Assembly: GCA_030448105.1 (NCBI GenBank)
Contig: JAUJNP010000005.1
Span: forward strand, 170,814-234,813
Source of the DNA: Acidimicrobiales bacterium
Lineage (GTDB): Bacteria; Actinomycetota; Acidimicrobiia; Acidimicrobiales; Iamiaceae
Length of the DNA stretch: 64,000 nt
Direction: 5' to 3'
Below are positions 1 through 64,000 of this stretch, in pieces; within the stretch, counting starts at the first letter, position 1; the number at the start of each line of letters is the position of its first letter. The translations under genes and the position numbers were made by a program. The notes beneath the pieces were generated by a model, which worked only from the letters and a program-made list of their open reading frames with translations, had not been told where the DNA came from and did no database searches.

Positions 1-144
1 ACGCACTACCAGCGCCTCCTCGAGGAGCTCGACCCCGACCACGTGCACCTGCTGGTCGACGGCCGCATCGTGGAATCGGGGGGACCCGAGCTGGCGCACC
101 GCCTGGAGGACGAGGGCTACGGCGCCTGGCAGCGCCCGGCATGA
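1..144 (+). CDS. sufC: SufC-type Fe-S assembly ATPase, C-terminal fragment (5' end outside window)
   Basis: Frame 1 reads [47 protein letters not shown]-stop, colinear with the C-terminus of the complete SufC at 2999..3793; TGA 142-144 overlaps the sufS ATG (ATGA). Confidence 0.75.
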
Positions 145-1418
145 GCGAGCCCGCGGGGCGAGCGACCCGGCAGCACGGCGAGATCACCCCGCTCGACGTC
201 GCCGCCATCCGCAAGGACTTCCCTATCCTCTCCCAGCGGGTGGGAGACCACCGGCTCGTGTACCTCGACTCGGCATCGTCGTCGCAGAAGCCGACGGTCG
301 TGCTCGACGCCATGTCCGACTACTACGAGACCACCCACGCCAACGTGCACCGCGGGGTGTACGGCATCGCCGCCGAGGCCACCGAGCGCTTCGAGGCGGC
401 CCGGGAGAAGGTGGCCCGCTTCATCGGGGCGCCGTCGTCGCGGGGCGTGGTGTTCACCAAGAACGTCACCGAGGCCATCAACCTGGTGGCCTACTCGTGG
501 GGCCGGGCCAACCTCGGCCAAGGCGACGCCATCCTCCTCACCGAGCTCGAGCACCACGCCAACCTCGTCCCGTGGCTGATGCTGGCCGAGGAGCGGGGGG
601 TGGAGCTGCGCTACCTGCCCCTCGCCGAAGACCACACCCTCGACCTGTCCCGCCTCGACGAGCTGATAGACGGGGTGAGGCTGGTGAGCGTGTCGGCCAT
701 GTCCAACGTGCTCGGCACCCTCACCCCCGTGCGGCGCCTGGCCGACGCCGCCCACGCCGCCGGCGCCCTGTGCCTGGTCGACGGCGCCCAGTACGCCCCC
801 CACCTGCGCACCGACGTCGTCGAGCTGGGCTGTGACTTCTTCGGGTTCACCGGCCACAAGGCGCTCGGGCCCACCGGCATCGGGGTGCTGTGGGCCCGGC
901 CCGAGCTGCTCGAGGCCATGCCCGCCTTCCTGGGCGGCGGCGAGATGATCCGCGACGTCCGTCTCGACGGCTGGACGCCCAATGAGGTCCCCTGGAAGTT
1001 CGAGGCGGGCACGCCGCCCATCGCCGAGGTCATCGGGCTGGGGGCGGCCGTCGACTACCTCGAGGGGCTGGGGATGGAGGCGGTGCGAGAGCACGAGGTC
1101 TCCCTCACCGGCTACGCCCTGCGCACCCTCACCGAGCGCTTCGGCGACGACCTCACCATCCACGGCCCTCCCGAACCCGCCCAGCGGGGCGGGGTGCTGT
1201 CGTTCGCCTTCCAGGACGTGCACCCCCACGACGTATCCCAGGTGCTCGACCAGCAGGGCGTGTGCGTGCGGGCCGGCCACCACTGCGCCAAGCCCCTCAT
1301 GCGCCGGCTGGGCGTCGGCGCCACCGCCCGAGCCTCGCTCTACGTCTACAACGACACCGACGACGTCGATGCGCTGGCCGAGGCCCTGGGCGATGCATCA
1401 GACTTCTTCGCCTTCTGA
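141..1418 (+). CDS. sufS: cysteine desulfurase SufS
   Basis: 425-aa ORF; PLP-lysine context [11 protein letters not shown] and catalytic Cys loop RAGHHCAKP; lies between sufC and sufU. Confidence 0.95.
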
Positions 1419-1435
1419 ACCGACTGCGAGACGAC

Positions 1436-1924
1436 ATGCCCGGCCTCGAAGACCTCTACCGAGAGATCATCCTCGACCACTACCGCAACCCCCGGAACCG
1501 GGGGGAGCTCGATGCCCCCCCCGCCCACCGGGTGGAGGGCTTCAACCCGCTCTGTGGCGACGAGATCGTGGTGTTCCTCGACGTGGACGACGGGGGCCGG
1601 ATCGACGAGATCCGCATCGCCGGCCAGGGGTGCTCCATCAGCCAGTCGTCGGCGTCGATGATGTCCTCGGCGGTGAAGGGCAAGACCATCGGCGAGGCCC
1701 GGGCCGTCACCCGGGCGTTCAAGTCGATGATGTCGATCCACGAGTCGGAGCTCGACGGCGAGGCCACCGACGGCGAGCTGCCCGCCTCTCCATCCGACGA
1801 CGTGAAGCTGGGCGACCTCGAGGCGCTGCGAGGCGTGGTGAAGTTCCCCGTCCGCATCAAGTGCGCCACCCTCGGCTGGAACACCCTCACCCAGGGCCTC
1901 GACGAGGTGGCCACCGGCGCCTGA
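1436..1924 (+). CDS. sufU: SufU/IscU-type sulfur acceptor scaffold
   Basis: Within ORF 1262..1924 the recognisable protein starts at ATG 1436 (MPGLEDLYREIILDHYRNPRN); Cys contexts NPLCGDE, GQGCSISQSS, IKCATLGW. Confidence 0.9.
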   Translation: MPGLEDLYREIILDHYRNPRNRGELDAPPAHRVEGFNPLCGDEIVVFLDVDDGGRIDEIRIAGQGCSISQSSASMMSSAVKGKTIGEARAVTRAFKSMMSIHESELDGEATDGELPASPSDDVKLGDLEALRGVVKFPVRIKCATLGWNTLTQGLDEVATGA

Positions 1925-1946
1925 CGGGCAACCGCTGAGCGGGGGG

Positions 1947-2750
1947 CTACAGCCCGACGAGGAACACGAGGGCCCGCAGCAGCTCGAAGCAGTCGCGGCA
2001 GTCGATGGCCAGGGTGCGGGCGTCGAGGGCCTCGGCGCCCGGGTAGAAGGCCCGCACGTACGCCGCCGCCACGTCGCGGTAGGTGACCTCGAGGTGCCAC
2101 TCGGCGGGAAGGTCGGGCACGGCCGGCGGTCTCACCCCGAGGGCCGCTTCCGCACCGGCCCGGATGGCCGCTACGGCGTCGGCCGGGTGCAGGCTGGTGG
2201 TGGAGGCCCCTGCCCCCGACTTGACCGCCACCGCCACCGTGGCGGGCCACCGCTTCTCGGCCTCGGCGCAGATGGCCTCGTCGCCGGTTACGAGCACCAC
2301 CGGCACCCCCACCGACGCGGCCGCCCAGGTGTGGATGGCCAGCTCCGACAGAGGCTCACCATTGAGGGTGACGGCGTGCAGCTTGCGGGAGGACAACGTG
2401 TGCGAGAGCGGGTTGCCGCCGTCGCCGGCGCCCGCGTGGTAGCCGACGAACAGGGCGGCCTGGAAGGTGGCGTCGAGTCCCTGCACCATGGCGAAGGGGT
2501 GGCCGTTGTACCCCCGTACGAGGCGCGCCGGTGCCGGTAGGGCAGCGGCGCTGAGGTTGCGGCCGTCGCCGTGGGCGTCCTTCACGACGATGTCGGTGGC
2601 CCCGGCGGCCAGGGCACCCTGGCAGGCGGCGGCCACCTCGGCGTCCATCTGGGCCTGGAACTGGCGGTACTCGGGCGATCCCTTGGTGCAGTCGTCCCGG
2701 GAGGTGGCGCCGGCCACGCCCTCGATGTCGGCGCTGACGAAGACCTTCAC
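1947..2750 (-). CDS. peptidase M55 family D-aminopeptidase (DppA-like)
   Basis: ORF 1947..2846; the family-like part begins at GTG 2750 ([14 protein letters not shown]), which overlaps the upstream stop (GTGA). The N-terminal 32 codons of the track ORF are R/P-rich and overlap the upstream gene. Confidence 0.8.
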
Positions 2751-2989
2751 CCGAGCAGCTCGTCGATGGCGCGGGCCAGCTCGAGGTCGCGGGCGGTGAT
2801 GCCGCCGGCGCCGTGGCTCACCAGGTCGATGGTCACGGTGTTCCACGAGTTCGACCAGTCGGGGTGGTGGTCGGCCTTCTCGGCCAGCAGGGCGACGCGG
2901 GTCATGAACGCGAACGCCTCGGAGAAGTCGGTGAAGGTGAGCTCGCGGTGGAGCTTGCCGTCGACCTCGGACCAGTCCGCCTTGCTCAC
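2747..2989 (-). CDS. 4a-hydroxytetrahydrobiopterin (pterin-4a-carbinolamine) dehydratase
   Basis: 80-aa ORF, ...[31 protein letters not shown]..., the typical PCD core with the HHP motif. Confidence 0.9.
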
Positions 2990-2998
2990 GATCCCTGT

Positions 2999-3793
2999 CT
3001 AGCCGAGGGGGTCGGCGAAGGGATCAGGCTCGGCCGGTGCCGGCGGAGCGGCCTCGGCATCCTCGTCGCCGAGGAAGGCGGCGTAGCCCTCGCGCTCGAC
3101 CACGTCGGCCAGCTCGGGACCACCGGATTGGCGGATCTCGCCCCGGACCAGGATGTGGACCACGTCGGGGCGAAGCTCGGTGAGCAGGCGCCGGTAGTGG
3201 GTGATGGCCAGCACCCCGAGCCCCGTCTCCTCGGTGGCCTGCTCGATCCGGCGGGAGCAGGCCCGGAGGGCGTCGACGTCGAGGCCGGAGTCGAGCTCGT
3301 CGAGGACGGCGATGCGGGGCTCGAGCACGCCGAGCTGGAGGGTCTCGTTGCGCTTCTTCTCCCCGCCGGACAGGTCGACGTTGAGGGGCCGGGTGAGGAA
3401 GCGGGCGTCGAAGCCGATGCGCTCCGCCTCCCCGACCATCCGGGCCCGGACCTCGTCGGGGTCGCGGCCGGCGGCGGTGAAGGAGGCCACGAGCATGTCG
3501 TCGAGGGAGACCCCCGGCACCTCCGTGGGGTACTGCATGGCGAGGAACAACCCGGCCTGGGCCCGCTGCCAGGGCTCCATGGTGAGCACGTCGGCCCCGT
3601 CGAGGGTCACCGCACCGCCCAGCACCTCGTAGCCCGGACGGCCCATCACGACGTGGGACAAGGTCGACTTGCCCGACCCGTTGGGGCCCATAACCGCGTG
3701 CACCTCGCCGCTGCGCACCACCAGATCGATCCCCCGCAGGATCTCCCGGCCCAGCACCCCCGCCCGCAGGCCCTCGATGCGGAGCTCGGTCAT
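2999..3793 (-). CDS. sufC: Fe-S cluster assembly ATPase SufC
   Basis: ORF 2999..3916; real start at ATG 3793 (MTELRIEGL). Walker A GPNGSGKST, signature LSGGEKKRNE, Walker B AVLDELDSGLD. Confidence 0.95.
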   Translation of the reverse strand: MTELRIEGLRAGVLGREILRGIDLVVRSGEVHAVMGPNGSGKSTLSHVVMGRPGYEVLGGAVTLDGADVLTMEPWQRAQAGLFLAMQYPTEVPGVSLDDMLVASFTAAGRDPDEVRARMVGEAERIGFDARFLTRPLNVDLSGGEKKRNETLQLGVLEPRIAVLDELDSGLDVDALRACSRRIEQATEETGLGVLAITHYRRLLTELRPDVVHILVRGEIRQSGGPELADVVEREGYAAFLGDEDAEAAPPAPAEPDPFADPLG

Positions 3794-4110
3794 GGCAACC
3801 TCACCCACAGCTCCTTGCCGTCGTGGTCGATCTCGAACACCGGCACCGGCCGGGTGGCGGGCAACGACGTGGGGACGCCCGTCACGAGCGAGAACGTCGA
3901 CCCGTGCTTCCAGCACTCCAGCTCGCGCTCGCCGGGGTGGACCTCACCCTCGCTGAGGGAGATGTTCTGGTGCGTGCAGGTGTCGCCGATGGCGTAGAAG
4001 TCGTCGTCGATGCGGACCACGGCGATGGGGTGGCCGTCGACCACGAACCGCCGGGCCTCGCCCGCGGGCACGTCGGCCACCGCGCACAGCCGTTCCCTGC
4101 GGGGGCTCAA
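3790..4110 (-). CDS. Rieske [2Fe-2S] ferredoxin-like protein
   Basis: 106 aa with CTH...CWKHG Rieske ligand boxes; TTG start overlaps the sufD stop (TTGA); lies between sufD and sufC as in many actinobacterial suf operons. Confidence 0.9.
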   Translation of the reverse strand: MSPRRERLCAVADVPAGEARRFVVDGHPIAVVRIDDDFYAIGDTCTHQNISLSEGEVHPGERELECWKHGSTFSLVTGVPTSLPATRPVPVFEIDHDGKELWVRLP

Positions 4111-5378
4111 CCGTCCTCCTGCTCGCGCCGGTCGAGCTTGCCGGCGATGCGGGCCCGCAGGGGGTCGAGCACGGCGGGCACGGGGATGCGGGCGAGGACC
4201 TCGTCGAAGAACCCGGCCACCACCAGCCGCTCGGCCACCCGGGGCGGCACCCCCCGGCTCTCGAGGTAGAAGCGCTGCTCGTCGTCGACCGGGCCCACGG
4301 CCGACGCGTGGCTGCAGTGCACGTCGTTGTTCTCGATCTCCAGGTTGGGGACCGACTCGGCCCAGGCGTGGTCGGAGAGCTTGATGTTGCGGTTGGTCTG
4401 GAAGGCGTTGGTGCCCCGGGCTTCCTTCCGGACCCGGATCAGGCCGGTGTACACCGAGCGGGAGTGACCGCCTACCGCCCCCTTGAACAGCAGGTTGGAG
4501 GTGGTGTCGGGCGCCCGGTGGTCCTGGAAGGTGCGGAAGTCGAGGGTCTGGGCGCCCTCGCCGAAGTAGGCGGCCAGCAGGTCGCCGGTGGCCCCCCGCC
4601 CGGTGAGGCGGCAGTCCGTGCGGAGCCGGGCGTAGTCGCCTCCGAGGGCGGTCGACGCCGCCAGGAAGGTGGCCTCCTGGCCCACCTGGCTGACCTGGTT
4701 GGCGATCTGCCAGACCCGCGGCCCGAGCTCCTGCACCGCTACGTAGGACACGCGGGCGGCCCGACCCACGTCGATCTCCACCACCGGCGCCACCAGGGCG
4801 ACGATGTCGGGCGACGCGTAGCGCTCCAGCACCGTGAACGCGCTGCCCTCACCGGCCTGGATGATGACCCGGGGGAACACGGCGTGGCCGTCGGCGGTGA
4901 CGCGCTGGGTGATCACGATGGGCCGAGCGACGGTGAGACCGGGCCGTACCCGGACCACCAGTGCGGGCGGGGAGAAGGCGGTGTTGAGCTCGGCGAAGGC
5001 GTCGGGACCCTCGTCGACCACCGAGCCGAGGGTGTCCTCGCCGCCCGCGACCTGGTCGACCGGCCCGATCTCCAGCCCGGGGTCGAGCGACGAGCTGCCG
5101 TCGGGGTCGGGCACCATCCGGCCGTCGACCACCAGCACGCTGATCGCCCCCGGCACCAGGCCCTCGGCGTCGACCTGGGCGATCGGAGCCACCGCGTCAG
5201 CTCGGGCGGGCGAGAACGCATCGAGGTCGAGCTCGTCGACGCGGCTGTAGCGCCACACCTCCTCCTCGCTGCTGGGCAGGCCCGCCTCGGCGTACCGCCC
5301 GGCGGCGGCCGCCCGCCGCGAGCGGAGCCAGTCCGGCCCGTCGAGGGCGGCGGCGGCGTCAGCGGTGAAGGAGCTCAG
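4107..5378 (-). CDS. sufD: Fe-S cluster assembly protein SufD (probable CTG start; track ORF starts at GTG 5258)
   Basis: 383-aa track ORF is SufD-like (…NLEIENNDVHCSHASAVGPVDDEQRFYLESRGV…). The in-frame sequence upstream of 5258 (SSFTADAAAALDGPDWLRSRRAAAAGRYAEAGLPSSEEE) is the usual SufD N-terminus. It contains no ATG/GTG/TTG; CTG 5378-5376 lies 6 nt after GAGAGG. Confidence 0.9.
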   Translation of the reverse strand: MSSFTADAAAALDGPDWLRSRRAAAAGRYAEAGLPSSEEEVWRYSRVDELDLDAFSPARADAVAPIAQVDAEGLVPGAISVLVVDGRMVPDPDGSSSLDPGLEIGPVDQVAGGEDTLGSVVDEGPDAFAELNTAFSPPALVVRVRPGLTVARPIVITQRVTADGHAVFPRVIIQAGEGSAFTVLERYASPDIVALVAPVVEIDVGRAARVSYVAVQELGPRVWQIANQVSQVGQEATFLAASTALGGDYARLRTDCRLTGRGATGDLLAAYFGEGAQTLDFRTFQDHRAPDTTSNLLFKGAVGGHSRSVYTGLIRVRKEARGTNAFQTNRNIKLSDHAWAESVPNLEIENNDVHCSHASAVGPVDDEQRFYLESRGVPPRVAERLVVAGFFDEVLARIPVPAVLDPLRARIAGKLDRREQEDG

Positions 5379-5505
5379 CGGAGACCTCTCGGGGGAGCGG
5401 GCGAGCCGCCAGGTGCGCTGCGCGACCCGCGGAGCCTACCGGGAGGAGGAAGCCCGCCGGCTGGGCCGGGCTCCGTGCCGGGGGGCTCCCCGGTTGGACC
5501 AGCAC

Positions 5506-5871
5506 TCAGTGGCGGCGGCGGCGGCGGAAGATCCGCTTCCAGCGATCTCCCCGGGGGCCGGCGGCCTGCTCGGCCCGGACCTCGGCCAGCACGGTGGGAC
5601 CGGCGGCGTTGACGATGTCCTCGGCCTCGTCGAGCAGGGCGGCGATGTCGTCGGGGCGCTCGTCGAGGCCCGGCGGCTCCGGCGGGGTCTCGGGAGTGAC
5701 CAGGGAGCCGTGCGCCCAGTTCACGTCAGCCAGGCGAGGTTGGAACGCCTGGCAGTCCGCCGGGCAGCGCCACGGCGCCTCCGGAGCGAGGTCCAGGTCG
5801 CACTTGCGCACCGTCTCGCCGTTTCGGTACGTGCGGGACTCGAAGAACTTGCAGTCCTGGCGCATCGGCAT
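5506..5871 (-). CDS. hypothetical 4-Cys small protein inside the suf operon
   Basis: 121-aa ORF with strong GC3 bias; Cys pattern C7-x16-C24-x11-C36-x3-C40 (DCKFF...RKCDL...WRCPADCQ); acidic middle and an RRRRRH tail. No family recognised. Confidence 0.6.
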   Translation of the reverse strand: MPMRQDCKFFESRTYRNGETVRKCDLDLAPEAPWRCPADCQAFQPRLADVNWAHGSLVTPETPPEPPGLDERPDDIAALLDEAEDIVNAAGPTVLAEVRAEQAAGPRGDRWKRIFRRRRRH

Positions 5872-5874
5872 GGC

Positions 5875-6035
5875 TCAGCCGACACTGCCTTCCACGTCCT
5901 CCGACCCCACCCGCCACCCTGAGGGGGTCGGCTGAGCTTCGCTCATCCGACACTGCCTTCCACGTCCTCCGACCCCACCCACCACCCTGAGGGGGTCGGC
6001 TGACCCCATCGGGGTCATCCGACGCTGCCTTCCAT
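5875..6035. repeat. tandem 61-nt palindromic units (2 copies) plus the sufB 3' end as a third partial copy
   Basis: Copy A 5875-5935 and copy B 5943-6003 differ at 2 of 61 nt. Each starts with tca(g/t)ccgacactgccttcca, a near copy of the sufB terminal codons plus stop at 6015-6034. Terminal inverted repeat TCAGCCGAC/GTCGGCTGA; inner stem CCGACCCC/GGGGTCGG. Confidence 0.9.
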
Positions 6036-7412
6036 CTGGAGCTCGATGAGGCGGCTCCACTCCACGGCGTACTCCATGGGCAGGGTGCGGGTGACGGGCT
6101 CGATGAACCCGTTGACCACCATGCCCATGGCCTGCTCCTCGGAGAGGCCGCGGCTCATCAGGTAGAAGAGCTGCTCGTCGGCCACCTTCGACACGGTGGC
6201 CTCGTGGCCCACGACGGCGTCGCGTGCCCCCACCTCCATGTACGGGAAGGTGTCGCTCACCGAGTCCTCGTCGAGGATCAGGGCGTCGCACTGCACGTGG
6301 CTCTTGCAGCCGTAGGCGTCGTCCTCCACCCGCACCAGGCCGCGGTAGCTGGTGCGGCCGCCGTCCTTGGAGATGGACTTGGACACGATCTTGGACGTGG
6401 TCTCGGGGGCGGCGTGGACCATCTTGGCCCCGGCGTCCTGGTGCTGGCCGCCGCCGGCGTAGGCCACCGACAGCACCTCGCCCGAGGCCTTGGGGCCGAC
6501 CATGTAGACGGCTGGATACTTCATAGTCAGGCGGGAGCCTATGTTCCCGTCGATCCATTCCATGTGGCCCTCGGCCTCCACCCGGGCCCGCTTGGTGACC
6601 AGGTTGAAGACGTTGTTCGACCAGTTCTGGATGGTGGTGTAGGTGACCCGGGCACTGGGCTTCACCGCGATCTCGACCACCGCCGAGTGCAGGGAATCCG
6701 ACGTGTAGACCGGCGCCGAGCAGCCTTCGATGTAGTGCACCTGGGAGCCCTCGTCGGCGATGATGAGGGTGCGCTCGAACTGGCCCATGTTCTCGGCGTT
6801 GATCCGGAAGTAGGCCTGTAGCGGCATCTCCACGTTCACGCCGGGGGGCACGTAGATGAAGCTGCCGCCTGACCACACCGCGGTGTTTAGGGCGGCGAAC
6901 TTGTTGTCGTTCTTCGGGATGATCGTGCCGAAGTACTGCTTCACCAGCTCGGGATGCTCCCGCAGCGCCGTGTCCATATCGGTGAAGATCACCCCTTGAC
7001 GCTCCAGGTCATCCCTATTGCGGTGGTATACCACTTCCGATTCGTACTGGGCTGTGACACCGGCCAGATACTTGCGTTCGGCTTCGGGGATGCCGAGCTT
7101 CTCGTAAGTGTCCTTCACCGAATCCGGCAGCTCGTCCCACGCGTCGACCTGCTTGTCGGTGGGCTTGATGTAATAGAAGATGTCGTCGAAGAAGATCTCC
7201 GACATGTCGCCGCCCCAGTTGGGCATGGGGCGCCGCTCGAAGTGCTGGAACGCCTTGAGCCGGCTCTGGAGCATCCAGTCGGGCTCGCCCTTCATCCACG
7301 ACATCTCGTTGAGGATGTCGGTGTCGAGGCCACGCTTCGGCTTGAAGACGTAGTCCTCGGCGTCGGACCAGCCCAGCTTGTACCGGCCGAGGTCGAGATC
7401 CTGGACTGCCAT
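6015..7412 (-). CDS. sufB: Fe-S cluster assembly protein SufB
   Basis: 465-aa ORF, typical SufB throughout (…[55 protein letters not shown]…[13 protein letters not shown]…). Confidence 0.97.
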
Positions 7413-7434
7413 GGGCGTTCCTTCGATGGACGGC

Positions 7435-7462
7435 GGAGATTTCTCCTACGCCGATAGTAACA
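7435..7462 (-). promoter_or_regulatory. candidate sufB promoter -10 (TGT-TACTAT) and 5'-UTR inverted repeat
   Basis: The minus strand reads TTGTTACTAT (7463-7454) about 41 nt upstream of the sufB ATG, followed by the inverted repeat GGAGA-AA-TCTCC (7446-7435) and the SD GAAGGAA. Pattern only; no sufR gene is present in the window. Confidence 0.3.
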
Positions 7463-7512
7463 ACCCCCCGCACCGGTCCCACGGCCCGAGCGGTCAGAAC
7501 CGGCCAGTGCCG

Positions 7513-8913
7513 TCAGAGCAGGGCGGTCGGGTCCCAGAAGCCGGGCACCGGGGCCTTGGCCTCCCCGGCGGCGTAGGCCGCGAGGCGGGCGCGGCCGGCG
7601 GGGTCGAGGATCTCGACGGCGTCGAAGACCAGGCCGGGCCCGGGGGCCCGGAGGGTGCGCCCCAGGGCGGAGTGGGCCGGCGGCAGCCACGACGTGAGCA
7701 GCACCACCCGATCGCACCCGGCCGCCCGCATGGCGGTGGCCCGCCCCAGCGCGGCCAAGGCGGTGTCGGTGCGGACCAGGCCCGATCGGGGTGTGGTGAA
7801 ACCGCCGGTGATGTCGAACCACCACAGCCGGCCGGTGGCGTCGAGCGCGGTGCGGTCCGCCTTGCACGCCACTCCCCGCACCGCGACCGGCGCCGGCGAG
7901 ACCTCGGAGAAGCCCGCCTCCTCCAGCAGGGCCGTGGCGAGGGCGCTCATGGACTGCCCCCGCTCGACGGCGTCGTCGAGGTAGGTGTCGCGCCCCGGGG
8001 CGGCCACCTCCGCGGCCACCCGGCGCCGGGCGATCTCCACGTAGGACGGGTCGGTGTCGTAGCCCACCCACCGGCGCCCGGCCCGAGCGGCGGCCACCGC
8101 GGTCGTGCCCGAGCCCAGGAACGGGTCAAGCACCAGGTCGTCGATGAAGGTGTGCAGGTGGATCAGCCGCTCTGGCAGCTCCACCGGGAACGGCGCCGGG
8201 TGACCCACCCGTGAGGCCTGCTCCGGCGCCAGCTCCCACACGTCGAGGGTGGCCTGGAGGAAGTCGTCGTGGGTGACGGTGTCCAGGTGGGGCAGTCCCT
8301 CGGCCGCCCGCTGCTGACGGGACCGGGCCCGGGCGAGGCGGCCCTTGCCGGCCACGATCACACGCTCGGTGACGTCGCGCAACACGGGGTTGCGGGCGCT
8401 GGCGAACGTGCCCCAGGCGCAGGACCCGCCCGCCCCCCGGGCCTTCTGCCACACGATCTCGCCCCTCAGGAGCAGGCGCAGGTCGTCCTGGAGGATGCGG
8501 GTGACGTCGGCGGCCAGGCTGCGGAACGGGCGACGGCCCAGGTTGGCCACGTTGACCGCGATCCGACCGCCGGGCTCGAGCACGCGGGCGCACTCGGAGA
8601 ACACGTCGCGGAGCATGGTGAGGTACTCCAGGTAGCTGCCCGGGACGTCGCCCCGGCCCAGTTCCTCCTCGTAGGCCTTCCCGGCGAAGTACGGCGGGGA
8701 GGTGACGACCAGGGCCACGCACGCGTCGGGCAGCTCGGCCATGTCCCTGGCGTCGCCCACCAACAGGGGCTCGGCCGGCTCGTGGCGCACGACCGCCTCG
8801 TCGTCGGAGAAGGCTGGGGGCTCGAAGCGGTCGTAGAAGGCGGAGGCGTCGTGGCTCTCGCGCCGGCCCACCCCGAAGTTCGACGTCGCCGTCGGCCGCC
8901 TCCGAGGTGCCAT
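7513..8913 (-). CDS. beta-class N4/N6 DNA methyltransferase (SPPY motif) with an unassigned ~160-aa C-terminal domain
   Basis: 466 aa; motif IV VVTSPPYF precedes motif I DPFLGSGTT (beta order, PF01555-like). Residues ~305-466 (…RLWWFDITGGFTTPRSGLVRTDTALAALG…VVLLTSW…) match no domain I recognise. Confidence 0.88.
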   Translation of the reverse strand: MAPRRRPTATSNFGVGRRESHDASAFYDRFEPPAFSDDEAVVRHEPAEPLLVGDARDMAELPDACVALVVTSPPYFAGKAYEEELGRGDVPGSYLEYLTMLRDVFSECARVLEPGGRIAVNVANLGRRPFRSLAADVTRILQDDLRLLLRGEIVWQKARGAGGSCAWGTFASARNPVLRDVTERVIVAGKGRLARARSRQQRAAEGLPHLDTVTHDDFLQATLDVWELAPEQASRVGHPAPFPVELPERLIHLHTFIDDLVLDPFLGSGTTAVAAARAGRRWVGYDTDPSYVEIARRRVAAEVAAPGRDTYLDDAVERGQSMSALATALLEEAGFSEVSPAPVAVRGVACKADRTALDATGRLWWFDITGGFTTPRSGLVRTDTALAALGRATAMRAAGCDRVVLLTSWLPPAHSALGRTLRAPGPGLVFDAVEILDPAGRARLAAYAAGEAKAPVPGFWDPTALL

Positions 8914-8925
8914 CGGTTCCCGACT

Positions 8926-10710
8926 CTAGGTGCGGGCCAGGCCCCTCACCCACGTCTCGTAGAGGGCGGCGTAGCGCCCGCCGGCGTCGCGGAGGTCGGC
9001 GTGGGTGCCCAGCTCCACCAGGCGACCTTCGTCGACCACGCCCACCCGGTCGGCCCGCTCCGAGGTGGCCAGCCGGTGGGCGATCACCACCACCGTGCGC
9101 CCCTCCATGAGCCGCTCCAGCGCCCGCTCCACAAGGGCCTCGGTGCCCGGGTCGAGGCTCGAGGTGGCCTCGTCGAGCACCAGCACGGCCGGGTCGGCCA
9201 GCGCCGCCCGGGCGAGCGACACGAGCTGCTTCTCGCCGGCCGAGAGCCGCGTGCCCCGCTCGCGCACCTCGGTGTCGAGGCCGTCGGCCAGGCCGAGGAA
9301 CCGCTCGCGCACGCCGATGACCTCCATGGCCGCGTCGACCTCGGCATCGGTGGCCCCGGCCCGGGCGATGCGCACGTTGTTGCGGATGGTGCCGTTGAAG
9401 AGGAACCCCTCCTGGGGCACCACCGTGATCCGCTGGCGTAGCGAGGCGAGGGTGGCGTCGCGGAGGTCGACCCCGCCGAAGGTGATGCGCCCCTCGGTGG
9501 GGTCGTAAAGGCGAGCGATCAACTTGGCCAGGGTGGACTTCCCGGCGCCGGTGGGCCCCACCAGGGCCAGGCGCTCGCCGGGCTCGATGGCGAGGTCCAC
9601 GTCGCGCAGGACGGGGGCGCCGGCGCCGTAGGCGAAGGACACCGCCGCCACCTCGACCACCCCTGAAGGGGGCAGATCGACCGCGCCGGGGCGCTCAGGG
9701 ATGTCGACCGCGGTGTCGAGCAGGCCGAACAGCTTGTTGAGCCCGGCGCCGGCCGACTGCACCTGGTTGAACAGCTGGGAGAGCTGCTGCACCGGCTCGA
9801 ACAGGTTGGACAGCGACAGGACGAAGAAGGCGATGGTGCCCACGGTGACGATGTCGCGGGTGACCATCCAGCCGCCGATGCCGACGACGAGCGCGGTGGT
9901 GCCCAGGCCGGCGAGCTCGATCACCGGCAGGTACCAGGCCTGTATGCGCACGGACCGCATGTGGGCGTCGTAGAGCGTGCGGTTGCGCCGACCGAACCGG
10001 CCGACCTCGACGTCCTCGCGGGTGTAGGCCTGGATGACCCGGACGCCGGTGATGCCCTCCTGGAGGGACGACAGCATCATGCCGATGCGGTCGCGCACCG
10101 AGAGGTACGCACGGTTGGAGTCGCGCTGGAACTTGACGCTGGCCAGGATCACGAACGGCAGCGGGATGAGGCAGATGAGCATCAGCTGCCAGGACACGAT
10201 GGCCAGCACCACGACTGACAGCACGATGAGCAGGGCGCTCGACACGAACTGGAGCAGGCCCATCTGCACGAGCTCCTGGAGCGAGTCCACGTCGGAGGTC
10301 ATGCGGGACACGACGACGCCGGCCTTCTCCCGGTCGTAGAACGGCATCGACAGGCGCTGGAGGTGATCGAAAACCCGCACCCGCAGGTCGCGCAGGAACC
10401 CTTCGCCGACCCGGCCCACCAGCACCACCTGGAACCGGTTGGCGAGGAACCCGAGGGCGGCCACCACGAGATACGCGATCACGGCGGCGTCGAGGGCGCC
10501 GGCGTCGCCCGCCTTGATGCCCCGGTCGATCCCCCGCTTCACCAGGTAGGGACCGCCGAGGGTGGCCAGCGTGTAGACGACGATGAGGGCGAGGGCGAGG
10601 CGCAGCTGCAACCGGTAGGGCCGCAGGAACCGCCAGATCCGCCGCAGCACCCGCGTGGCCGCCTCCCGGTCGAGCTGGTCCTCCTCGGACACACCCGCCA
10701 TCGACCACAT
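8926..10710 (-). CDS. ABC exporter, fused permease/ATPase subunit
   Basis: 594 aa; six-TM N-terminal half; Walker A GPTGAGKST, signature LSAGEKQLVSLARA, Walker B LVLDEATSSLD. Confidence 0.9.
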   Translation of the reverse strand: MWSMAGVSEEDQLDREAATRVLRRIWRFLRPYRLQLRLALALIVVYTLATLGGPYLVKRGIDRGIKAGDAGALDAAVIAYLVVAALGFLANRFQVVLVGRVGEGFLRDLRVRVFDHLQRLSMPFYDREKAGVVVSRMTSDVDSLQELVQMGLLQFVSSALLIVLSVVVLAIVSWQLMLICLIPLPFVILASVKFQRDSNRAYLSVRDRIGMMLSSLQEGITGVRVIQAYTREDVEVGRFGRRNRTLYDAHMRSVRIQAWYLPVIELAGLGTTALVVGIGGWMVTRDIVTVGTIAFFVLSLSNLFEPVQQLSQLFNQVQSAGAGLNKLFGLLDTAVDIPERPGAVDLPPSGVVEVAAVSFAYGAGAPVLRDVDLAIEPGERLALVGPTGAGKSTLAKLIARLYDPTEGRITFGGVDLRDATLASLRQRITVVPQEGFLFNGTIRNNVRIARAGATDAEVDAAMEVIGVRERFLGLADGLDTEVRERGTRLSAGEKQLVSLARAALADPAVLVLDEATSSLDPGTEALVERALERLMEGRTVVVIAHRLATSERADRVGVVDEGRLVELGTHADLRDAGGRYAALYETWVRGLART

Positions 10711-12524
10711 CAGTCGACCACGCTCACATCGGCTCCGGGCACGTCGGCTCCGGGCACGTCAGCGCCGGGCACGTCGGCGCCGGCCGCGTCGGAAGCTCGC
10801 TCGGCGTCGGTGCGCTCGGCGTCGGAGGTGAGCGAAGCCGCCGCCAGAACCGACCGGTAACGCGCGCTGGCAGCCAGCAGCTCGTCGTGGGTGCCGGTCG
10901 CCGCCACCCGGCCCCGGTCGACCAGCACCACCCGGTCGGCCAGGGCGATGGTGGCCGGCCGGTGGGCGATCACGATGGTGGTGCGGCCCTTCATCACCTC
11001 GGTGAGGGCGTCGCGGATCTCGTGCTCCTTGGTGGGGTCCACCGCCGAGGTGGCGTCGTCGAGGATGAGGATGCGGGGGTCGGCGAGGATGGCCCGGGCG
11101 ATCGCGATGCGCTGGCGCTGTCCCCCGGAGAGGGAGTAGCCCCGCTCGCCGATCTCGGCGGCGTAGCCCTCGGGTAGCTGGCGGATGAACTCGTCGGCTC
11201 CGGCCAGCCGAGCCGCCCGCTCGATGGCCTGGGCGCTGGCGTCGGGATCGGCGAAGGCGATGTTGTTGGCGATCGAGTCGCTGAAGAGGAAGGTCTCCTC
11301 GAACACGAGGCCCACCGCCCGGCGCACGTCGCGCACGGGCGCCTGGCGCACGTCCACGCCGTCGATGCACACGCGGCCGCCGTCGACGTCGTAGAACCGG
11401 GGGATCAGCTTCGCCACCGTGGACTTGCCGCTCCCGGTTGCTCCCACCAGGGCCACCGACTCACCCGGGGCCACCACCAGGTCGAAGCCGTCGAGCACGG
11501 TGGCGCCGCCGCCGTAGCCGAAGCGCACCTGCTCGAAACGCACCTCGCCGCCGCCGGGGGGCAGTGCAACCGGACGGGGAGGGTCGACGATCACCGGCTC
11601 GGTGGCCAGCACCTCGTGCACCCGCTGGGCGGAGGCCGCCGCCCGCTGGGACTGGGCCACGATCATCCCGAGCATCCTCAGCGGCCAGATCAGCAGCACC
11701 ACGTAGGCGTTGAACGCCACCAGCTCGCCGAGCTGCAGGCGCCCGTCGAGCACGAGGTGCCCCCCGTAGGCGAGCACCGCCACCAGGCCGAGGTTGGGGA
11801 GCAGCTCGAGCGCGGGCCAGTACCGGGCGCGGATGCGGGTGGCCTCCATGGCCGCCTCGTAGAGGTCGTCGGCCTCCTTGGCCAGCCGGGCCTGCTGGGT
11901 GGGCTCGGCGCCGAAGCCCTTCACCACCCGCACCCCCGAGACCGTCTCCTCCACCACGCCGGCCAGCTCGGCCGACTCCTGCTGCACGGCGACCATGGTG
12001 GGGTGCAGGCGGGTGGAGAAGCGCTTGGCGAACACGTTGACCAGCGGCAGGGTGCCCAGGGCCAGCAGCGCCAGCAGCCAGTTGGTGCGCACCAGGATCA
12101 CGGTGACGGCCAGCACCGTCACCCCGTTGGAGATGGTGAGCGGGATGAGGACGATGAAGTTCTGCACCTGCTGGAGGTCGGTGTTGGCCCGGCTCATGAG
12201 CTGGCCGGTCTGGGCCTCGTCGTGGAAGGAGAAGTGCAGCCGCTGCAGGTGGGCGAACATGCGGTCGCGCAGCACCGCTTCGGACCAGCGGGCCTCGCGG
12301 AAGGCGTAGTAGCGGCGCAACCCCGTGAAGGTGGCCGACAGGACACCGGCGGCGCCGATGATGAGCGCCCAGCGGGTGATGGCCCCCTGGTCGCGCACCT
12401 CGATCCCGTGGTCGATGGCGAGCTGCACGAGCTTGGGCACGCTGACCTTGCCCACCGTCCACACCAGGCCCACCAGCACGCCAATGGCGATGCCGCGGGT
12501 CTGGGAGCGCATCTGGGCGCGCAC
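10710..12524 (-). CDS. ABC exporter, fused permease/ATPase subunit (heterodimer partner) with a pentapeptide-repeat tail
   Basis: 604 aa; Walker A GATGSGKST, signature LSGGQRQRIAIARA; stop overlaps the downstream ATG (TGATG); C-terminus ...AAGADVPGADVPGADVPGADVSVVD. Confidence 0.9.
   Translation of the reverse strand: MRAQMRSQTRGIAIGVLVGLVWTVGKVSVPKLVQLAIDHGIEVRDQGAITRWALIIGAAGVLSATFTGLRRYYAFREARWSEAVLRDRMFAHLQRLHFSFHDEAQTGQLMSRANTDLQQVQNFIVLIPLTISNGVTVLAVTVILVRTNWLLALLALGTLPLVNVFAKRFSTRLHPTMVAVQQESAELAGVVEETVSGVRVVKGFGAEPTQQARLAKEADDLYEAAMEATRIRARYWPALELLPNLGLVAVLAYGGHLVLDGRLQLGELVAFNAYVVLLIWPLRMLGMIVAQSQRAAASAQRVHEVLATEPVIVDPPRPVALPPGGGEVRFEQVRFGYGGGATVLDGFDLVVAPGESVALVGATGSGKSTVAKLIPRFYDVDGGRVCIDGVDVRQAPVRDVRRAVGLVFEETFLFSDSIANNIAFADPDASAQAIERAARLAGADEFIRQLPEGYAAEIGERGYSLSGGQRQRIAIARAILADPRILILDDATSAVDPTKEHEIRDALTEVMKGRTTIVIAHRPATIALADRVVLVDRGRVAATGTHDELLAASARYRSVLAAASLTSDAERTDAERASDAAGADVPGADVPGADVPGADVSVVD
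10726..10800. repeat. 15-bp tandem repeat (4 good copies plus 1 degenerate) inside a CDS
   Basis: acatcggctccgggc / acgtcggctccgggc / acgtcagcgccgggc / acgtcggcgccggcc / gcgtcggaagctcgc; encodes (GADVP)n on the minus strand. Confidence 0.9.
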
Positions 12525-12634
12525 CAGCCGCCATCCCTCGGTGGACGGCGGGGTCGGGACGGGCGCCCCCTCGAGGCTCGGCTGGCGCTCGGTGACGGGA
12601 ATCGTGCCCTCTCTCGTCCGCGGCCAGCCCTGCG

Positions 12635-12652
12635 CTTGACCCGCCGGTCAAG
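12635..12652. promoter_or_regulatory. palindrome CTTGACC-N4-GGTCAAG in a divergent intergenic region (candidate operator / -35)
   Basis: Perfect 7-bp arms between the ABC exporter (-) and ubiB-like (+) starts; TTGACC is present on both strands. No regulator is identified nearby. Confidence 0.3.
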
Positions 12653-12690
12653 GGTACCGCCGGCCCCGGCCCTCGGGCCACGGAGTTGGC

Positions 12691-14034
12691 GTGCCCTACG
12701 GTCATCTCGTGGGCACGGCGCGACGCGGCAGCATCACCCGGCGAGCCTGGACGGTGGGCACGACGTTCGCCCGCCACATGGCCCGTCGATCCGACCCGCT
12801 CCCTCGCCGGGTTCGCACGGCGTTCACCGACCTCGGACCGACCTACGTGAAGGTCGGGCAGGTGATCGCGTCCAGCCCCGGGCTCTTCCCGCCCGATTGG
12901 ACCGAGGAGTTCGCGTCGCTGCGCGACAAGGTGCCGCCCTTCCCCGGCGACCAGGCCCGCCGCATGGTGGAGGAGGACCTCGGACGCCCGCTGCGCTCGG
13001 CGTTCGCCACCTTCGACGAGGTCCCCATCGCCGCCGCCTCGATCGCCCAGGTGCACGGGGCCACGCTGCTCGACGGCTCCGAGGTGGTGGTGAAGGTGCA
13101 GCGCCCCGGCCTGGAGCACCAGGTGCGCGACGACCTGCGGGCCCTGCTGTTGCTGTGCGAGGTGCTCGAGCGCATCCCGCAAACCTCGGTGGGCTCGCCC
13201 CGGGCGCTGGCCGAGGACTTCGCCCGCACCCTCCACGAGGAGATGGACTTCCGCCTCGAGGCCGACAACATGGAGCGGATGCGCGGCATCCTCGGCCGCT
13301 CGGGGATCAGCGACTGCCGGGTGCCAGTGGTGCACCACGACCTGGTGGGCCGCCGCGTGCTGACCATGGAGCGCATCCGCGGCCTGCGCTTCACCGACGT
13401 GGAGGGCATGCGGGCCAAGGGCATCGACACCGAGCGACTGCTCCGCCTCGGCGCGCAGACCGTGGTGGAGGGCGTGCTGGTCCACGGCTTCTTCCACGGC
13501 GACCTCCACGCCGGCAACATCTCGGTGCTACCCGACGGCACCTTCGTGCTGTTCGACTTCGGCATCGTGGGCCGGCTCACCGAGAGCGCCCGCGGCCGCC
13601 TGGCCATGTACCTGATGGCCGTCACCACCAACGACTACCCCACCATGGTGCGGGCCCTGCGCTCGTTCGGCTCGGTGCCGCCCGACGTCGACGTGGAGGA
13701 GATGGCCGCCACCGTGCGCCGGCTCTACGAGCCTTTCATCACCAACGGCGTGGTCACCGCCCAGCTGGGCGAGCTGATGGACACCATGATCCGCTCGATG
13801 GTGCAGTACCGGGTCCGCATACCCCGCGAGCTGGTGCTGCTGTCCAAGCAGATGCTGTACCTCGAGGGTGCCGCCCACGCCCTTGCCCCCCACGCCGACC
13901 TGCTCCAGGAGCAGAACGTCATCTACGCCACGCTGATGGAGAAGTACCCGGCCCTGGCCATGGAGATCATGGTCGCCATCGCGCGGGGCCAGGAGATGGA
14001 CGCCGCCATCGCCTCGGGTGCCGCCCCCGCCTGA
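12691..14034 (+). CDS. ABC1/UbiB family atypical kinase
   Basis: 447 aa; LGPTYVKVGQVIASSPGLFP, AAASIAQVH, FFHGDLHAGNI, LFDFGIVG motifs. Confidence 0.9.
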   Translation: MPYGHLVGTARRGSITRRAWTVGTTFARHMARRSDPLPRRVRTAFTDLGPTYVKVGQVIASSPGLFPPDWTEEFASLRDKVPPFPGDQARRMVEEDLGRPLRSAFATFDEVPIAAASIAQVHGATLLDGSEVVVKVQRPGLEHQVRDDLRALLLLCEVLERIPQTSVGSPRALAEDFARTLHEEMDFRLEADNMERMRGILGRSGISDCRVPVVHHDLVGRRVLTMERIRGLRFTDVEGMRAKGIDTERLLRLGAQTVVEGVLVHGFFHGDLHAGNISVLPDGTFVLFDFGIVGRLTESARGRLAMYLMAVTTNDYPTMVRALRSFGSVPPDVDVEEMAATVRRLYEPFITNGVVTAQLGELMDTMIRSMVQYRVRIPRELVLLSKQMLYLEGAAHALAPHADLLQEQNVIYATLMEKYPALAMEIMVAIARGQEMDAAIASGAAPA

Positions 14035-14176
14035 CCTACCCGGTGGGTCCTCGGCGCTGGCATCGACGAGCCGGTAGCCCACGCCGGGCTAGGTCACGGC
14101 GGGACCGGCCGGGCGCGTCGCCCAGCTTCTTGCCGAGCTGGCTGACGTCGCCCGCCCCGGCGGCCGGCGGTAGCGT

Positions 14177-14668
14177 GTGGTGGTGACCGACGTGGCCGTC
14201 GAGGGCGCGGGGCGTGCCGTCGTGGGGGCGGGCGCCACCCCCGGGTGGAGCGCCCCGCCCCGGCGCCGACCGTGGATCATCCCGACCGTGGTCGGAGTCG
14301 GCGTGGCCGCCGCCACCGCCTACACCGCCGTTCTGGACCCCAGCACCGACCAGGCCTTCCCGCTCTGCCCGCTCAAGTACGTTACCGGCGCCGACTGCCC
14401 CGCCTGCGGAGGCCTGCGGGCGGTGCACGCCCTAAGCCGGGGCGACGTGGTCGGGGCGGCCGACCACCACGTGCTGCTCGTGATGGCCGTGCCGTTCCTG
14501 CTGGTGGGCTACGGACTCTGGCTGGCCCACACCCTCGGGGCCAAGGTGCCCCGGGTGCGCCTGTCGGGTCGCGCCATCGGCGCCCTCGTGGCCCTGCTGC
14601 TGGTGTTCGCCGTGGCGCGGAACCTCCCCATCCCCGGCCACGACTTCCTCAACAGCGCGAGGTCCTAA
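14177..14668 (+). CDS. DUF2752-like membrane protein
   Basis: 163 aa; CPLKYVTGADCPACGGLRA motif followed by TM segments. Confidence 0.75.
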   Translation: MVVTDVAVEGAGRAVVGAGATPGWSAPPRRRPWIIPTVVGVGVAAATAYTAVLDPSTDQAFPLCPLKYVTGADCPACGGLRAVHALSRGDVVGAADHHVLLVMAVPFLLVGYGLWLAHTLGAKVPRVRLSGRAIGALVALLLVFAVARNLPIPGHDFLNSARS

Positions 14669-15198
14669 GGGGATAGCTCCCTGAGCTCGGCGCGGTAGCG
14701 GCGGGCACGGGCGACGTAGCTGGCCACGCCCGGGCGGATCATGGCCTCGGCGTCGACCGCGCCCTCCCTGATCTTGGCGGGCACGCCGAGGGCCATCGCT
14801 CCCGAGGGCACCCGCATGTCGTTGGTGACGACCGCGTTCGCCCCCACCAGGACGCCGGACCCGAGCACCGCTCGGTGCAACACGATGGAGCCCGAGCCGA
14901 CCAGCACCAGGTCCTCGATGGTGCAGCCCTCGAGGTGGGCCACGTGGCCGATCACGCAGTCGTCGCCGACCACGGTGGGCCAGTCGGGGGTGGTGTGGAC
15001 CACGGTGCCGTCCTGCACCGACGTGCGGGCCCCGACCCGGATCGAGCCGTCGTCACCCCGCAGCACGGCCCCGGCCCACACCGAGGACTCGGCCCCGATG
15101 GTGACGTCGCCGATCACCACCGCATCGGGGTGCACGTAGGCGTCGGGGTGGATGGTGGGCTCGACGTCGCCGAGCGCGTAGAGGGGCATCCGATGCAT
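14665..15198 (-). CDS. gamma-carbonic-anhydrase-like left-handed beta-helix protein
   Basis: 177 aa; MPLYALGDVEPTIHPDAYVHPDAVVIGDVTIG...VWAGAVLRGD hexapeptide repeats. Confidence 0.9.
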   Translation of the reverse strand: MHRMPLYALGDVEPTIHPDAYVHPDAVVIGDVTIGAESSVWAGAVLRGDDGSIRVGARTSVQDGTVVHTTPDWPTVVGDDCVIGHVAHLEGCTIEDLVLVGSGSIVLHRAVLGSGVLVGANAVVTNDMRVPSGAMALGVPAKIREGAVDAEAMIRPGVASYVARARRYRAELRELSP

Positions 15199-15228
15199 CG
15201 TACGGCCGGCGCCTGAGGCGCCGTCCCA

Positions 15229-15256
15229 CAGGGTGGCGGGTGGGGTCGGCGGACGT
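15229..15256 (+). repeat. copy of the 28-nt G-rich dispersed core
   Basis: CAGGGTGGCGGGTGGGGTCGGCGGACGT; 1 mismatch to the reverse complement of 5894-5921. Intergenic, 35 nt upstream of the ptrB ATG. Confidence 0.85.
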
Positions 15257-15290
15257 CGTACCGGCCGGACGACGTCGTATCGTCGCCGGG

Positions 15291-17429
15291 ATGGCCACTG
15301 CCCCCGAGGCGAAGCGCATCCCGGTGACGCGCCGGCGCTTCGGCGATGTCACCGTGGACGACTACGCCTGGCTTCGCGACCGCGACGACCCCGACCTGCT
15401 CCCCCTGCTCGAGGCCGAGAACGCGTTCACCGACGAGGTGATGGCCCCCACCCGCCCCCTCCAGGAGCGCATCTTCTCCGAGATCAAGGAGCGTACCCAG
15501 GAGACCGACCTGTCGGTGCCCCACCGCAAGGGAGCCTGGTGGTACTACAGCCGTACCGAGGAGGGGAAGGCCTACCGCATCCACTGCCGCCGTCCCGACG
15601 ACGGCAGCGGCGCCGCCATCGACCCCGACGAGGCCACCGAAGCCGTCATCCTCGACGAGAACGCGTTGGCCGAGGGCCACGACTACCTGAGCGTGGGCGT
15701 GGCCGACGTCAGCCCCGACGGCAACCTGCTCGCCTACTCGGTCGACCATGCCGGGAACGAGGAGCACACCCTCAGGGTCCGCGACCTGCGGACCGGCGAC
15801 GACCTGGCCGAGGCCATCCCGGGCACGTCCTACGGGTTCGCCTGGGCCGCCGACAGCCGCACCTGCTTCTACACCACCCTCGACGCGGCGCAGCGACCCT
15901 GGCGCCTGCACCGCCACGTGGTGGCGAGCGACCCTCCCGATGGCGGGGCCGACGCCCTCGTACACCAGGAGGACGACGAGCGCTTCTTCGTCGGCGTCGG
16001 TGCCAGCCGCAGCGGCGACCTGGTGGTGATGTCGCTCGAGAGCAAGGTCACCTCCGAGGTGTGGCTCCTCGACTCCCAGCGCCCCACCGACCGGTTCCGG
16101 GTGGTCGAACCCCGGCGGCAAGGCGTGGAGTACTCCATCGCCCACTCCGGCGCCCACCTCTACGTGCTCTGCAACGACGGCGCCCCGAACTTCGCCCTGT
16201 GGCGGGCTCCGCTGGCCGAGCCGGGACGTGCAGGATGGGAGCCGGTGATCGCCCACCGCGACGACACCCGCCTCGACGGCGTGGAGGCCTTCGCCCGCCA
16301 CCTCGTCGTCCACGTGCGCACCGCCGGCACCACCGGGCTGAGGGTGCTCGACCTCGTCAGCGACGGAGTCGGCGCGCGGCGTGACCTCGCCTTCGACGAG
16401 GACGTCCGCACGGTGGGTCCGGGCGTCAACGAGGAGTTCGACACCAGCACCTACCGGTTCAGCTACCAGTCGCTGGTGACGCCCCCTTCGGTGTTCTGCG
16501 AGGACGTGGCCACCGGGGAGCGCACGCTGCTCAAGCGCCAGCCGGTGCTCGGCGGATACGACCCGGCCGCCTACGAATCGGCGCGGCTGTGGGCCCGTGC
16601 CGGCGACGGGGCCGAGGTGCCGATCTCGGCGGTCTGGAAGCGAGGCGTGCCCCGTGACGGCACCGCCCCCTGCCTCCTGTACGGCTACGGGTCCTACGAG
16701 GCGAGCATGGACCCCTGGTTCTCGATCGCCCGCCTGTCGTTGCTCGACCGGGGCGTGGTGTTCGCGGTGGCCCACGTGCGCGGCGGCGGCGAGCTGGGCC
16801 GCCGGTGGTACGAGGGCGGCAAGCTGCTGGCCAAGCCCAACACGTTCGGCGACTTCGTGGCGTGTGCCCGCCACCTGGTGGACGGCGGTTGGACGACCCC
16901 CGGGCGCCTGGTGGCGAGGGGCGGCAGCGCCGGGGGCCTGCTCATGGGGGCGGTCGCCAACCTGGCGCCCGAGCTGTTCCGGGCGGTGATCGCCGAGGTG
17001 CCCTTCGTCGACGCGCTGAACACCATCCTCGACCCGAGCCTGCCCCTGACCGTCATCGAGTGGGAGGAGTGGGGCAACCCCATGGAGAGCGAGGACGTGT
17101 ACCGTTGCATGCGGAGCTACACGCCCTACGAGAACGTCCAGCCGGTGCGCTACCCGGCCATCTTCGCCACCGGTGGGCTCTCGGATCCCCGGGTCGGCTA
17201 CCACGAGCCCACCAAGTGGGTGCAGCACCTCCGGCGCACGGTGACCAACCGCGACGACCGGCCCATCCTGCTGCGCATGGAGATGGGCGCCGGCCACGGC
17301 GGCCCGTCCGGCCGCTACGACGCCTGGCGCCACGAAGCCGAGATCCTGGCCTTCGCCCTGTGGCAGGTGGGCGTGGAGGGGCCAGCCCCGGGCACCCCGG
17401 ACTCGGATCAGCGATCGAGCTCGGCGTAG
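15291..17429 (+). CDS. ptrB: S9A serine peptidase, oligopeptidase B-like
   Basis: ORF 15240..17429; probable start ATG 15291 (MATAPEAKRIPVTRRRFGDVTVDDYAWLRDRDDP). Nucleophile elbow GGSAGGLLMG; C-terminal GAGHGG. Confidence 0.88.
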   Translation: MATAPEAKRIPVTRRRFGDVTVDDYAWLRDRDDPDLLPLLEAENAFTDEVMAPTRPLQERIFSEIKERTQETDLSVPHRKGAWWYYSRTEEGKAYRIHCRRPDDGSGAAIDPDEATEAVILDENALAEGHDYLSVGVADVSPDGNLLAYSVDHAGNEEHTLRVRDLRTGDDLAEAIPGTSYGFAWAADSRTCFYTTLDAAQRPWRLHRHVVASDPPDGGADALVHQEDDERFFVGVGASRSGDLVVMSLESKVTSEVWLLDSQRPTDRFRVVEPRRQGVEYSIAHSGAHLYVLCNDGAPNFALWRAPLAEPGRAGWEPVIAHRDDTRLDGVEAFARHLVVHVRTAGTTGLRVLDLVSDGVGARRDLAFDEDVRTVGPGVNEEFDTSTYRFSYQSLVTPPSVFCEDVATGERTLLKRQPVLGGYDPAAYESARLWARAGDGAEVPISAVWKRGVPRDGTAPCLLYGYGSYEASMDPWFSIARLSLLDRGVVFAVAHVRGGGELGRRWYEGGKLLAKPNTFGDFVACARHLVDGGWTTPGRLVARGGSAGGLLMGAVANLAPELFRAVIAEVPFVDALNTILDPSLPLTVIEWEEWGNPMESEDVYRCMRSYTPYENVQPVRYPAIFATGGLSDPRVGYHEPTKWVQHLRRTVTNRDDRPILLRMEMGAGHGGPSGRYDAWRHEAEILAFALWQVGVEGPAPGTPDSDQRSSSA

Positions 17430-17941
17430 CCGCCTCGGAAGAACACGAGCGGTCCACCCTCCCGGCCCACCGAGAGGTCGTGCACCCGGGCGACGACCAC
17501 GTCGTGGTCGCCGGCGGCGTGGACCGCGTCGAGCTCGCAGTCCATCCAGGCGAGCACACCCTCGAGTAGCGGCGCCCCCGAGAAGGGGGCGGGCTTGAAG
17601 CCCAGGCCGTCGAACTTGTCGGGGAGCTTGGAGGCGAAGGCCCGGCTCACGTCCTCCTGGTCCCCGGCCAGCACGTTCACGCAGAACCGGCCGGCCTCGC
17701 GGATGCGGGGCCAGCTCGACGAGCCGTGCCCGGCGCAGAACCCGACCAGCGGCGGCTCCAGCGACACCGAGAAGAACGAGCCGATGGCCAGGCCCACCCG
17801 GTCGTCTCGGCTGGTCCCGGCGGTGATCACCGTTACCCCGGTGGGGAAGTGCCCGAGCACCTGGCGGAAGCGGGCCGAGTCGAACGCGCCGGTCGTGGGA
17901 GCGTCGTCCTCGAGGCTCTCGTCCATGCCGTCGTCGTCCAT
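17408..17941 (-). CDS. flavin reductase domain protein
   Basis: 177 aa; FRQVLGHFPTGVTVITA...LAIGSFFSVSLEPPLV. Converges on ptrB with a 22-nt overlap. Confidence 0.85.
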   Translation of the reverse strand: MDDDGMDESLEDDAPTTGAFDSARFRQVLGHFPTGVTVITAGTSRDDRVGLAIGSFFSVSLEPPLVGFCAGHGSSSWPRIREAGRFCVNVLAGDQEDVSRAFASKLPDKFDGLGFKPAPFSGAPLLEGVLAWMDCELDAVHAAGDHDVVVARVHDLSVGREGGPLVFFRGGYAELDR

Positions 17942-17953
17942 GGCCCGGGCAGG

Positions 17954-18868
17954 CTAGGCGGTGGTGCCCGCCCGCTCGGCGGCGGCGGCGGCGCCCGGAT
18001 TGGTGGCACCGTTGGGCGATGGCGGCGCGCTGAGGGCCACGGTGAGCCCTTCGGAGGCGGCGATCACCTCGGTCAGGCCCCGCTCCGCCCCGAGGCGCCG
18101 CGCGGTGGCGAGGAGGCCGTCGACCTTGTCGTCGGTGCGGGCCGGATCGTGGTGGAACAGGGCCAGCCGCCGGGCCCCGGCGGTGGCGGCCACGTGGACG
18201 GCGTACTCGACCGTGCAGTGACCCCAGTCGCCCTTGACGGCGAGGTCGTCGGGGGTGAACTGGGCGTCGTGGATCACCAAGTCGGCGCGGTCGCACAGCT
18301 CGAGCACCGCCTCGGCCACCGCGTCGGTGCCGTCGGTGGGCTGCTGGTGGTCGCTGACGTAGGCCACCACCACGCCGCCCACCTCCACCCGGTAGCCGTT
18401 GGTGGCCCCGACGTGGGGGACGCTGCGAACCTTCACCACCGCCGGCCCGATCTGCATGTCGCAGGCGCCGGCGTCGTGGAACGAGATGTCGCCGAAGAGG
18501 TCGGCTGCCCGAACGGGGAAGTACGGCGGCCGCATGAAGTCCCCGAAGGCATCGGCCACGGAGACCTCCGTGGAAGGCCGGGGGGCGTAGACGTCGAGCG
18601 TCGCCCCCGGGCAGTTGATGGGGACGAAGAACGGCAGGCCCTGCACGTGGTCCCAGTGCAGGTGGGTGACAAGGGCGGTGCCCCGGAACGACCCGTCCGG
18701 CCGCAGGGTCTGCCCCCAGAAGCGCAGACCGGTGCCCAGGTCGAACACGATGGGATCCATGCCCGGCGCCTCGAGGGCGACGCACGCGGTGTTGCCGCCG
18801 TAGCGCCGGTTCGCGTCGCACGGGCACGGTGTCGATCCCCGTACCCCCCAGAACGTGATGTTGAGCAG
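17954..18868 (-). CDS. MBL-fold metallo-hydrolase (probable CTG start; track ORF starts at ATG 18760)
   Basis: THLHWDHVQGLPFF motif. The in-frame upstream sequence LLNITFWGVRGSTPCPCDANRRYGGNTACVALEAPG is the usual N-terminus of this family. It has no ATG/GTG/TTG; CTG 18868-18866 lies 6 nt after AGGGGGA. Confidence 0.85.
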   Translation of the reverse strand: MLNITFWGVRGSTPCPCDANRRYGGNTACVALEAPGMDPIVFDLGTGLRFWGQTLRPDGSFRGTALVTHLHWDHVQGLPFFVPINCPGATLDVYAPRPSTEVSVADAFGDFMRPPYFPVRAADLFGDISFHDAGACDMQIGPAVVKVRSVPHVGATNGYRVEVGGVVVAYVSDHQQPTDGTDAVAEAVLELCDRADLVIHDAQFTPDDLAVKGDWGHCTVEYAVHVAATAGARRLALFHHDPARTDDKVDGLLATARRLGAERGLTEVIAASEGLTVALSAPPSPNGATNPGAAAAAERAGTTA

Positions 18869-18947
18869 CGCAGTTCCCCCTGGTTCAGCGGCACGCTACC
18901 CCTGCGTCACCGTGCGCGAACCGCGTGTGCCCCTAGTCACAGTGCTG

Positions 18948-19013
18948 TGCTACTGGGCGAGCGCCTCCGGCGCTCGCGTGCCGGCTGCTCGCATGGCGCT
19001 CGCGACGCCGGCG
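18948..19013 (+). repeat. ~66-nt GC-rich palindromic dispersed element (family B)
   Basis: tgctactgggcgagcgcctccggcgctcgcgtgccggctgctcgcatggcgctcgcgacgccggcg; about 63/66 identical to the reverse complement of 55286-55351. Contains a 9-bp stem GCGAGCGCC-tcc-GGCGCTCGC (18957-18977). A degenerate head motif tgctagtgggcgag lies at 19035-19048. Confidence 0.9.
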
Positions 19014-19063
19014 CTGCTGGGCCTGTGTTCCGGACGAGCGCCGTGCTAGTGGGCGAGACGGCA

Positions 19064-19084
19064 TCTCGTAGGGTCTCGTAGGGT
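19064..19084 (+). promoter_or_regulatory. perfect 10-bp tandem tctcgtaggg x2 carrying two TAGGGT (TANNNT) boxes; candidate leaderless promoter
   Basis: Units at 19064-19073 and 19074-19083; the second TAGGGT (19079-19084) ends 6 nt before GTG 19091. Pattern-based inference only. Confidence 0.3.
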
Positions 19085-19090
19085 TCGGGC

Positions 19091-19966
19091 GTGGAGCTCA
19101 CTGAGGGGCGGGTTGGCGCCAACGGGCTCACCTTCGCCACCCTCGAGGTCGGCTCGGGCCCTCTCGCCCTCTGCCTCCACGGGTTCCCGGACTCGGCGTG
19201 GGGTTGGCGCCACCTCCTGCCCGCCCTCGCCGAGGCCGGCTTCCACGCCGTCGCCCCCTTCATGCGGGGCTACGCCCCCACCGAGGTCCCCGCCGACGGC
19301 CTCTACCAGACCGGGGCCCTCAGTGCCGACGCCTGCGCCCTGCACGAGGCCCTCGACGGCGACTCCGACGCTGTGCTCGTCGGCCACGACTGGGGCGCGC
19401 TGGCCGCCTACGGCGCCGCCGCCTGGCAGCCCGAGCGGTGGCGCCGGGTGGTGACCGCGGCCGTCCCGCCCACCGCCACCTTGGCCGAGGCGTTCCTCTC
19501 CTACGACCAGCTGCGACGGTCCTGGTACATGTACTTCTTCCTGCACCCACTCGCCGAGGTGGCGGTGAGCCTCGACGACCTCGCCTTCCTCGACCGCCTG
19601 TGGAGCGACTGGTCCCCCGGCTACGACGCCACCGTCGACCTCGCCCACACCAAGGACGCGCTGCGCGGCCCGGCCAACCTGGCCGCCGCCCTCGGCTACT
19701 ACCGGGCCACCCTCGGCACCGGGCCCACCGATCCTGCCCTCGACCCGGTGCAGGCGGCCGGCGCCGGCCCGACCCCCCAGCCCACCCTCTACCTCCACGG
19801 TGCCGCCGACGGCTGCATGGGCGCCGACCTCGCCAAGGGTGCTCTCGCCTCCCTGCCGGCGGCGGGGTCGAGGGTGGAGCTGGTCGAGGGCGCCGGCCAC
19901 TTCCTGCACCTCGAGCGTCCGGAGGTGGTCAACCCCATGATCGTCGACTTCGTCACCGGGGACTGA
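19091..19966 (+). CDS. alpha/beta hydrolase, epoxide-hydrolase-like
   Basis: 291 aa; LHGFPDSAWGWRH, VGHDWGA nucleophile elbow, C-terminal GAGHFLHLERPE. Confidence 0.9.
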   Translation: MELTEGRVGANGLTFATLEVGSGPLALCLHGFPDSAWGWRHLLPALAEAGFHAVAPFMRGYAPTEVPADGLYQTGALSADACALHEALDGDSDAVLVGHDWGALAAYGAAAWQPERWRRVVTAAVPPTATLAEAFLSYDQLRRSWYMYFFLHPLAEVAVSLDDLAFLDRLWSDWSPGYDATVDLAHTKDALRGPANLAAALGYYRATLGTGPTDPALDPVQAAGAGPTPQPTLYLHGAADGCMGADLAKGALASLPAAGSRVELVEGAGHFLHLERPEVVNPMIVDFVTGD

Positions 19967-19969
19967 AGG

Positions 19970-20473
19970 TTGGCGCTCCCCCTCGACGCGGCGCTCCTGG
20001 TGGAGCTGGAGCGCATCAAGCGGCTGAAGTACGCCTACCTCCGCTGTCTCGACCAGAAGTTGTGGGCCGAGCTGCGAGCCCTCTTCGTGGACGACGCCAC
20101 CGCGTCCTACGGCGGTGGCCGCTACGAGCACGACGACGCCGACGCCATCGTGGACTTCATCAGTGACGCCATGGGCGACCCGGGCGTGCACTCCAGCCAC
20201 CGGGTCACCCATCCGGAGATCGACCTCACCTCGCCCACCGAAGCGACCGGCACGTGGGCCCTCGACGACACGGTGATCGACACGCGCTTCGACGTGACCG
20301 TCCGGGGCGCGGCCTTCTACGAGGACCGCTACGTGAAGGTCGACGACCGGTGGCTGATCGCCCACACCGGCTACAAGCGCACCTACGAGGAGGTCTTCCC
20401 CCGCACCTCCATCGAGGGCCTGGTGCTGACCGCCTCGTGGTGGTCCACGCGGGGCCGCAGCGAGCTCGGCTGA
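19970..20473 (+). CDS. NTF2/SnoaL-like fold protein
   Basis: 167 aa; ELERIKRLKYAYLRCLDQKLWAELRALFVDDA...RYVKVDDRWLIAHTGY, typical SnoaL_4-type layout. Confidence 0.8.
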   Translation: MALPLDAALLVELERIKRLKYAYLRCLDQKLWAELRALFVDDATASYGGGRYEHDDADAIVDFISDAMGDPGVHSSHRVTHPEIDLTSPTEATGTWALDDTVIDTRFDVTVRGAAFYEDRYVKVDDRWLIAHTGYKRTYEEVFPRTSIEGLVLTASWWSTRGRSELG

Positions 20474-20475
20474 CG

Positions 20476-21936
20476 ATGACCGCGCCGCCCGAGCGTCGCG
20501 CCCCGGCGCTGCCCGACGGCATCGTCGCCGTGGTGAAGCGGAGTTGTCCCACGTGCGCGCTGGTGGGACCGGTGCTGGCGCAGCTGCAGGCGGCCGGGGT
20601 GGCGTTGACGGCCTACAGCCAGGACGACCCTGCCTTCCCGCCCGAACTCGGCGGCGCGCTCGACGACACGGCCCTCGAGCTGTCGTGGCGCCTCGACCTC
20701 GACACCGTCCCCACCCTCCTGCGAGTCGAGGGCGGGGTGGAGGTGGCTCGCACCGTCGGCTGGTCGCGGGCCGGATGGGAGGCGCTGACGGGCGTGGAGG
20801 GGTTGGGGCCGAGCCTGCCCGAGCAGCGCCCGGGGTGCGGTTCGCTGAACGTCGAGCCCGACCGGGTCGACGAGCTGGCCGTGCGCTTCGGGGGCTCGCG
20901 GCTGCGCAGCCGGCGGGTGGAGCTGGCCGCGCTGGAGGACGAGGTCGAGGCCCTCTACGACCGGGGCTGGACCGACGGCCTCCCGGTGGTCGCGCCCACC
21001 GAAGCGCGGGTGCTGCGGATGCTGGAGGGCACCGACCGGGCGGCCGATGAGGTCGTGGCGGTGGTGCCGCCCGACCTGGTGGCGTGCACGGTGGAGAAGG
21101 TGGCCGTCAACGCAGTGATGGCCGGCTGCCGGCCCGAGTACCTGCCGGTGGTGCTGGCCGCGGTGGAGGCGGCGTGCACCGACGGGTTCAACGTGCACGG
21201 CCTGCTGGCCACGACCATGCCGGTGGGCCCGGTGGTGGTGGTCAACGGCCCGGTGCGCCAGCGGCTCGGGATGAACAGCGGCGTCAACGCCCTCGGCCAG
21301 GGCAACCGGGCCAACCTGACCATCGGCCGGGCGCTCCAGCTCGTCATCCGCAACGTGGGCGGCGGGCGTCCCGGCGAGGTCGACAGGGCGACCCACGGCA
21401 ACCCCGGCAAGCTCTCGTTCTGCTTCGCCGAGGACGAGGAGGGCTCGCCGTGGGAGCCGCTGTCGGTGGAGCGGGGCTTCGCCGCCGGCGCCTCCACCGT
21501 CACGCTGTTCCCGGGCGAGGGCCCCCGCAGCGTGGTCGACCAGCTGTCACGCACGCCCGGGTCGCTGGTGCGCAGCCTGGCCGCCTGCCTGCGCACGGTG
21601 CACCACCCGAAGCTGCCGCTGGCCTTCGACGCCGTGCTCGTCGTCTCGCCCGAGCACGCCCGGGTCTTCCGGGACGCGGGCTGGGACAAGGCCCGCCTCC
21701 GAGCCGAGCTGGCCGAGCTGCTCGCCCTCCCCGGCGCCGAGCTCGTGCGGGGGGCGGGCGGCATGGCCGAGGGCGTGCCCGCCGGGTTGGAGGACGCCAT
21801 GCTCGGAAAGTTCGGGCCCGACGGGTTGCTGATCGTGCACGCCGGCGGCGGGGCGGGGCTGTTCTCGACCATCATCGGGGGGTGGGTGAACGGGGCGACC
21901 GGCTCCACGCCCGTGACCAGAGAGGTGCGCGAGTGA
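20476..21936 (+). CDS. thioredoxin-like (CPTC) domain fused to an unassigned ~380-aa domain
   Basis: ORF 20254..21936; start ATG 20476 (MTAPPERRAPALPDGIVAVVKRSCPTCALVGP). The downstream domain carries RPGCGSLNVEP, RGWTDGLPVVAPT, VAVNAVMAGCRPEY, GNPGKLSFCFAEDE. Confidence 0.75.
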   Translation: MTAPPERRAPALPDGIVAVVKRSCPTCALVGPVLAQLQAAGVALTAYSQDDPAFPPELGGALDDTALELSWRLDLDTVPTLLRVEGGVEVARTVGWSRAGWEALTGVEGLGPSLPEQRPGCGSLNVEPDRVDELAVRFGGSRLRSRRVELAALEDEVEALYDRGWTDGLPVVAPTEARVLRMLEGTDRAADEVVAVVPPDLVACTVEKVAVNAVMAGCRPEYLPVVLAAVEAACTDGFNVHGLLATTMPVGPVVVVNGPVRQRLGMNSGVNALGQGNRANLTIGRALQLVIRNVGGGRPGEVDRATHGNPGKLSFCFAEDEEGSPWEPLSVERGFAAGASTVTLFPGEGPRSVVDQLSRTPGSLVRSLAACLRTVHHPKLPLAFDAVLVVSPEHARVFRDAGWDKARLRAELAELLALPGAELVRGAGGMAEGVPAGLEDAMLGKFGPDGLLIVHAGGGAGLFSTIIGGWVNGATGSTPVTREVRE

Positions 21937-22463
21937 CCATCGTGCTCGACCCCACCGGCGGCCAGGCACCCGCCCCCCGGGCCCGCAGTCCCCGCCCGAC
22001 GGCCCTGGACGGGTGCACGATCGGGCTGCTCGACATCTCCAAAGCACGGGGCGACGTGTTCCTCGACCGTCTGGCCGAGCGCTGCGCCGAGCGGGGTTGG
22101 TCGGTGGAACGCTTCGCCAAGCCGACGTTCACCAAGCCCGCTCCCGCCGACCTGCGCTACGAGATCTCCCAGCGGTGCGACGTGGTGATCGAGGCCCTGG
22201 CCGACTGAGGGTCGTGCACGTCGTGCAGTGTGCACGACATCGTCGATCTGGAGCGCCGGGGGGTGCCGGCGGTCTTCGCCGCGTCCAGCGAGTTCGTCGA
22301 CGCCGCCGCCGCCCAGGCCGTCGCCCTGGGCCTCGACGTGGCCCGCGTGTTCGTGCCCCACCCCATCCAGGACCGCACCGACGACGAGCTGCGGGCGTTG
22401 GCCGACGACGCCTTCGACGCCCTGGTGAGCGCGCTCACGGGAGGCGACCAACCCCGCGGCTGA
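21933..22463 (+). CDS. UGSC-motif selenoprotein candidate (TGA 22206-22208 read as Sec)
   Basis: GTG 21933 overlaps the upstream stop (GTGA). 91 codons (VTIVLDPTGG...VVIEALAD) precede the TGA, then GSCTSCSVHDIVDLERRGVPAV...GGDQPRG follows in the same frame. The track shows this as the end of ORF 21084..22208 plus ORF 22230..22463. Confidence 0.7.
22211..22238 (+). promoter_or_regulatory. SECIS-like hairpin 3' of the in-frame TGA
   Basis: GTCGTGCAC (22211-22219) pairs perfectly with GTGCACGAC (22230-22238), leaving a 10-nt loop. An alternative 8-bp stem 22220-22227/22231-22238 has a GUG loop. Confidence 0.5.
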
Positions 22464-22495
22464 CGGCCATCAGGGAGGGTCGGGCGACGCCGCCG

Positions 22496-23260
22496 TCAGG
22501 GTCGGTGGGCCCACCACACGTGCGTGCGGTACGGCACGGCGAAGGTTTCCGGGAACCCGTCCACCAGAGCCAGGACGCGGTCGACGTACTGCTGCTGCAC
22601 CTCTGCCGGCTCCTCGGCCACATAGCTGACCGAGCGGACCCGAGCGGCAAGTCGCTCGCGGTCGGTCGGCTCATCCCAGTCGACCTCGAACCGGCCCACC
22701 CCGGTGAACCCCCCGCCCTCGAGCACCTCGGTCCAGTCGGTCGCCTGGTACACGGCGATGGTGCGGCGGTGCCACTCGATGGCGTCGTTCCAGGCGGCCA
22801 CCCACCCCGCTCGCGAGTCCCGCTCGTTGAAGAGGATGGCCAACCCCCCACCGGGCCTCAGCACCCGGCGGATCTCGGCCAGGGCCTCCTCGAACCGGAA
22901 CCAGTGGAAGGCCTGGGCCACGGTGACCACGTCGACGGAGGCGTCGGCCAGGGGGATGGCCTCGGCGGTGCCGTCGAGCACCCGCACGTCGGGGCAGGCC
23001 AGTTCGAGCTGGTCCCGCATCCCCGGCACCGGCTCCACCGCCACGACCTCCGCGCCAGTGGCCGCTAGGAGCCGAGTGAGCTTGCCGGTCCCGGCGGCCA
23101 GGTCGCACACGGTGGTGGACGGGCCGATCCCCAGCTCGCGGACCAGCCGCTCGATGGCGCCCGCCGGGTAGGTGGGCCGGGCCCGCTCGTAGTCGGCGGC
23201 CGCCGGACCGAACGCGTTGGCCGGGCCGGCGATGCGGTGGTCGATCTCGGACCCCGTCAT
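22496..23260 (-). CDS. class I SAM-dependent methyltransferase
   Basis: ORF 22496..23839; start ATG 23260 (MTGSEIDH) overlaps the upstream stop (ATGA). Motif I VCDLAAGTGKLT; ...VAQAFHWF. Confidence 0.9.
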   Translation of the reverse strand: MTGSEIDHRIAGPANAFGPAAADYERARPTYPAGAIERLVRELGIGPSTTVCDLAAGTGKLTRLLAATGAEVVAVEPVPGMRDQLELACPDVRVLDGTAEAIPLADASVDVVTVAQAFHWFRFEEALAEIRRVLRPGGGLAILFNERDSRAGWVAAWNDAIEWHRRTIAVYQATDWTEVLEGGGFTGVGRFEVDWDEPTDRERLAARVRSVSYVAEEPAEVQQQYVDRVLALVDGFPETFAVPYRTHVWWAHRP

Positions 23261-24039
23261 GGCGTCACCACCGAGGCGACCACCGGGACGGTGGCGTCGG
23301 CCCAGAGGCGGTAGCCGTCGTCGTCGGGGTGGTACCGGTCGGCGGCGAAGTACCGGCCCGGGTGGCGGCGGAAGGCGGGCCCGGTCTCGCCGGCAATGTC
23401 CACGTAGCCGGCGCCCCGCTCGGCGGCCAGGGAGCGCACGACGGCGTCGAGCGTGCCGCCCCGCGCCCCGGCGACCGACCGCAGCGGCTGGGCCAGGCGG
23501 GGAGGGGCGCCGAGGTCGGGGACCCCGAGGAGCACCACGCGGGCCGCCTTCGGCAGGCGGTCGAGGACGGCGTCGTAGCGACGCCGGAAGTCCCGTGCCG
23601 AGGTGAGGTGGGTGACGTCGTTGCTGCCGACGCTGATCACGACCACGTCGGGATCGGCGGCGGCCACCGACCCGACCTGGCGGTCGAGCACGTCGGCCAC
23701 CCGGGCGCCCGAGACGGCCAGCCCGGTGACGTGCACGGGCCGCCCGAGACGGGTCGCCAGGCGGGTCGCCACCTGCCTGGGCAGGGTCATGTCGACCGAC
23801 GAGGCACCCACCCCGGCGGCAGTGGAGTCCCCCAGCCACACCACCCGTAGAGCCTCGCGGGTGGCGCCCTGGCCATCGCGTCCGGCCGCCCGGGCGACGT
23901 AGCCGCCGAGGTCGAACGGTGCCCGCTCGGGGAGGTTGGTGCCCCGCCGAGCCACCTGCACCTCGGCCACGAGCAGCACGAGGGCCGACGCCGGCAGGGC
24001 CACCGCGGCCAGCAGCAGCCGGCGGGCGGGCCGCCTCAC
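23257..24039 (-). CDS. secreted SGNH/GDSL hydrolase
   Basis: 260 aa; signal-like MRRPARRLLLAAVALPASALVLL; block I WLGDSTAAG; block III VGSNDV. Confidence 0.85.
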   Translation of the reverse strand: MRRPARRLLLAAVALPASALVLLVAEVQVARRGTNLPERAPFDLGGYVARAAGRDGQGATREALRVVWLGDSTAAGVGASSVDMTLPRQVATRLATRLGRPVHVTGLAVSGARVADVLDRQVGSVAAADPDVVVISVGSNDVTHLTSARDFRRRYDAVLDRLPKAARVVLLGVPDLGAPPRLAQPLRSVAGARGGTLDAVVRSLAAERGAGYVDIAGETGPAFRRHPGRYFAADRYHPDDDGYRLWADATVPVVASVVTP

Positions 24040-24043
24040 CAGA

Positions 24044-24559
24044 TCAGGACTCGGCCCAGACGGCGTCGCTGTCGTAGGGCCGTTGGCGCCCGGGGGCGGA
24101 GGTGGCTTTCCACACCATCAGCTTGCGGCGGAAGTAGCACACCTCTTCGCCCCGCTGGTTGAGGCCCTTGGTCTCGACCGTGACGATGCCCCGATCCCCC
24201 TTGGAGGTCTCCACCTTGTCGACCACGCGGGTCTCGGAGTAGATGGTGTCGCCGTGGAACGTGGGCTTGGGGTGCTTGAGCGACTCCACCTCCAGGTTGG
24301 CGACCGCGGCGCCGCTGACGTCGGGCACGCTCATCCCCAGCACCAGGGAGTACACCAGGTTCCCGACCACCACGTTGCGGCCCTGGGGAGCCTGGGCGGC
24401 GTACCAGTCGTTGGTGTGCAAAGGATGGTGGTTCATGGTGATCATGCAGAAGAGGTGGTCGTCGTACTCGGTGACCGTCTTGCCCGGCCAGTGGCGATAC
24501 GTGTCGCCAACCTCGAAATCCTCGTAGTTCCTGCCGAAAGTACGCTCGTGCACCGTCAC
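24044..24559 (-). CDS. MaoC-like (R)-hydratase/dehydratase (start uncertain: 24553, 24559 or 24598)
   Basis: Only the C-terminal ~171 codons of ORF 24044..26725 look real: VTVHERTFGRNYEDFEVGDTYRHWPGKTVTEYDDHLFCMITMNHHPLHT... Confidence 0.85.
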   Translation of the reverse strand: MTVHERTFGRNYEDFEVGDTYRHWPGKTVTEYDDHLFCMITMNHHPLHTNDWYAAQAPQGRNVVVGNLVYSLVLGMSVPDVSGAAVANLEVESLKHPKPTFHGDTIYSETRVVDKVETSKGDRGIVTVETKGLNQRGEEVCYFRRKLMVWKATSAPGRQRPYDSDAVWAES

Positions 24560-27184
24560 GGGCGGGATTCTTCCAGAGCCGCGAAGCGGCGGTGGCATCC
24601 AGCGCGCCCGTGGGGCGACGACCGGCTGGAGTCGGGGGGACCCAACGCCGCGGGTTTCACTCAGGAGCTCTGGCGGGCCACCATCCGCCGGCGCCTGGTC
24701 GGCATCGGAGGCCTGGCCGTCACCGCCGCCGCGGTCCCCTCGGTCGGGCCGGACCGGTTCAAGCTCGCCCTGCTCGTGCTGGCCGTGGGGGTGGCCTACA
24801 ACCTGAGCCTGCAGTGGGCCTTCGTCCGCTACGAGCGAGTCCCCCGCTTCATGGCCTACGCCGACATGCTGGCCTGCGTCGGGTTCGTGCTGGTGGCCCC
24901 CACCACGTTCGTGCCCGCCCTGCTGGTGATGCTCACCGCCACCGCGCTCGCCGCCACCACCGTCGGCGGGCGCCACGCCATGGCGGCCTCCGCGTTCGGC
25001 ACCGTCGCCGTCGCCGGCGCCGCCTTCGTCGTGCGCCCTCCCGACGCCGCCCTCGGGGTCATCGCCCTGGCGGTGGTGTCGGCCATGGCCGCCGCCACCG
25101 TCGGCGCAGTGGCCGACAACGAGCGCCGCGTCCGGGCCCGCTACGGGGCCCTGGTGGAAGGGCTCGACGGGATCGTGTGGGAGGGGGACCCCGACACCCT
25201 CGCCTTCACCTACGTCAGCCCCCGCGCCGAGGCCATCCTCGGCTACCCGGTCGACTCCTGGTACGAGGAGGGGTTCTGGCAGGAACACATCGTGCCCGAG
25301 GACCGCGAGCGAGCCGTGGGGTACTGCGTCGAAGCCATGGCCGAGGGTCGTGACCACGCCTTCGACTACCGCATGGTCGCCGCCGACGGGAGGGTCGTGC
25401 ACGTGCACGACATCGTGGCCGTCACCTCGGACCAGAGCGGCCGGCCCGTCACCAGCCACGGCATGATCCTCGACGTCACCGACCGCAAGCGGGCCGAGCG
25501 GCGCGTCCAGCAGTACGCCGACATCGTCGAGACCATCCAGGTCGGCCTGGTGGTGGCGCGCCTCGACGAGCGCGGCGACGAACGCTCCCTTCGCCTGATC
25601 GCCGCCAACCCGGCGGCCAGCGAAGCGCTCCACCGCCCGCTCGAGCGGTGGACGGGTCAGCCCCTGGCGCAAGCGCTCCCCGTCCTGGAAGGGACGGACC
25701 TGCCCGCCCGACTGGCCGCAGTGGTGCGCACGGGCGTGGCCTTCCAGATGGAGGGAGTCCTGCGACCGGGCACGCCGGGCGAGGTGGTGCTGGCGGTGCG
25801 GGCCTTCCCGCTGCCCGACGAGGCGGTCGGGGTCTCCCTCGAAGACGTCACCGCCGCCACCCGGGCGGCCGGGGCGCTGCGCCGCCAGGCGCTCCACGAC
25901 GGCCTCACCGGCCTGCCCAACCGGGCGCTGCTCAAGGACCGGCTCACCGTCGCGCTGGCGGAGGCGGCCCGGGCCGGACGGTCCGTCGCCCTGCTGGTGA
26001 TGGACCTCGACCAGTTCAAGGAGGTCAACGACGCCCTCGGGCACCACGTGGGCGACCTGATGCTGGTGCGGCTGGCCGAGCGGCTCGGCGAGCGGCTCCG
26101 TGACGCCGACGTGATCGCCCGGCTGGGCGGCGACGAGTTCGCCGTCCTCCTCACCACCGACGTGTCCCTCGAGGGCGCGGTGGCCGTCGCCCAACGAGTC
26201 CAGGCGGCGCTGCTCGAGCCCTTCGACATCGACGACCTGCGGCTCCAGACCAACGCCAGCATCGGCATCGCCGTCTACCCCGACCACGCCACCGACGCCG
26301 ACGCCCTCACGCAGCGAGCCGACGTGGCCATGTACCAGGCCAAGCGGACGGGGAGCGGCCACGCCGTCTACCGCGCCGAGCTCGACCGCTCGAGCGTGAG
26401 GCGCCTGACCCTGTTGGGAGACTTCCGCCGGGCGCTCGAGTCCGACGAGTTCGTGCTGCACTTCCAGCCGGTGATGGATGTGGCGTCGGCTCGTGCCGTC
26501 CGCGCCGAGGCGCTGGTGCGCTGGCAGCACCCCGAGCACGGCCTGCTCCAACCCGAGGACTTCATCGAGCTGGCCGAGGTGTCGGGCTTCATCCAGCCGC
26601 TGACCCGGTGGGTGCTCGAGCGGGCGCTGGCATCGGCGTCGTCGTGGTGGGCCGCCGGCCACCACGTGGGCGTGGCCGTGAACCTCTCGGTGCGGAACCT
26701 GTACGACCCGGGCCTGCCCGAGCACCTACGCACCCTGCTCGCCGCCAGCCTGCTGCCCGCCTCCGAGCTGATGCTGGAGGTCACCGAGACCGAGCTGATG
26801 GACGACCCCGGCCTGGCCCTCGACGTGCTGGGCGAGGTGCACCGAATGGGCGTGGCCACCGGCGTGGACGACTTCGGCACCGGCTACTCGTCGCTCACCT
26901 ACCTGAGGAACCTGCCCATCCGGGAGATCAAGATCGACCGGTCGTTCGTGTCGGGGATGCGGGTCCGCTCCGACGACCTCACCATCGTCCGCTCGACCAT
27001 CGACCTCGGCCACAACCTGAGCCTGGACGTGGTGGCCGAGGGCGTGGAGGACGAGCTCACCCTGCTGGAGCTGGGCACGCTCGGCTGCGACCTGGCCCAG
27101 GGCTACCACCTCAGCCGTCCGATGCCCCTCGACGCGTTCCACGCCTGGCTCGCCGCCCAGGCCCTCCTCGGCACCCGCAGCTAG
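24548..27184 (+). CDS. membrane-anchored PAS-PAS-GGDEF-EAL c-di-GMP turnover protein (5' end uncertain)
   Basis: About 6 predicted TM segments, then two PAS-like regions. GGDEF domain (RLGGDEFAVLL) and EAL domain (EALVRWQHP, DDFGTGYSSL). The first in-frame canonical start after the divergent gene is GTG 24548; the next is GTG 24776. Confidence 0.88.
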   Translation: MHRHGRDSSRAAKRRWHPARPWGDDRLESGGPNAAGFTQELWRATIRRRLVGIGGLAVTAAAVPSVGPDRFKLALLVLAVGVAYNLSLQWAFVRYERVPRFMAYADMLACVGFVLVAPTTFVPALLVMLTATALAATTVGGRHAMAASAFGTVAVAGAAFVVRPPDAALGVIALAVVSAMAAATVGAVADNERRVRARYGALVEGLDGIVWEGDPDTLAFTYVSPRAEAILGYPVDSWYEEGFWQEHIVPEDRERAVGYCVEAMAEGRDHAFDYRMVAADGRVVHVHDIVAVTSDQSGRPVTSHGMILDVTDRKRAERRVQQYADIVETIQVGLVVARLDERGDERSLRLIAANPAASEALHRPLERWTGQPLAQALPVLEGTDLPARLAAVVRTGVAFQMEGVLRPGTPGEVVLAVRAFPLPDEAVGVSLEDVTAATRAAGALRRQALHDGLTGLPNRALLKDRLTVALAEAARAGRSVALLVMDLDQFKEVNDALGHHVGDLMLVRLAERLGERLRDADVIARLGGDEFAVLLTTDVSLEGAVAVAQRVQAALLEPFDIDDLRLQTNASIGIAVYPDHATDADALTQRADVAMYQAKRTGSGHAVYRAELDRSSVRRLTLLGDFRRALESDEFVLHFQPVMDVASARAVRAEALVRWQHPEHGLLQPEDFIELAEVSGFIQPLTRWVLERALASASSWWAAGHHVGVAVNLSVRNLYDPGLPEHLRTLLAASLLPASELMLEVTETELMDDPGLALDVLGEVHRMGVATGVDDFGTGYSSLTYLRNLPIREIKIDRSFVSGMRVRSDDLTIVRSTIDLGHNLSLDVVAEGVEDELTLLELGTLGCDLAQGYHLSRPMPLDAFHAWLAAQALLGTRS

Positions 27185-27213
27185 CCCCGACCTCGGGAGT
27201 TACCCTGCCGGCC

Positions 27214-28848
27214 ATGTCTCCGTCCGCGCCGGCCGCCCCCGACCTTCACGCCGCTGCCGCCGTGCTCGACCAGGCCTCGACGGTGGTGACCGTCGCCACC
27301 TCCGCCCTCGCCGGCAGGCCGATAGACGAGCAGCAGGTGCTGGCCTACGACCTGGCCCACGCCGCCGCCGGCGTGGAGATCGCCCGGGCGCTGCTCGACT
27401 ACGGCGCCAAGGGCGACGCCGAGGCCCGCATCACCTGCGCGTTCGTGGCCGACGCGGTGCACGACCTGGCCACCCGGGTTTTCGGCCGGGAGGCCGACTG
27501 GGGGGTAGAGCCGGGGGCGCTCGATCCCACCCGCGACTTCCTCGCCGCCTACCGGGCCCCCGAGTTCCTCGCCGCCATCGACGGGCCCGGGCCCCGGCAC
27601 CTCGACGCCGACTTCGAGCTGGTGCAGGACACGTTCCGGCGCTTCGCCGAGGAGAAGCTCCACCCGGTGGCCGAGCACATCCACCGCCGCAACGAGGACA
27701 TCCCCGAGTCGATCATCGAGGGTTTGGCCGAGATGGGCGGGTTCGGTCTCTCGGTCCCCGAGGAGTACGGCGGGTGGGGCTCGGGCGGGGAGTCGGAGTA
27801 CCTAGGCATGGTCGTCGCCACCGAGGAGCTGTCGCGCGGGTCCCTCGGCGCCGGCGGCTCCCTGATCACCCGGCCCGAGATCCTCACCCGGGCCCTGCTG
27901 GCCGGCGGCACCGAAGAGCAGAAGCACACCTGGCTCCCGCGGCTGGCCACCGCCGAGGTGATGAACGCGGTCGCCGTCACCGAGCCCGACTTCGGGTCCG
28001 ACGTGGCCGGGGTGAAGGTGACCGCCACCCGCACCGGCGAGGGCGGCGGGGCGGGCTGGGTGCTGAACGGGGTCAAGACGTGGTGCACGTTCGGCGCCCG
28101 GGCCGACGTGTTGATGCTGCTGGCCCGCACCGACCCCGACCGCAGCAAGGGCCACCGGGGCCTGTCGCTGTTCGTGGTGCCCAAGCCCCGAGGCGAGGGC
28201 CACGGCTTCGAGCTCACCCAGGAGGCGGGCGACGGCGGCGCGCCCGGCGGCGGGACGATGGAGGGCCGGCCCATCGACACCATCGGCTACCGCGGCATGC
28301 ACTCCTACGAGGTCGCCTTCGACGGGTGGTTCGTGCCGGCCGCCAACCTCATCGGCATGGAGGACGGCGAGGGTCGGGGCTTCTACTACCAGATGGCCGG
28401 GTTCGAGAACGGCCGGTTGCAGACCGCCGCCCGGGCCGTCGGCGTCATGCAGGCGGCCTACGAGGCGGCCCGCCAGTACGCCCTCGACCGGGTGGTGTTC
28501 GGCCAGCCGGTGGCCGACTACCAGCTCACCCGGGCCAAGCTGGCCCGCATGGCGGTGATCATCCAGGCCGCCCGCCAGTTCTCCTACACCGTCGCCCGGC
28601 TCATGGCCAAGGGCGAGGGCACCTTGGAGGCCTCGATGGTCAAGGCCTATGTCTGCAAGGCGGCCGAGTGGGTGACCCGGGAGGCCATGCAGATCCACGG
28701 GGGCATGGGCTACGCGGAAGAGTTCCCCGTGAGCCGCTACTTCGTCGACGCCAGGGTGCTGTCCATCTTCGAGGGCGCCGACGAGACGCTCTGCCTCAAG
28801 GTGATCGCCCGGCGCATGATCGAGGCCGTTCAGGGGCCGAGCCGCTAG
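27214..28848 (+). CDS. acyl-CoA dehydrogenase with N-terminal extension
   Basis: ORF 26608..28848; start ATG 27214 (MSPSAPAAPD). VTEPDFGSDVAG; QIHGGMGYAEEFPVSRYFVDARVLSIFEGADE. Confidence 0.9.
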   Translation: MSPSAPAAPDLHAAAAVLDQASTVVTVATSALAGRPIDEQQVLAYDLAHAAAGVEIARALLDYGAKGDAEARITCAFVADAVHDLATRVFGREADWGVEPGALDPTRDFLAAYRAPEFLAAIDGPGPRHLDADFELVQDTFRRFAEEKLHPVAEHIHRRNEDIPESIIEGLAEMGGFGLSVPEEYGGWGSGGESEYLGMVVATEELSRGSLGAGGSLITRPEILTRALLAGGTEEQKHTWLPRLATAEVMNAVAVTEPDFGSDVAGVKVTATRTGEGGGAGWVLNGVKTWCTFGARADVLMLLARTDPDRSKGHRGLSLFVVPKPRGEGHGFELTQEAGDGGAPGGGTMEGRPIDTIGYRGMHSYEVAFDGWFVPAANLIGMEDGEGRGFYYQMAGFENGRLQTAARAVGVMQAAYEAARQYALDRVVFGQPVADYQLTRAKLARMAVIIQAARQFSYTVARLMAKGEGTLEASMVKAYVCKAAEWVTREAMQIHGGMGYAEEFPVSRYFVDARVLSIFEGADETLCLKVIARRMIEAVQGPSR

Positions 28849-29923
28849 GCGAGGCGGCCAGGTCAGGGTAGACGTCCACGTCGGTGGCTTTGACCGCGGC
28901 CCACACGTCGAGGCCCGGGGCGACGCGGAGCGCGGCCAGCGCGTCGGGCGTGATCTCGGCCACCACGTCGGGGGCGCCCGCCAGCTGCACCCGCACCCGG
29001 TCACCGTGGACGTGGAGGCCCGCCACCGTGACCGGCCACACGTTGCGGGGGGTCCCGTCAGGGCGGTCCCGGTGCAGGGCCACGGCCTGCGGTCGGATCG
29101 TGGCCAGCGCGGGGCCGGCGATGCTCCCGATCGCCCCGACCGCAGCGACCAGCTCTCCGCCGCCGTCCACCCGCAGCCGCCCGGACCGCACCGAGCCCCG
29201 GTAGAGGTTCAGTCCCACCAGCCGGGCGACGTAGGCCGAGCGCGGGCGGCGGGTGAGCTCCCCGGCGGCGCCGTCGTGGGTCACCCGACCGTCCTCCAGC
29301 ACCACCAGCCGCTGGGCCAGCAGCATCGCCTCGACCGGGTCGTGGGTGACCACCACCCGCGGCCCGGCGAAGCCGGTGAGGTGGCGGCCGAGCTCGGCCC
29401 GGGTGCGGTCGCGGGCGGCCACGTCGAGGGCGGCGAGGGGCTCGTCGAGCAGGAGGGCGGCGGGCTCGGCGGCCAGCGTGCGGGCCAGGGCCACGTGCTG
29501 GGCTTCGCCCCCCGAAAGGGCTCCGGGGCGGGCGCCGGCCCGGTGGCCGACGCCCAGCTGCTCGAGCCATCCACGGGCCCGGCGCCGCGCCTCTGCCCGC
29601 CGGACGCCTCGGCAGCGCAGGGCGAAGGCCACGTTGTCGAGGGCGCTCAGGTGGGGGAAGAGCAGGCCGTCCTGGAACACGTAGCCGATGGATCGGCGCT
29701 CGGGGGCCACGGCCACACCTGCCGCGGTGTCGGTGAGCACCTTCGCCCCCAGGACCACCGACCCCGCCTCGAGGTCCACCAGGCCGGCCACCGCGCCCAG
29801 CAGGGTCGTCTTGCCCGCGCCGTTGGGGCCCAGGAGGGCCACCGTCTCGCCTTCGGCCACCACCAGGGCGGCGTCGAGGCCGAACCCGTCCCGACGGACG
29901 GCGACCTCGACGTCGAGGCTCAT
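28796..29923 (-). CDS. modC: molybdate ABC transporter ATPase with C-terminal TOBE domain
   Basis: ORF 28796..30610; start ATG 29923 (MSLDVEVAV) overlaps the modB stop (ATGA). GPNGAGKTT, LSGGEAQHVALART. Converges on the ACAD gene with a 53-nt overlap. Confidence 0.88.
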   Translation of the reverse strand: MSLDVEVAVRRDGFGLDAALVVAEGETVALLGPNGAGKTTLLGAVAGLVDLEAGSVVLGAKVLTDTAAGVAVAPERRSIGYVFQDGLLFPHLSALDNVAFALRCRGVRRAEARRRARGWLEQLGVGHRAGARPGALSGGEAQHVALARTLAAEPAALLLDEPLAALDVAARDRTRAELGRHLTGFAGPRVVVTHDPVEAMLLAQRLVVLEDGRVTHDGAAGELTRRPRSAYVARLVGLNLYRGSVRSGRLRVDGGGELVAAVGAIGSIAGPALATIRPQAVALHRDRPDGTPRNVWPVTVAGLHVHGDRVRVQLAGAPDVVAEITPDALAALRVAPGLDVWAAVKATDVDVYPDLAASPSGSAPERPRSCAGRSP

Positions 29924-30717
29924 CCCGCCGCTCCGAACCACCGGTCGCGCAGGGCGAGCAGGACCGCCAGCGACACGCCCACCAGCACCAGGGAGAGGGC
30001 CAACGCCGCTCCCCGGTCGCTCTGCAGCGCCTGGTAGGTCGCCAGCGGCAACGTCCGGGTCCGGCCACCGAGGTTGCCGGCGAAGGTGATGGTGGCGCCG
30101 AACTCGCCGAGGGCCCGGGCCCAGCACAGCACCGCCCCCGCCGCCAGGGAGGGCGCTATCCCCGGGAGGGTCACGCGCCGGAACACGGTCCACGGGGAAG
30201 CACCGAGGGTCGCCGCCGCGTGCTCGAAGCGGGCGTCGACGGCCCGGAAGCCGGCCTCCACCGACACCACCAGGAAGGGCATGGCCACAAAGGTCTGGGC
30301 CACCACCACCCCCGCCGGGCTGAACGGGAGGAGGATGCCGAAGTGCTGGTCGAGCCATTGGCCGACCAGGCCCCGGCGCCCGAGGGCGAAGAGCAGGGCC
30401 GCCCCACCCACCACCGGAGGCAGCACCATGGGGAGCACCACCACCGCCCGCACCAGGCGTCGTCCCGGGAGCTCGGCCCGCGCCAGCACCCAGGCCAAGG
30501 GCACGCCCAGCACCACCGAGAGCCCGGTGGCCGCCAGCGAGGTGCCCAGGCTGAGCCGCAGGGCGTCGACGACCACGGGCCGCCCGAGCAGCCCGGGCAG
30601 CGCCGTCCACGGTGCCCTCTGCAGAAGGCCCACGAGAGGCAGTGCCACCAGAGCGAGCGCGACCAGCGCGACCGCCACGACCGGGAGCGGCGGCCGGCGC
30701 GAGGCGGATGACCTCAC
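29920..30717 (-). CDS. modB: molybdate ABC transporter permease
   Basis: 265 aa polytopic membrane protein between modA and modC; ...ARALGEFGATITFAGN... EAA-type loop. Confidence 0.88.
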   Translation of the reverse strand: MRSSASRRPPLPVVAVALVALALVALPLVGLLQRAPWTALPGLLGRPVVVDALRLSLGTSLAATGLSVVLGVPLAWVLARAELPGRRLVRAVVVLPMVLPPVVGGAALLFALGRRGLVGQWLDQHFGILLPFSPAGVVVAQTFVAMPFLVVSVEAGFRAVDARFEHAAATLGASPWTVFRRVTLPGIAPSLAAGAVLCWARALGEFGATITFAGNLGGRTRTLPLATYQALQSDRGAALALSLVLVGVSLAVLLALRDRWFGAAG

Positions 30718-31496
30718 GGGAGGAGGAAGCCGGCCCGGCGCAACACCGGCCGGGCGGTGGAGGAGGACACGAAGGTCACAAAGGCCGCGGCCGCGGCCGG
30801 GTGGGCGGACCCGGCCAGGACCGCCACCGGGTAGGTCGCCACCGGGGCGCCGCGGGGGACGGCGACGGCGGTCACCCGGTCGCCGGCGGCCACCACGTCG
30901 GAGTGGTACACGATGCCGGCATCGAGCTCACCGGCGGTGATCCGGGAGAGGAGGGCCTTGGCATCGAGCTCCTCGGTGTCCACTGCCGGGGTCACGCCCG
31001 CCCGGCGCAGCAGCGCCCGGGCCAGGCGACCGCAGGGCACGTCGGCCGCGCACAGGCCGACGAGGAGCTCGGGGCGGGCCAGGTCGTCGAGGCCGCGCAC
31101 CGAGCCGGGGTTACCCACCGGGACGGCGATCGCGAGGCGGTTCCGGGCGAAGATAACCGGCTCGTCGCGATCGACCAGGCCCGAGTCGACCACTCGATCC
31201 ATGATGCGCTCGTCGGCCGATGCGAACACATCGGCTGGCGCCCCCTCCTCCAGGCTCTGCGCCAATCCCGAGCTGGGGCCGAAGTCGAACCGGAGGTGCA
31301 CGTCGGGGTGGGCTCGCTCGAAGCGGCGACCCAACGCCGTGAACGGTTCGGTCAACGAAGCCGCCGCCGCCACCCGCAGCTCGCCACCGACGGGGCCGGA
31401 GCCGGCGCCGGCGCGCTCCCCCGGGCCGCCTCCACAACCGACCGGGACGGTCGCCAGCGCCAGGGCTACGACGGCGACGGCGAGGCGAGCGGGCAC
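30714..31496 (-). CDS. modA: molybdate-binding lipoprotein
   Basis: 260 aa; lipobox ATVPVGCGG; ...VFASADE...; operon position upstream of modB. Confidence 0.88.
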   Translation of the reverse strand: MPARLAVAVVALALATVPVGCGGGPGERAGAGSGPVGGELRVAAAASLTEPFTALGRRFERAHPDVHLRFDFGPSSGLAQSLEEGAPADVFASADERIMDRVVDSGLVDRDEPVIFARNRLAIAVPVGNPGSVRGLDDLARPELLVGLCAADVPCGRLARALLRRAGVTPAVDTEELDAKALLSRITAGELDAGIVYHSDVVAAGDRVTAVAVPRGAPVATYPVAVLAGSAHPAAAAAFVTFVSSSTARPVLRRAGFLLP

Positions 31497-31510
31497 GCGG
31501 GTCGCCGCCC

Positions 31511-31912
31511 TCAGCGGGGCGCGGGGAGCTCGATGACCACGGTGGTGGACTTCACCGAGGCGACGGCGAGCATCCCGGGGGACAGGCTCAGCTCGTCCAC
31601 CGCCTCGGCGGTCATGAGGGAGACCACCCGGTGGGGGCCGGACTGGAGGTCGACCTGGGCCATCACGCCGTCGCGCTGGACCCGGGTCACGATGCCGGTG
31701 AAGCGGTTGCGGGCCGAGCGGGCCACCACCGTGTCGGGGCCGGGGCTGGCCGCCTGGTCCCGGAGGAACCGGGCCAGGTCGGCGCCGTCGATCAGCCGCT
31801 GGCCGCCCCCGGTGCGCCGACTGGCGAGGCGACCCTCATCGGTCCAGCGCCGCACCGTGTCCACGCTGACCCCGGCCAGCTCGGCGACCTGTCCCGGCTT
31901 GAACGTCGCCAC
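31511..31912 (-). CDS. HTH (MerR/excisionase-type) plus TOBE/Mop molybdate-responsive regulator
   Basis: ORF 31511..32173; likely start GVG-free GTG 31912 (VATFKPGQVAELAGVSVDTVRRWTDEGRL). C-terminal SARNRFTGIVTRVQRDGVMAQVDL is a Mop/TOBE fold. Confidence 0.8.
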   Translation of the reverse strand: MATFKPGQVAELAGVSVDTVRRWTDEGRLASRRTGGGQRLIDGADLARFLRDQAASPGPDTVVARSARNRFTGIVTRVQRDGVMAQVDLQSGPHRVVSLMTAEAVDELSLSPGMLAVASVKSTTVVIELPAPR

Positions 31913-31950
31913 CGCCAGGAAAGTAGCCGGAAAGCATGGCGGATACGAGG

Positions 31951-33054
31951 TCAGCGGGACAGGGCGAAGCGCGGGTTGGCCTCGGGCGCGGTGCCGTCGG
32001 CCAGGTCGGCGAGCATGCGACCGATCAACGGCGCGAACTTGAACCCGTGCCCCGAGCAGGGCGAGCCGAGCACGAGCGCGCCCACCCGGTCGACGATGAA
32101 GTCCTCGGTGGGCGTGGTCGTGTAGAGGCATGCGGCCGGGTGGACGGGTGTGGGATCGAGGCCCGGGAACCACGCCTCGACGTACGCGGTCAACGCCCGG
32201 CGGCGGGTCTCATCGGCCGAGCGGTCGGGGTCATCGGGATCGACCAACCGGCCGGCGTGGTGCTCGTCGACCTTCACGCCCTCCCCCGGGGTCTCGAGGC
32301 CGTAGACGACGGGGCCGTCCACCCGGTGGTGCAGGAAGCTCGGCCAGGACGCCGCTGGGTCCACCGGAGCGAAGTGCTGCACCTGCTCGAGGGTGACGGT
32401 GTGGGGTGGCAGCTCTACGTGCCCAGCCAGCACGTGGCCCACCCAGGCCCCGGTGGTCACCACCGCCACCCGGGCCCGCCACGACCGCTCCCGGGTGCGT
32501 ACCACCACGCCGTCACCGGTGGCTGCCGGCGCCAGCTCCGCCGGGCCGGTCCCGAGGTGCAGAGCCGCCCCCGCGGCGGCGGCCCCATCGAGGCAGGCAG
32601 CGACGGTGGACTCGGCCCGGCACCGTCCGGCGTCGGCCTGGTGCAGCACGGCCCGGTCGAAGCGCATGCCCGGCCAGCGTTCGGCGGCCGCCCCCGGAGA
32701 CAGCACCTCGGCCCGCACGCCGGTGGCGTCCAGCGCGGCGGCCAGCCCGTGGACCACCTCCGGGGGGCCGTGGTCCACGCCGCCCGTGGTCTCCAGCAAC
32801 GGGCAGCCGGCGTCGTCCTCGAGCTCACGCCAGAGAGGCAGCGCTCGGCGGGCCAGGTCCACGTAGAAGGGATCCGGGTAGGCGAGGCGGAAGATGCGGC
32901 TCCCGCCGTGGCTGCTCCCCCGGCGGTGGCCCCGGTCGAACCGGTCGAGCACCACCACCTCGTGACCCCGCCGCGCCAACCACCAGGCCGTCGCCGCTCC
33001 CATCACCCCGCCGCCCACGACGATCACATCCGCATCGAGCGCCACCGCCTCCAT
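31951..33054 (-). CDS. FAD-dependent sarcosine / N-methyltryptophan oxidase-like enzyme
   Basis: 367 aa; DVIVVGGGVMGAATAWWLARRG dinucleotide fold; C-terminal GSPCSGHGFKFAPLIG with the covalent-FAD Cys context. Confidence 0.85.
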   Translation of the reverse strand: MEAVALDADVIVVGGGVMGAATAWWLARRGHEVVVLDRFDRGHRRGSSHGGSRIFRLAYPDPFYVDLARRALPLWRELEDDAGCPLLETTGGVDHGPPEVVHGLAAALDATGVRAEVLSPGAAAERWPGMRFDRAVLHQADAGRCRAESTVAACLDGAAAAGAALHLGTGPAELAPAATGDGVVVRTRERSWRARVAVVTTGAWVGHVLAGHVELPPHTVTLEQVQHFAPVDPAASWPSFLHHRVDGPVVYGLETPGEGVKVDEHHAGRLVDPDDPDRSADETRRRALTAYVEAWFPGLDPTPVHPAACLYTTTPTEDFIVDRVGALVLGSPCSGHGFKFAPLIGRMLADLADGTAPEANPRFALSR

Positions 33055-33177
33055 CCTCGTGCCTGGCCGCCGGCGGCGCCCACGCCGGGTCGAGCGTCGA
33101 GCGACCGGGGTCGGGTGGCGGTTCGACCCGACGGGGTCCTAGCGTGTTGGGACCGGTTCCCATCTCGTAGGTCACCC

Positions 33178-34014
33178 GTGTCCTGGCTCACCGTGCCGTT
33201 CGAATCCGACCTCGTCCGCCAGGGCTGGCTGGCCGGCGTCCTGGCGGTGGTGGGCTGCTCGGTGGTGGGCACCTGGGTGGTGATCCGCAGCCTCAGCTTC
33301 ATGGGCGACGCCCTGGCCCACGCCGTGCTGCCCGGCATCGCCGTCGCCACTCTGCTCGGCTTCAACCCGGTGGTCGGGGCCTTCGCCAGCGCGGCCGTCA
33401 CCGTGGCGGGGATCGAGGTGGCCGCCCACCGGGGACGGGTCACCCAGGACACCGGCATAGGGCTGCTGTTCGTGGGGATGCTCGCCCTCGGCGTGATGAT
33501 CATCTCCCGCTCGCAGGACTTCGCCACCGACCTGAGCACGTACCTGTTCGGCGACGTGCTGGGCGTGGGCACTGGAGACCTCTGGATGGAGGGCGTCGCC
33601 GCCGTCGTGGCGCTGTCGGCCTCGGTGGTGCTCTACCGCCCGTTCCTCGCCCTGTCGTTCAACGAGGAGAAGGCGGCGTCGATCGGCATGCGGCCGCGGC
33701 TGGCGTCGGCGGCCATGCTCCTGCTGTTGGCGGTGGCCATCGTGGCGTCCTTCCGGGCGGTGGGCAGCCTTTTGGTGTTCAGTCTGCTCGTGGCCCCTCC
33801 CGCCACCGCCTCCCTCGTCCTGCGGCGGGTACCGGCGATCATGGCCGGCGGCGCGCTGGTGGGGGTGGCGGCGGTGACGGCGGGGATGGTGCTGAGCTAC
33901 CACCTCGACACCGCCGGCAGCGCCACCATGGCGGGGCTGGCGGTGGCCGCCTTCTTCGTGGTGCTGGCCGGCCGCGAGTTGGCCGCCCGTACCGTCCTGG
34001 CCCGGGCGGTCTGA
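33178..34014 (+). CDS. metal (Zn/Mn-type) ABC transporter permease, no cognate ATPase or binding protein adjacent
   Basis: Only the tail of ORF 31936..34014 is real; start GTG 33178 (VSWLTVPFESDLVRQGWLAG). ...SFMGDALAHAVLPGIA... typical of the ABC-3 family. Confidence 0.85.
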   Translation: MSWLTVPFESDLVRQGWLAGVLAVVGCSVVGTWVVIRSLSFMGDALAHAVLPGIAVATLLGFNPVVGAFASAAVTVAGIEVAAHRGRVTQDTGIGLLFVGMLALGVMIISRSQDFATDLSTYLFGDVLGVGTGDLWMEGVAAVVALSASVVLYRPFLALSFNEEKAASIGMRPRLASAAMLLLLAVAIVASFRAVGSLLVFSLLVAPPATASLVLRRVPAIMAGGALVGVAAVTAGMVLSYHLDTAGSATMAGLAVAAFFVVLAGRELAARTVLARAV

Positions 34015-34841
34015 TGTCGCCGGCCTACCTCGGCTCCATCCCGAGCCCGAGCGGGAACATGCTTGAGCTGGTGCCACTGTCCGTGCACTACTACGGGCTG
34101 GCCATCCTGGCCGGCGTCGTGGCCGGGGTGGCCCTCGCCCGCCGACGCTGGGCGGGCCGTGGCGGCGACCCCGACGACATCTCCACCATCGCCCTGTGGG
34201 CCGTTCCTGCCGGCCTCGTCGGGGCCCGCCTCTACCACGTCGCCACCGACTGGCCCCGCTTCGTGGGCCATTGGGAAGACGTGCCCGCGGTGTGGCAGGG
34301 CGGCCTCGGCATCCCGGGCGGGATCCTCGGAGGGGTGCTGGCGGGCGCGGTCGTGGCACGACACCGCAACCTGCCCGTCCCGGACCTGCTCGACGTGGTG
34401 GCCCCCGCCCTCCCGCTGGCCCAGGCCATCGGGCGCCTCGGGAACTGGTTCAACCAGGAGCTGTTCGGCCGTCCCACGTCCCTGCCGTGGGCCCTGCGGA
34501 TCGACCCCGAGCACCGGCCTGCCGGCTACGAGGGCTCGTCCACGTTCCACCCGACCTTCCTGTACGAGGCCCTCTGGAACCTCGCCCTGGTGGCCCTGCT
34601 GCTCTGGCTCGACCGGCGCTGGCGCGGACGCCTGCGCACCGGTGAGCTCTTCACCCTCTACGTGCTCGGCTACTTCCTGGGCCGGCTCTGGGTCGAGGCG
34701 CTGCGCATCGACGAGGCCAGCCGGCTCCTGGGCCTCAGGGTCAACATCGTGGTCAGCGGGGTGGCCATCCTCGCCGCCACTGCCGTGCTGGTGGCCCGCC
34801 GCCGGGGCTGGCGCCGGCGCCAAGCGGCCGCAGCGACCTGA
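34014..34841 (+). CDS. lgt: prolipoprotein diacylglyceryl transferase
   Basis: 275 aa; YGLAILAG, GGLGIPGGILGG, AIGRLGNWFNQELFGRPT, FHPTFLYEALWN. Confidence 0.95.
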   Translation: MSPAYLGSIPSPSGNMLELVPLSVHYYGLAILAGVVAGVALARRRWAGRGGDPDDISTIALWAVPAGLVGARLYHVATDWPRFVGHWEDVPAVWQGGLGIPGGILGGVLAGAVVARHRNLPVPDLLDVVAPALPLAQAIGRLGNWFNQELFGRPTSLPWALRIDPEHRPAGYEGSSTFHPTFLYEALWNLALVALLLWLDRRWRGRLRTGELFTLYVLGYFLGRLWVEALRIDEASRLLGLRVNIVVSGVAILAATAVLVARRRGWRRRQAAAAT

Positions 34842-34875
34842 CCCACGTTCTGGCTGGCCAGAAGCCGAGCAGGCG

Positions 34876-36093
34876 CTACCGGCCCACCTTCACCGCCGCC
34901 GTCGGCACCTCGATGTGGCGTCCCTGGCGGGCCAGCTGGCCGGCGCCTTCGCGGGCATCGACGCCGACCCGCGCCGGGAACCCGGAGTCGTGGGCCACCA
35001 GGGCGCCCTCGAAGCTGACCTTGGCGCCCGGTCGGATCGCGGGCCGCGACTCCTCGGCGTCGGTCAACTGCACCCACACCCGGCCGCCGCCGTCGGCGGC
35101 CACCCAGAAGCCCTCGTCGGCGGGCACGTCCAACACCGGCACCGCCCGCGCCCGCACCGACCGGCCCGTCTGGCCGCCGAGGCCGGCGGGGTCGTCGGGG
35201 AGGGCTGCACCGTTGATCGAGAGCCGGGGCGGGGGTGGGGCCGCCGTACTCGGCGTGGGGGTCGGGGCGGGCGAGCTGGGTGGGGGTGCCGCCGTCGGCC
35301 GGCCGTCGTCCCGGCCGACGGCGTACACGGTGACGGCCACGGCCACCACCGCCGCCGTCGCCGCCGAGGCCGACACCACCTGGTGGCCCGTGCGACCGAT
35401 CCTCTTCCACCACGCCGCCAGGAGCGGGGCCAGGGCGGCCACCGGGCGACGGCGGGCGGTGACGGCCTCGGCCACCTCGGGGCAGACCGGGCAGGTGACC
35501 AGGTGCGAGGCCACGCCCAGGCGCTCCTGGCTGCGCCGGTCCCCCGATGAGAGCGCGACCAACACGCTGCGGCAGTCCGGGCTGGGCAGGCGGCAGCGGC
35601 GCAGGGCGAGCACGTACTCCACCCGCAGCTCGGCCCGGGCCCGGGCCAGGCGGAGCCGCACCGCCAGCCCACTGACGCCGAGCCCCGATGCCAGGTCCCC
35701 TGTCGGTGTGCCCGCCACGTGGTGGGCGTCGAGCAGCCGGCGGGCCTCGGGGCTCACCCGGGTGAGGGCCAGGCGCAGCGCGTCGGCCTCCTCGGCGGCC
35801 AGCGCCCCCTCGTCGGGCGGGGCCGGGGTGCGGACGTCGGCCAGGCGGTGGCCGAGGCGCCGTCGACGGGCCTCGCCCCGGTACGACGAGGCCACGACGT
35901 TGCGGGCGGTGACCACGGCGTAGGCCGGCAACGTCTCGGGTGCCAGCCGACCGCGGGTGGCGGCGATGCGGGCCATCGCCTCCTGGGCCAGGTCGTCAAC
36001 CTCCCCAGGCGCCACCCGGGCGGCCACCACCCGGCGCACGATCGGTGCCAGGTCCACCAGTTCGGCGTCGGAGATGGCCGTCGACACCAACAC
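34876..36093 (-). CDS. ECF sigma factor fused to ZAS-type anti-sigma motif, TM helix and extracytoplasmic domain
   Basis: 405 aa. Sigma-2 (DDLAQEAMARI...VVTARNVV) and sigma-4 (SPEARRLLDAHHVAGTPTGDLASGLGVSGLAVRLRLARAR). Then HLVTCPVC (Hx3Cx2C), TM AATAAVVAVAVTVYAV, a Pro-rich linker and a ~110-aa C-terminal domain. Confidence 0.8.
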   Translation of the reverse strand: MLVSTAISDAELVDLAPIVRRVVAARVAPGEVDDLAQEAMARIAATRGRLAPETLPAYAVVTARNVVASSYRGEARRRRLGHRLADVRTPAPPDEGALAAEEADALRLALTRVSPEARRLLDAHHVAGTPTGDLASGLGVSGLAVRLRLARARAELRVEYVLALRRCRLPSPDCRSVLVALSSGDRRSQERLGVASHLVTCPVCPEVAEAVTARRRPVAALAPLLAAWWKRIGRTGHQVVSASAATAAVVAVAVTVYAVGRDDGRPTAAPPPSSPAPTPTPSTAAPPPPRLSINGAALPDDPAGLGGQTGRSVRARAVPVLDVPADEGFWVAADGGGRVWVQLTDAEESRPAIRPGAKVSFEGALVAHDSGFPARVGVDAREGAGQLARQGRHIEVPTAAVKVGR

Positions 36094-36347
36094 GTCGTAC
36101 CCGTTGGGGAGCGGGCGAACAAGCTGCGAAACAACCGGGCGGCCCGGGCGTCATCTCCCGTGCAGGCCAGCCACTCGCTTCCGGGGTCCGCCGAGGCGCA
36201 CCGGCCGGCCCGTAACCCTATCGCGCATCGACGACTGTATTTGGGTCAAATCGGACGCGCTGAGGGTCGGTCGTACAAGAAAACCCAGGTCCCGCATATT
36301 GCCTGAAGTGAAGGGTAGAGGCGGGCGACAATCCCCTAGCGGAGGTA

Positions 36348-37154
36348 GTGATGCGCATGTTCGCCGACGTCGACTTCGGTGGTGGCGTAGAGGACGCGTG
36401 GTCGAGCATCGCGTCCTTCGTCCCGAAGTTGCTGGGGTTCCTGGTGATCCTCATCATCGGGTACTTCATCGTCAAGATCATCGCCAAGATCCTCGACAAG
36501 GTTCTGGAGCGGGTCGGCTTCGATCGGGCGGTCGAACGGGGCGGCATCAAGCGGGTCCTCGACAAGTCGAAGTACGACGCCAGCGATCTCATCTCCAAGG
36601 TCGTGTTCTACGGCCTGTTCCTGCTGGTACTGCAGGCCGCCTTCGGCGTGTTCGGCACGAACCCGGTGTCTGACCTCATCGCCAGCGTCATCGCCTTCCT
36701 GCCCAAGGTGATCGTGGCCATGGTGATCATCGTCGTGGCCGCCGCCATCGCCGCTGCGGTCAAGGAGCTGGTGCAGACCGCCCTCGCCGAGCTCAGCTAC
36801 GGCAGGGCCCTCGCCAGCGGGGTCGCCATCGCCATCATCGTGGTCGGCATCTTCGCCGCCCTCAACCAGGTGGAGATCGCCCCCGAGATCGTGAACGGCC
36901 TCTTCTACGCCGTGCTCGCCATCGTGGTGGGCTCCGCCGTCATCGGCATCGGTGGGGCGTCGATCCAGCCGCTGCGCCAGTACATCGAGCGGGGCCTCCA
37001 GCGGGTCGACCAGGAGTCCTCGAACATCCGCAACGCCGGCAGGGGAGCCGGCCCGCGGGTGCAGCGCGGGGCCGAGCAGTTCCAGGCCCAACCGCTGACC
37101 CAGCCCCAGACCACCGTCCCGCCCACCAACCCCGGCGCCAGCAGCTCACGCTGA
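36348..37154 (+). CDS. membrane protein with repeated 'conserved TM helix' units
   Basis: 268 aa; four TM segments each followed by amphipathic stretches; Q/P-rich tail. SD GGAGG at 36341-36345; ATG 36351 is an alternative start. Confidence 0.7.
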   Translation: MMRMFADVDFGGGVEDAWSSIASFVPKLLGFLVILIIGYFIVKIIAKILDKVLERVGFDRAVERGGIKRVLDKSKYDASDLISKVVFYGLFLLVLQAAFGVFGTNPVSDLIASVIAFLPKVIVAMVIIVVAAAIAAAVKELVQTALAELSYGRALASGVAIAIIVVGIFAALNQVEIAPEIVNGLFYAVLAIVVGSAVIGIGGASIQPLRQYIERGLQRVDQESSNIRNAGRGAGPRVQRGAEQFQAQPLTQPQTTVPPTNPGASSSR

Positions 37155-37184
37155 CCCCGTCCATCCAAACCCCAAGGAGCACTC

Positions 37185-37943
37185 ATGTCCATGCCCTCTC
37201 CCGACACCCTCGTCGGTCGCACCCTCGTCGGGTCCGACGGATCCAAGATCGGATCCATCGCCGACGTCTACCTCGATGACGCCACCGGAGAGCCCGAGTG
37301 GCTGGCCGTCACCACCGGCATGTTCGGCAGCAAGGTGAGCTTCGTGCCCCTCGTCGGCGCCACCGACAGCGGCGACGACGTCAGCTGCCAGTGGACCAAG
37401 GACAAGGTGAAGGATGCGCCCTCGGCCGAGGCCGACGGCACCCTGAGCCAGGAGGAGGAAGCCGCCCTCTACTCCCACTACGGGCTCGAGTACAGCGAAG
37501 CGCCCTCCGACAGCGGACTCCCCACCGGCACCAAGGGCGGCCGCGGCAAGGGCGGCACCACCGACGACGCCATGACCCGCTCCGAGGAGGAGGTCGTGGT
37601 CGACAAGCAGCGCCAGGCCACCGGGAAGGCCCGCCTGCGCAAGTACGTCACCACCGAGAACGTCAACATGACCGTGCCGGTGCAGCGTGAAGAGGTGCGC
37701 ATCGAGCGCGAGCCCATCACCGACGCCAACATGGGCGACGCCATGGACGGACCCGCCATCTCCGAGGACGAGCACGAGGTCACCCTCAGCGAAGAGCAGG
37801 TCGTGGTGGACAAGCAGGCCGTCCCCAAGGAGCGGGTGCGCCTCGACAAGGAGGTCGTCACCGAGCAGGAGCAGGTCTCCGAGCAGGTCCGCAAGGAGCA
37901 GATCGAGGTGGAGGGCGACGCCACCCCGAAGGACCGCCGGTGA
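37185..37943 (+). CDS. PRC-barrel plus DUF2382 (YsnF-like) general-stress-type protein
   Basis: 252 aa; N-terminal LVGSDGSKIGSIADVYLDDATGEPEWLAV (PRC barrel). C-terminal duplicated EEVVVDKQ / EQVVVDKQ...ERVRLDKEVV units. Confidence 0.85.
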   Translation: MSMPSPDTLVGRTLVGSDGSKIGSIADVYLDDATGEPEWLAVTTGMFGSKVSFVPLVGATDSGDDVSCQWTKDKVKDAPSAEADGTLSQEEEAALYSHYGLEYSEAPSDSGLPTGTKGGRGKGGTTDDAMTRSEEEVVVDKQRQATGKARLRKYVTTENVNMTVPVQREEVRIEREPITDANMGDAMDGPAISEDEHEVTLSEEQVVVDKQAVPKERVRLDKEVVTEQEQVSEQVRKEQIEVEGDATPKDRR

Positions 37944-37982
37944 CCTACGACCAGTAGAGGACCGATGACCGCCTCGGGGGTC

Positions 37983-38678
37983 TCACCGCTCGACGGTGAG
38001 GCCCCCGAGGTAGGTCGCGTAGGTGCGCAGGCGTATGTCGCCCGGCTTCACCAGAGCCAGCAGGCTCCGGTACATCGCCCAGGTGGCGGCGGCGCCGGCC
38101 CGGCGTCCCAACTTGTCCCGCTTGGTGCGGTGGGACACTCCGGGCATGAGGCGGGCCACGGTGGGCAGCCGACCCTCGGCGATCACCTCGTTGATGCGCA
38201 CCTCGATGGTGTAGCCGGCGAGCTTCTGCGGTGGGATGGCCTCGAACACCCAGCGGGGCACCAGGCGCTCGCCGGTGAGCGGTGGCCACCACGGCAGCAG
38301 CCTGTTCCAGAAGGGCCCGTAGTCGAAGAACCCGATCGACATCGCCGCCCTCCCCTCCAGCCACGGCCGGCAGAGCCCGTCGAGGTGGGCGGCGGTGAGC
38401 CCCGTGCAGTCGGCGTCGACGAACAGGAACGCCTCCGCGTCCGACGCCGCCACGCCGGCGGCCAGGGCGTGGGCCTTCGATCCCTTCGATCCGGCCAAGG
38501 TGATGACCTTGGCTCCGGCCTCCCGGGCGGCGTCGCCGGTGCCGTCACGCGACCCGTCGTCGACCACGACGACCTCGCGCACGCGGCGGCATCCCCGGGC
38601 GGCGGCCACGTTGGCGGCCACCGTAGCCGCTTCGTCGCGCGCCGGCATCACGACGTCGATCGGACCCCGCCCGGCCAT
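37983..38678 (-). CDS. family 2 glycosyltransferase
   Basis: 231 aa; VVMPARDEA...VVVVDDGSRDGT...FVDADC. Confidence 0.85.
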   Translation of the reverse strand: MAGRGPIDVVMPARDEAATVAANVAAARGCRRVREVVVVDDGSRDGTGDAAREAGAKVITLAGSKGSKAHALAAGVAASDAEAFLFVDADCTGLTAAHLDGLCRPWLEGRAAMSIGFFDYGPFWNRLLPWWPPLTGERLVPRWVFEAIPPQKLAGYTIEVRINEVIAEGRLPTVARLMPGVSHRTKRDKLGRRAGAAATWAMYRSLLALVKPGDIRLRTYATYLGGLTVER

Positions 38679-38691
38679 GACCGGCCCGGGG

Positions 38692-39630
38692 TCAGCGCTC
38701 GGAGCGCTTGAGCCCGGCTCGCTCGCCGCGGGACACGAACTTGGTGGCCATCTTCCGGGACGCCTCGTCGATCATCTCGTCGCCGAACATCACCGCCCCC
38801 TTGAGGTCCTCCTCGGTGGCCGCCTTGTAGGCGTCGAGGATGTCCCAGGCCCGGTCGAACTGCTCCTGGGTCGGCGAGAACACCTCGTTGAGGATCGCCA
38901 CCTGGTCGGGGTGCAGCGCCCACTTGCCGTCGTAGCCGAGGGTGCGCGTGCGCTGGCAGTAGTCGCGGAAGGCGTCCTGGTCGCGGATCTTGAGGAACGG
39001 GCCGTCGATCACCTGGAGGCCGTTGGCGCGACCGGCCATGAGGATCTTGGAGAACACGTAGTGAAAGTGGTCGCCGGGGTACTCGGCGATCTGGACCCCC
39101 CCGGTGAGCACCGGCATCTCCATGGAGGCGGCGAAGTCGGCGGGCCCGAAGATGATGGTCTCCAGTCGGGGCGAGGCGGCGCAGATCTCCTCCACGTTGA
39201 TCAGGCCTCGTGTGGTCTCGATCTGGGCCTCGATGCCGATGTGGCCCGAGCGCAGCCCGGCTTCCTTCTCCACCTGGGTGAGCAGCAGGTCGAGGGCGAC
39301 GACCTCGGCCGCCGACTGCACCTTGGGGAGCATGATCTCGTCGAGCCTCTCACCCGAGCCGCCGACCACCTCGATGACGTCCCGGAACGTCCACTCGGTG
39401 TCCCAGGCGTTGACCCGCACGCAGAGCACCCGGTCGCCCCAGTCGTTGGCCTGGATGGCCTCGGCGATCTTGCCCCGCGCCCCGGGCTTCTCCAACGGGG
39501 CACAGGCGTCCTCGAGGTCGAGGAAGGTCATGTCGGCCGGCAACGTGGCCGCCTTGGCCATCATCTTCTCGCTGGAGCCAGGGACCGACAGGCAGGACCG
39601 CCGCGGCAGGTCGCGGGTACGTGGAGACAT
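38692..39630 (-). CDS. HpcH/HpaI aldolase / CitE-like CoA-ester lyase (malyl-CoA lyase-like)
   Basis: 312 aa; SCLSVPGSS...MTFLDLEDA...IEAQIETTRGL...IIFGPADFAASM...GYDGKWALHPDQV. Confidence 0.85.
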   Translation of the reverse strand: MSPRTRDLPRRSCLSVPGSSEKMMAKAATLPADMTFLDLEDACAPLEKPGARGKIAEAIQANDWGDRVLCVRVNAWDTEWTFRDVIEVVGGSGERLDEIMLPKVQSAAEVVALDLLLTQVEKEAGLRSGHIGIEAQIETTRGLINVEEICAASPRLETIIFGPADFAASMEMPVLTGGVQIAEYPGDHFHYVFSKILMAGRANGLQVIDGPFLKIRDQDAFRDYCQRTRTLGYDGKWALHPDQVAILNEVFSPTQEQFDRAWDILDAYKAATEEDLKGAVMFGDEMIDEASRKMATKFVSRGERAGLKRSER

Positions 39631-39709
39631 GGCCCGAATGTACCGGCCCCGGCTGCGCAGTCCGCCAGGCGGAGCAGCCCCCAGCGTGACACCCGGATCG
39701 GCGAAGCCG

Positions 39710-39728
39710 GCTCCGCCGGAGGCGGAGC
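39710..39728 (-). terminator. GC hairpin 5 nt after the stop of the 39733..40158 gene (no U-tract)
   Basis: GCTCCGCC-gga-GGCGGAGC, perfect 8-bp stem with a 3-nt loop. Confidence 0.4.
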
Positions 39729-39732
39729 GACG

Positions 39733-40158
39733 TCACGCGGTGGCCGGGCGGGTCCTGCGCCCGGAGCGGGCGTAGTCCACCGCCAGCAGGACCACCAGGG
39801 CCAGGGCGGCGAGGATCTCGACGGCGATGGTCCGCTTGGCGTCACCGTCCCAGCCGTCCTCGGTCCAGCCGAGCAGGCTGGCCTGGCGGCTCAGCGCCAG
39901 GGCGACGATCGAGGCCAGCTCGAAGAGCAGCGCCAGCAGCCACACGATGGGCCGCCGCACGAACAGGACCGCCAGCGCCAGCACGAGCGAGACGACCGCG
40001 CTCACGAGGAACCCGGGGTTCACCACCACGGCCCCTTCCACGTCGCTAGGCACGTCGCGATACTCGTTGAGCCAGAGCTGCAGGTGGATGGCGCCACCGG
40101 CCAGCACCAGGACGGCAGCAATGACGCGTAGCGCGGTGGGGAGGAAGCGGTTGCCCAT
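39733..40158 (-). CDS. hypothetical 4-TM membrane protein
   Basis: 141 aa; four hydrophobic segments; good GC3 bias; no family recognised. Confidence 0.6.
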   Translation of the reverse strand: MGNRFLPTALRVIAAVLVLAGGAIHLQLWLNEYRDVPSDVEGAVVVNPGFLVSAVVSLVLALAVLFVRRPIVWLLALLFELASIVALALSRQASLLGWTEDGWDGDAKRTIAVEILAALALVVLLAVDYARSGRRTRPATA

Positions 40159-40207
40159 GCCCCACCGTACGGCGCGGCGGCGGCGACGGGATGCCAGGCT
40201 CGGCGGG

Positions 40208-41146
40208 TCAGCGTCCGGCGAGGGCGGCGATGACCGGCTCGATCCGGCCGAGCGCGTCGGGACGAACCGTGTAGTGGGTGAACCCCCACCGCTCCCGCTG
40301 GGCGAGGAGGCGCTCGACGAGGGCCTCGGCGGTGCCCACCATCAGGTACGGGGACCCCAGCACGTCGTCGACCGCGAGGGCAGGGAGGTGGGCCCGGACG
40401 ATCTCCTCGGCCGCGCCACGGGGGTCGCGGGTGACGACCACCGTTTGCACCAGCACCTGCGACTCCAGGGCGGTCAGGCGCTCGCCGGCCGCGGCGCGGA
40501 CGGCGGCGACGTCGCCGTCGACCCGGTCGGCCCGGAAGCCGGTGGGCTCATGGCGCTGGCCGTCGGCGAGCGTGCGCCCCAACCCGGTGAACCCCACCGC
40601 GTCGGCATGCCGGGCGGCGATTCCCAGCACCCGGCGGCCGCCACCGCCGACGAGCAGCGGCACGTGGGGTTGGACGGGGAGCGGGTCGCACCGCTCCTCG
40701 TCGAGCCGGTAGTGCCGCCCGGCGTGGGTGACGGTCTCGCCGTCGAGGAGGCGCCGCAGGATCACCACCGCCTCCTCGAGCCGGCTGACCCGGACACCGG
40801 GCGGGTCGAAGGTGAGCCCCGCCCGCTCGTACTCCGGCTGGGCGTGTCCCGCCCCCAGCCCCAGCTCGAGGCGCCCGTCGCTCAGGAGGTCGAGGGTGGC
40901 GGCGTCGCGGGCGAGGAGCGACGGCGGGTGGAAGTCGTTGTTAAGCACCATCACCCCCAATCGGAGCCGGGGGCTGATCTCGGCGGCGGTGGCGAGCGGC
41001 AGTAGCGGGGCGAGGCACCCGCCGAGGTGGTCGGCGGTGACGAGCATGTCGAAGCCGGCGTCGTCGGCCCGCTTCACCAGCTCCACCCATTCTCCGCGGG
41101 AGCCGGCCTCCACGGCTTGGAGGCTGAACCGGAACGCCCGGGCCAC
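40208..41146 (-). CDS. luciferase-like (LLM class) F420-dependent oxidoreductase
   Basis: ORF 40208..41221; likely start GTG 41146 (VARAFRFSLQ), 4 nt after the upstream stop. ...VLNNDFHPP...LELGLGAGH.... Confidence 0.85.
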   Translation of the reverse strand: MARAFRFSLQAVEAGSRGEWVELVKRADDAGFDMLVTADHLGGCLAPLLPLATAAEISPRLRLGVMVLNNDFHPPSLLARDAATLDLLSDGRLELGLGAGHAQPEYERAGLTFDPPGVRVSRLEEAVVILRRLLDGETVTHAGRHYRLDEERCDPLPVQPHVPLLVGGGGRRVLGIAARHADAVGFTGLGRTLADGQRHEPTGFRADRVDGDVAAVRAAAGERLTALESQVLVQTVVVTRDPRGAAEEIVRAHLPALAVDDVLGSPYLMVGTAEALVERLLAQRERWGFTHYTVRPDALGRIEPVIAALAGR

Positions 41147-41150
41147 GGCG

Positions 41151-42341
41151 TCAGGCGGCGACGAGGTCGGCCGGGGTGAGCTGCTCGGTGAGGAGGCGCT
41201 CGAAGCGGGCCGGGTCGCCACCCACGAACCGCCGGCACAGCGAAAGGCCCTCGACGTAGCAGAAGATGTAGGCCCGCCACGTGGGGTCGGTGAGGAACTG
41301 CACCGCCTTCTCGGCCCGCCGGCGGGGAAGCAGCGCCCAACGCTCGAACGCGGCCACCGCGTCCTCGGGGCCGGCGCCGTCGCGGTGCAGCAGTAGGGCG
41401 ACGTTGCCCCGCACCGCGGCCAGGGCCTCGCCGGCTGAGGCCACCGCCGCCACCACCTCGGCGTCGTAGGGCACGCCGAGGGGACTCAGGTGCTCGGCCA
41501 CCACCGGTTCGGGGCGCTCACCCAGCAGGGCTTCGAGGGCGAGGTCGGCCAGGCCCTCGGCCAGCAGGCACTGGGGGGTGCCCACCAGGAAGATCGACTC
41601 CTCGAGGTGGTCCCGGCGGCGCACCAGGCCGACCTCCTTGCGAACGTGCTCGGTGTGGTGGCCTGGGTAGGCCTCGTGGGCGACGAGGTGGCCCAGCGAC
41701 GTCGACAGCACAGGCAGGTCGACGTTGATGGCCACCCTGCTGCGCAGGCCGCCGACGTAGTAGTTGAAGCCGGACCACGGCTTGTCCGTCTCGAGGAGCC
41801 ACTCCACCTCCTCGCCTTCGGGCAGGCCGCCGAACGAGCGTGACGTGCGCTCGCGGAAGTCCTCGGCGAGAGACCGGATGGCCGCCTCCAGCCGGTCGGG
41901 TGGCACCGTCTGGGACTCCCGCCAGGCGATGTAGCGCTCCCGGAGGGGGCCGGTGCCGGGAAGGACCGCGTCGAGCCGCTGGTGGGCTGCGGCCAGCTCC
42001 TCCTCGGGCACCTCGCGGGGGCGGACGCCGTAGCAGGCCTCCACCTCGTCCACGTACGGGATCGCCTCGCCGGCGAGGGTGCGGGCCACGGTGTGAAGGC
42101 CCAACGCCTGGGCCCGGATCCATGCCGCCCGCCGGGGCTCGAGGTCAGCGGCCCCGCCGTCGAGGTCGCCCACCAGCCGGCGAGCGTCGTCGGCCAGCGC
42201 CGGCAACGGGCGGAGCGGTGCCGCCTCCACCCGTTCCCGCAGGTCGGCCGGGCCGTAGTAGGCGTCGACCAGGCCGTCGAGGTGGCGACCGAGCCCGAGT
42301 CCCAGTTCCAGGTAGCGCGGGACCAGGTCGGCCTCGGCCAT
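41151..42341 (-). CDS. DUF885-like protein with HEAYPGHH motif
   Basis: ORF 41151..42383; start ATG 42341 overlaps the upstream stop (TGATG). LVAHEAYPGHHTEH resembles the DUF885 HExxPGHH signature. Confidence 0.65.
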   Translation of the reverse strand: MAEADLVPRYLELGLGLGRHLDGLVDAYYGPADLRERVEAAPLRPLPALADDARRLVGDLDGGAADLEPRRAAWIRAQALGLHTVARTLAGEAIPYVDEVEACYGVRPREVPEEELAAAHQRLDAVLPGTGPLRERYIAWRESQTVPPDRLEAAIRSLAEDFRERTSRSFGGLPEGEEVEWLLETDKPWSGFNYYVGGLRSRVAINVDLPVLSTSLGHLVAHEAYPGHHTEHVRKEVGLVRRRDHLEESIFLVGTPQCLLAEGLADLALEALLGERPEPVVAEHLSPLGVPYDAEVVAAVASAGEALAAVRGNVALLLHRDGAGPEDAVAAFERWALLPRRRAEKAVQFLTDPTWRAYIFCYVEGLSLCRRFVGGDPARFERLLTEQLTPADLVAA

Positions 42342-43027
42342 CAGCCGAGGTTGCGGTGCAGGAACTCGACGGTGCGGGCCCACGCCCCGGCCGACGCGGT
42401 CGGGTGGTGTACCGCGGGCCGGGTGTCGTTGAAGAAAGCGTGATCGGCGTCGTCGTAGAGGACGAGCTCCACGTCCTTGCCCAGGTCGGTCAGCTTGGCC
42501 TCGAGCTGCCGGGCGGCATCAGGGGTGAAGAACTCGTCGCGCCCGGCCACGTGCATGAGCACGGGCGCTCGCAGCGACGACCAGTCGGGCTGGGCGTCGG
42601 GCCACGGGATGAGCCCGTACCACGGCACGCAGGCGGCGATGGCGTCGGGCTGCTGGCAGGCGAGGACGAGAGCAAGGCCGCCGCCCATGCAGAACCCGGT
42701 GACGCCGAGTCGCTCACCCGACACGGCGTCGTGGCCCGACAGGAACGTGACCGCACCGGCCAGCTCGCGCCCGGCCTGGTCGAGGTTGAGGGCCATCATC
42801 AGCTTCCCGGCCTCGTCCGGCTCGGTGGTGGTCTCGCCGTGGAACAGGTCCGGGGCGAGGGCCACGAAACCTTCGTCGGCGAAGCGGTCGCAAACGTCGG
42901 TGATGTGGGGCACGAGGCCCCACCACTCCTGGAGGACCACCAGGCCGGGCCCGGAGCCCGACTGGGGTACCGCCAGGTACCCGGAGGCGGAGCGGCCGTT
43001 GCTCGCGAACTCGACGAGGTCACCCAT
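42341..43027 (-). CDS. dienelactone hydrolase family protein
   Basis: 228 aa; GLVVLQEWWGL, nucleophile elbow GFCMGG, DADHAFFN. Confidence 0.9.
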   Translation of the reverse strand: MGDLVEFASNGRSASGYLAVPQSGSGPGLVVLQEWWGLVPHITDVCDRFADEGFVALAPDLFHGETTTEPDEAGKLMMALNLDQAGRELAGAVTFLSGHDAVSGERLGVTGFCMGGGLALVLACQQPDAIAACVPWYGLIPWPDAQPDWSSLRAPVLMHVAGRDEFFTPDAARQLEAKLTDLGKDVELVLYDDADHAFFNDTRPAVHHPTASAGAWARTVEFLHRNLG

Positions 43028-43089
43028 GACCGCACCCTACCCACGAGGCGGGTTCGCTTCTTCGTGCGCCACGAAGGGGCGCGCCGGCC

Positions 43090-43752
43090 TTAGGCGCCGG
43101 CCGGCGCCTTGGCGGCCCAGGTCTCGCCCCGGACGTAGCCGTAGATGCCGCCAAAGTCGGCGGCCACCTTCTCGGGAAGGGGGACGGCCCCGCCGAGGGC
43201 GGCCGCGCCCCACACGATGTGGGCGGTGTGCTCCACGACCATGGCGGTGTGCAGGGCGTCCTCGGGGGACTTGCCCACACACAGGAGGCCGTGGTTGGCC
43301 ATGAGCACCGCCCCCCGGTCGTGCAGGTGGCGCACGACCTCGGTGGCCAGACCGTCGGTGCCCGTGGTCTGGTAGTCGGCGACGGGCACGTCGCCCCCCA
43401 CGTAGACGATGACCTCTTCGATGATGGCCGGGATGGGCTGGCGGGCGACGGCGAACATGGAGGCGTGCAGGGGATGGCAGTGGACCACGCCCCCGACCTC
43501 CGGGAAGGCTCGGTAGCAGGCCAGGTGCATGGCCTTCTCCGTCGAGGGCTTGCCCCCGCGCACGACGGTGCCGTCGAGGTCCACGACGGCCAGGCCGTCG
43601 GCGGTGATGTCGCCGTAGGGCGTCGACGACGGCGTGATGCACACCGCACCGTCGGGCCGGCGGCCCGACACGTTGCCGGCGGTGCCCACCACCAGCCCGG
43701 CCGCCTCCATCCGCTGGGCCACGGCCACGACTTCGGGGCCAGGATCGGTCAC
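43090..43752 (-). CDS. class II aldolase/adducin family protein
   Basis: 220 aa; TAGNVSGR...ITPSSTPY...PSTEKAMHLACY...VVHCHP...ANHGLLCVG. Confidence 0.9.
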   Translation of the reverse strand: MTDPGPEVVAVAQRMEAAGLVVGTAGNVSGRRPDGAVCITPSSTPYGDITADGLAVVDLDGTVVRGGKPSTEKAMHLACYRAFPEVGGVVHCHPLHASMFAVARQPIPAIIEEVIVYVGGDVPVADYQTTGTDGLATEVVRHLHDRGAVLMANHGLLCVGKSPEDALHTAMVVEHTAHIVWGAAALGGAVPLPEKVAADFGGIYGYVRGETWAAKAPAGA

Positions 43753-44720
43753 GTCAGCACCTCCGGGTTGGCGATGCGCTCCGGACGCTCGCCCCGCAGG
43801 AGGCGGGCGAGGTCCTCGACGATCATCGTGGTCTGGTTCACCTCGGTGTCGTAGGTGGCCCCGCCGATGTGGGGTGTGAGGACCACGTTGGCCAGGCCGA
43901 GCAGGGGATGGTCGGGCGGCAGCACCTCGCCATCGACGTGGTCGAGGCCGGCCCCGGCGAGGTGGCCCCCCCGCAGGGCATCGACGAGGGCGCCGGTGTC
44001 GTGCAGGGCGGCACGGGCGCTGTTGAGGTAGATGGCGCCCGGCCGCATGCGGGCCAGCTCCTTCTCGCCGATCATGCCCGTCGTGCCGGGGGTGACGGCC
44101 GCGTGCATCGACACCACGTCGGCCTCGGCCAGCAGATCCTCGAGCTCATGGGTGGCGTCGGGTGCGAAGGGGTCGGCGGCGATGACCCGCATGCCCAACC
44201 CCTCGAGCCGCCAGCGCGTCGCCCGACCGACGGCCCCGAGCCCGACCAGACCGGCCGTGCGCCCCGCCACCTGCCAGGCCCGGTAGCGCTGGTAGGGGAG
44301 GGTGTCACCGAACACGGTGCCCGCTCGCATGTCGCGGTCGCCGGCCACCACGTGGCGACCCACGGCGAACAGCAGGGCGACGGTCATCTCGGCGACGGCG
44401 TCGGCGTTGCGACCGGGCGCGTGCAGCACCGGGATGCCGGCGGCCGTCGCCCCGGGCAGGTCGACGTTGGTGGGGTCGCCGCGCGTCGACCCGATGGCGA
44501 GGAGAGGCTGCTCGAGCACGGGGCCGCTGCACGAGTCGGCCTCGCACACCAACACCGTGGCACCCAGCTCGGCGATGCGCTCGGCGAGCTGGGCCGGGTT
44601 GTAGAGCCGGATCGGCGTCTGGTCGAGCCACGGCTCGAGCACCACGTCGGCGAGCTGTCGGAGCTCGTCGAGCGCCGGTCCCCGCATGGGCGCGGTCACC
44701 AGGGCCACCGGGCGTTGCAT
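43749..44720 (-). CDS. D-isomer-specific 2-hydroxyacid dehydrogenase
   Basis: 323 aa; NAD fold GLVGLGAVGRA; C-terminal LTPHIGG. Confidence 0.9.
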   Translation of the reverse strand: MQRPVALVTAPMRGPALDELRQLADVVLEPWLDQTPIRLYNPAQLAERIAELGATVLVCEADSCSGPVLEQPLLAIGSTRGDPTNVDLPGATAAGIPVLHAPGRNADAVAEMTVALLFAVGRHVVAGDRDMRAGTVFGDTLPYQRYRAWQVAGRTAGLVGLGAVGRATRWRLEGLGMRVIAADPFAPDATHELEDLLAEADVVSMHAAVTPGTTGMIGEKELARMRPGAIYLNSARAALHDTGALVDALRGGHLAGAGLDHVDGEVLPPDHPLLGLANVVLTPHIGGATYDTEVNQTTMIVEDLARLLRGERPERIANPEVLT

Positions 44721-44727
44721 GACGCCG

Positions 44728-44745
44728 ACGTTAGATCACTACGTT
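44728..44745. promoter_or_regulatory. two back-to-back TANNNT boxes in a 33-bp divergent gap (candidate leaderless promoters)
   Basis: Minus-strand TAACGT (44733-44728) ends 7 nt from ATG 44720. Plus-strand TACGTT (44740-44745) ends 8 nt from GTG 44754. Confidence 0.3.
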
Positions 44746-44753
44746 GGCCCCCC

Positions 44754-46073
44754 GTGGACGAGGTGACGGTCGGCATCGACATCGGCACCACCTCGGTGAA
44801 GGCTGTCGCAGCCGATGCCGAAGGAGCGGTGCTGGCCCGCTGTCGCATCCCCCACCGCCTCGTCGCGCCGGGCCCTGACCGCTTCGAGCACGACCCCGCC
44901 GAGGCGTGGGTGGCCGGCGTGGTGGACGCCTGGGGGCGCGTCTCGACCGGCCGGCGGGTGGCGGCCGTCACCGTCGCCGCCATGGTGCCGTCGCTGTGCG
45001 GGGTCGACGAGGGCGGCATGCCGGTGACCCCGGGGCTGCTCTACGGCGACGCCCGGGGCGACGCGGCCGGTGCCGCGTCCGGGGTCGAAGGCGAGGCGCT
45101 CGGCTTCGCCCGCTGGCTGGCGGGCGAGTTCCCCGGCGCGGCCGGCTTCTGGCCCGCCCAAGCCGTCGCCAACCGGGCGTTGTGCGGTGAGGCCGCCATC
45201 GACACCACGACGGCGATGGCCATGATGCCCCTGTTCGACGGGGTCGGCTGGGACGCCGGCGCCTGCCACGGCGTGGGCGTGGACGCCGACCGGTTCCCTC
45301 GCCTGAGTCCCGGCACCGCCGCCATCGGCGAGGTGGACGGTGCCCTGGTGAACGGCGGCACCATCGACGTGCTGGCCGAGCAGCTCGTGGCCGATGCCCG
45401 GGCGCCGGGCGACGTGCTCGTGCTGTGCGGCACCACGCTCATCCCGTGGGCGCTGACCGAAACCTGGACCGAGGTCGACGGGCTCTGGACCGTGCCGTTC
45501 ACGGTGCCGGGGATCAGCGCCGTGGGCGGTGCTTCCAACGCCGGCGGCCTGTTCGTCGACGCCGTCCGTCGGCTGCTCGGTCCCGTCGAGGACGGTCAGC
45601 TCGACGCGCTCGACCCCGCCGCGCTGCCGCTGTGGCTGCCGTACCTGCGTGGTGAGCGCACGCCGTTGCACGACCCCACGCGGCGCGCCGAGCTGCGGGG
45701 CTTCGCGCTGGGCCACGATCGAGCGGCTGTCCTGCGGGCCGCCTACGAGGCACCGGCGTTCGTCGTGCGCCACCACCTGGAGCTGGCCGGCGTGGACGCC
45801 GCGCGCATCGTCGCCGTGGGCGGTGGCACCCGCTCGGTGCCGTGGATGCAGGCCCTGGCCGACGCCACCGGGCTGCCCGTCGACGTGGCCGCCGTGCCCG
45901 AGGGCGCCGCCCTGGGCGCCGCCTTCCTCGCCCGGGTGACCGCCGGGCTGGAGCCCGACACGTCGTCATCGGGCCGCTGGGCCCGGGTGGACCGGCGGGT
46001 CGAGCCCCGTCCGGCATGGGCCGACGCCTGCGAAGGGCGCTACGCAGGCTTCCTCGAGGGCACCCGCCGGTGA
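44754..46073 (+). CDS. FGGY-family carbohydrate kinase
   Basis: Tail of ORF 43869..46073; start GTG 44754 or 44763 (VDEVTVGIDIGTTSVKAV); C-terminal ...AVGGGTRS.... Confidence 0.85.
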   Translation: MDEVTVGIDIGTTSVKAVAADAEGAVLARCRIPHRLVAPGPDRFEHDPAEAWVAGVVDAWGRVSTGRRVAAVTVAAMVPSLCGVDEGGMPVTPGLLYGDARGDAAGAASGVEGEALGFARWLAGEFPGAAGFWPAQAVANRALCGEAAIDTTTAMAMMPLFDGVGWDAGACHGVGVDADRFPRLSPGTAAIGEVDGALVNGGTIDVLAEQLVADARAPGDVLVLCGTTLIPWALTETWTEVDGLWTVPFTVPGISAVGGASNAGGLFVDAVRRLLGPVEDGQLDALDPAALPLWLPYLRGERTPLHDPTRRAELRGFALGHDRAAVLRAAYEAPAFVVRHHLELAGVDAARIVAVGGGTRSVPWMQALADATGLPVDVAAVPEGAALGAAFLARVTAGLEPDTSSSGRWARVDRRVEPRPAWADACEGRYAGFLEGTRR

Positions 46074-46119
46074 AGTTCGTCGCTCGCCCGTCGGAGGACG
46101 GTGCCGGCCAGGGGCGCCA

Positions 46120-46581
46120 TCAGTAGCCGCCCTCCAGCTTGCGGTGGTCCCAGGACACCGTCCGCTCCGCTCGGAACCGGATGGCCACCCGCTTACGCAC
46201 CATCATCTCGGCCACGGCGTCGAGGTCGTCGGATCCCACCTCGGGTTGGTAGCGGCCGATCACGTCGCGGGCCACGGCCATCAGCACGGCGTGGTCCTCG
46301 ATGACCTCGGCGGTGCCCACCATCTCCACGCCGCGGAGCTGGTCGTAGGTGTCGCCCGCCTCCACCAGCACCGTCATGCGAGGGTCCCGGCGCAGGTTCT
46401 GGACCTTCTGGGACCGGGCGAACGTCTCGAAGGCCACGTCGCCGTCGACGAAGCCGTACCACATGGCCACCAGGTGGATGGAGCCGTCGTGGTTGAAGGT
46501 GGCGATGTTCATGGTGTGGCGCTCGGCGAGGAAGGCATCGACCTCGTCGGGCGTCATGCGGATCAGGTCTCGTCGAGACAC
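46120..46581 (-). CDS. PPOX-class (pyridoxamine 5'-phosphate oxidase fold) probable F420-dependent enzyme
   Basis: 153 aa; FLAERHTMNIATFNHDGSIHLVAMWY...RRDPRMTVLVE. Confidence 0.85.
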   Translation of the reverse strand: MSRRDLIRMTPDEVDAFLAERHTMNIATFNHDGSIHLVAMWYGFVDGDVAFETFARSQKVQNLRRDPRMTVLVEAGDTYDQLRGVEMVGTAEVIEDHAVLMAVARDVIGRYQPEVGSDDLDAVAEMMVRKRVAIRFRAERTVSWDHRKLEGGY

Positions 46582-46582
46582 C

Positions 46583-47392
46583 TCAGATCTCCCTCAAGAG
46601 CTCGGGGGCGACGGGGCAGTCGGTTCGGCGCAGCCCGTCGGGCACGGGCTCGGGTCCGGCCGGGCCCACCAACCGGTCCACCAGCTCGAGGGGGATGATC
46701 TCCTCGTCGGCGTCCCAGGGCTCGCAGGCGGCCTCGAGTCGCACGGCCATGCTGTCCCAAAGGCGGCGGGGCAGGAGGCGACCGGTGCCGGCAACGAGCC
46801 ACACCGGCACGCCGGCGTGGTGGGCGACGGCCGCCGCGGCGCGGGACCCGGCCACGGCGAGGGCGTCGACCGGTCCCACCGCGCCGCCCTCGAGCAAGAC
46901 CAGGTCGGCGTCGGCGGCCGCCGCGCCGACCCCGCCGACGGGCACGTCCCAGGCGACGATGTCGGCCCGCTCGAGGCGCCGCACGAAGCCTGCGCCCTCG
47001 GCCAGGATGTCCACCACCAGCACGGTGAGGTCGCCCCGCCGGGGCAGGGCCTCGCCCACCCGCTCGCCCCAGCCGAGCACGCACACGGTGGCGTCGTCGG
47101 GCAGTGCGGCCGAGAGCGCCGACGCGGTGGCGTCGCGGTCGAGCTCATCGGCGGCCGCCCAGGCTTCGGCCATGGGATCGGCAGCGGTGAGCACCCGGGC
47201 GCACAACCACCACAGGGGGCCGGACGTGGGGTGGCGCGACACGATGCGCCGGCAGGCCGTCACCAGCCCGGCCGGGTCGTGGCGGAAGGCGGCCAGCGCG
47301 CCGGCGGTCTCGCGCACCAGCAGCCCCGGCTCGCCACCCGAAGCCCGGGCCACGTGGCGGAGCCGCTCGATGGGGTGCACCGCCCCGAACAT
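46583..47392 (-). CDS. hypothetical protein, possibly IF-2B-like fold
   Basis: 269 aa; good codon bias. The C-terminal half (…LVLLEGGAVGP...GSRAAAAVAHHAGVPVWLVAG...) resembles the Rossmann-like part of the eIF-2B family; weak assignment. Confidence 0.55.
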   Translation of the reverse strand: MFGAVHPIERLRHVARASGGEPGLLVRETAGALAAFRHDPAGLVTACRRIVSRHPTSGPLWWLCARVLTAADPMAEAWAAADELDRDATASALSAALPDDATVCVLGWGERVGEALPRRGDLTVLVVDILAEGAGFVRRLERADIVAWDVPVGGVGAAAADADLVLLEGGAVGPVDALAVAGSRAAAAVAHHAGVPVWLVAGTGRLLPRRLWDSMAVRLEAACEPWDADEEIIPLELVDRLVGPAGPEPVPDGLRRTDCPVAPELLREI

Positions 47393-47394
47393 AT

Positions 47395-47475
47395 CGTCGG
47401 CGCCGAAGGCGCCGTCGGTCAGGGCGGTGGGTGGGGTCGGAGGACGTCTACCGTCGGCGCCGAAGGCGCCGTCGG
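47395..47475. repeat. perfect 24-nt direct duplication flanking a 33-nt insert that carries the G-rich core
   Basis: cgtcggcgccgaaggcgccgtcgg at 47395-47418 and 47452-47475. The insert 47419-47451 contains CAGGGCGGTGGGTGGGGTCGGAGGACGT (47420-47447). Confidence 0.9.
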
Positions 47476-47482
47476 CAGGTGC

Positions 47483-47947
47483 TCAGGTCCCGAAGCCGGG
47501 CTTCCAGACCATGTCGATGACCATGAGCAGCAGCAGCAGGTGCAACATTCCGTTGAACATGGCGCTGCGCTGCTCGGCCCCGGCGTCGCCCTCGGCGGCC
47601 TTGCGCTCGTTCCAGGGCAGCAGGCCGAAGACCACACCCAGCATCAAGAACCACAGCACGAAGGCGATCGACACCCACGACTGGGAGAACTCGAAGGTCT
47701 CGTCGCTGAGCACCACCATGAGGATGCCGAACAACCCCGCCAGCACCAGCGACGGCCCGTGGATGCGGTTCCAGTTGTCGCGGATGATCCGGCCGATGTC
47801 GGCGCCCATGGTCTGGTCCACCTTGCGGAGCCGGGCGGTCATCACCGGGAACACGAACGCGGGCGCGAAGGCGGTGATGATGGCCAGGATGTGCAGGGCG
47901 AAGAACAGCCGGTACCCGAACGTGTTGACGAGGGCGGCGAGAACCAT
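47483..47947 (-). CDS. integral membrane protein (4 TM)
   Basis: 154 aa; FFALHILAIITAFAPAFVFPV...LVLAGLFGILMVVL...IAFVLWFLMLGVVFGLL...LLLLLMVIDMVWKP. Confidence 0.7.
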   Translation of the reverse strand: MVLAALVNTFGYRLFFALHILAIITAFAPAFVFPVMTARLRKVDQTMGADIGRIIRDNWNRIHGPSLVLAGLFGILMVVLSDETFEFSQSWVSIAFVLWFLMLGVVFGLLPWNERKAAEGDAGAEQRSAMFNGMLHLLLLLMVIDMVWKPGFGT

Positions 47948-48031
47948 GGCCGGAATCTAGCCAGCGACGGCGCGCCCGCCGGCGATGACGGGTTCCGGGG
48001 CCACTGGGGCCCTCGGCTACCTTCGGGCGCC

Positions 48032-48526
48032 GTGACGCCGGCCGCGGAGGCACCTGCCGATCTCGAGCTGACCGCCCTCGGCGGCGAGGTCCGCCCCCTC
48101 GACGACTGGGTCACCACGTTCCACCTCGTCCTGGTGGCGATCGACCCCTACACCGACGAGAGCGCATGGCTGCTCGAGACGGCCGGCCGCATCCTCACCA
48201 CGTTCCGGGGAGCCGACTGCCGGGTGGCGTGGCTGGTCACGGCGGACGCCGACGACGCTCGCACGTTCCTCGGGCCCTGGGCCGACGACCTCCTCACCCT
48301 GGTGGACCCCGACCGGCGGGTGGTGAAGACGCTCGGCCTCGAGCGGCTCCCGGCTCTGGTGCACATCCGTCAGGACCGGGCGGTGGTGGGCGTGGCCGAG
48401 GGCTGGGACCCGGCGGCGTGGCGGGCCGTCACCGACCACCTGGGCACGGTGATGAGCTGGAGCCGCCCGGTGCTACCGGCACCGGGCGACCCCAGCCCCT
48501 TCCGAGGCTCACCCGCCCAGGGCTGA
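48032..48526 (+). CDS. redoxin/thioredoxin-fold-like protein lacking CxxC
   Basis: Tail of ORF 46349..48526; start GTG 48032. ...TFHLVLVAIDPYTDESAWLL...VDPDRRVVKTLGLERLPALVHI... resembles an AhpC/TSA-like fold but has no active-site Cys pair. Confidence 0.55.
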   Translation: MTPAAEAPADLELTALGGEVRPLDDWVTTFHLVLVAIDPYTDESAWLLETAGRILTTFRGADCRVAWLVTADADDARTFLGPWADDLLTLVDPDRRVVKTLGLERLPALVHIRQDRAVVGVAEGWDPAAWRAVTDHLGTVMSWSRPVLPAPGDPSPFRGSPAQG

Positions 48527-48541
48527 TCACACGGGGGCTGG

Positions 48542-50197
48542 TCAGCTACCGCCCTGCTCCAGCCAGACGCCGTGCACGGGGTGGCCGAGGGCGAGGCCGG
48601 GGAACGGCGCCTGCCCGTCGGGCAGCTTCGGACCGGGCAGGCCGTGGATGGTGGGTTGGGTGGCGATGGCCCAGGTGGTGTAGCCGGCCCAGATGTTCCA
48701 GACCTTCTTGCCGAACTCGCGGTTGACCTGCTTGTAGATCTCCTCCCGGCGGTCCCTGTCGGGCGTGGTACGGCCCTCGTCGAGCAGCTTGTCGATCACC
48801 GGGTCCTTGATGCGCCCGAAGTTCACCGGGCTGTCGGACTTCCACCAGACGTACTGGCCGTCGGGGTCGCCACCAGGGTGGTTCCGCCAGAACGTGGCCT
48901 GGAAGTCCCCGCTGATGGCCGCGTTGATGAGCTGGCCCTGGTCCATGTTGCGCAGGGTGAAGGTGAACCCCGCCTTCTTGACCATCTGCTGCAGCAGCTG
49001 GGCCGATTGGGCCAGCTCGGGGTCGGGCGGCAGGTTGAGCGCGAACCGCGCCGGCTGGCCGGTGTCGCGCTGGTACTCGGCGACGAGCTCCTTGGCCTTC
49101 TTCAGGTTGAAGCTCGGGTAGCCCGTGTCCTCGAGGTGGCCCATCACCCCCGGGGCGAAGGGACCGTTGGCCAGCACCGACCGCCCCTCGCTGAGCACCT
49201 GGTTCGACTCCTCACGGTCGATGGCGTAGGCCAAGGCCTTGCGCATCCGCTCGTCGTCGAACGGTGGCTTGCTGGCGTTGAGCATCACGTAGCCGACCTC
49301 GGCGAACTTGGTGCTCACGTACAGCCCGACCGAACCGCTGGCCTTCAGGTCCTGGAGCTCCTTGACCCCGTTGGTGCTCGAGGTGTGCACCATGTCGACG
49401 GTTCCGCTCTGGATGGCGTTGACCCGCTGCTGGGCCTCGGCGATGGGTCGGAACTCGATGCCGTCGAGGTAGGGGTACGGCTTGCCGTCGGGCGCCTTCT
49501 GCCAGTAGTTGGGGTTGCGCTCGACCACCAGCTTGTCGCCCACCGTCCAGCTCACGAACTTGAACGGACCGGTGCCGATCGGCTTGCGGTCACAGGTCTT
49601 GGGGTCGTCGAGCTGGGCCTGGGCCATCATGCCGAACCGGCCGCCGCCGAACAGGTACGAGTCGAAGGCCACCCACGGCCGCTTGGTGTTGATCACGACC
49701 GTCATCGGGTCGGTGACCTCGACCGAGGCCACGTCGGAGAAGACGAACACGCCGAGGAGGGCGTTGCGCCCCTTGTACTGGCCCCGGACGGCGTCGAGGT
49801 TGTTCTTCACGACCTTGGCGTCGAGCTTGGAGCCGTCGTGGAAGGTGATGCCCGAACGCAGCTTCACCGTCCACTTGGTGAAGTCGTCGGAGTGGGTGAC
49901 CTCCTTGGCCAGGTAGGGGACCATCTTGCCGTCGGGCCCGGGCACGGTGAGGGTGTCGAACATCGAACGCGCCACCTGGATCCCGGAGATGGCGAGCTGG
50001 GCCTCGGGCAGGCAGTAGCCACCGGGCGTCTCCGCCTCCAGTCCGTAGCTGACCCTCCCGCCCCGCTGCGGCGGACCGGCGTCCTCCCCGCCTCCGCCGC
50101 CGTCGCCGCCGCCGCCGCACCCCGCGGCGGTGGCGGCGAAGGTGGCCGCCGCCACCAGCACGACGAGGAACCGGGACAGCGGTCGTGGTGTGATCAT
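48542..50197 (-). CDS. family 5 (peptide/nickel-type) ABC substrate-binding lipoprotein
   Basis: 551 aa; lipobox ATAAGCGGGG with a Gly-rich linker; typical SBP_bac_5 length. No permease or ATPase genes are adjacent. Confidence 0.88.
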   Translation of the reverse strand: MITPRPLSRFLVVLVAAATFAATAAGCGGGGDGGGGGEDAGPPQRGGRVSYGLEAETPGGYCLPEAQLAISGIQVARSMFDTLTVPGPDGKMVPYLAKEVTHSDDFTKWTVKLRSGITFHDGSKLDAKVVKNNLDAVRGQYKGRNALLGVFVFSDVASVEVTDPMTVVINTKRPWVAFDSYLFGGGRFGMMAQAQLDDPKTCDRKPIGTGPFKFVSWTVGDKLVVERNPNYWQKAPDGKPYPYLDGIEFRPIAEAQQRVNAIQSGTVDMVHTSSTNGVKELQDLKASGSVGLYVSTKFAEVGYVMLNASKPPFDDERMRKALAYAIDREESNQVLSEGRSVLANGPFAPGVMGHLEDTGYPSFNLKKAKELVAEYQRDTGQPARFALNLPPDPELAQSAQLLQQMVKKAGFTFTLRNMDQGQLINAAISGDFQATFWRNHPGGDPDGQYVWWKSDSPVNFGRIKDPVIDKLLDEGRTTPDRDRREEIYKQVNREFGKKVWNIWAGYTTWAIATQPTIHGLPGPKLPDGQAPFPGLALGHPVHGVWLEQGGS

Positions 50198-50261
50198 GAT
50201 CCCCCTGCAGCAGAACGGGCCCGCGCCGTCACCGTACTGCCCGTAACCGGTCCGTGGAGCG

Positions 50262-51668
50262 TCAGGCGATCCCGCCCTTGGTGAGCGAGAGCACGTCGAG
50301 GGCCCGGTCGAGCTCCTCGTCGCCCATGAGGCCCTCCTCCTTCACGAGGTCGCGGATGGACCGGCCCGTCTTCACACTGGCCTTGATGATCTCGGCGGCC
50401 TTCTCGTAGCCCAGGTAGGGGTTGAGGGACGTGCCGATCGACGGCGAAGACTCGGCGTAGGCCCGGCAGCGGGCCTCGTCGGCCTCGATCCCGTCCACCG
50501 TGCGGTCGGCGAAGAGGCGGCACACGTTGGAGAGGAGCCGGACCGACTCCAGGAGGTTGCGGGCCATCATCGGCATGTACACGTTCAGCTCGAAGTTGCC
50601 CTGCGAACCCCCGAAGGCCACGGCGGTGTCGTTGCCGAACACCTGGGCGGCCACCTGGGTCACCGCCTCGGCCATCACCGGGTTGACCTTGCCCGGCATG
50701 ATCGAGCTGCCCGGCTGGAGGTCAGGGATGCGGATCTCGGCCAGCCCGGTGCGGGGGCCCGAGCCCATCCAGCGGATGTCGTTGGCGATCTTGGTGAGGG
50801 CGACGGCCACCGTGCGGAGCTGGCCGGAGGCCTCCACCAGCGCGTCGCGGGATCCCTGGGCGGCGAAGTGGTCCGGGGCCTCGACCAGGGGCAGCCCGGT
50901 GCGCTCGGCCAGCGCCTTGATCACTGAGCGGCCGAAGGTCTTGGGGGCGTTGATGCCGGTGCCCACGGCGGTGCCGCCGAGGGGCAGCCGGCCCACCCGC
51001 GGGAGCGTGTCGCCGATGCGCTCGGCGCACTCGGCCAGCTGGGCGGCGTAGCCACCGAACTCCTGGCCCAGGGTGACCGGCGTGGCGTCCATCAGGTGGG
51101 TGCGCCCCGACTTCACCACGGACTTGAAGCGGCGGGACCGCCGGCGGAGGGCGTCCTCGAGGTGGGCGAGGGCGGGCAGCAGGTCGGCGGCAAGGGCCTC
51201 GGCCACCGCGATGTGCACCGCGGTGGGGAACACGTCGTTGGAGGACTGGGAGGCGTTGACGTGGTCGTTGGGGTGCACCGCGCCGGGCTCGCCCAGCGCC
51301 TCGTCGGCCAGGCTGGCGATGACCTCGTTGGCGTTCATGTTCGACGACGTCCCCGACCCGGTCTGGAACACGTCGATCGGGAACTGGTCGTCCCAGCGGC
51401 CGTCGGCCACCTCGAGGGCGGCGGCCCGGATGGCGTCGGCGAGGCGCTTGTCGACCTGGGGCACGTCCTTGAGGCGGGCGTTCACGGGGGCCGCCTCCGC
51501 CTTGACCAGGCCGAGGGCCCGGACGAGGCGCCGGTCGACGGGTTGGCCCGAGATGGGGAAGTTCTCCACCGCCCGCTGGGTCTGGGCCGCCCACCGCGCC
51601 GCCGCCGGCACCTGCACCTCCCCCATCGAGTCGCGCTCGGTGCGGAACTGGCCGTCGTCGCCGGTCAT
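50262..51668 (-). CDS. fumC: class II fumarate hydratase
   Basis: 468 aa; [15 protein letters not shown] signature; N-terminal [14 protein letters not shown]. Confidence 0.95.
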
Positions 51669-51692
51669 GGGTGCTCGCTCATGGCGGCGAAT

Positions 51693-52412
51693 CTAACCGT
51701 GGCCTCCGACCGCCTGAGCGGCCACCAGGCGCTCGACGGCTTGGCGCTCCCGGGGCCGGACGTTGCGGTCCTGGATGCGGTACTCCCCCGCCGCGGCCAG
51801 CACCCGGCGCGCGTCGTCGCGGCCGGCGGCAGCGAGGAAGCGGGCCACGAACACACGGCGAAACACCGCCACCACGGCTCGCATCGCCGGCGGCCCGTCG
51901 GGCTCCATGGCCGCCAGGATGATCCAGGTGACGGCCACGTCGACCGCTCCGGGGCCCCGCCGGGCGTTGGTCCAGTCGATCACCACCGGCCCCTCCGGCC
52001 CGAGGAGCACGTTGCCGGGGTGCAGGTCGAGGTGGACGACGCCGTCGCCCGCCACCGGGAAGGCGGAGAGGTCCTCCGGTGCCTCGATGGCGTGGAGGCG
52101 GTGGTGCAGGTCGGCGAGCGTCCGGGCGTGGGCGCCCATCCGCCAGGGGCAGCGGGCGAGGTCGTCGAGCATGGTCGGTCCCGGGACCAGGTCGAGCTCC
52201 ATCTCGCCCGGCCCGACCCGGTGCACCGCCGGCACCGGGTAGCCCGCCGCCCGAACGTGCTCCATCAGACCGGCCTCCCCGCGGAGGTCGCGGTCGTCGG
52301 GCGTGCGGCGCAGCACCCGGTCGACGCCCACCGCATGGATGGCGGCGTCGCGCCCGGCGGCGATCTGGCGTCCGAGCTCGCCGTCGGGGGTGCGCCGGTC
52401 GTCGACGTGCAC
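51693..52412 (-). CDS. aminoglycoside/choline-kinase-type phosphotransferase family protein
   Basis: 239 aa; VVHLDLHPGNVLL and VVIDWTNA catalytic motifs. Confidence 0.85.
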   Translation of the reverse strand: MHVDDRRTPDGELGRQIAAGRDAAIHAVGVDRVLRRTPDDRDLRGEAGLMEHVRAAGYPVPAVHRVGPGEMELDLVPGPTMLDDLARCPWRMGAHARTLADLHHRLHAIEAPEDLSAFPVAGDGVVHLDLHPGNVLLGPEGPVVIDWTNARRGPGAVDVAVTWIILAAMEPDGPPAMRAVVAVFRRVFVARFLAAAGRDDARRVLAAAGEYRIQDRNVRPRERQAVERLVAAQAVGGHG

Positions 52413-52422
52413 GCCGACGACG

Positions 52423-54030
52423 CTACGCGAGGGCCACCAGGTCGAGGAGGTCCTCGCTCCAGTGGTCGATGGATCCGTCAGGCATCAGCAGCACCCGGTC
52501 GGGGCCGAGGGCGCGCACGAAGTCGGTGTCGTGGCTGACCAGCACGAGGGTGCCCGGCCAGGTGGCGAGGGCGCCGGCGATGGCCTCCCGGGACCCCGGG
52601 TCGAGGTTGTTGGTGGGCTCGTCGAGGAGGAGCACGTTGTGACGCCCGGCCACGAGCTGGGTGAGGGCCAGCTTCGTCTTCTCCCCGCCCGACAGGGTGC
52701 CGGCGTCCTGGAAGACCTTGTCGCCGGCGAGCCCGAACATGCCGAGCAGGCCGCGCAGCTCGGACTCCTCGAGGCCGCTGGACGCCGCCCGCACGTGGTC
52801 GAGCAGCGTGCGGCCGGGGTCGATCCCCTCGTGCTCCTGGGCGTAGTAGCCGATCGACACGCCGAACCCGGGCCGCACCTGGCCCCGGTCGGCATCGGCC
52901 ACGCCGGCCAGCACCCGGAGCAGGCTGGTCTTGCCCGCCCCGTTGAACCCCAGCACGAGCAGGCGCTCGCCCCGGCCCACGTCGAACCCGAGGTCGTCGA
53001 ACACGGCGAGGTCGCCGTAGGCCTTGGCCAGGTCGGTGACCTCGAGGACGGTGCGCCCGGCGTGGGGCGGCTCGGGGAACCGCACCCTCAGCGCCCGCCG
53101 GGCGGTGGGGGCGTCGACGCCCTCGGCCTGGATGCGGACGATGCGCTTCTCGAGGCTGTGGGCCATGGCCGCCTTGGAGGCCTTGGCCCCGAACCGGTCG
53201 ACCAGGCCCTGGAGGCGATCGACCTCCTTGGCCTGGGCCGCCGCCTGCGTGGCCAGGCGGGCCTCGTCCTTGGCCCGCTGCGCGAGGTACTGGGAGTAGG
53301 TGCCCTTGTACTCGACCATGGTGCCGGTGTCCTCCTGGCCGTCACGGTCGAGGTGCAGGACGCGGGTGATGGCCTCGTCGAGGAGGTCGAGGTCGTGGCT
53401 GACCACGAGCAGGGCGCCCCGGTATGAGCGCAGGAAGCCGAGCAGCCACTCCTTGGCGTCGGTATCGAGATGGTTGGTGGGCTCGTCGAGGAGGAGGGCG
53501 TCGCTGCCGGCGAAGAGGATGCGCACCAGCTCCACCCGGCGGCGCTCGCCGCCCGAGAGCACCCCGATCGGTAGGTCGAGGCGGTCGTCGGGGAGGCCCA
53601 CGCCGGCGGCCAGGCGACGGATCTCGGAGTCGGCCTGGTAGCCGCCGTCGAGCCGGAACTGCTCCTCGGCCCGGCTGAAGCGCTCCACGTTGCGCTCCGA
53701 CGGGTCCTCGGCCAGCGTCAGCCGGAGCTTCTCGACGCGCACCGCCGCCTCATCGAGGCCCCGGCCCGAGAGCACGTGGGTGAGGGCGCTGAGGTCGTCG
53801 GGCACGCCCTCGGGGCGGGGGTCCTGGGGTAGGTAGCCGACGCCGCCGCTGCGGTGCACCACCCCGCCGGCGGGAACGTCCGCACCGCCCAGCACCTTGA
53901 GCAGGGTGGTCTTGCCGGCGCCGTTGCGGCCGACCAGGCCGACCTTGTCGCGGGCGCGCACGCTGAACGAGACGCCGTCGAGGAGGGTGACACCGCCCGC
54001 CTCGACCCGCAGGTTCCGGGCGTGGAGCAC
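52423..54030 (-). CDS. ABC-F family ATPase (two NBDs, no TMD)
   Basis: Only the C-terminal 535 codons of ORF 52423..54672 are real; start GTG 54030 (VLHARNLRVEAGG). Walker A GRNGAGKTT and GFNGAGKTS; signatures LSGGERRRVEL and LSGGEKTKLAL. Confidence 0.9.
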   Translation of the reverse strand: MLHARNLRVEAGGVTLLDGVSFSVRARDKVGLVGRNGAGKTTLLKVLGGADVPAGGVVHRSGGVGYLPQDPRPEGVPDDLSALTHVLSGRGLDEAAVRVEKLRLTLAEDPSERNVERFSRAEEQFRLDGGYQADSEIRRLAAGVGLPDDRLDLPIGVLSGGERRRVELVRILFAGSDALLLDEPTNHLDTDAKEWLLGFLRSYRGALLVVSHDLDLLDEAITRVLHLDRDGQEDTGTMVEYKGTYSQYLAQRAKDEARLATQAAAQAKEVDRLQGLVDRFGAKASKAAMAHSLEKRIVRIQAEGVDAPTARRALRVRFPEPPHAGRTVLEVTDLAKAYGDLAVFDDLGFDVGRGERLLVLGFNGAGKTSLLRVLAGVADADRGQVRPGFGVSIGYYAQEHEGIDPGRTLLDHVRAASSGLEESELRGLLGMFGLAGDKVFQDAGTLSGGEKTKLALTQLVAGRHNVLLLDEPTNNLDPGSREAIAGALATWPGTLVLVSHDTDFVRALGPDRVLLMPDGSIDHWSEDLLDLVALA

Positions 54031-54102
54031 CGGACCAGGGTAGGGGCGTCCTTCGACGTCCCCGCAAAGGGTTCCGTCGCCGGGCCTGCGTAGCGTGCGG
54101 GC

Positions 54103-55203
54103 GTGACCGAACTGGTTCCGCTCCCCCGCCAACCCGACGGCGTGGCCTGGCCCACCGGACGTTGGCCTACCAGTGCACCCGAGGTCGACGACCGCGGTCA
54201 CCTGGCCAGCCTGGTGGAGGAGCTGTTCGACCCGCCCGGACCAGTCGAACGGGGCCACACCCACGCCCTGCTGGTGGTGCAGGGCGGGCGGCTCGTGATC
54301 GAGCGCTACGGCTACCGCTTCGTCAGCGAGCTCGAGGAGCTGTCGGGGGTCACCCCCGAGCCCATCACCGCCGACACCCGCCACATCTCGTGGTCGATGG
54401 CCAAGAGCATCCTCCACGCCGCCGTCGGCGTGCTGGTGGGCGACGGCCGGATCGACGTGGCCGACCGGGCGCCGGTGCCGGCCTGGTCGGATCCCGCCGA
54501 CCCGAGGCGGCGGATCACCTGGGACGACCTGCTGACCATGCGGCCCGGCCTGGCGTGGGTGGAGGAGTACTACGAGTTCGACGGCAGCCGCCTGCCCGAC
54601 GTGGTGTCGATGCTGTTCGGAGAGGGCAACGCCGACATGGCCGGCTTCGCCGCCCGGTTCCCCCTCGTGCACGAGCCGGGCTCAGCCGCGGCCTACACGT
54701 ACTCGAGCGGCACGTCCAACATCCTGGCCGCGTGCGTCGGGCAGGTCATAGGCGGCGGCGAGGCACGCATGCGTCGCTTCCTCGCGGAACGGGTCTTCGG
54801 CCCGATCGGTATGGCGAGTGCCGAGCCGTCCTTCGACGCCGCCGGCACGTTCGTGGCGTCGTCCTACGTGCACGCCACCGCTCAGGACTTCGCCCGCTTC
54901 GGCCTGCTCTACCTGCGCGACGGCAACTGGGACGGCCATCAGGTGCTCCCCGCCGGGTGGGTCGACCACGGCCGGCTCCCCCGCTCTCCCGACGAGGGCA
55001 GCTTCCACGGCGCCCACTGGTGGGCCCGCGCCGACGGCACGTTCTTCGCCGACGGCTTCGAGGGCCAGCGCATCCTCGTGGTGCCCGCCCTCGACCTGGT
55101 GCTGGTCCGGCTGGGCAAGACCCACGTCGACCACGCCCCCGCCCTCGACGCCCGCCTGGACGAGATCATCCACTGCTTCGCGCGGCTCAGGGCGAAGCCC
55201 TGA
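54103..55203 (+). CDS. beta-lactamase-related serine hydrolase
   Basis: 366 aa; SxxK as ISWSMAKSIL; ...YTYSSGTSNIL... (YxN-like region). Confidence 0.85.
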   Translation: MTELVPLPRQPDGVAWPTGRWPTSAPEVDDRGHLASLVEELFDPPGPVERGHTHALLVVQGGRLVIERYGYRFVSELEELSGVTPEPITADTRHISWSMAKSILHAAVGVLVGDGRIDVADRAPVPAWSDPADPRRRITWDDLLTMRPGLAWVEEYYEFDGSRLPDVVSMLFGEGNADMAGFAARFPLVHEPGSAAAYTYSSGTSNILAACVGQVIGGGEARMRRFLAERVFGPIGMASAEPSFDAAGTFVASSYVHATAQDFARFGLLYLRDGNWDGHQVLPAGWVDHGRLPRSPDEGSFHGAHWWARADGTFFADGFEGQRILVVPALDLVLVRLGKTHVDHAPALDARLDEIIHCFARLRAKP

Positions 55204-55390
55204 CCGCCGGCGTCGCGAGCGCCACGCGAGCAGCCGCCACGCGAGCGCCGGAGGCGCTCGCCCAGTAGCAGGGCGAAGCCCTGACCGCCGGCGTGGCGAG
55301 CGCCACGCGAGCAGCCGGCACGCGAGCGCCGGAGGCGCTCGCCCAGTAGCACGACGCTCGCCCAGTAGCACGGCGCTCGCCCAGTAACAC
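55188..55390. repeat. two tandem 81-nt units (family B element plus duplicated gene 3' end) and two extra copies of the 17-nt tail motif
   Basis: Units 55188-55268 and 55269-55349 differ at 2 nt. Each begins cagggcgaagccctga, the last codons and stop of the hydrolase gene. The motif (g/a)cgctcgcccagta(g/a)ca occurs 4 times, ending at 55270, 55351, 55370 and 55389. Confidence 0.9.
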
Positions 55391-55469
55391 GTGCCCGACG
55401 TCATGTGGACTTTCCTCGATCCGTCGCTCACGATAACGGCGTTACGGAATTCCCCGGCAGATCGAGGCA

Positions 55470-57716
55470 ATGATGCTGAGCCGTATCGCCCGCTTCTCCA
55501 TCCGGCGTCGGGTCCTGGTCGTGGCCACGGCCGTCGTGGGCTTCGCCCTGGCCGGCGCGCTCGGGGGTGACGTCGCCTCCCGCCTGTCATCGGGCGGCTT
55601 CAACGACCCGGCGGCGGAGTCGTCCCGCGCCGAGGACCTGCTGGCCGAGCGCTTCGGCACCGGCGCTCCCAACCTCGTGCTGCTCGTCACCGCCAACGGG
55701 GGGTCCGTCGACCAGCCCCGGGTGGCGGCCGCCGGCCGGGCCCTCACCGCCCGGTTGGCCCGGGAGGCCGACCTCGACGACGTCGGCTCCTATTGGTCGC
55801 TCGGCTCTCCCCCGCCCCTGCGCTCGGAAGACGGTCGGTCGGCCCTGGTGGTGGCCCGCATCACCGGCACCCAGAACGAGGTGGTGCGCCGGGCCGAGGC
55901 CCTCGAGGAGCGCTACGCGCGGCCCATCGACGGCGCCCGGGTGGAGGTCGGGGGCTTCGCCGCCGTGTTCGGGGAGATCGGCACCACCATCGAGTCCGAT
56001 CTCGTCCGGGCCGAGCTGATCGCCCTGCCCATCACCCTCATCCTCCTGCTCTTCATCTTCCGCGGCGTGGTGGCGGCCGCCCTCCCGCTCGCCATCGGGG
56101 CGGTGTCGGTCGTGGGCACGCTCCTGGTGCTGCGCGTGCTCTCGTCGCTCACCGAGGTGTCGGCGTTCGCCCTCAACCTCACCACGGCGATGGGCCTGGG
56201 GTTGGCCATCGACTACAGCCTGTTCGTGGTGTCCCGATACCGCGAGGAGCTGGCCGCCGGCTTCGAGCCCCACGCCGCCGTGGTCCGCACGGTGCGCACC
56301 GCCGGCCGCACCGTGGCCTTCAGCGCCCTGACGGTGGCCGCCTCGCTGTGCGCGCTGCTGGTCTTCCCGTTGGCCTTCCTGCGGTCCTTCGCGTACGCCG
56401 GGGTGGCGGTGGCGGCGCTGGCCGGGGTGTGCGCGGTGGTGGTGCTCCCTGCGCTACTCGCCCTGCTCGGGCACCGCGTGGACGCGCTCTCGCTCCGGCG
56501 CCGCCCCGCCGAGCCGGTGGGCGAGGGGATCTGGCACCGGGTGGCGACGGCGGTCATGCGCCGACCTGTGCCCATCGCCACCGTCGTCATCGTGGTGCTG
56601 CTCGCCCTCGGCAGCCCGTTCCTCCGCATCGACCTCGGCCGGCCCGACGACCGCGTCCTGCCGGCGTCGGCCGACAGCCGACAGGTGAGCGACGCCCTTC
56701 GCCGGGACTTCGGATCCCAGGAGGCCGGCGCCCTGGCCGTGGTCGCCCCCGACACCGCCGCCGCCGGCACCGGGTCCTCCCGCGATCGTGCCATCGACGC
56801 CTTCGCCGGCCGCCTGTCGGACCTGCCCGGCGTGGCCCGGGTCGACGCCGTCACCGGAGTGTTCCTCGAGGGCCAGAAGGTGCCCGTGGCCCCCGAGGTC
56901 ACCCGTCGCTTCGCCGCCGAGGAGGGCACCTGGCTGTCGGTGGTGCCGTCGGTGGAACCGGTGTCGGAGGCCGGCGAGCGCCTGGTGCGCGAGATCCGGG
57001 GCGTGGAGGCGCCGTTCCCGGTGCTGGTCACCGGCACGTCAGCGCAGCTGGCCGACGGCAAGGCGTCGCTCTTCGCCCGCATCCCGCTCGCGGTCGGGAT
57101 CATCGCGGTGATCACCTTCGTGCTGCTGTTCGCCATGTTCGGCAGCGTGGTGGTGCCGATCAAGGCGCTCGTGCTCAACCTGCTCAGCCTCACCGCCACG
57201 TTCGGGGCCATGGTGTGGGTGTTCCAGGACGGTCACCTGTCCGACACGCTCGGCTTCACCGCCACCGGCACCATCGACGCCACCACACCCATCCTCATGT
57301 TCTGCGTGGCCTTCGGGCTCTCGATGGACTACGAGGTGTTCCTCCTCTCGCGCATCAAGGAGGAGCACGACGCCGGCGCCGACAACGTGGCTTCGGTGGC
57401 GAGGGGACTGGAGCGGACCGGCCGCATCGTCACCGCCGCCGCCGCCCTCATCGCCGTGGTGTTCGCCGCCGTCGCCACCTCCCGGGTGAGCTTCATCAAG
57501 CTGTTCGGCGTGGGCCTCACCCTGGCCGTGGTCATGGACGCCGTGCTCATCCGGGCGACACTGGTGCCGGCGTTCATGCGCCTGGCGGGCGACGCCAACT
57601 GGTGGGCGCCGAGCTGGTTGCGCCGCCTCCACGACCGCTTCGGCCTCAGCGAGACGGTCGACCTCGCCGACGGTGGCGCGGGCGTGCCCCGCCCCGAGCC
57701 GGCCGCCGCGGGCTGA
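55470..57716 (+). CDS. MMPL-family (RND superfamily) transporter
   Basis: 748 aa; two 6-TM bundles separated by soluble loops. FGTGAPNLVLLV..., DYSLFVVSRYREE and MDYEVFLLSRIKEE duplicated motifs. Confidence 0.9.
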   Translation: MMLSRIARFSIRRRVLVVATAVVGFALAGALGGDVASRLSSGGFNDPAAESSRAEDLLAERFGTGAPNLVLLVTANGGSVDQPRVAAAGRALTARLAREADLDDVGSYWSLGSPPPLRSEDGRSALVVARITGTQNEVVRRAEALEERYARPIDGARVEVGGFAAVFGEIGTTIESDLVRAELIALPITLILLLFIFRGVVAAALPLAIGAVSVVGTLLVLRVLSSLTEVSAFALNLTTAMGLGLAIDYSLFVVSRYREELAAGFEPHAAVVRTVRTAGRTVAFSALTVAASLCALLVFPLAFLRSFAYAGVAVAALAGVCAVVVLPALLALLGHRVDALSLRRRPAEPVGEGIWHRVATAVMRRPVPIATVVIVVLLALGSPFLRIDLGRPDDRVLPASADSRQVSDALRRDFGSQEAGALAVVAPDTAAAGTGSSRDRAIDAFAGRLSDLPGVARVDAVTGVFLEGQKVPVAPEVTRRFAAEEGTWLSVVPSVEPVSEAGERLVREIRGVEAPFPVLVTGTSAQLADGKASLFARIPLAVGIIAVITFVLLFAMFGSVVVPIKALVLNLLSLTATFGAMVWVFQDGHLSDTLGFTATGTIDATTPILMFCVAFGLSMDYEVFLLSRIKEEHDAGADNVASVARGLERTGRIVTAAAALIAVVFAAVATSRVSFIKLFGVGLTLAVVMDAVLIRATLVPAFMRLAGDANWWAPSWLRRLHDRFGLSETVDLADGGAGVPRPEPAAAG

Positions 57717-57728
57717 CGGGCCGGTGGG

Positions 57729-58226
57729 TCACGCCGACGATGCCCCCACGGTGTCGGGTCCGAAGCGGGCGACCTCGGCCTCGAGGTCGAGAGGGCCGGT
57801 CCGGGCCTTGGCCGTCCGGTCGGCGTCGGTGAGCAGGGCGGGCGGGATGATCCAGACCACCTCGAACTCGAGGCCGTCGGCGTCCCGGCCGTAGAGGCTC
57901 TTGGTGGACCCGTGGTCCGAGCTGCCGACGAGGGCGTCGGCGCCGGCCAGGCGATCGCGCACGGTCGCCAGGTCGGCCAGCGTGCCCACCTCCCAGGCCA
58001 GGTGGTAGAGCCCCACGGTCCCCCGGCCGGCGGGAGAGGGTTTGGCGCCGGCGCCCACCGAGAACAGCCCGAGGTCGTGGTCGTTGTCGGAGTCGGGAGC
58101 CTGCAGGAACACCGCCCCGGGTCCCTCCATCACCACCCGGAAGCCGAGGACCTCCCGGTAGAAGGCGGCGCTGCGCTCGGCGTCGCGCACGTAGAGGACG
58201 GCGTGGTTGAGGGCTCGGATGGCCAT
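57729..58226 (-). CDS. VOC (glyoxalase/bleomycin resistance/dioxygenase) family protein
   Basis: Tail of ORF 57729..59360; start ATG 58226 (MAIRALNHAVLYVRDAERSAAFYREVLGF). Confidence 0.85.
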   Translation of the reverse strand: MAIRALNHAVLYVRDAERSAAFYREVLGFRVVMEGPGAVFLQAPDSDNDHDLGLFSVGAGAKPSPAGRGTVGLYHLAWEVGTLADLATVRDRLAGADALVGSSDHGSTKSLYGRDADGLEFEVVWIIPPALLTDADRTAKARTGPLDLEAEVARFGPDTVGASSA

Positions 58227-58261
58227 GTCCACGCGAACGACGGGCCGGGCGGGCGCATTCC

Positions 58262-58290
58262 TCAGTTGACCTGGCACTAGTTGACCTGGC
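58262..58290. repeat. 15-bp tandem duplication of the terminal codons plus stop of the acyl-CoA synthetase gene
   Basis: tcagttgacctggc (58262-58275) and ctagttgacctggc (58277-58290). On the minus strand both read CAG GTC AAC stop (QVN-TAG in the gene, QVN-TGA in the copy). Confidence 0.85.
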
Positions 58291-59812
58291 GCTGGCGCCC
58301 TTCCCAGTAGGGCGCCCGCAGCTTGAACTTCTGGAGCTTCCCGGTGGCGGTGCGGGCCAGCTCGTCCCGGAACTCGACCCGGGTGGGGACCTTGTAGCCG
58401 GCCAGTCGGCCCCGGCAGTGCTGGCGGATCTCCTCCTCGGTGACCTCGGCGCCGGGGGCCGCCACCACCAGGGCCACGACCGTCTCCCCCCAGCGCTCGT
58501 GGGGCACGCCGATCACCGCCACCTCGGCCACCCCCGGATGCGAGAACACGGCATCCTCGACCTCGATGGACGACACGTTCTCGCCGCCGGAGATGATGAC
58601 GTCCTTCTTGCGATCGGAGATGGTGAGGTAGCCCTCGTCGTCGAGGTAGCCGCCGTCGCCGGTGTGGAACCAGCCGTCGCGGATCGCCTCGGCGGTGGCC
58701 TCGGATTGGTCCCAGTAGCCCTCCAGCACGTGGTTGCCGCGGGCCAGCACCTCGCCGTGGTCGTCGATGGCGAGGCGCAGGCCCAGCGCGGGTGCGCCCG
58801 CTCGACCGAGCTTCACCGCCCGCTCCCCGGGCTCGAGCTGGTCCCACTCGGCGCGGTTGCGGTTCATGGTCAGCAGCGGCGTGGTCTCGGTGAGACCGTA
58901 GATCTGGATGAACTCCCAGCCGAGCTCGGCCTCCACCCGTTCGATGGTGCGGGTGGGCGGCGGCGCCCCCGCCACCACGATCCGTACCCGGCCGCGACCG
59001 GGCACCTCGCCGTCCCAGTTCGCGGCGGCGTCGAGGATGGCGGCCACCACCGCCGGCGCCCCGCAGAGCAGGGTGACTCCGTGGCGCTCGACCCGGCGCA
59101 GGATCTCGGCCCCGTCGACCTTGCGGATCACCACCTGGTTCACGCCCATCCCGCACGCGGCGAACGGCATCCCCCAACCGTTGCAATGGAACATCGGCAG
59201 GGTGTGGAGGTAGACGTCGCGGTCGTCGACCCCCGCCTGCCAGCCGAACACGGTGGCGTTCAGCCACAGATTCCGGTGGGTGAGCTGCACACCCTTGGGT
59301 CGGGCGGTGGTGCCGCTCGTGTAGTTGACGGTGGCGGTGGCGTCCTCGTCGGGCGTCCACCGCTGGGGATCCGCGGAGGCGGAGAAGAGGGCGGCGTCGG
59401 CGGCTTCACCGATCACGTAGCGGTGCTTGGCGTCGACCCCGGTGAGGGCTTCCTCCAACTCCGGGTCGATCAGCAGCACCGACGCGCCGGAGTGCTCGAC
59501 GATGAAGCGCACCTCCTCGGCCGACAACCGGAAGTTGATCGGCACCAGGACCCGGCCGTGCCCGGCCACCCCGAAGAACGAGGTGAGCAGCCGGGCCGAG
59601 TTGTGCGACACCACCGCCACCCGCTCGCCGGACCCCACGCCCAGCTCGTCGAGGGCGGCCGCCTGCGCCCGGGCCCGCTGGGCCAGCTCGGCGAAGGTGA
59701 GCTCCCCCCACGACGGGGCGGGCTGGTCGGGCTCGTCGACCACCGCCACCCGCTGCGGATAGACGCTCACCGCCCGGTCGAGGAAGTCGTTGACCGACAG
59801 CGGGACCTTCAT
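58277..59812 (-). CDS. AMP-dependent acyl-CoA synthetase/ligase
   Basis: ORF 58277..59980; start ATG 59812 (MKVPLSVNDFLDR). YTSGTTARPKG, IYGLTETT, GYLTISDRKKDVIISGGENV, ...TGKLQKFKLR. Confidence 0.9.
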   Translation of the reverse strand: MKVPLSVNDFLDRAVSVYPQRVAVVDEPDQPAPSWGELTFAELAQRARAQAAALDELGVGSGERVAVVSHNSARLLTSFFGVAGHGRVLVPINFRLSAEEVRFIVEHSGASVLLIDPELEEALTGVDAKHRYVIGEAADAALFSASADPQRWTPDEDATATVNYTSGTTARPKGVQLTHRNLWLNATVFGWQAGVDDRDVYLHTLPMFHCNGWGMPFAACGMGVNQVVIRKVDGAEILRRVERHGVTLLCGAPAVVAAILDAAANWDGEVPGRGRVRIVVAGAPPPTRTIERVEAELGWEFIQIYGLTETTPLLTMNRNRAEWDQLEPGERAVKLGRAGAPALGLRLAIDDHGEVLARGNHVLEGYWDQSEATAEAIRDGWFHTGDGGYLDDEGYLTISDRKKDVIISGGENVSSIEVEDAVFSHPGVAEVAVIGVPHERWGETVVALVVAAPGAEVTEEEIRQHCRGRLAGYKVPTRVEFRDELARTATGKLQKFKLRAPYWEGRQRQVN

Positions 59813-59903
59813 GGCGCAACCTCCTTGACCGGGGCCTCCAACGTAGGCCGGTAGCGTGCCCGCCGGAGCCGACCAGCCGGCCGGCCCACAGGGAGGCGGC
59901 ACC

Positions 59904-60815
59904 ATGCGCATCGGGATCTTCGCCGGCGAAGTAATCGACCGCGGGGGCACGCTCCACGACCTGGTGGCCGCGGCCACCACCGCTGCCTCCCAGGGTTTCG
60001 CCGGGTTCTGGCTGCCCCAGATCTTCGCCTACGACGCGCTCACCACCCTCGCCGTCATCGGCCGCGAGGTGGAGGGCCTGGAGCTCGGCACCGCGGTGGT
60101 GCCGACCTACCCGCGGCACCCGATGATGCTGGCCGCCCAGGCCCTCACCACCAACGCCGCCTGCCAGGGCCGGCTCACGCTGGGCATCGGGCTGTCGCAC
60201 CAGCTCGTGATCGAGTCGATGCTGGGCTACTCGTTCGACAAGCCCCTGCGCCACATGCGGGAGTACCTGTCGATCCTCGGCCCGCTCGTCAACGAGGGGT
60301 CAGTGTCGTTCACCGGCGAGACCCTGTCGGGCAACGGCACGATCGAGGTGCCCGGCTCCGTACCGTGTCCGATCCTGCTCGCCGCCCTCGGCCCCAAGAT
60401 GCTCGAGCTGGCCGGCACCGAGGCCGACGGCACCATCACGTGGATGACCGGGCCGGCCACGGTGGCCGACCACATCGCCCCCACCATCCGGGCCGCCGCC
60501 GACGCCCACGAGCGACCCGCTCCCCGGGTGGTGAGCGCCCTGCCGGTGCTCGTCACCGACGACGCCGACGCCGCCCGCCAACGGGCGGCCCGGGCCTTCG
60601 CGATCTACGGGCAGCTGCCCTCCTACCGCGCCATGCTCGACCGCGAGGGCGCCGAGGGTCCCGCCGACGTGGCGCTGATCGGCGACGAGGACACCGTGGC
60701 CGACGCCATCGCCCGCATGGGCGAAGCCGGCGCCACCGACTTCCTGGCCGTCGAGTTCGGGATCGACGAGCCCGAGCGCACCCGCACCCGAGCCCTCCTC
60801 CGCTCCCTCCTCTGA
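59904..60815 (+). CDS. LLM-class F420-dependent oxidoreductase
   Basis: ORF 59856..60815; start ATG 59904 (MRIGIFAG), 7 nt after GGGAGG. ...GIGLSHQ.... Confidence 0.85.
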   Translation: MRIGIFAGEVIDRGGTLHDLVAAATTAASQGFAGFWLPQIFAYDALTTLAVIGREVEGLELGTAVVPTYPRHPMMLAAQALTTNAACQGRLTLGIGLSHQLVIESMLGYSFDKPLRHMREYLSILGPLVNEGSVSFTGETLSGNGTIEVPGSVPCPILLAALGPKMLELAGTEADGTITWMTGPATVADHIAPTIRAAADAHERPAPRVVSALPVLVTDDADAARQRAARAFAIYGQLPSYRAMLDREGAEGPADVALIGDEDTVADAIARMGEAGATDFLAVEFGIDEPERTRTRALLRSLL

Positions 60816-60854
60816 CCCGACCCACTCCCAGCGCGCCGCTCGCCGGCCGGGGGC

Positions 60855-61640
60855 TCAGCGGGCGGTCCAGCCTCCGTCGACGGCGAGGGTCTGGCCGGTG
60901 ACGTAGGAGCTGGCGTCGGAGGCCAGGAACAGCAGCACGCCGTCGAGCTCGTGCTCCTCGCCGCCACGGCCCATCGGGCAGTTGCGGGTGATGAACCCGA
61001 GCGACGATTCGTCGTCCCACATGCCGGCGGTCATCTCGCTGGGGAACCAACCCGGGGCGATGGCGTTGACCCGCACGCCCTGGCGGGCCCACTGGCAACC
61101 GAGCTCCCGGGTGAGGCTCACCACCCCGCCCTTGGAGGCGCAGTAGCTGGCCTGGCGGATGGGCGCCGAGGCCACCAGCCCGAGGACCGACGCAATGTTC
61201 ACGATCGACCCGCTCCCCCGCGCCAGCATCGGCGCGGCGGCGAGCTGGCACAGCCGAAACGTGGCGTTGAGGTTCACGTCGACCACCTGCCGGAAGTGGT
61301 CGAAGGGCTCGTGCTCGGCCGGCATCGGGTCGCCGATCCCGGCGTTGTTGACCACCACGTCGAGCCCGCCGTCGCCCACCTCCACAGCCGTGGCCACCAG
61401 CCGTTCGAGGTCGGCCTCCTCGGTGACGTCGCACGGCACGGCCACCACCCCGTCACCACAGTCGGCGGCCAGCTCGGCGAGCCGGTCCCGCCGGCGGGCA
61501 GCGGCGACCACGCGGGCGCCGGCGCGGTGGAGCACCCGGGTGAAGCGGGCGCCCAGGCCCGACGACGCCCCGGTGACGATGGCGACGCGCCCGTCGAGGC
61601 GGAACGAAGCGGGCAGGGCGGCGGCAGAGGCTTGTGACAT
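60855..61640 (-). CDS. short-chain dehydrogenase/reductase
   Basis: Tail of ORF 60855..62282; start ATG 61640 (MSQASAAALP). TGASSGLG, NNAG, catalytic YCASK. Confidence 0.9.
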   Translation of the reverse strand: MSQASAAALPASFRLDGRVAIVTGASSGLGARFTRVLHRAGARVVAAARRRDRLAELAADCGDGVVAVPCDVTEEADLERLVATAVEVGDGGLDVVVNNAGIGDPMPAEHEPFDHFRQVVDVNLNATFRLCQLAAAPMLARGSGSIVNIASVLGLVASAPIRQASYCASKGGVVSLTRELGCQWARQGVRVNAIAPGWFPSEMTAGMWDDESSLGFITRNCPMGRGGEEHELDGVLLFLASDASSYVTGQTLAVDGGWTAR

Positions 61641-61677
61641 GGGCGGCACGCTACGCAGGCGGTGGAAACATGGGGCG

Positions 61678-62574
61678 ATGAAGGTCCGCATCGGCTTCGG
61701 GCTCGGAACCCGCACCCTCACCAACGACGCCGCCACCTTCGGGCCCTTCGTCGACACCCTCGAACGCCTGCGCTTCGACTCGCTCTGGCTGTCGGAGCGG
61801 CTCACCGGGGAGGCGCCCGACCCGCTGGTGGCGCTGGCCTTCGCCGCCGGGCGCACCGAGCACCTGAAGCTCGGCACCAGCGTGCTGGTGGTGCCCGGCC
61901 GCAACCCGGTGGTGCTGGCCAAGGAGCTGGCCAGCCTCGACCGCCTCTCGGCCGGCCGCCTGCTGCCCGCCGTGGGCCTCGGTGCCCCGAACCCCGCCGA
62001 GCACCGGGCCTTCGGCGTGGCCCGGGGGGAGCGGGCCGCCTGGTTCGACGAGGCCGTCGGGCTCATGCGCCGCCTGTGGACCGAGGACGACGTGGACCAC
62101 CACGGCGAGCGCTTCTCGGTGGAGGGCGTGACCCTGCTCCCCAAGCCGCACCAGGCGCCGATCGACGTGTGGCTGGGCGGCACGTCACCTTCGGAGCTGC
62201 GCCGCACCGGTCGCCTCGGCGACGGCTGGCTGCCGTCGTTCTGCACTGTGGCGGACCTGCGCGACGGGTGGCCCGTCATCACCTCGGCCGCCGCCGAGCA
62301 CGGTCGCCAGATCGACCCGGAGCACCTCGGCGCGCTGGTGGCCTACAGCCATTCCGGCGTGCCCGACGCGGTGGCCGCGCTCCTCGCCCACCGTCGCCCC
62401 GAGCTCGACCCCACGCAGGTCATCCCCGTGGGGCTGCCGGCCCTGCGCGCCCGCCTGGGGGACATGGTGGAGGTCGGTGCGTCCAAGTTCGTGGTGGTAC
62501 CCCTCGACGAGCCACCCGACTGGGACGCCGAGCTGGAGGCCGTGGCGACCGAGCTGATGCCCTTGCAGACCTGA
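61678..62574 (+). CDS. LLM-class F420-dependent oxidoreductase
   Basis: Tail of ORF 61159..62574; start ATG 61678 (MKVRIGFGLG). ...SLWLSERL...AVGLGAPNP.... Confidence 0.85.
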   Translation: MKVRIGFGLGTRTLTNDAATFGPFVDTLERLRFDSLWLSERLTGEAPDPLVALAFAAGRTEHLKLGTSVLVVPGRNPVVLAKELASLDRLSAGRLLPAVGLGAPNPAEHRAFGVARGERAAWFDEAVGLMRRLWTEDDVDHHGERFSVEGVTLLPKPHQAPIDVWLGGTSPSELRRTGRLGDGWLPSFCTVADLRDGWPVITSAAAEHGRQIDPEHLGALVAYSHSGVPDAVAALLAHRRPELDPTQVIPVGLPALRARLGDMVEVGASKFVVVPLDEPPDWDAELEAVATELMPLQT

Positions 62575-62593
62575 GCCGCCCGGCACTCTTACA

Positions 62594-62635
62594 CTCGGAG
62601 TGCAAGTTCAAACGCTCGGCGTGCAAGTTCACACG
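62594..62635 (+). promoter_or_regulatory. tandem 21-bp direct repeat immediately upstream of the 62647 gene (candidate regulator-binding site)
   Basis: ctcggagtgcaagttcaaacg (62594-62614) and ctcggcgtgcaagttcacacg (62615-62635), 19/21 identical. AT-richer than the surroundings; ends 11 nt before GTG 62647 and abuts the [12 protein letters not shown]. Confidence 0.4.
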
Positions 62636-62646
62636 AGGAGAGGGCC

Positions 62647-63768
62647 GTGACCACCGATCAGCTGGAGCTCGGCCAGGTCGAGTTCGACGAGGCCGAGCTG
62701 CTCGCCTCCCACGAGTACGCCGAGCCGCTCGTCGCCGGCGGCGTGCGCTGCCACGGCGGGTTCGACGCCGCTGGCACCTACGTCTCGCCCCGCACCCGCA
62801 ACCGCCTCCCGGCCATCGACGCGTGGCAGGCTCGCCACCGTCGCGACTTCGGAACCGAGCTGCTCGACCTGCCCCTCGACACCTGGCCCGAGGCCTACCC
62901 CAACGTGGCCCAGGCGCGGTTCCTCATCGAGTCCGGCGTACCCGAGCCGATCATCGCCACGCTCACCCGCATCGGTACGGTCGAGGGGTTCGGGGCGATG
63001 ATCCGGTACTCGGTGCTGCCCGACCTCACAAGGCAGTTCGACCAGGACGTGCGGGGCACGGCCATGGCCCACCTCGGCCGAGGCCTCTACGAGGCCCACG
63101 CCCGGGACGAAGCCGGCTTCGACGGGGAGGGCGGCCACAAGCAGATGTGGTTCGCCGCCCGCGACATCGCCTTCGAGGATCCCGTCACCGCCGACGAGAC
63201 CGACCTGATGCTCGAGCGCATGGGCATCGCCACGCCCGGCAGCGGCGGCCGGGTGGAGCCGGGGCGCCTCCGGGCCCAGGCCCTGGCGGACCGCATCCTC
63301 CCCGACGACGTGGACTTCGACCTCGAGTCCCTCGTCGAACGCATGACCCGCCTCCTGCTGATCGAGATCTCCGCCTTCCACACCTTTGCCTGGGCCGAGG
63401 CCCTACTCGCCGACACCGAGGTCGTGGCCGGCGACGGCGAGGCCGCCCGCCTCGTGTCCTACATCCGGGCCGACGAGACGCCCCACGTGCAGTACCTGCG
63501 CACCGTGCTCTCCGAGATGCGGGACCGCACGGTGGTCACCACCAGTGGGCGCCGGCTGGCGGGTGCCGACGTGGTCGGCCCCATCTGGGACCGGGCGCTC
63601 GAGCAGTCCCTCGGCGCCCGCCGCCGCGAGGGCCTGGAGACGACGTGGCGAGAGGTGGCCCACGCCGTCGAAGGACGTTTCGATGCGGCCGACCTGCTGG
63701 CCCGCTTCGACGAGCTCGGATCGGTGCACCGCGACGCCCAGGGCAGCTGGAGCAGCGCCGCCGCCTGA
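62647..63768 (+). CDS. hypothetical protein, possible ferritin-like di-iron fold
   Basis: 373 aa; good codon bias. Carboxylate/His motifs spaced as in di-iron helix bundles (…TVEGFGAM…, …YEAHARDE…, …LLIEISAFH…, …RADETPHVQYL…). Assignment is tentative. Confidence 0.6.
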   Translation: MTTDQLELGQVEFDEAELLASHEYAEPLVAGGVRCHGGFDAAGTYVSPRTRNRLPAIDAWQARHRRDFGTELLDLPLDTWPEAYPNVAQARFLIESGVPEPIIATLTRIGTVEGFGAMIRYSVLPDLTRQFDQDVRGTAMAHLGRGLYEAHARDEAGFDGEGGHKQMWFAARDIAFEDPVTADETDLMLERMGIATPGSGGRVEPGRLRAQALADRILPDDVDFDLESLVERMTRLLLIEISAFHTFAWAEALLADTEVVAGDGEAARLVSYIRADETPHVQYLRTVLSEMRDRTVVTTSGRRLAGADVVGPIWDRALEQSLGARRREGLETTWREVAHAVEGRFDAADLLARFDELGSVHRDAQGSWSSAAA

Positions 63769-63839
63769 CCCAACCGGGCCGCCGAGGTGGTCGCGCTCAT
63801 GCTGACCGGCGCCGAACCAGCGCAACAGGCTCGGAGCAG

Positions 63840-64000
63840 CTACGCGCAGCGAGTCACTTCGAGCACCCAGCCCACCCGTCGCACCTCCGCCCCACTCCGG
63901 CTGGCCCACCCGGAGAGCTGGTCGCCGAGCGCCTCGGTGTCGGCTGGGCGGTCTCCCACCAGGTGCACGCGGGCGCAGCTCTGGCCGCCGGCACCGCGCC
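63840..64000 (-). CDS. possible 3' end of a minus-strand gene continuing beyond the window
   Basis: Open frame with about 85% GC3 reading ...RVHLVGDRPADTEALGDQLSGWASRSGAEVRRVGWVLEVTRCA-stop (TAG at 63842-63840). No family recognised. Confidence 0.35.
   Translation of the reverse strand, partial: RGAGGQSCARVHLVGDRPADTEALGDQLSGWASRSGAEVRRVGWVLEVTRCA

Follow-up and report, generated by a model that had tools for sequence, protein, structure and literature searches.

Four genes packed head to tail on the + strand, at positions 19091-22463 of the window (the whole 64,000-nt stretch of DNA analysed), raise the question of whether they form one functional redox module, as the first-pass annotation had claimed, or whether only some of them belong together. 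Their intergenic distances of 3, 2 and -4 nt, the last being a GTGA overlap, were re-found in the sequence, and the same operon-like layout occurs in the close relatives L103/L104 and L105. Ahead of the block lies a perfect 10-bp duplication (tctcgtaggg x2; 19064-19083, + strand), which is private to this genome and absent from L103, its closest relative. The second TAGGGT (19079-19084, + strand), a -10-like TANNNT hexamer and candidate leaderless promoter, ends 6 nt before GTG 19091; tandem and hexamer are both as first described. Of 11 loci with a linked hydrolase, 9 have a TANNNT hexamer 6-7 nt ahead of its start codon, the remaining spacer sequence having diverged, and a sigma-70 consensus scan upstream of gene 1 gave no match. 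Judged from these sequence features, a leaderless start at GTG 19091 is plausible, as had been suggested, and in this genus the four genes are probably transcribed together as a single leaderless operon.

Genes 1 and 2 are what they had been called. Gene 1 (19091-19966, + strand, GTG start, 291 aa) encodes an epoxide-hydrolase-type alpha/beta hydrolase bearing HGFPDSAW, with the HGFP oxyanion motif, and VGHDWGA, with the GHDWG elbow of the Asp nucleophile; it matches Abhydrolase_1 of Pfam (E 6e-21), and its top PDB matches are epoxide hydrolases (5ng7, E 1.4e-32). Gene 2 (19970-20473, + strand, TTG start, 167 aa) encodes a BaiE-like SnoaL_4/NTF2-fold protein, scoring 92.6 bits against SnoaL_4 (PF13577; cut-off 24), whose best solved relative is the bile-acid 7-alpha-dehydratase BaiE (E 4.8e-26).

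Gene 3 (20476-21936, + strand, ATG start, 486 aa) encodes a fusion, Trx-X, of a thioredoxin-like N-terminus, as initially recognised from its CPTC, to a large domain that we call X. Pfam and NCBIfam thioredoxin models do not match gene 3, and match its relatives only weakly, but an AlphaFold2 model of the protein alone (pLDDT 94.8) places Trx, CcmG and ResA at probability 1.0 in Foldseek for the N-terminus. The Trx fold spans residues ~10-108, with C24-P-T-C27 at codons 20545-20556, and V78-P79-T80, corresponding to the cis-Pro loop of the fold, is invariant in the Trx-X alignment. Invariant too among 81 Trx-X proteins are C24-x-T-C27, C121 and C218. Of these, C121 (codon 20836-20838) is the Cys of the RPGCGSLNVEP stretch singled out previously, and sits in the linker within an invariant P-G-C121-G; C218 (codon 21127-21129) belongs to X and is located at a helix N-terminus. 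The N-terminal module is swappable, being Redoxin/ResA-like in 7 of 56 family members (E 1e-16) and, in P0183, an FTR-beta-like (ferredoxin:thioredoxin reductase) module in the Trx position (E 2e-21).

The C-terminal ~380 aa, left unassigned in the first-pass annotation, matched no well-known enzyme family, so the objection foreseen there, that this region might belong to such a family unrelated to redox chemistry, does not arise. Domain X proper (residues ~140-486, ~345 aa; 20893-21933, + strand) had no match in Pfam, NCBIfam or PDB sequences, and its Foldseek matches were weak (class I fumarate hydratase, E 5.5e-4, TM 0.23/0.34). By these searches X is an undescribed family, comprising ~6,100 clusters at 50% identity. 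It is highly conserved (55-75% identity across phyla), with the motifs GWTDGLPVV.PT, NAVMAGC, GQGNRAN.TIGRAL, GNPGK..FCFAE and PEHA, and with numerous invariant Arg, Asn, Asp and His residues, many of them charged.

Gene 4 (21933-22463, + strand, 176 aa), whose GTG start codon shares bases with the stop codon of gene 3, had been proposed as a selenoprotein, and this proved correct: with its U-G-S-C motif, in-frame UGA and scores above the cut-offs of both PF24696 (E 3.5e-45; 154.6 bits, cut-off 25) and NF041046 (152.8 bits, cut-off 125), it is a full member of the UGSC family. The TGA at 22206-22208 (+ strand) is read as selenocysteine, U92, in A-D-U92-G-S-C95-T-S-C98, and the genome has selA and selB (contig C41) and two tRNA-Sec genes. 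All 38 UGSC relatives compared retain D91, U92, G93, S94 and C95, and nearly all retain C98. At related loci the position of U92 is occupied by TGA (76), TAG (2) or Cys (1); both TAG loci are from Geodermatophilus, where tRNA-Sec has a CUA anticodon. Directly 3' of the UGA, a candidate bacterial SECIS hairpin (22209-22245, + strand) is strongly conserved at the nucleotide level, synonymous sites included, but its consensus stem is only 5 bp long, with little covariation. Since shuffled sequences fold about as well as this hairpin (-27.5 kcal/mol, z = -0.49), the case for it rests on conservation, not thermodynamics; an Rfam search for SECIS at gene 4 gave no match. The widespread UGSC family itself was already known (Zhang & Gladyshev; PMC2398784) and is listed as uncharacterised in reviews (PMC13188914). 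A Trx-like fold has been guessed for it in this literature, whereas our model predicts a flavodoxin-like alpha/beta fold.

Which of the four genes belong together was assessed on 82 related loci carrying Trx-X, from at least eight phyla. The gene-neighbourhood check proposed earlier came out differently for the two halves of the block: the Trx fusion keeps UGSC directly downstream in 79/82 loci, across at least eight phyla, but the hydrolase precedes the pair in only 9/82 and the SnoaL gene in 0/82. The three Trx-X loci without adjoining UGSC (L070, L092, L095) form a single clade. Trx-X and UGSC genes overlap by 4 nt (NTGA) at 46 of 77 junctions, and are between -4 and +30 nt apart at 66 of them. 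Among 201 Actinomycetota genomes, UGSC is above cut-off in 14, and X (E < 1e-60) is found in exactly these 14, always adjacent or fused; gene-pair numbers match across them, with an extra UGSC piece in the fragmented draft G199. Natural UGSC-X fusions are common (P0206, P0217, P0259, P0274-P0281), although some have lost the Sec/Cys motif, as in the fused UGSC domain of P0259, and nine of ten representatives of ~410-450 aa start directly after the codon for Sec in a fused UGSC. In L097 the order is reversed, UGSC then X, and there is no Trx module. In the model of the fusion P0217 the confidence values (pLDDT 93.4, pTM 0.93) indicate that the two domains are fixed relative to each other. Trx-X and UGSC are therefore dedicated partners, as the first reading had supposed, and X, the obligate and constant companion of UGSC, offers a concrete route to finding UGSC function. 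Only a 'UGSC/Unknown_1' fusion is mentioned in the 2008 paper of Zhang & Gladyshev (PMC2398784); the papers searched have no mention of an obligate UGSC partnership with domain X and Trx/FTR input modules.

We consider it reasonably likely that the conserved unit, genes 3 and 4 without 1 and 2, specifies a two-component selenoenzyme driven by thioredoxin. Its chemistry, the sequence of its thiol and selenol exchanges and its substrate we infer as follows. The reactive selenocysteine would be that of UGSC, in its U92-G-S-C95-x-x-C98 motif, and X most likely supplies the substrate site. Sec92 would attack or reduce the substrate held by X, and the oxidised selenium would then form a selenenyl-sulfide with C95, C98 or C218. 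The tethered Trx domain (C24/C27) would re-reduce this selenenyl-sulfide, possibly through the linker Cys121, and NADPH, by way of the cell's thioredoxin reductase, would recycle the Trx domain in turn.

The same parts might instead make up a thiol-selenol oxidoreductase with an antioxidant or repair role, for example one that reduces peroxides, sulfoxides or disulfides, rather than a small-molecule C-heteroatom reductase, X then being a docking or substrate-protein-binding domain. Bacterial UxxC selenoproteins are mostly redox or antioxidant proteins (PMC2398784, PMC13188914), the N-terminal modules of some family members are Redoxin/AhpC-TSA-like, and the hosts of the pair are mostly aerobic heterotrophs from water or soil. 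We nevertheless regard this as unlikely, given that the modelled UGSC fold would be neither Trx- nor Prx-like, that selenoprotein B reductases are the only proteins to which UGSC shows detectable similarity, and that the size of X, its identity across phyla and its invariant charged residues better fit a small-molecule active site.

Less likely still is a single four-gene pathway, in which an epoxide-hydrolase-like product of gene 1 and an NTF2-like dehydratase from gene 2 would make or consume the substrate reduced by Trx-X/UGSC. Such a pathway would suit the tight spacing and the single leaderless-type promoter signature, the recurrence of the identical layout in relatives whose gene 3 is 89% and 75% identical, and the translational coupling of the hydrolase to Trx-X in L001. 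Asp-nucleophile hydrolases and GrdB-type Sec enzymes, moreover, both attack carbon electrophiles. The nine loci with an upstream hydrolase, however, all fall in a single Acidimicrobiia clade, within which it was lost repeatedly; none was found in the Proteobacteria, Chloroflexota or Myxococcota loci of the set, and its distribution requires at least seven gains or losses on the Trx-X tree. The SnoaL gene was seen only in a few close relatives (L103/L104, L105, L106), and the four genes together only in L103/L104 and L105. The parts are also separable: L106 keeps the synteny and has orthologous hydrolase (68% identity) and SnoaL (73%) genes but no redox pair, and L001 and eight other loci have hydrolase and pair without SnoaL. 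Synteny among the hydrolase-linked loci extends further (Peptidase_S9, Flavin_Reduct, Lactamase_B_2), so that common descent can account for the linkage, and genes flanking the pair are heterogeneous across the set (64 Pfam families in 72 upstream genes, 82 in 70 downstream genes). Lack of co-occurrence elsewhere, which the first-pass annotation had itself named as counting against its proposal, is thus what we found for genes 1 and 2, and the claim of one four-gene functional module is not supported. Only genes 3 and 4 form a conserved unit; gene 1 is a lineage-specific accessory, a passenger of the transcription unit, and gene 2 a lineage-specific insertion confined to close relatives.

That the pair serves selenium handling, as carrier or in delivery, and not catalysis on an external substrate is very improbable: selB lies directly upstream of it in three loci and selA directly downstream in three, but sel genes are linked to only ~4% of loci, and the pair occurs in only 14 of the 201 sampled Actinomycetota genomes. 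Some UGSC proteins, moreover, have Cys in place of Sec (L087, P0217, and relatives in G032 and G105), evidence that this residue is catalytic, not cargo.

Returning to the two-component selenoenzyme that we favour, one of its closest parallels among known systems is with the selenoprotein B reductases (GrdB, GrdF, GrdH, PrdB), which likewise have two components and one Sec-bearing subunit, with Sec followed by nearby Cys residues. Of 38 UGSC proteins, 27 locally match TIGR01917, the model for GrdB (best E 1.5e-5), and 21 the one for GrdF; the matched stretch covers the Sec region (UGSC residues 79-150, GrdB 334-400). In hhalign Sec was aligned with Sec, albeit at a probability of 2.4% with a single-sequence template. 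Gene 4 falls far below the selenoprotein B cut-offs (TIGR01917, 17.8 against 602.2 bits; TIGR01918, 13.8 against 65.45), UGSC is much smaller than selenoprotein B, and Pfam GRDB (PF07355) did not match UGSC; at the sequence level, the Sec region of UGSC appears to be distantly and weakly similar to that of selenoprotein B (GrdB/PrdB). The partners differ as well. Those of selenoprotein B are the pyruvoyl proproteins GrdE/PrdA, whereas hhalign comparison of X with the GrdE/PrdA-like and GrdB-like proteins of one locus, L111, gave probabilities of 0.2% and 0.07% respectively, so that a pyruvoyl-type mechanism is unsupported. No PF09338 or PF07355 genes were found in this genome. In the glycine, sarcosine, betaine and D-proline reductases the reductant is thioredoxin (Grd) or PrdC (Prd) (PMC11229817); Trx-X/UGSC would have a comparable requirement, but with the reductant domain fused to the partner X. 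Hosts differ too, those of selenoprotein B being Stickland fermenters and those of UGSC mostly aerobic heterotrophs. In having an N-terminal CxxC Trx-fold module tethered to a putative catalytic domain, gene 3 resembles Trx-fused reductases such as Trx-MsrA/B, and in its relative P0183 the replacement of Trx recalls the catalytic subunit of ferredoxin:thioredoxin reductase. Unlike in the Trx-fused reductases, however, the domain tethered here, X, falls in no described family, and a separate selenoprotein would form the end of the redox chain.

Genes 3 and 4 of the window, which encode a thioredoxin-fold (Trx) module fused to a ~345-aa C-terminal domain (X) and a UGSC-family selenoprotein respectively, appear from sequence comparison to be a widely distributed, horizontally mobile two-component selenoenzyme, while genes 1 and 2 are local additions to what is probably a leaderless four-gene operon specific to the lineage. 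All four genes are co-directional on the + strand: gene 1 (19091-19966; GTG start, 291 aa), gene 2 (19970-20473; TTG start, 167 aa), gene 3 (20476-21936; ATG start, 486 aa) and gene 4 (21933-22463; GTG start), the last with an in-frame TGA at 22206-22208 (...ALAD-U-GSCTSCSVHD...). The first three follow one another at 3 nt and 2 nt and the last two overlap by GTGA, in full agreement with the first-pass annotation; an MBL-fold gene that runs divergently borders the block upstream, and a methyltransferase gene that converges on it borders the block downstream. Genes 1 and 2 share a reading frame and are parted by TGA AGG alone (19964-19972); a read-through or selenocysteine (Sec) site at this TGA was considered and the arrangement judged coincidental, since in L103, the nearest related locus, their frames differ.

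The 10-bp tandem (tctcgtaggg, twice) described ahead of gene 1 is indeed present at 19064-19083, with the TAGGGT of the second copy ending 6 nt before GTG 19091, and is specific to the window's genome. When aligned with L103 and with L001, another hydrolase-linked locus, the spacer before gene 1 has diverged, but a TANNNT 6 nt ahead of the start codon is retained (TAGGGT, TATGGT and TAGCGT), and the same signature lies 6-7 nt before the start in 9 of 11 hydrolase-linked loci. Its persistence despite the diverged spacer supports a leaderless transcript beginning at gene 1, as had been suggested; a promoter and terminator scan returned no match. Relative to L103, the spacer also carries an inserted GC-rich palindromic repeat of ~100 nt (18948-19050), with gtgcta[c/g]tgggcgag repeated at ~18944 and ~19043.

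The readings of gene 1 as epoxide-hydrolase-like and gene 2 as SnoaL/NTF2-like were borne out. Gene 1 encodes an alpha/beta hydrolase (Abhydrolase_1, E 6e-21; HGFP and GHDWG motifs) for which epoxide hydrolases are the closest matches among solved structures (5ng7, E 1.4e-32), and gene 2 a SnoaL_4 protein (92.6 bits) most similar to the NTF2-fold bile-acid 7-alpha-dehydratase BaiE (E 4.8e-26). Their association with genes 3 and 4 was assessed in 82 loci, 80 from a scan of species-representative genomes (spanning Actinomycetota, Myxococcota, Chloroflexota, Alpha-, Beta- and Gammaproteobacteria, Spirochaetota, Acidobacteriota, Krumholzibacteriota and Dormiibacterota) plus two further ones. In 79 of the 82, the gene immediately downstream of Trx-X is UGSC, the junction being a 4-nt overlap in 46 of 77 cases and a gap of -4 to +30 nt in 66 of 77. 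A gene-1-type hydrolase is found upstream in only nine, all Acidimicrobiia-type, and a gene-2-type SnoaL in none of the 82. No other recurrent flanking partner of the pair emerged from Pfam tallies, which gave 64 families among 72 upstream genes (including Abhydrolase_1 in 11, Lactamase_B_2 in 10 and SelB in 3) and 82 among 70 downstream genes (including HhH-GPD in 10 and SelA in 3).

A maximum-likelihood tree built on Trx-X gathers the hydrolase-linked loci into a single Acidimicrobiia clade (9 of its 19 rows), except for the window and L103, which group apart; the linkage requires at least seven gains or losses, and is seen in none of the 27 proteobacterial and chloroflexal rows. The complete four-gene layout occurs in close relatives only (L103 and L104, with gene 3 89% identical, and L105, 75% identical and at a contig end). 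The hydrolase accompanies the pair without SnoaL in L001 and in eight more loci, and one further locus, L106, retains the synteny, with orthologous hydrolase (68% identity) and SnoaL (73%), without Trx-X or UGSC there. Genes 1-2 and the pair are separable modules. Because of this separability and the confinement of the full layout to close relatives, the proposal of a single four-gene redox module survives in part: the observation itself stands and genes 3 and 4 hold together as a unit, but genes 1 and 2 do not co-occur with them as module members, an outcome that the first-pass annotation had itself named as refuting. Such lineage-specific operon neighbours should not be taken as pathway members. 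An apparent pair of hydrolase/SnoaL-like neighbours beside a UGSC-X fusion in Actinophytocola (L100) was discarded: its hydrolase is no orthologue, and the neighbouring 166-aa protein does not resemble SnoaL.

The tree also shows Trx-X of Myxococcota, Spirochaetota and Krumholzibacteriota nested among actinobacterial ones (L017-L041; L027/L020/L023), which indicates that the pair has moved horizontally between phyla. Three acidimicrobiial Trx-X genes without an adjacent UGSC (L070, L092 and L095) form one well-supported clade, and in L095 a P450-like ORF follows Trx-X in UGSC's place.

We then examined co-occurrence in an even set of 201 Actinomycetota genomes, scoring UGSC above its cut-off and X at E < 1e-60. 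UGSC is present in 14 genomes and X in exactly those 14. The two are neighbours or share a single frame in every case, and the numbers of gene pairs match, with an extra UGSC piece in one fragmented draft (G199); the remaining matches are to the Trx part alone. The pair is encoded as Trx-X followed by UGSC, as in the window, with UGSC ahead of X and no Trx module (L097), or as true UGSC-X fusions (representative proteins P0206, P0217, P0259 and P0274-P0281). Nine of ten representatives of ~410-450 aa start with the UGSC portion downstream of the Sec codon, and these are Sec-type fusions truncated by gene callers at UGA. The model of the natural fusion P0217 (pLDDT 93.4, pTM 0.93) indicates a fixed inter-domain arrangement. 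On these results, X is an obligate partner domain of UGSC. Two candidates for Trx-X-UGSC or N-extended fusions (P0256 and P0214) were set aside, their sequences resembling frameshifted assemblies.

Gene 3 had no sequence match in Pfam, NCBIfam or PDB, and sequence and profile searches of these databases with X up to E = 10 matched nothing beyond the Trx module. An AlphaFold2 model built from a 56-sequence alignment was very confident (pLDDT 94.8, pTM 0.90). In it, residues ~10-108 adopt a thioredoxin fold (Foldseek probability 1.0 to Trx, CcmG and ResA), in line with the thioredoxin-like N-terminus noted at first pass, and the part that could not be assigned then still fits no assignable family: X gave only weak Foldseek matches, to class I fumarate hydratase (E 5.5e-4, TM 0.23/0.34) and cyanuric acid hydrolase, which at TM 0.34 or lower were not taken as homology. 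Trx-X has over 8,000 word-sharing homologues, of which the best 120 are all 72-89% identical, and an exhaustive search placed the family in 6,095 clusters at 50% identity, so that a family of ~6,100 clusters is without a family model. Across 81 Trx-X proteins there is no variation at the two cysteines of C-x-T-C (C24 and C27), at C121 of the linker, whose P-G-C-G motif is likewise invariant, or at the C218 of NAVMAGC, and C316 is kept in 77; in the model, C218 occupies the junction of two helices, at the N-terminus of the latter. The N-terminal module is exchangeable: gene 3 has a Trx-like one, some relatives have one of Redoxin/ResA type (E 1e-16), and that of P0183 resembles ferredoxin:thioredoxin reductase beta (E 2e-21), as would be expected for electron input into a catalytic core. 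In six representatives of ~710 aa (P0163, P0176, P0215, P0223, P0231 and P0238) X is matched in two or three stretches; these appear to hold two tandem X copies, another undescribed architecture of the family, and the one scanned, P0163, had no Pfam match.

Gene 4 belongs fully to the UGSC family (PF24696, 154.6 bits; NF041046, 152.8 bits against a cut-off of 125) and is the sole copy in a genome with intact, adjacent selA and selB (contig C41) and two tRNA-Sec genes (C19:106753-106848 and C31:71509-71604). A second selA/selB-like stretch (C19:68828-70755) matches only in pieces over several frames and so represents a pseudogene, a misassembly or contamination of the bin. In UGSC, D91, U92, G93, S94, C95, H101 and D102 do not vary, and C98 hardly does. 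The Sec position is TGA in 76 related loci, TAG in two from Geodermatophilus genomes (L050:6662-6664 and L066:1947-1949) and Cys in one, a Lysobacter UGSC (L087:1687-2319; SD-C-GSCTSC). Since the best tRNA-Sec of G. obscurus DSM 43162 (L108:1501-1595; Rfam 65 bits, labelled 'tRNA-Pyl' by ARAGORN) has a CUA anticodon, TAG is the Sec codon there; this fits decoding of UAG as Sec in the Geodermatophilus lineage, and the TAG/CUA pairing is independent evidence that the position is Sec. Across phyla, the 35 nt 3' of the UGA, where the candidate SECIS element lies, are conserved at the nucleotide level, synonymous sites included; the predicted consensus stem comprises just 5 bp, and the window's hairpin is no more stable than those of shuffled sequences. 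The Foldseek matches listed for the P0217 fusion are alpha/beta sandwiches of flavodoxin type (lumazine synthase, CheY and flavodoxin itself; TM about 0.5), with no solved selenoprotein B structure among them. We assign these generic matches to the modelled UGSC part; they do not support the Trx-like fold guessed for UGSC in the literature (PMC2398784), which they would correct.

UGSC is a known family. The literature we searched contains no description of its partner X, of their fusions or of the swappable electron-input modules. The partner domain, the frequent fusions and the interchangeable input modules yield a testable two-protein enzyme hypothesis for UGSC. A substrate would be bound by X and react with Sec92, a selenenyl-sulfide would then form with C95, C98 or C218, and the tethered Trx domain would reduce it, possibly via C121. 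The cultured host G. obscurus DSM 43162 and the natural Cys variants, which are easily expressed, are suitable material for such tests.

Beyond its own family, UGSC shows detectable similarity only to selenoprotein B of the reductases that act on glycine, sarcosine, betaine and proline. Matches to TIGR01917 were obtained for 27 of 38 members (best E 1.5e-5) and to GrdF for 21 of 38, in every case covering the Sec region (residues 79-150 of UGSC, 334-400 of GrdB), and hhalign aligns Sec on Sec at low probability. The similarity is far under the family cut-offs, however, and Pfam GRDB does not match UGSC; the pair is not a selenoprotein-B family member. Nor does anything favour a pyruvoyl cofactor: X showed no similarity by hhalign to the GrdE/PrdA-like and GrdB-like proteins of an actinobacterial locus (L111), and both PF09338 (GrdE/PrdA) and PF07355 (GRDB) are absent from the genome. 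The Trx-X/UGSC pair may still work in the manner of a selenoprotein-B reductase such as D-proline reductase, in which the partner subunit holds the substrate, Sec attacks one of its carbons and re-reduction of the enzyme follows (PMC11229817). Separately, ~24 of the 201 Actinomycetota genomes contain short stretches (~120-150 aa; e.g. G132:C5:569752-570168) matching only the last third of Pfam GRDB (~200-345), without a GrdE/PrdA neighbour and distinct from UGSC. We tentatively raise the possibility, which we hold to be rather doubtful, that X and UGSC constitute an undescribed selenoenzyme class, a Trx-/ferredoxin-driven reductase with a GrdB-like Sec and no pyruvoyl subunit that reductively cleaves a carbon-heteroatom bond or reduces another specific metabolite, and is widespread in aerobic aquatic and soil bacteria; if true, an 'orphan' selenoprotein family that ranks among the most abundant in metagenomes would be accounted for. 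On this reading, the co-transcribed epoxide-hydrolase-like enzyme could hint at the substrate class in this Acidimicrobiia lineage.
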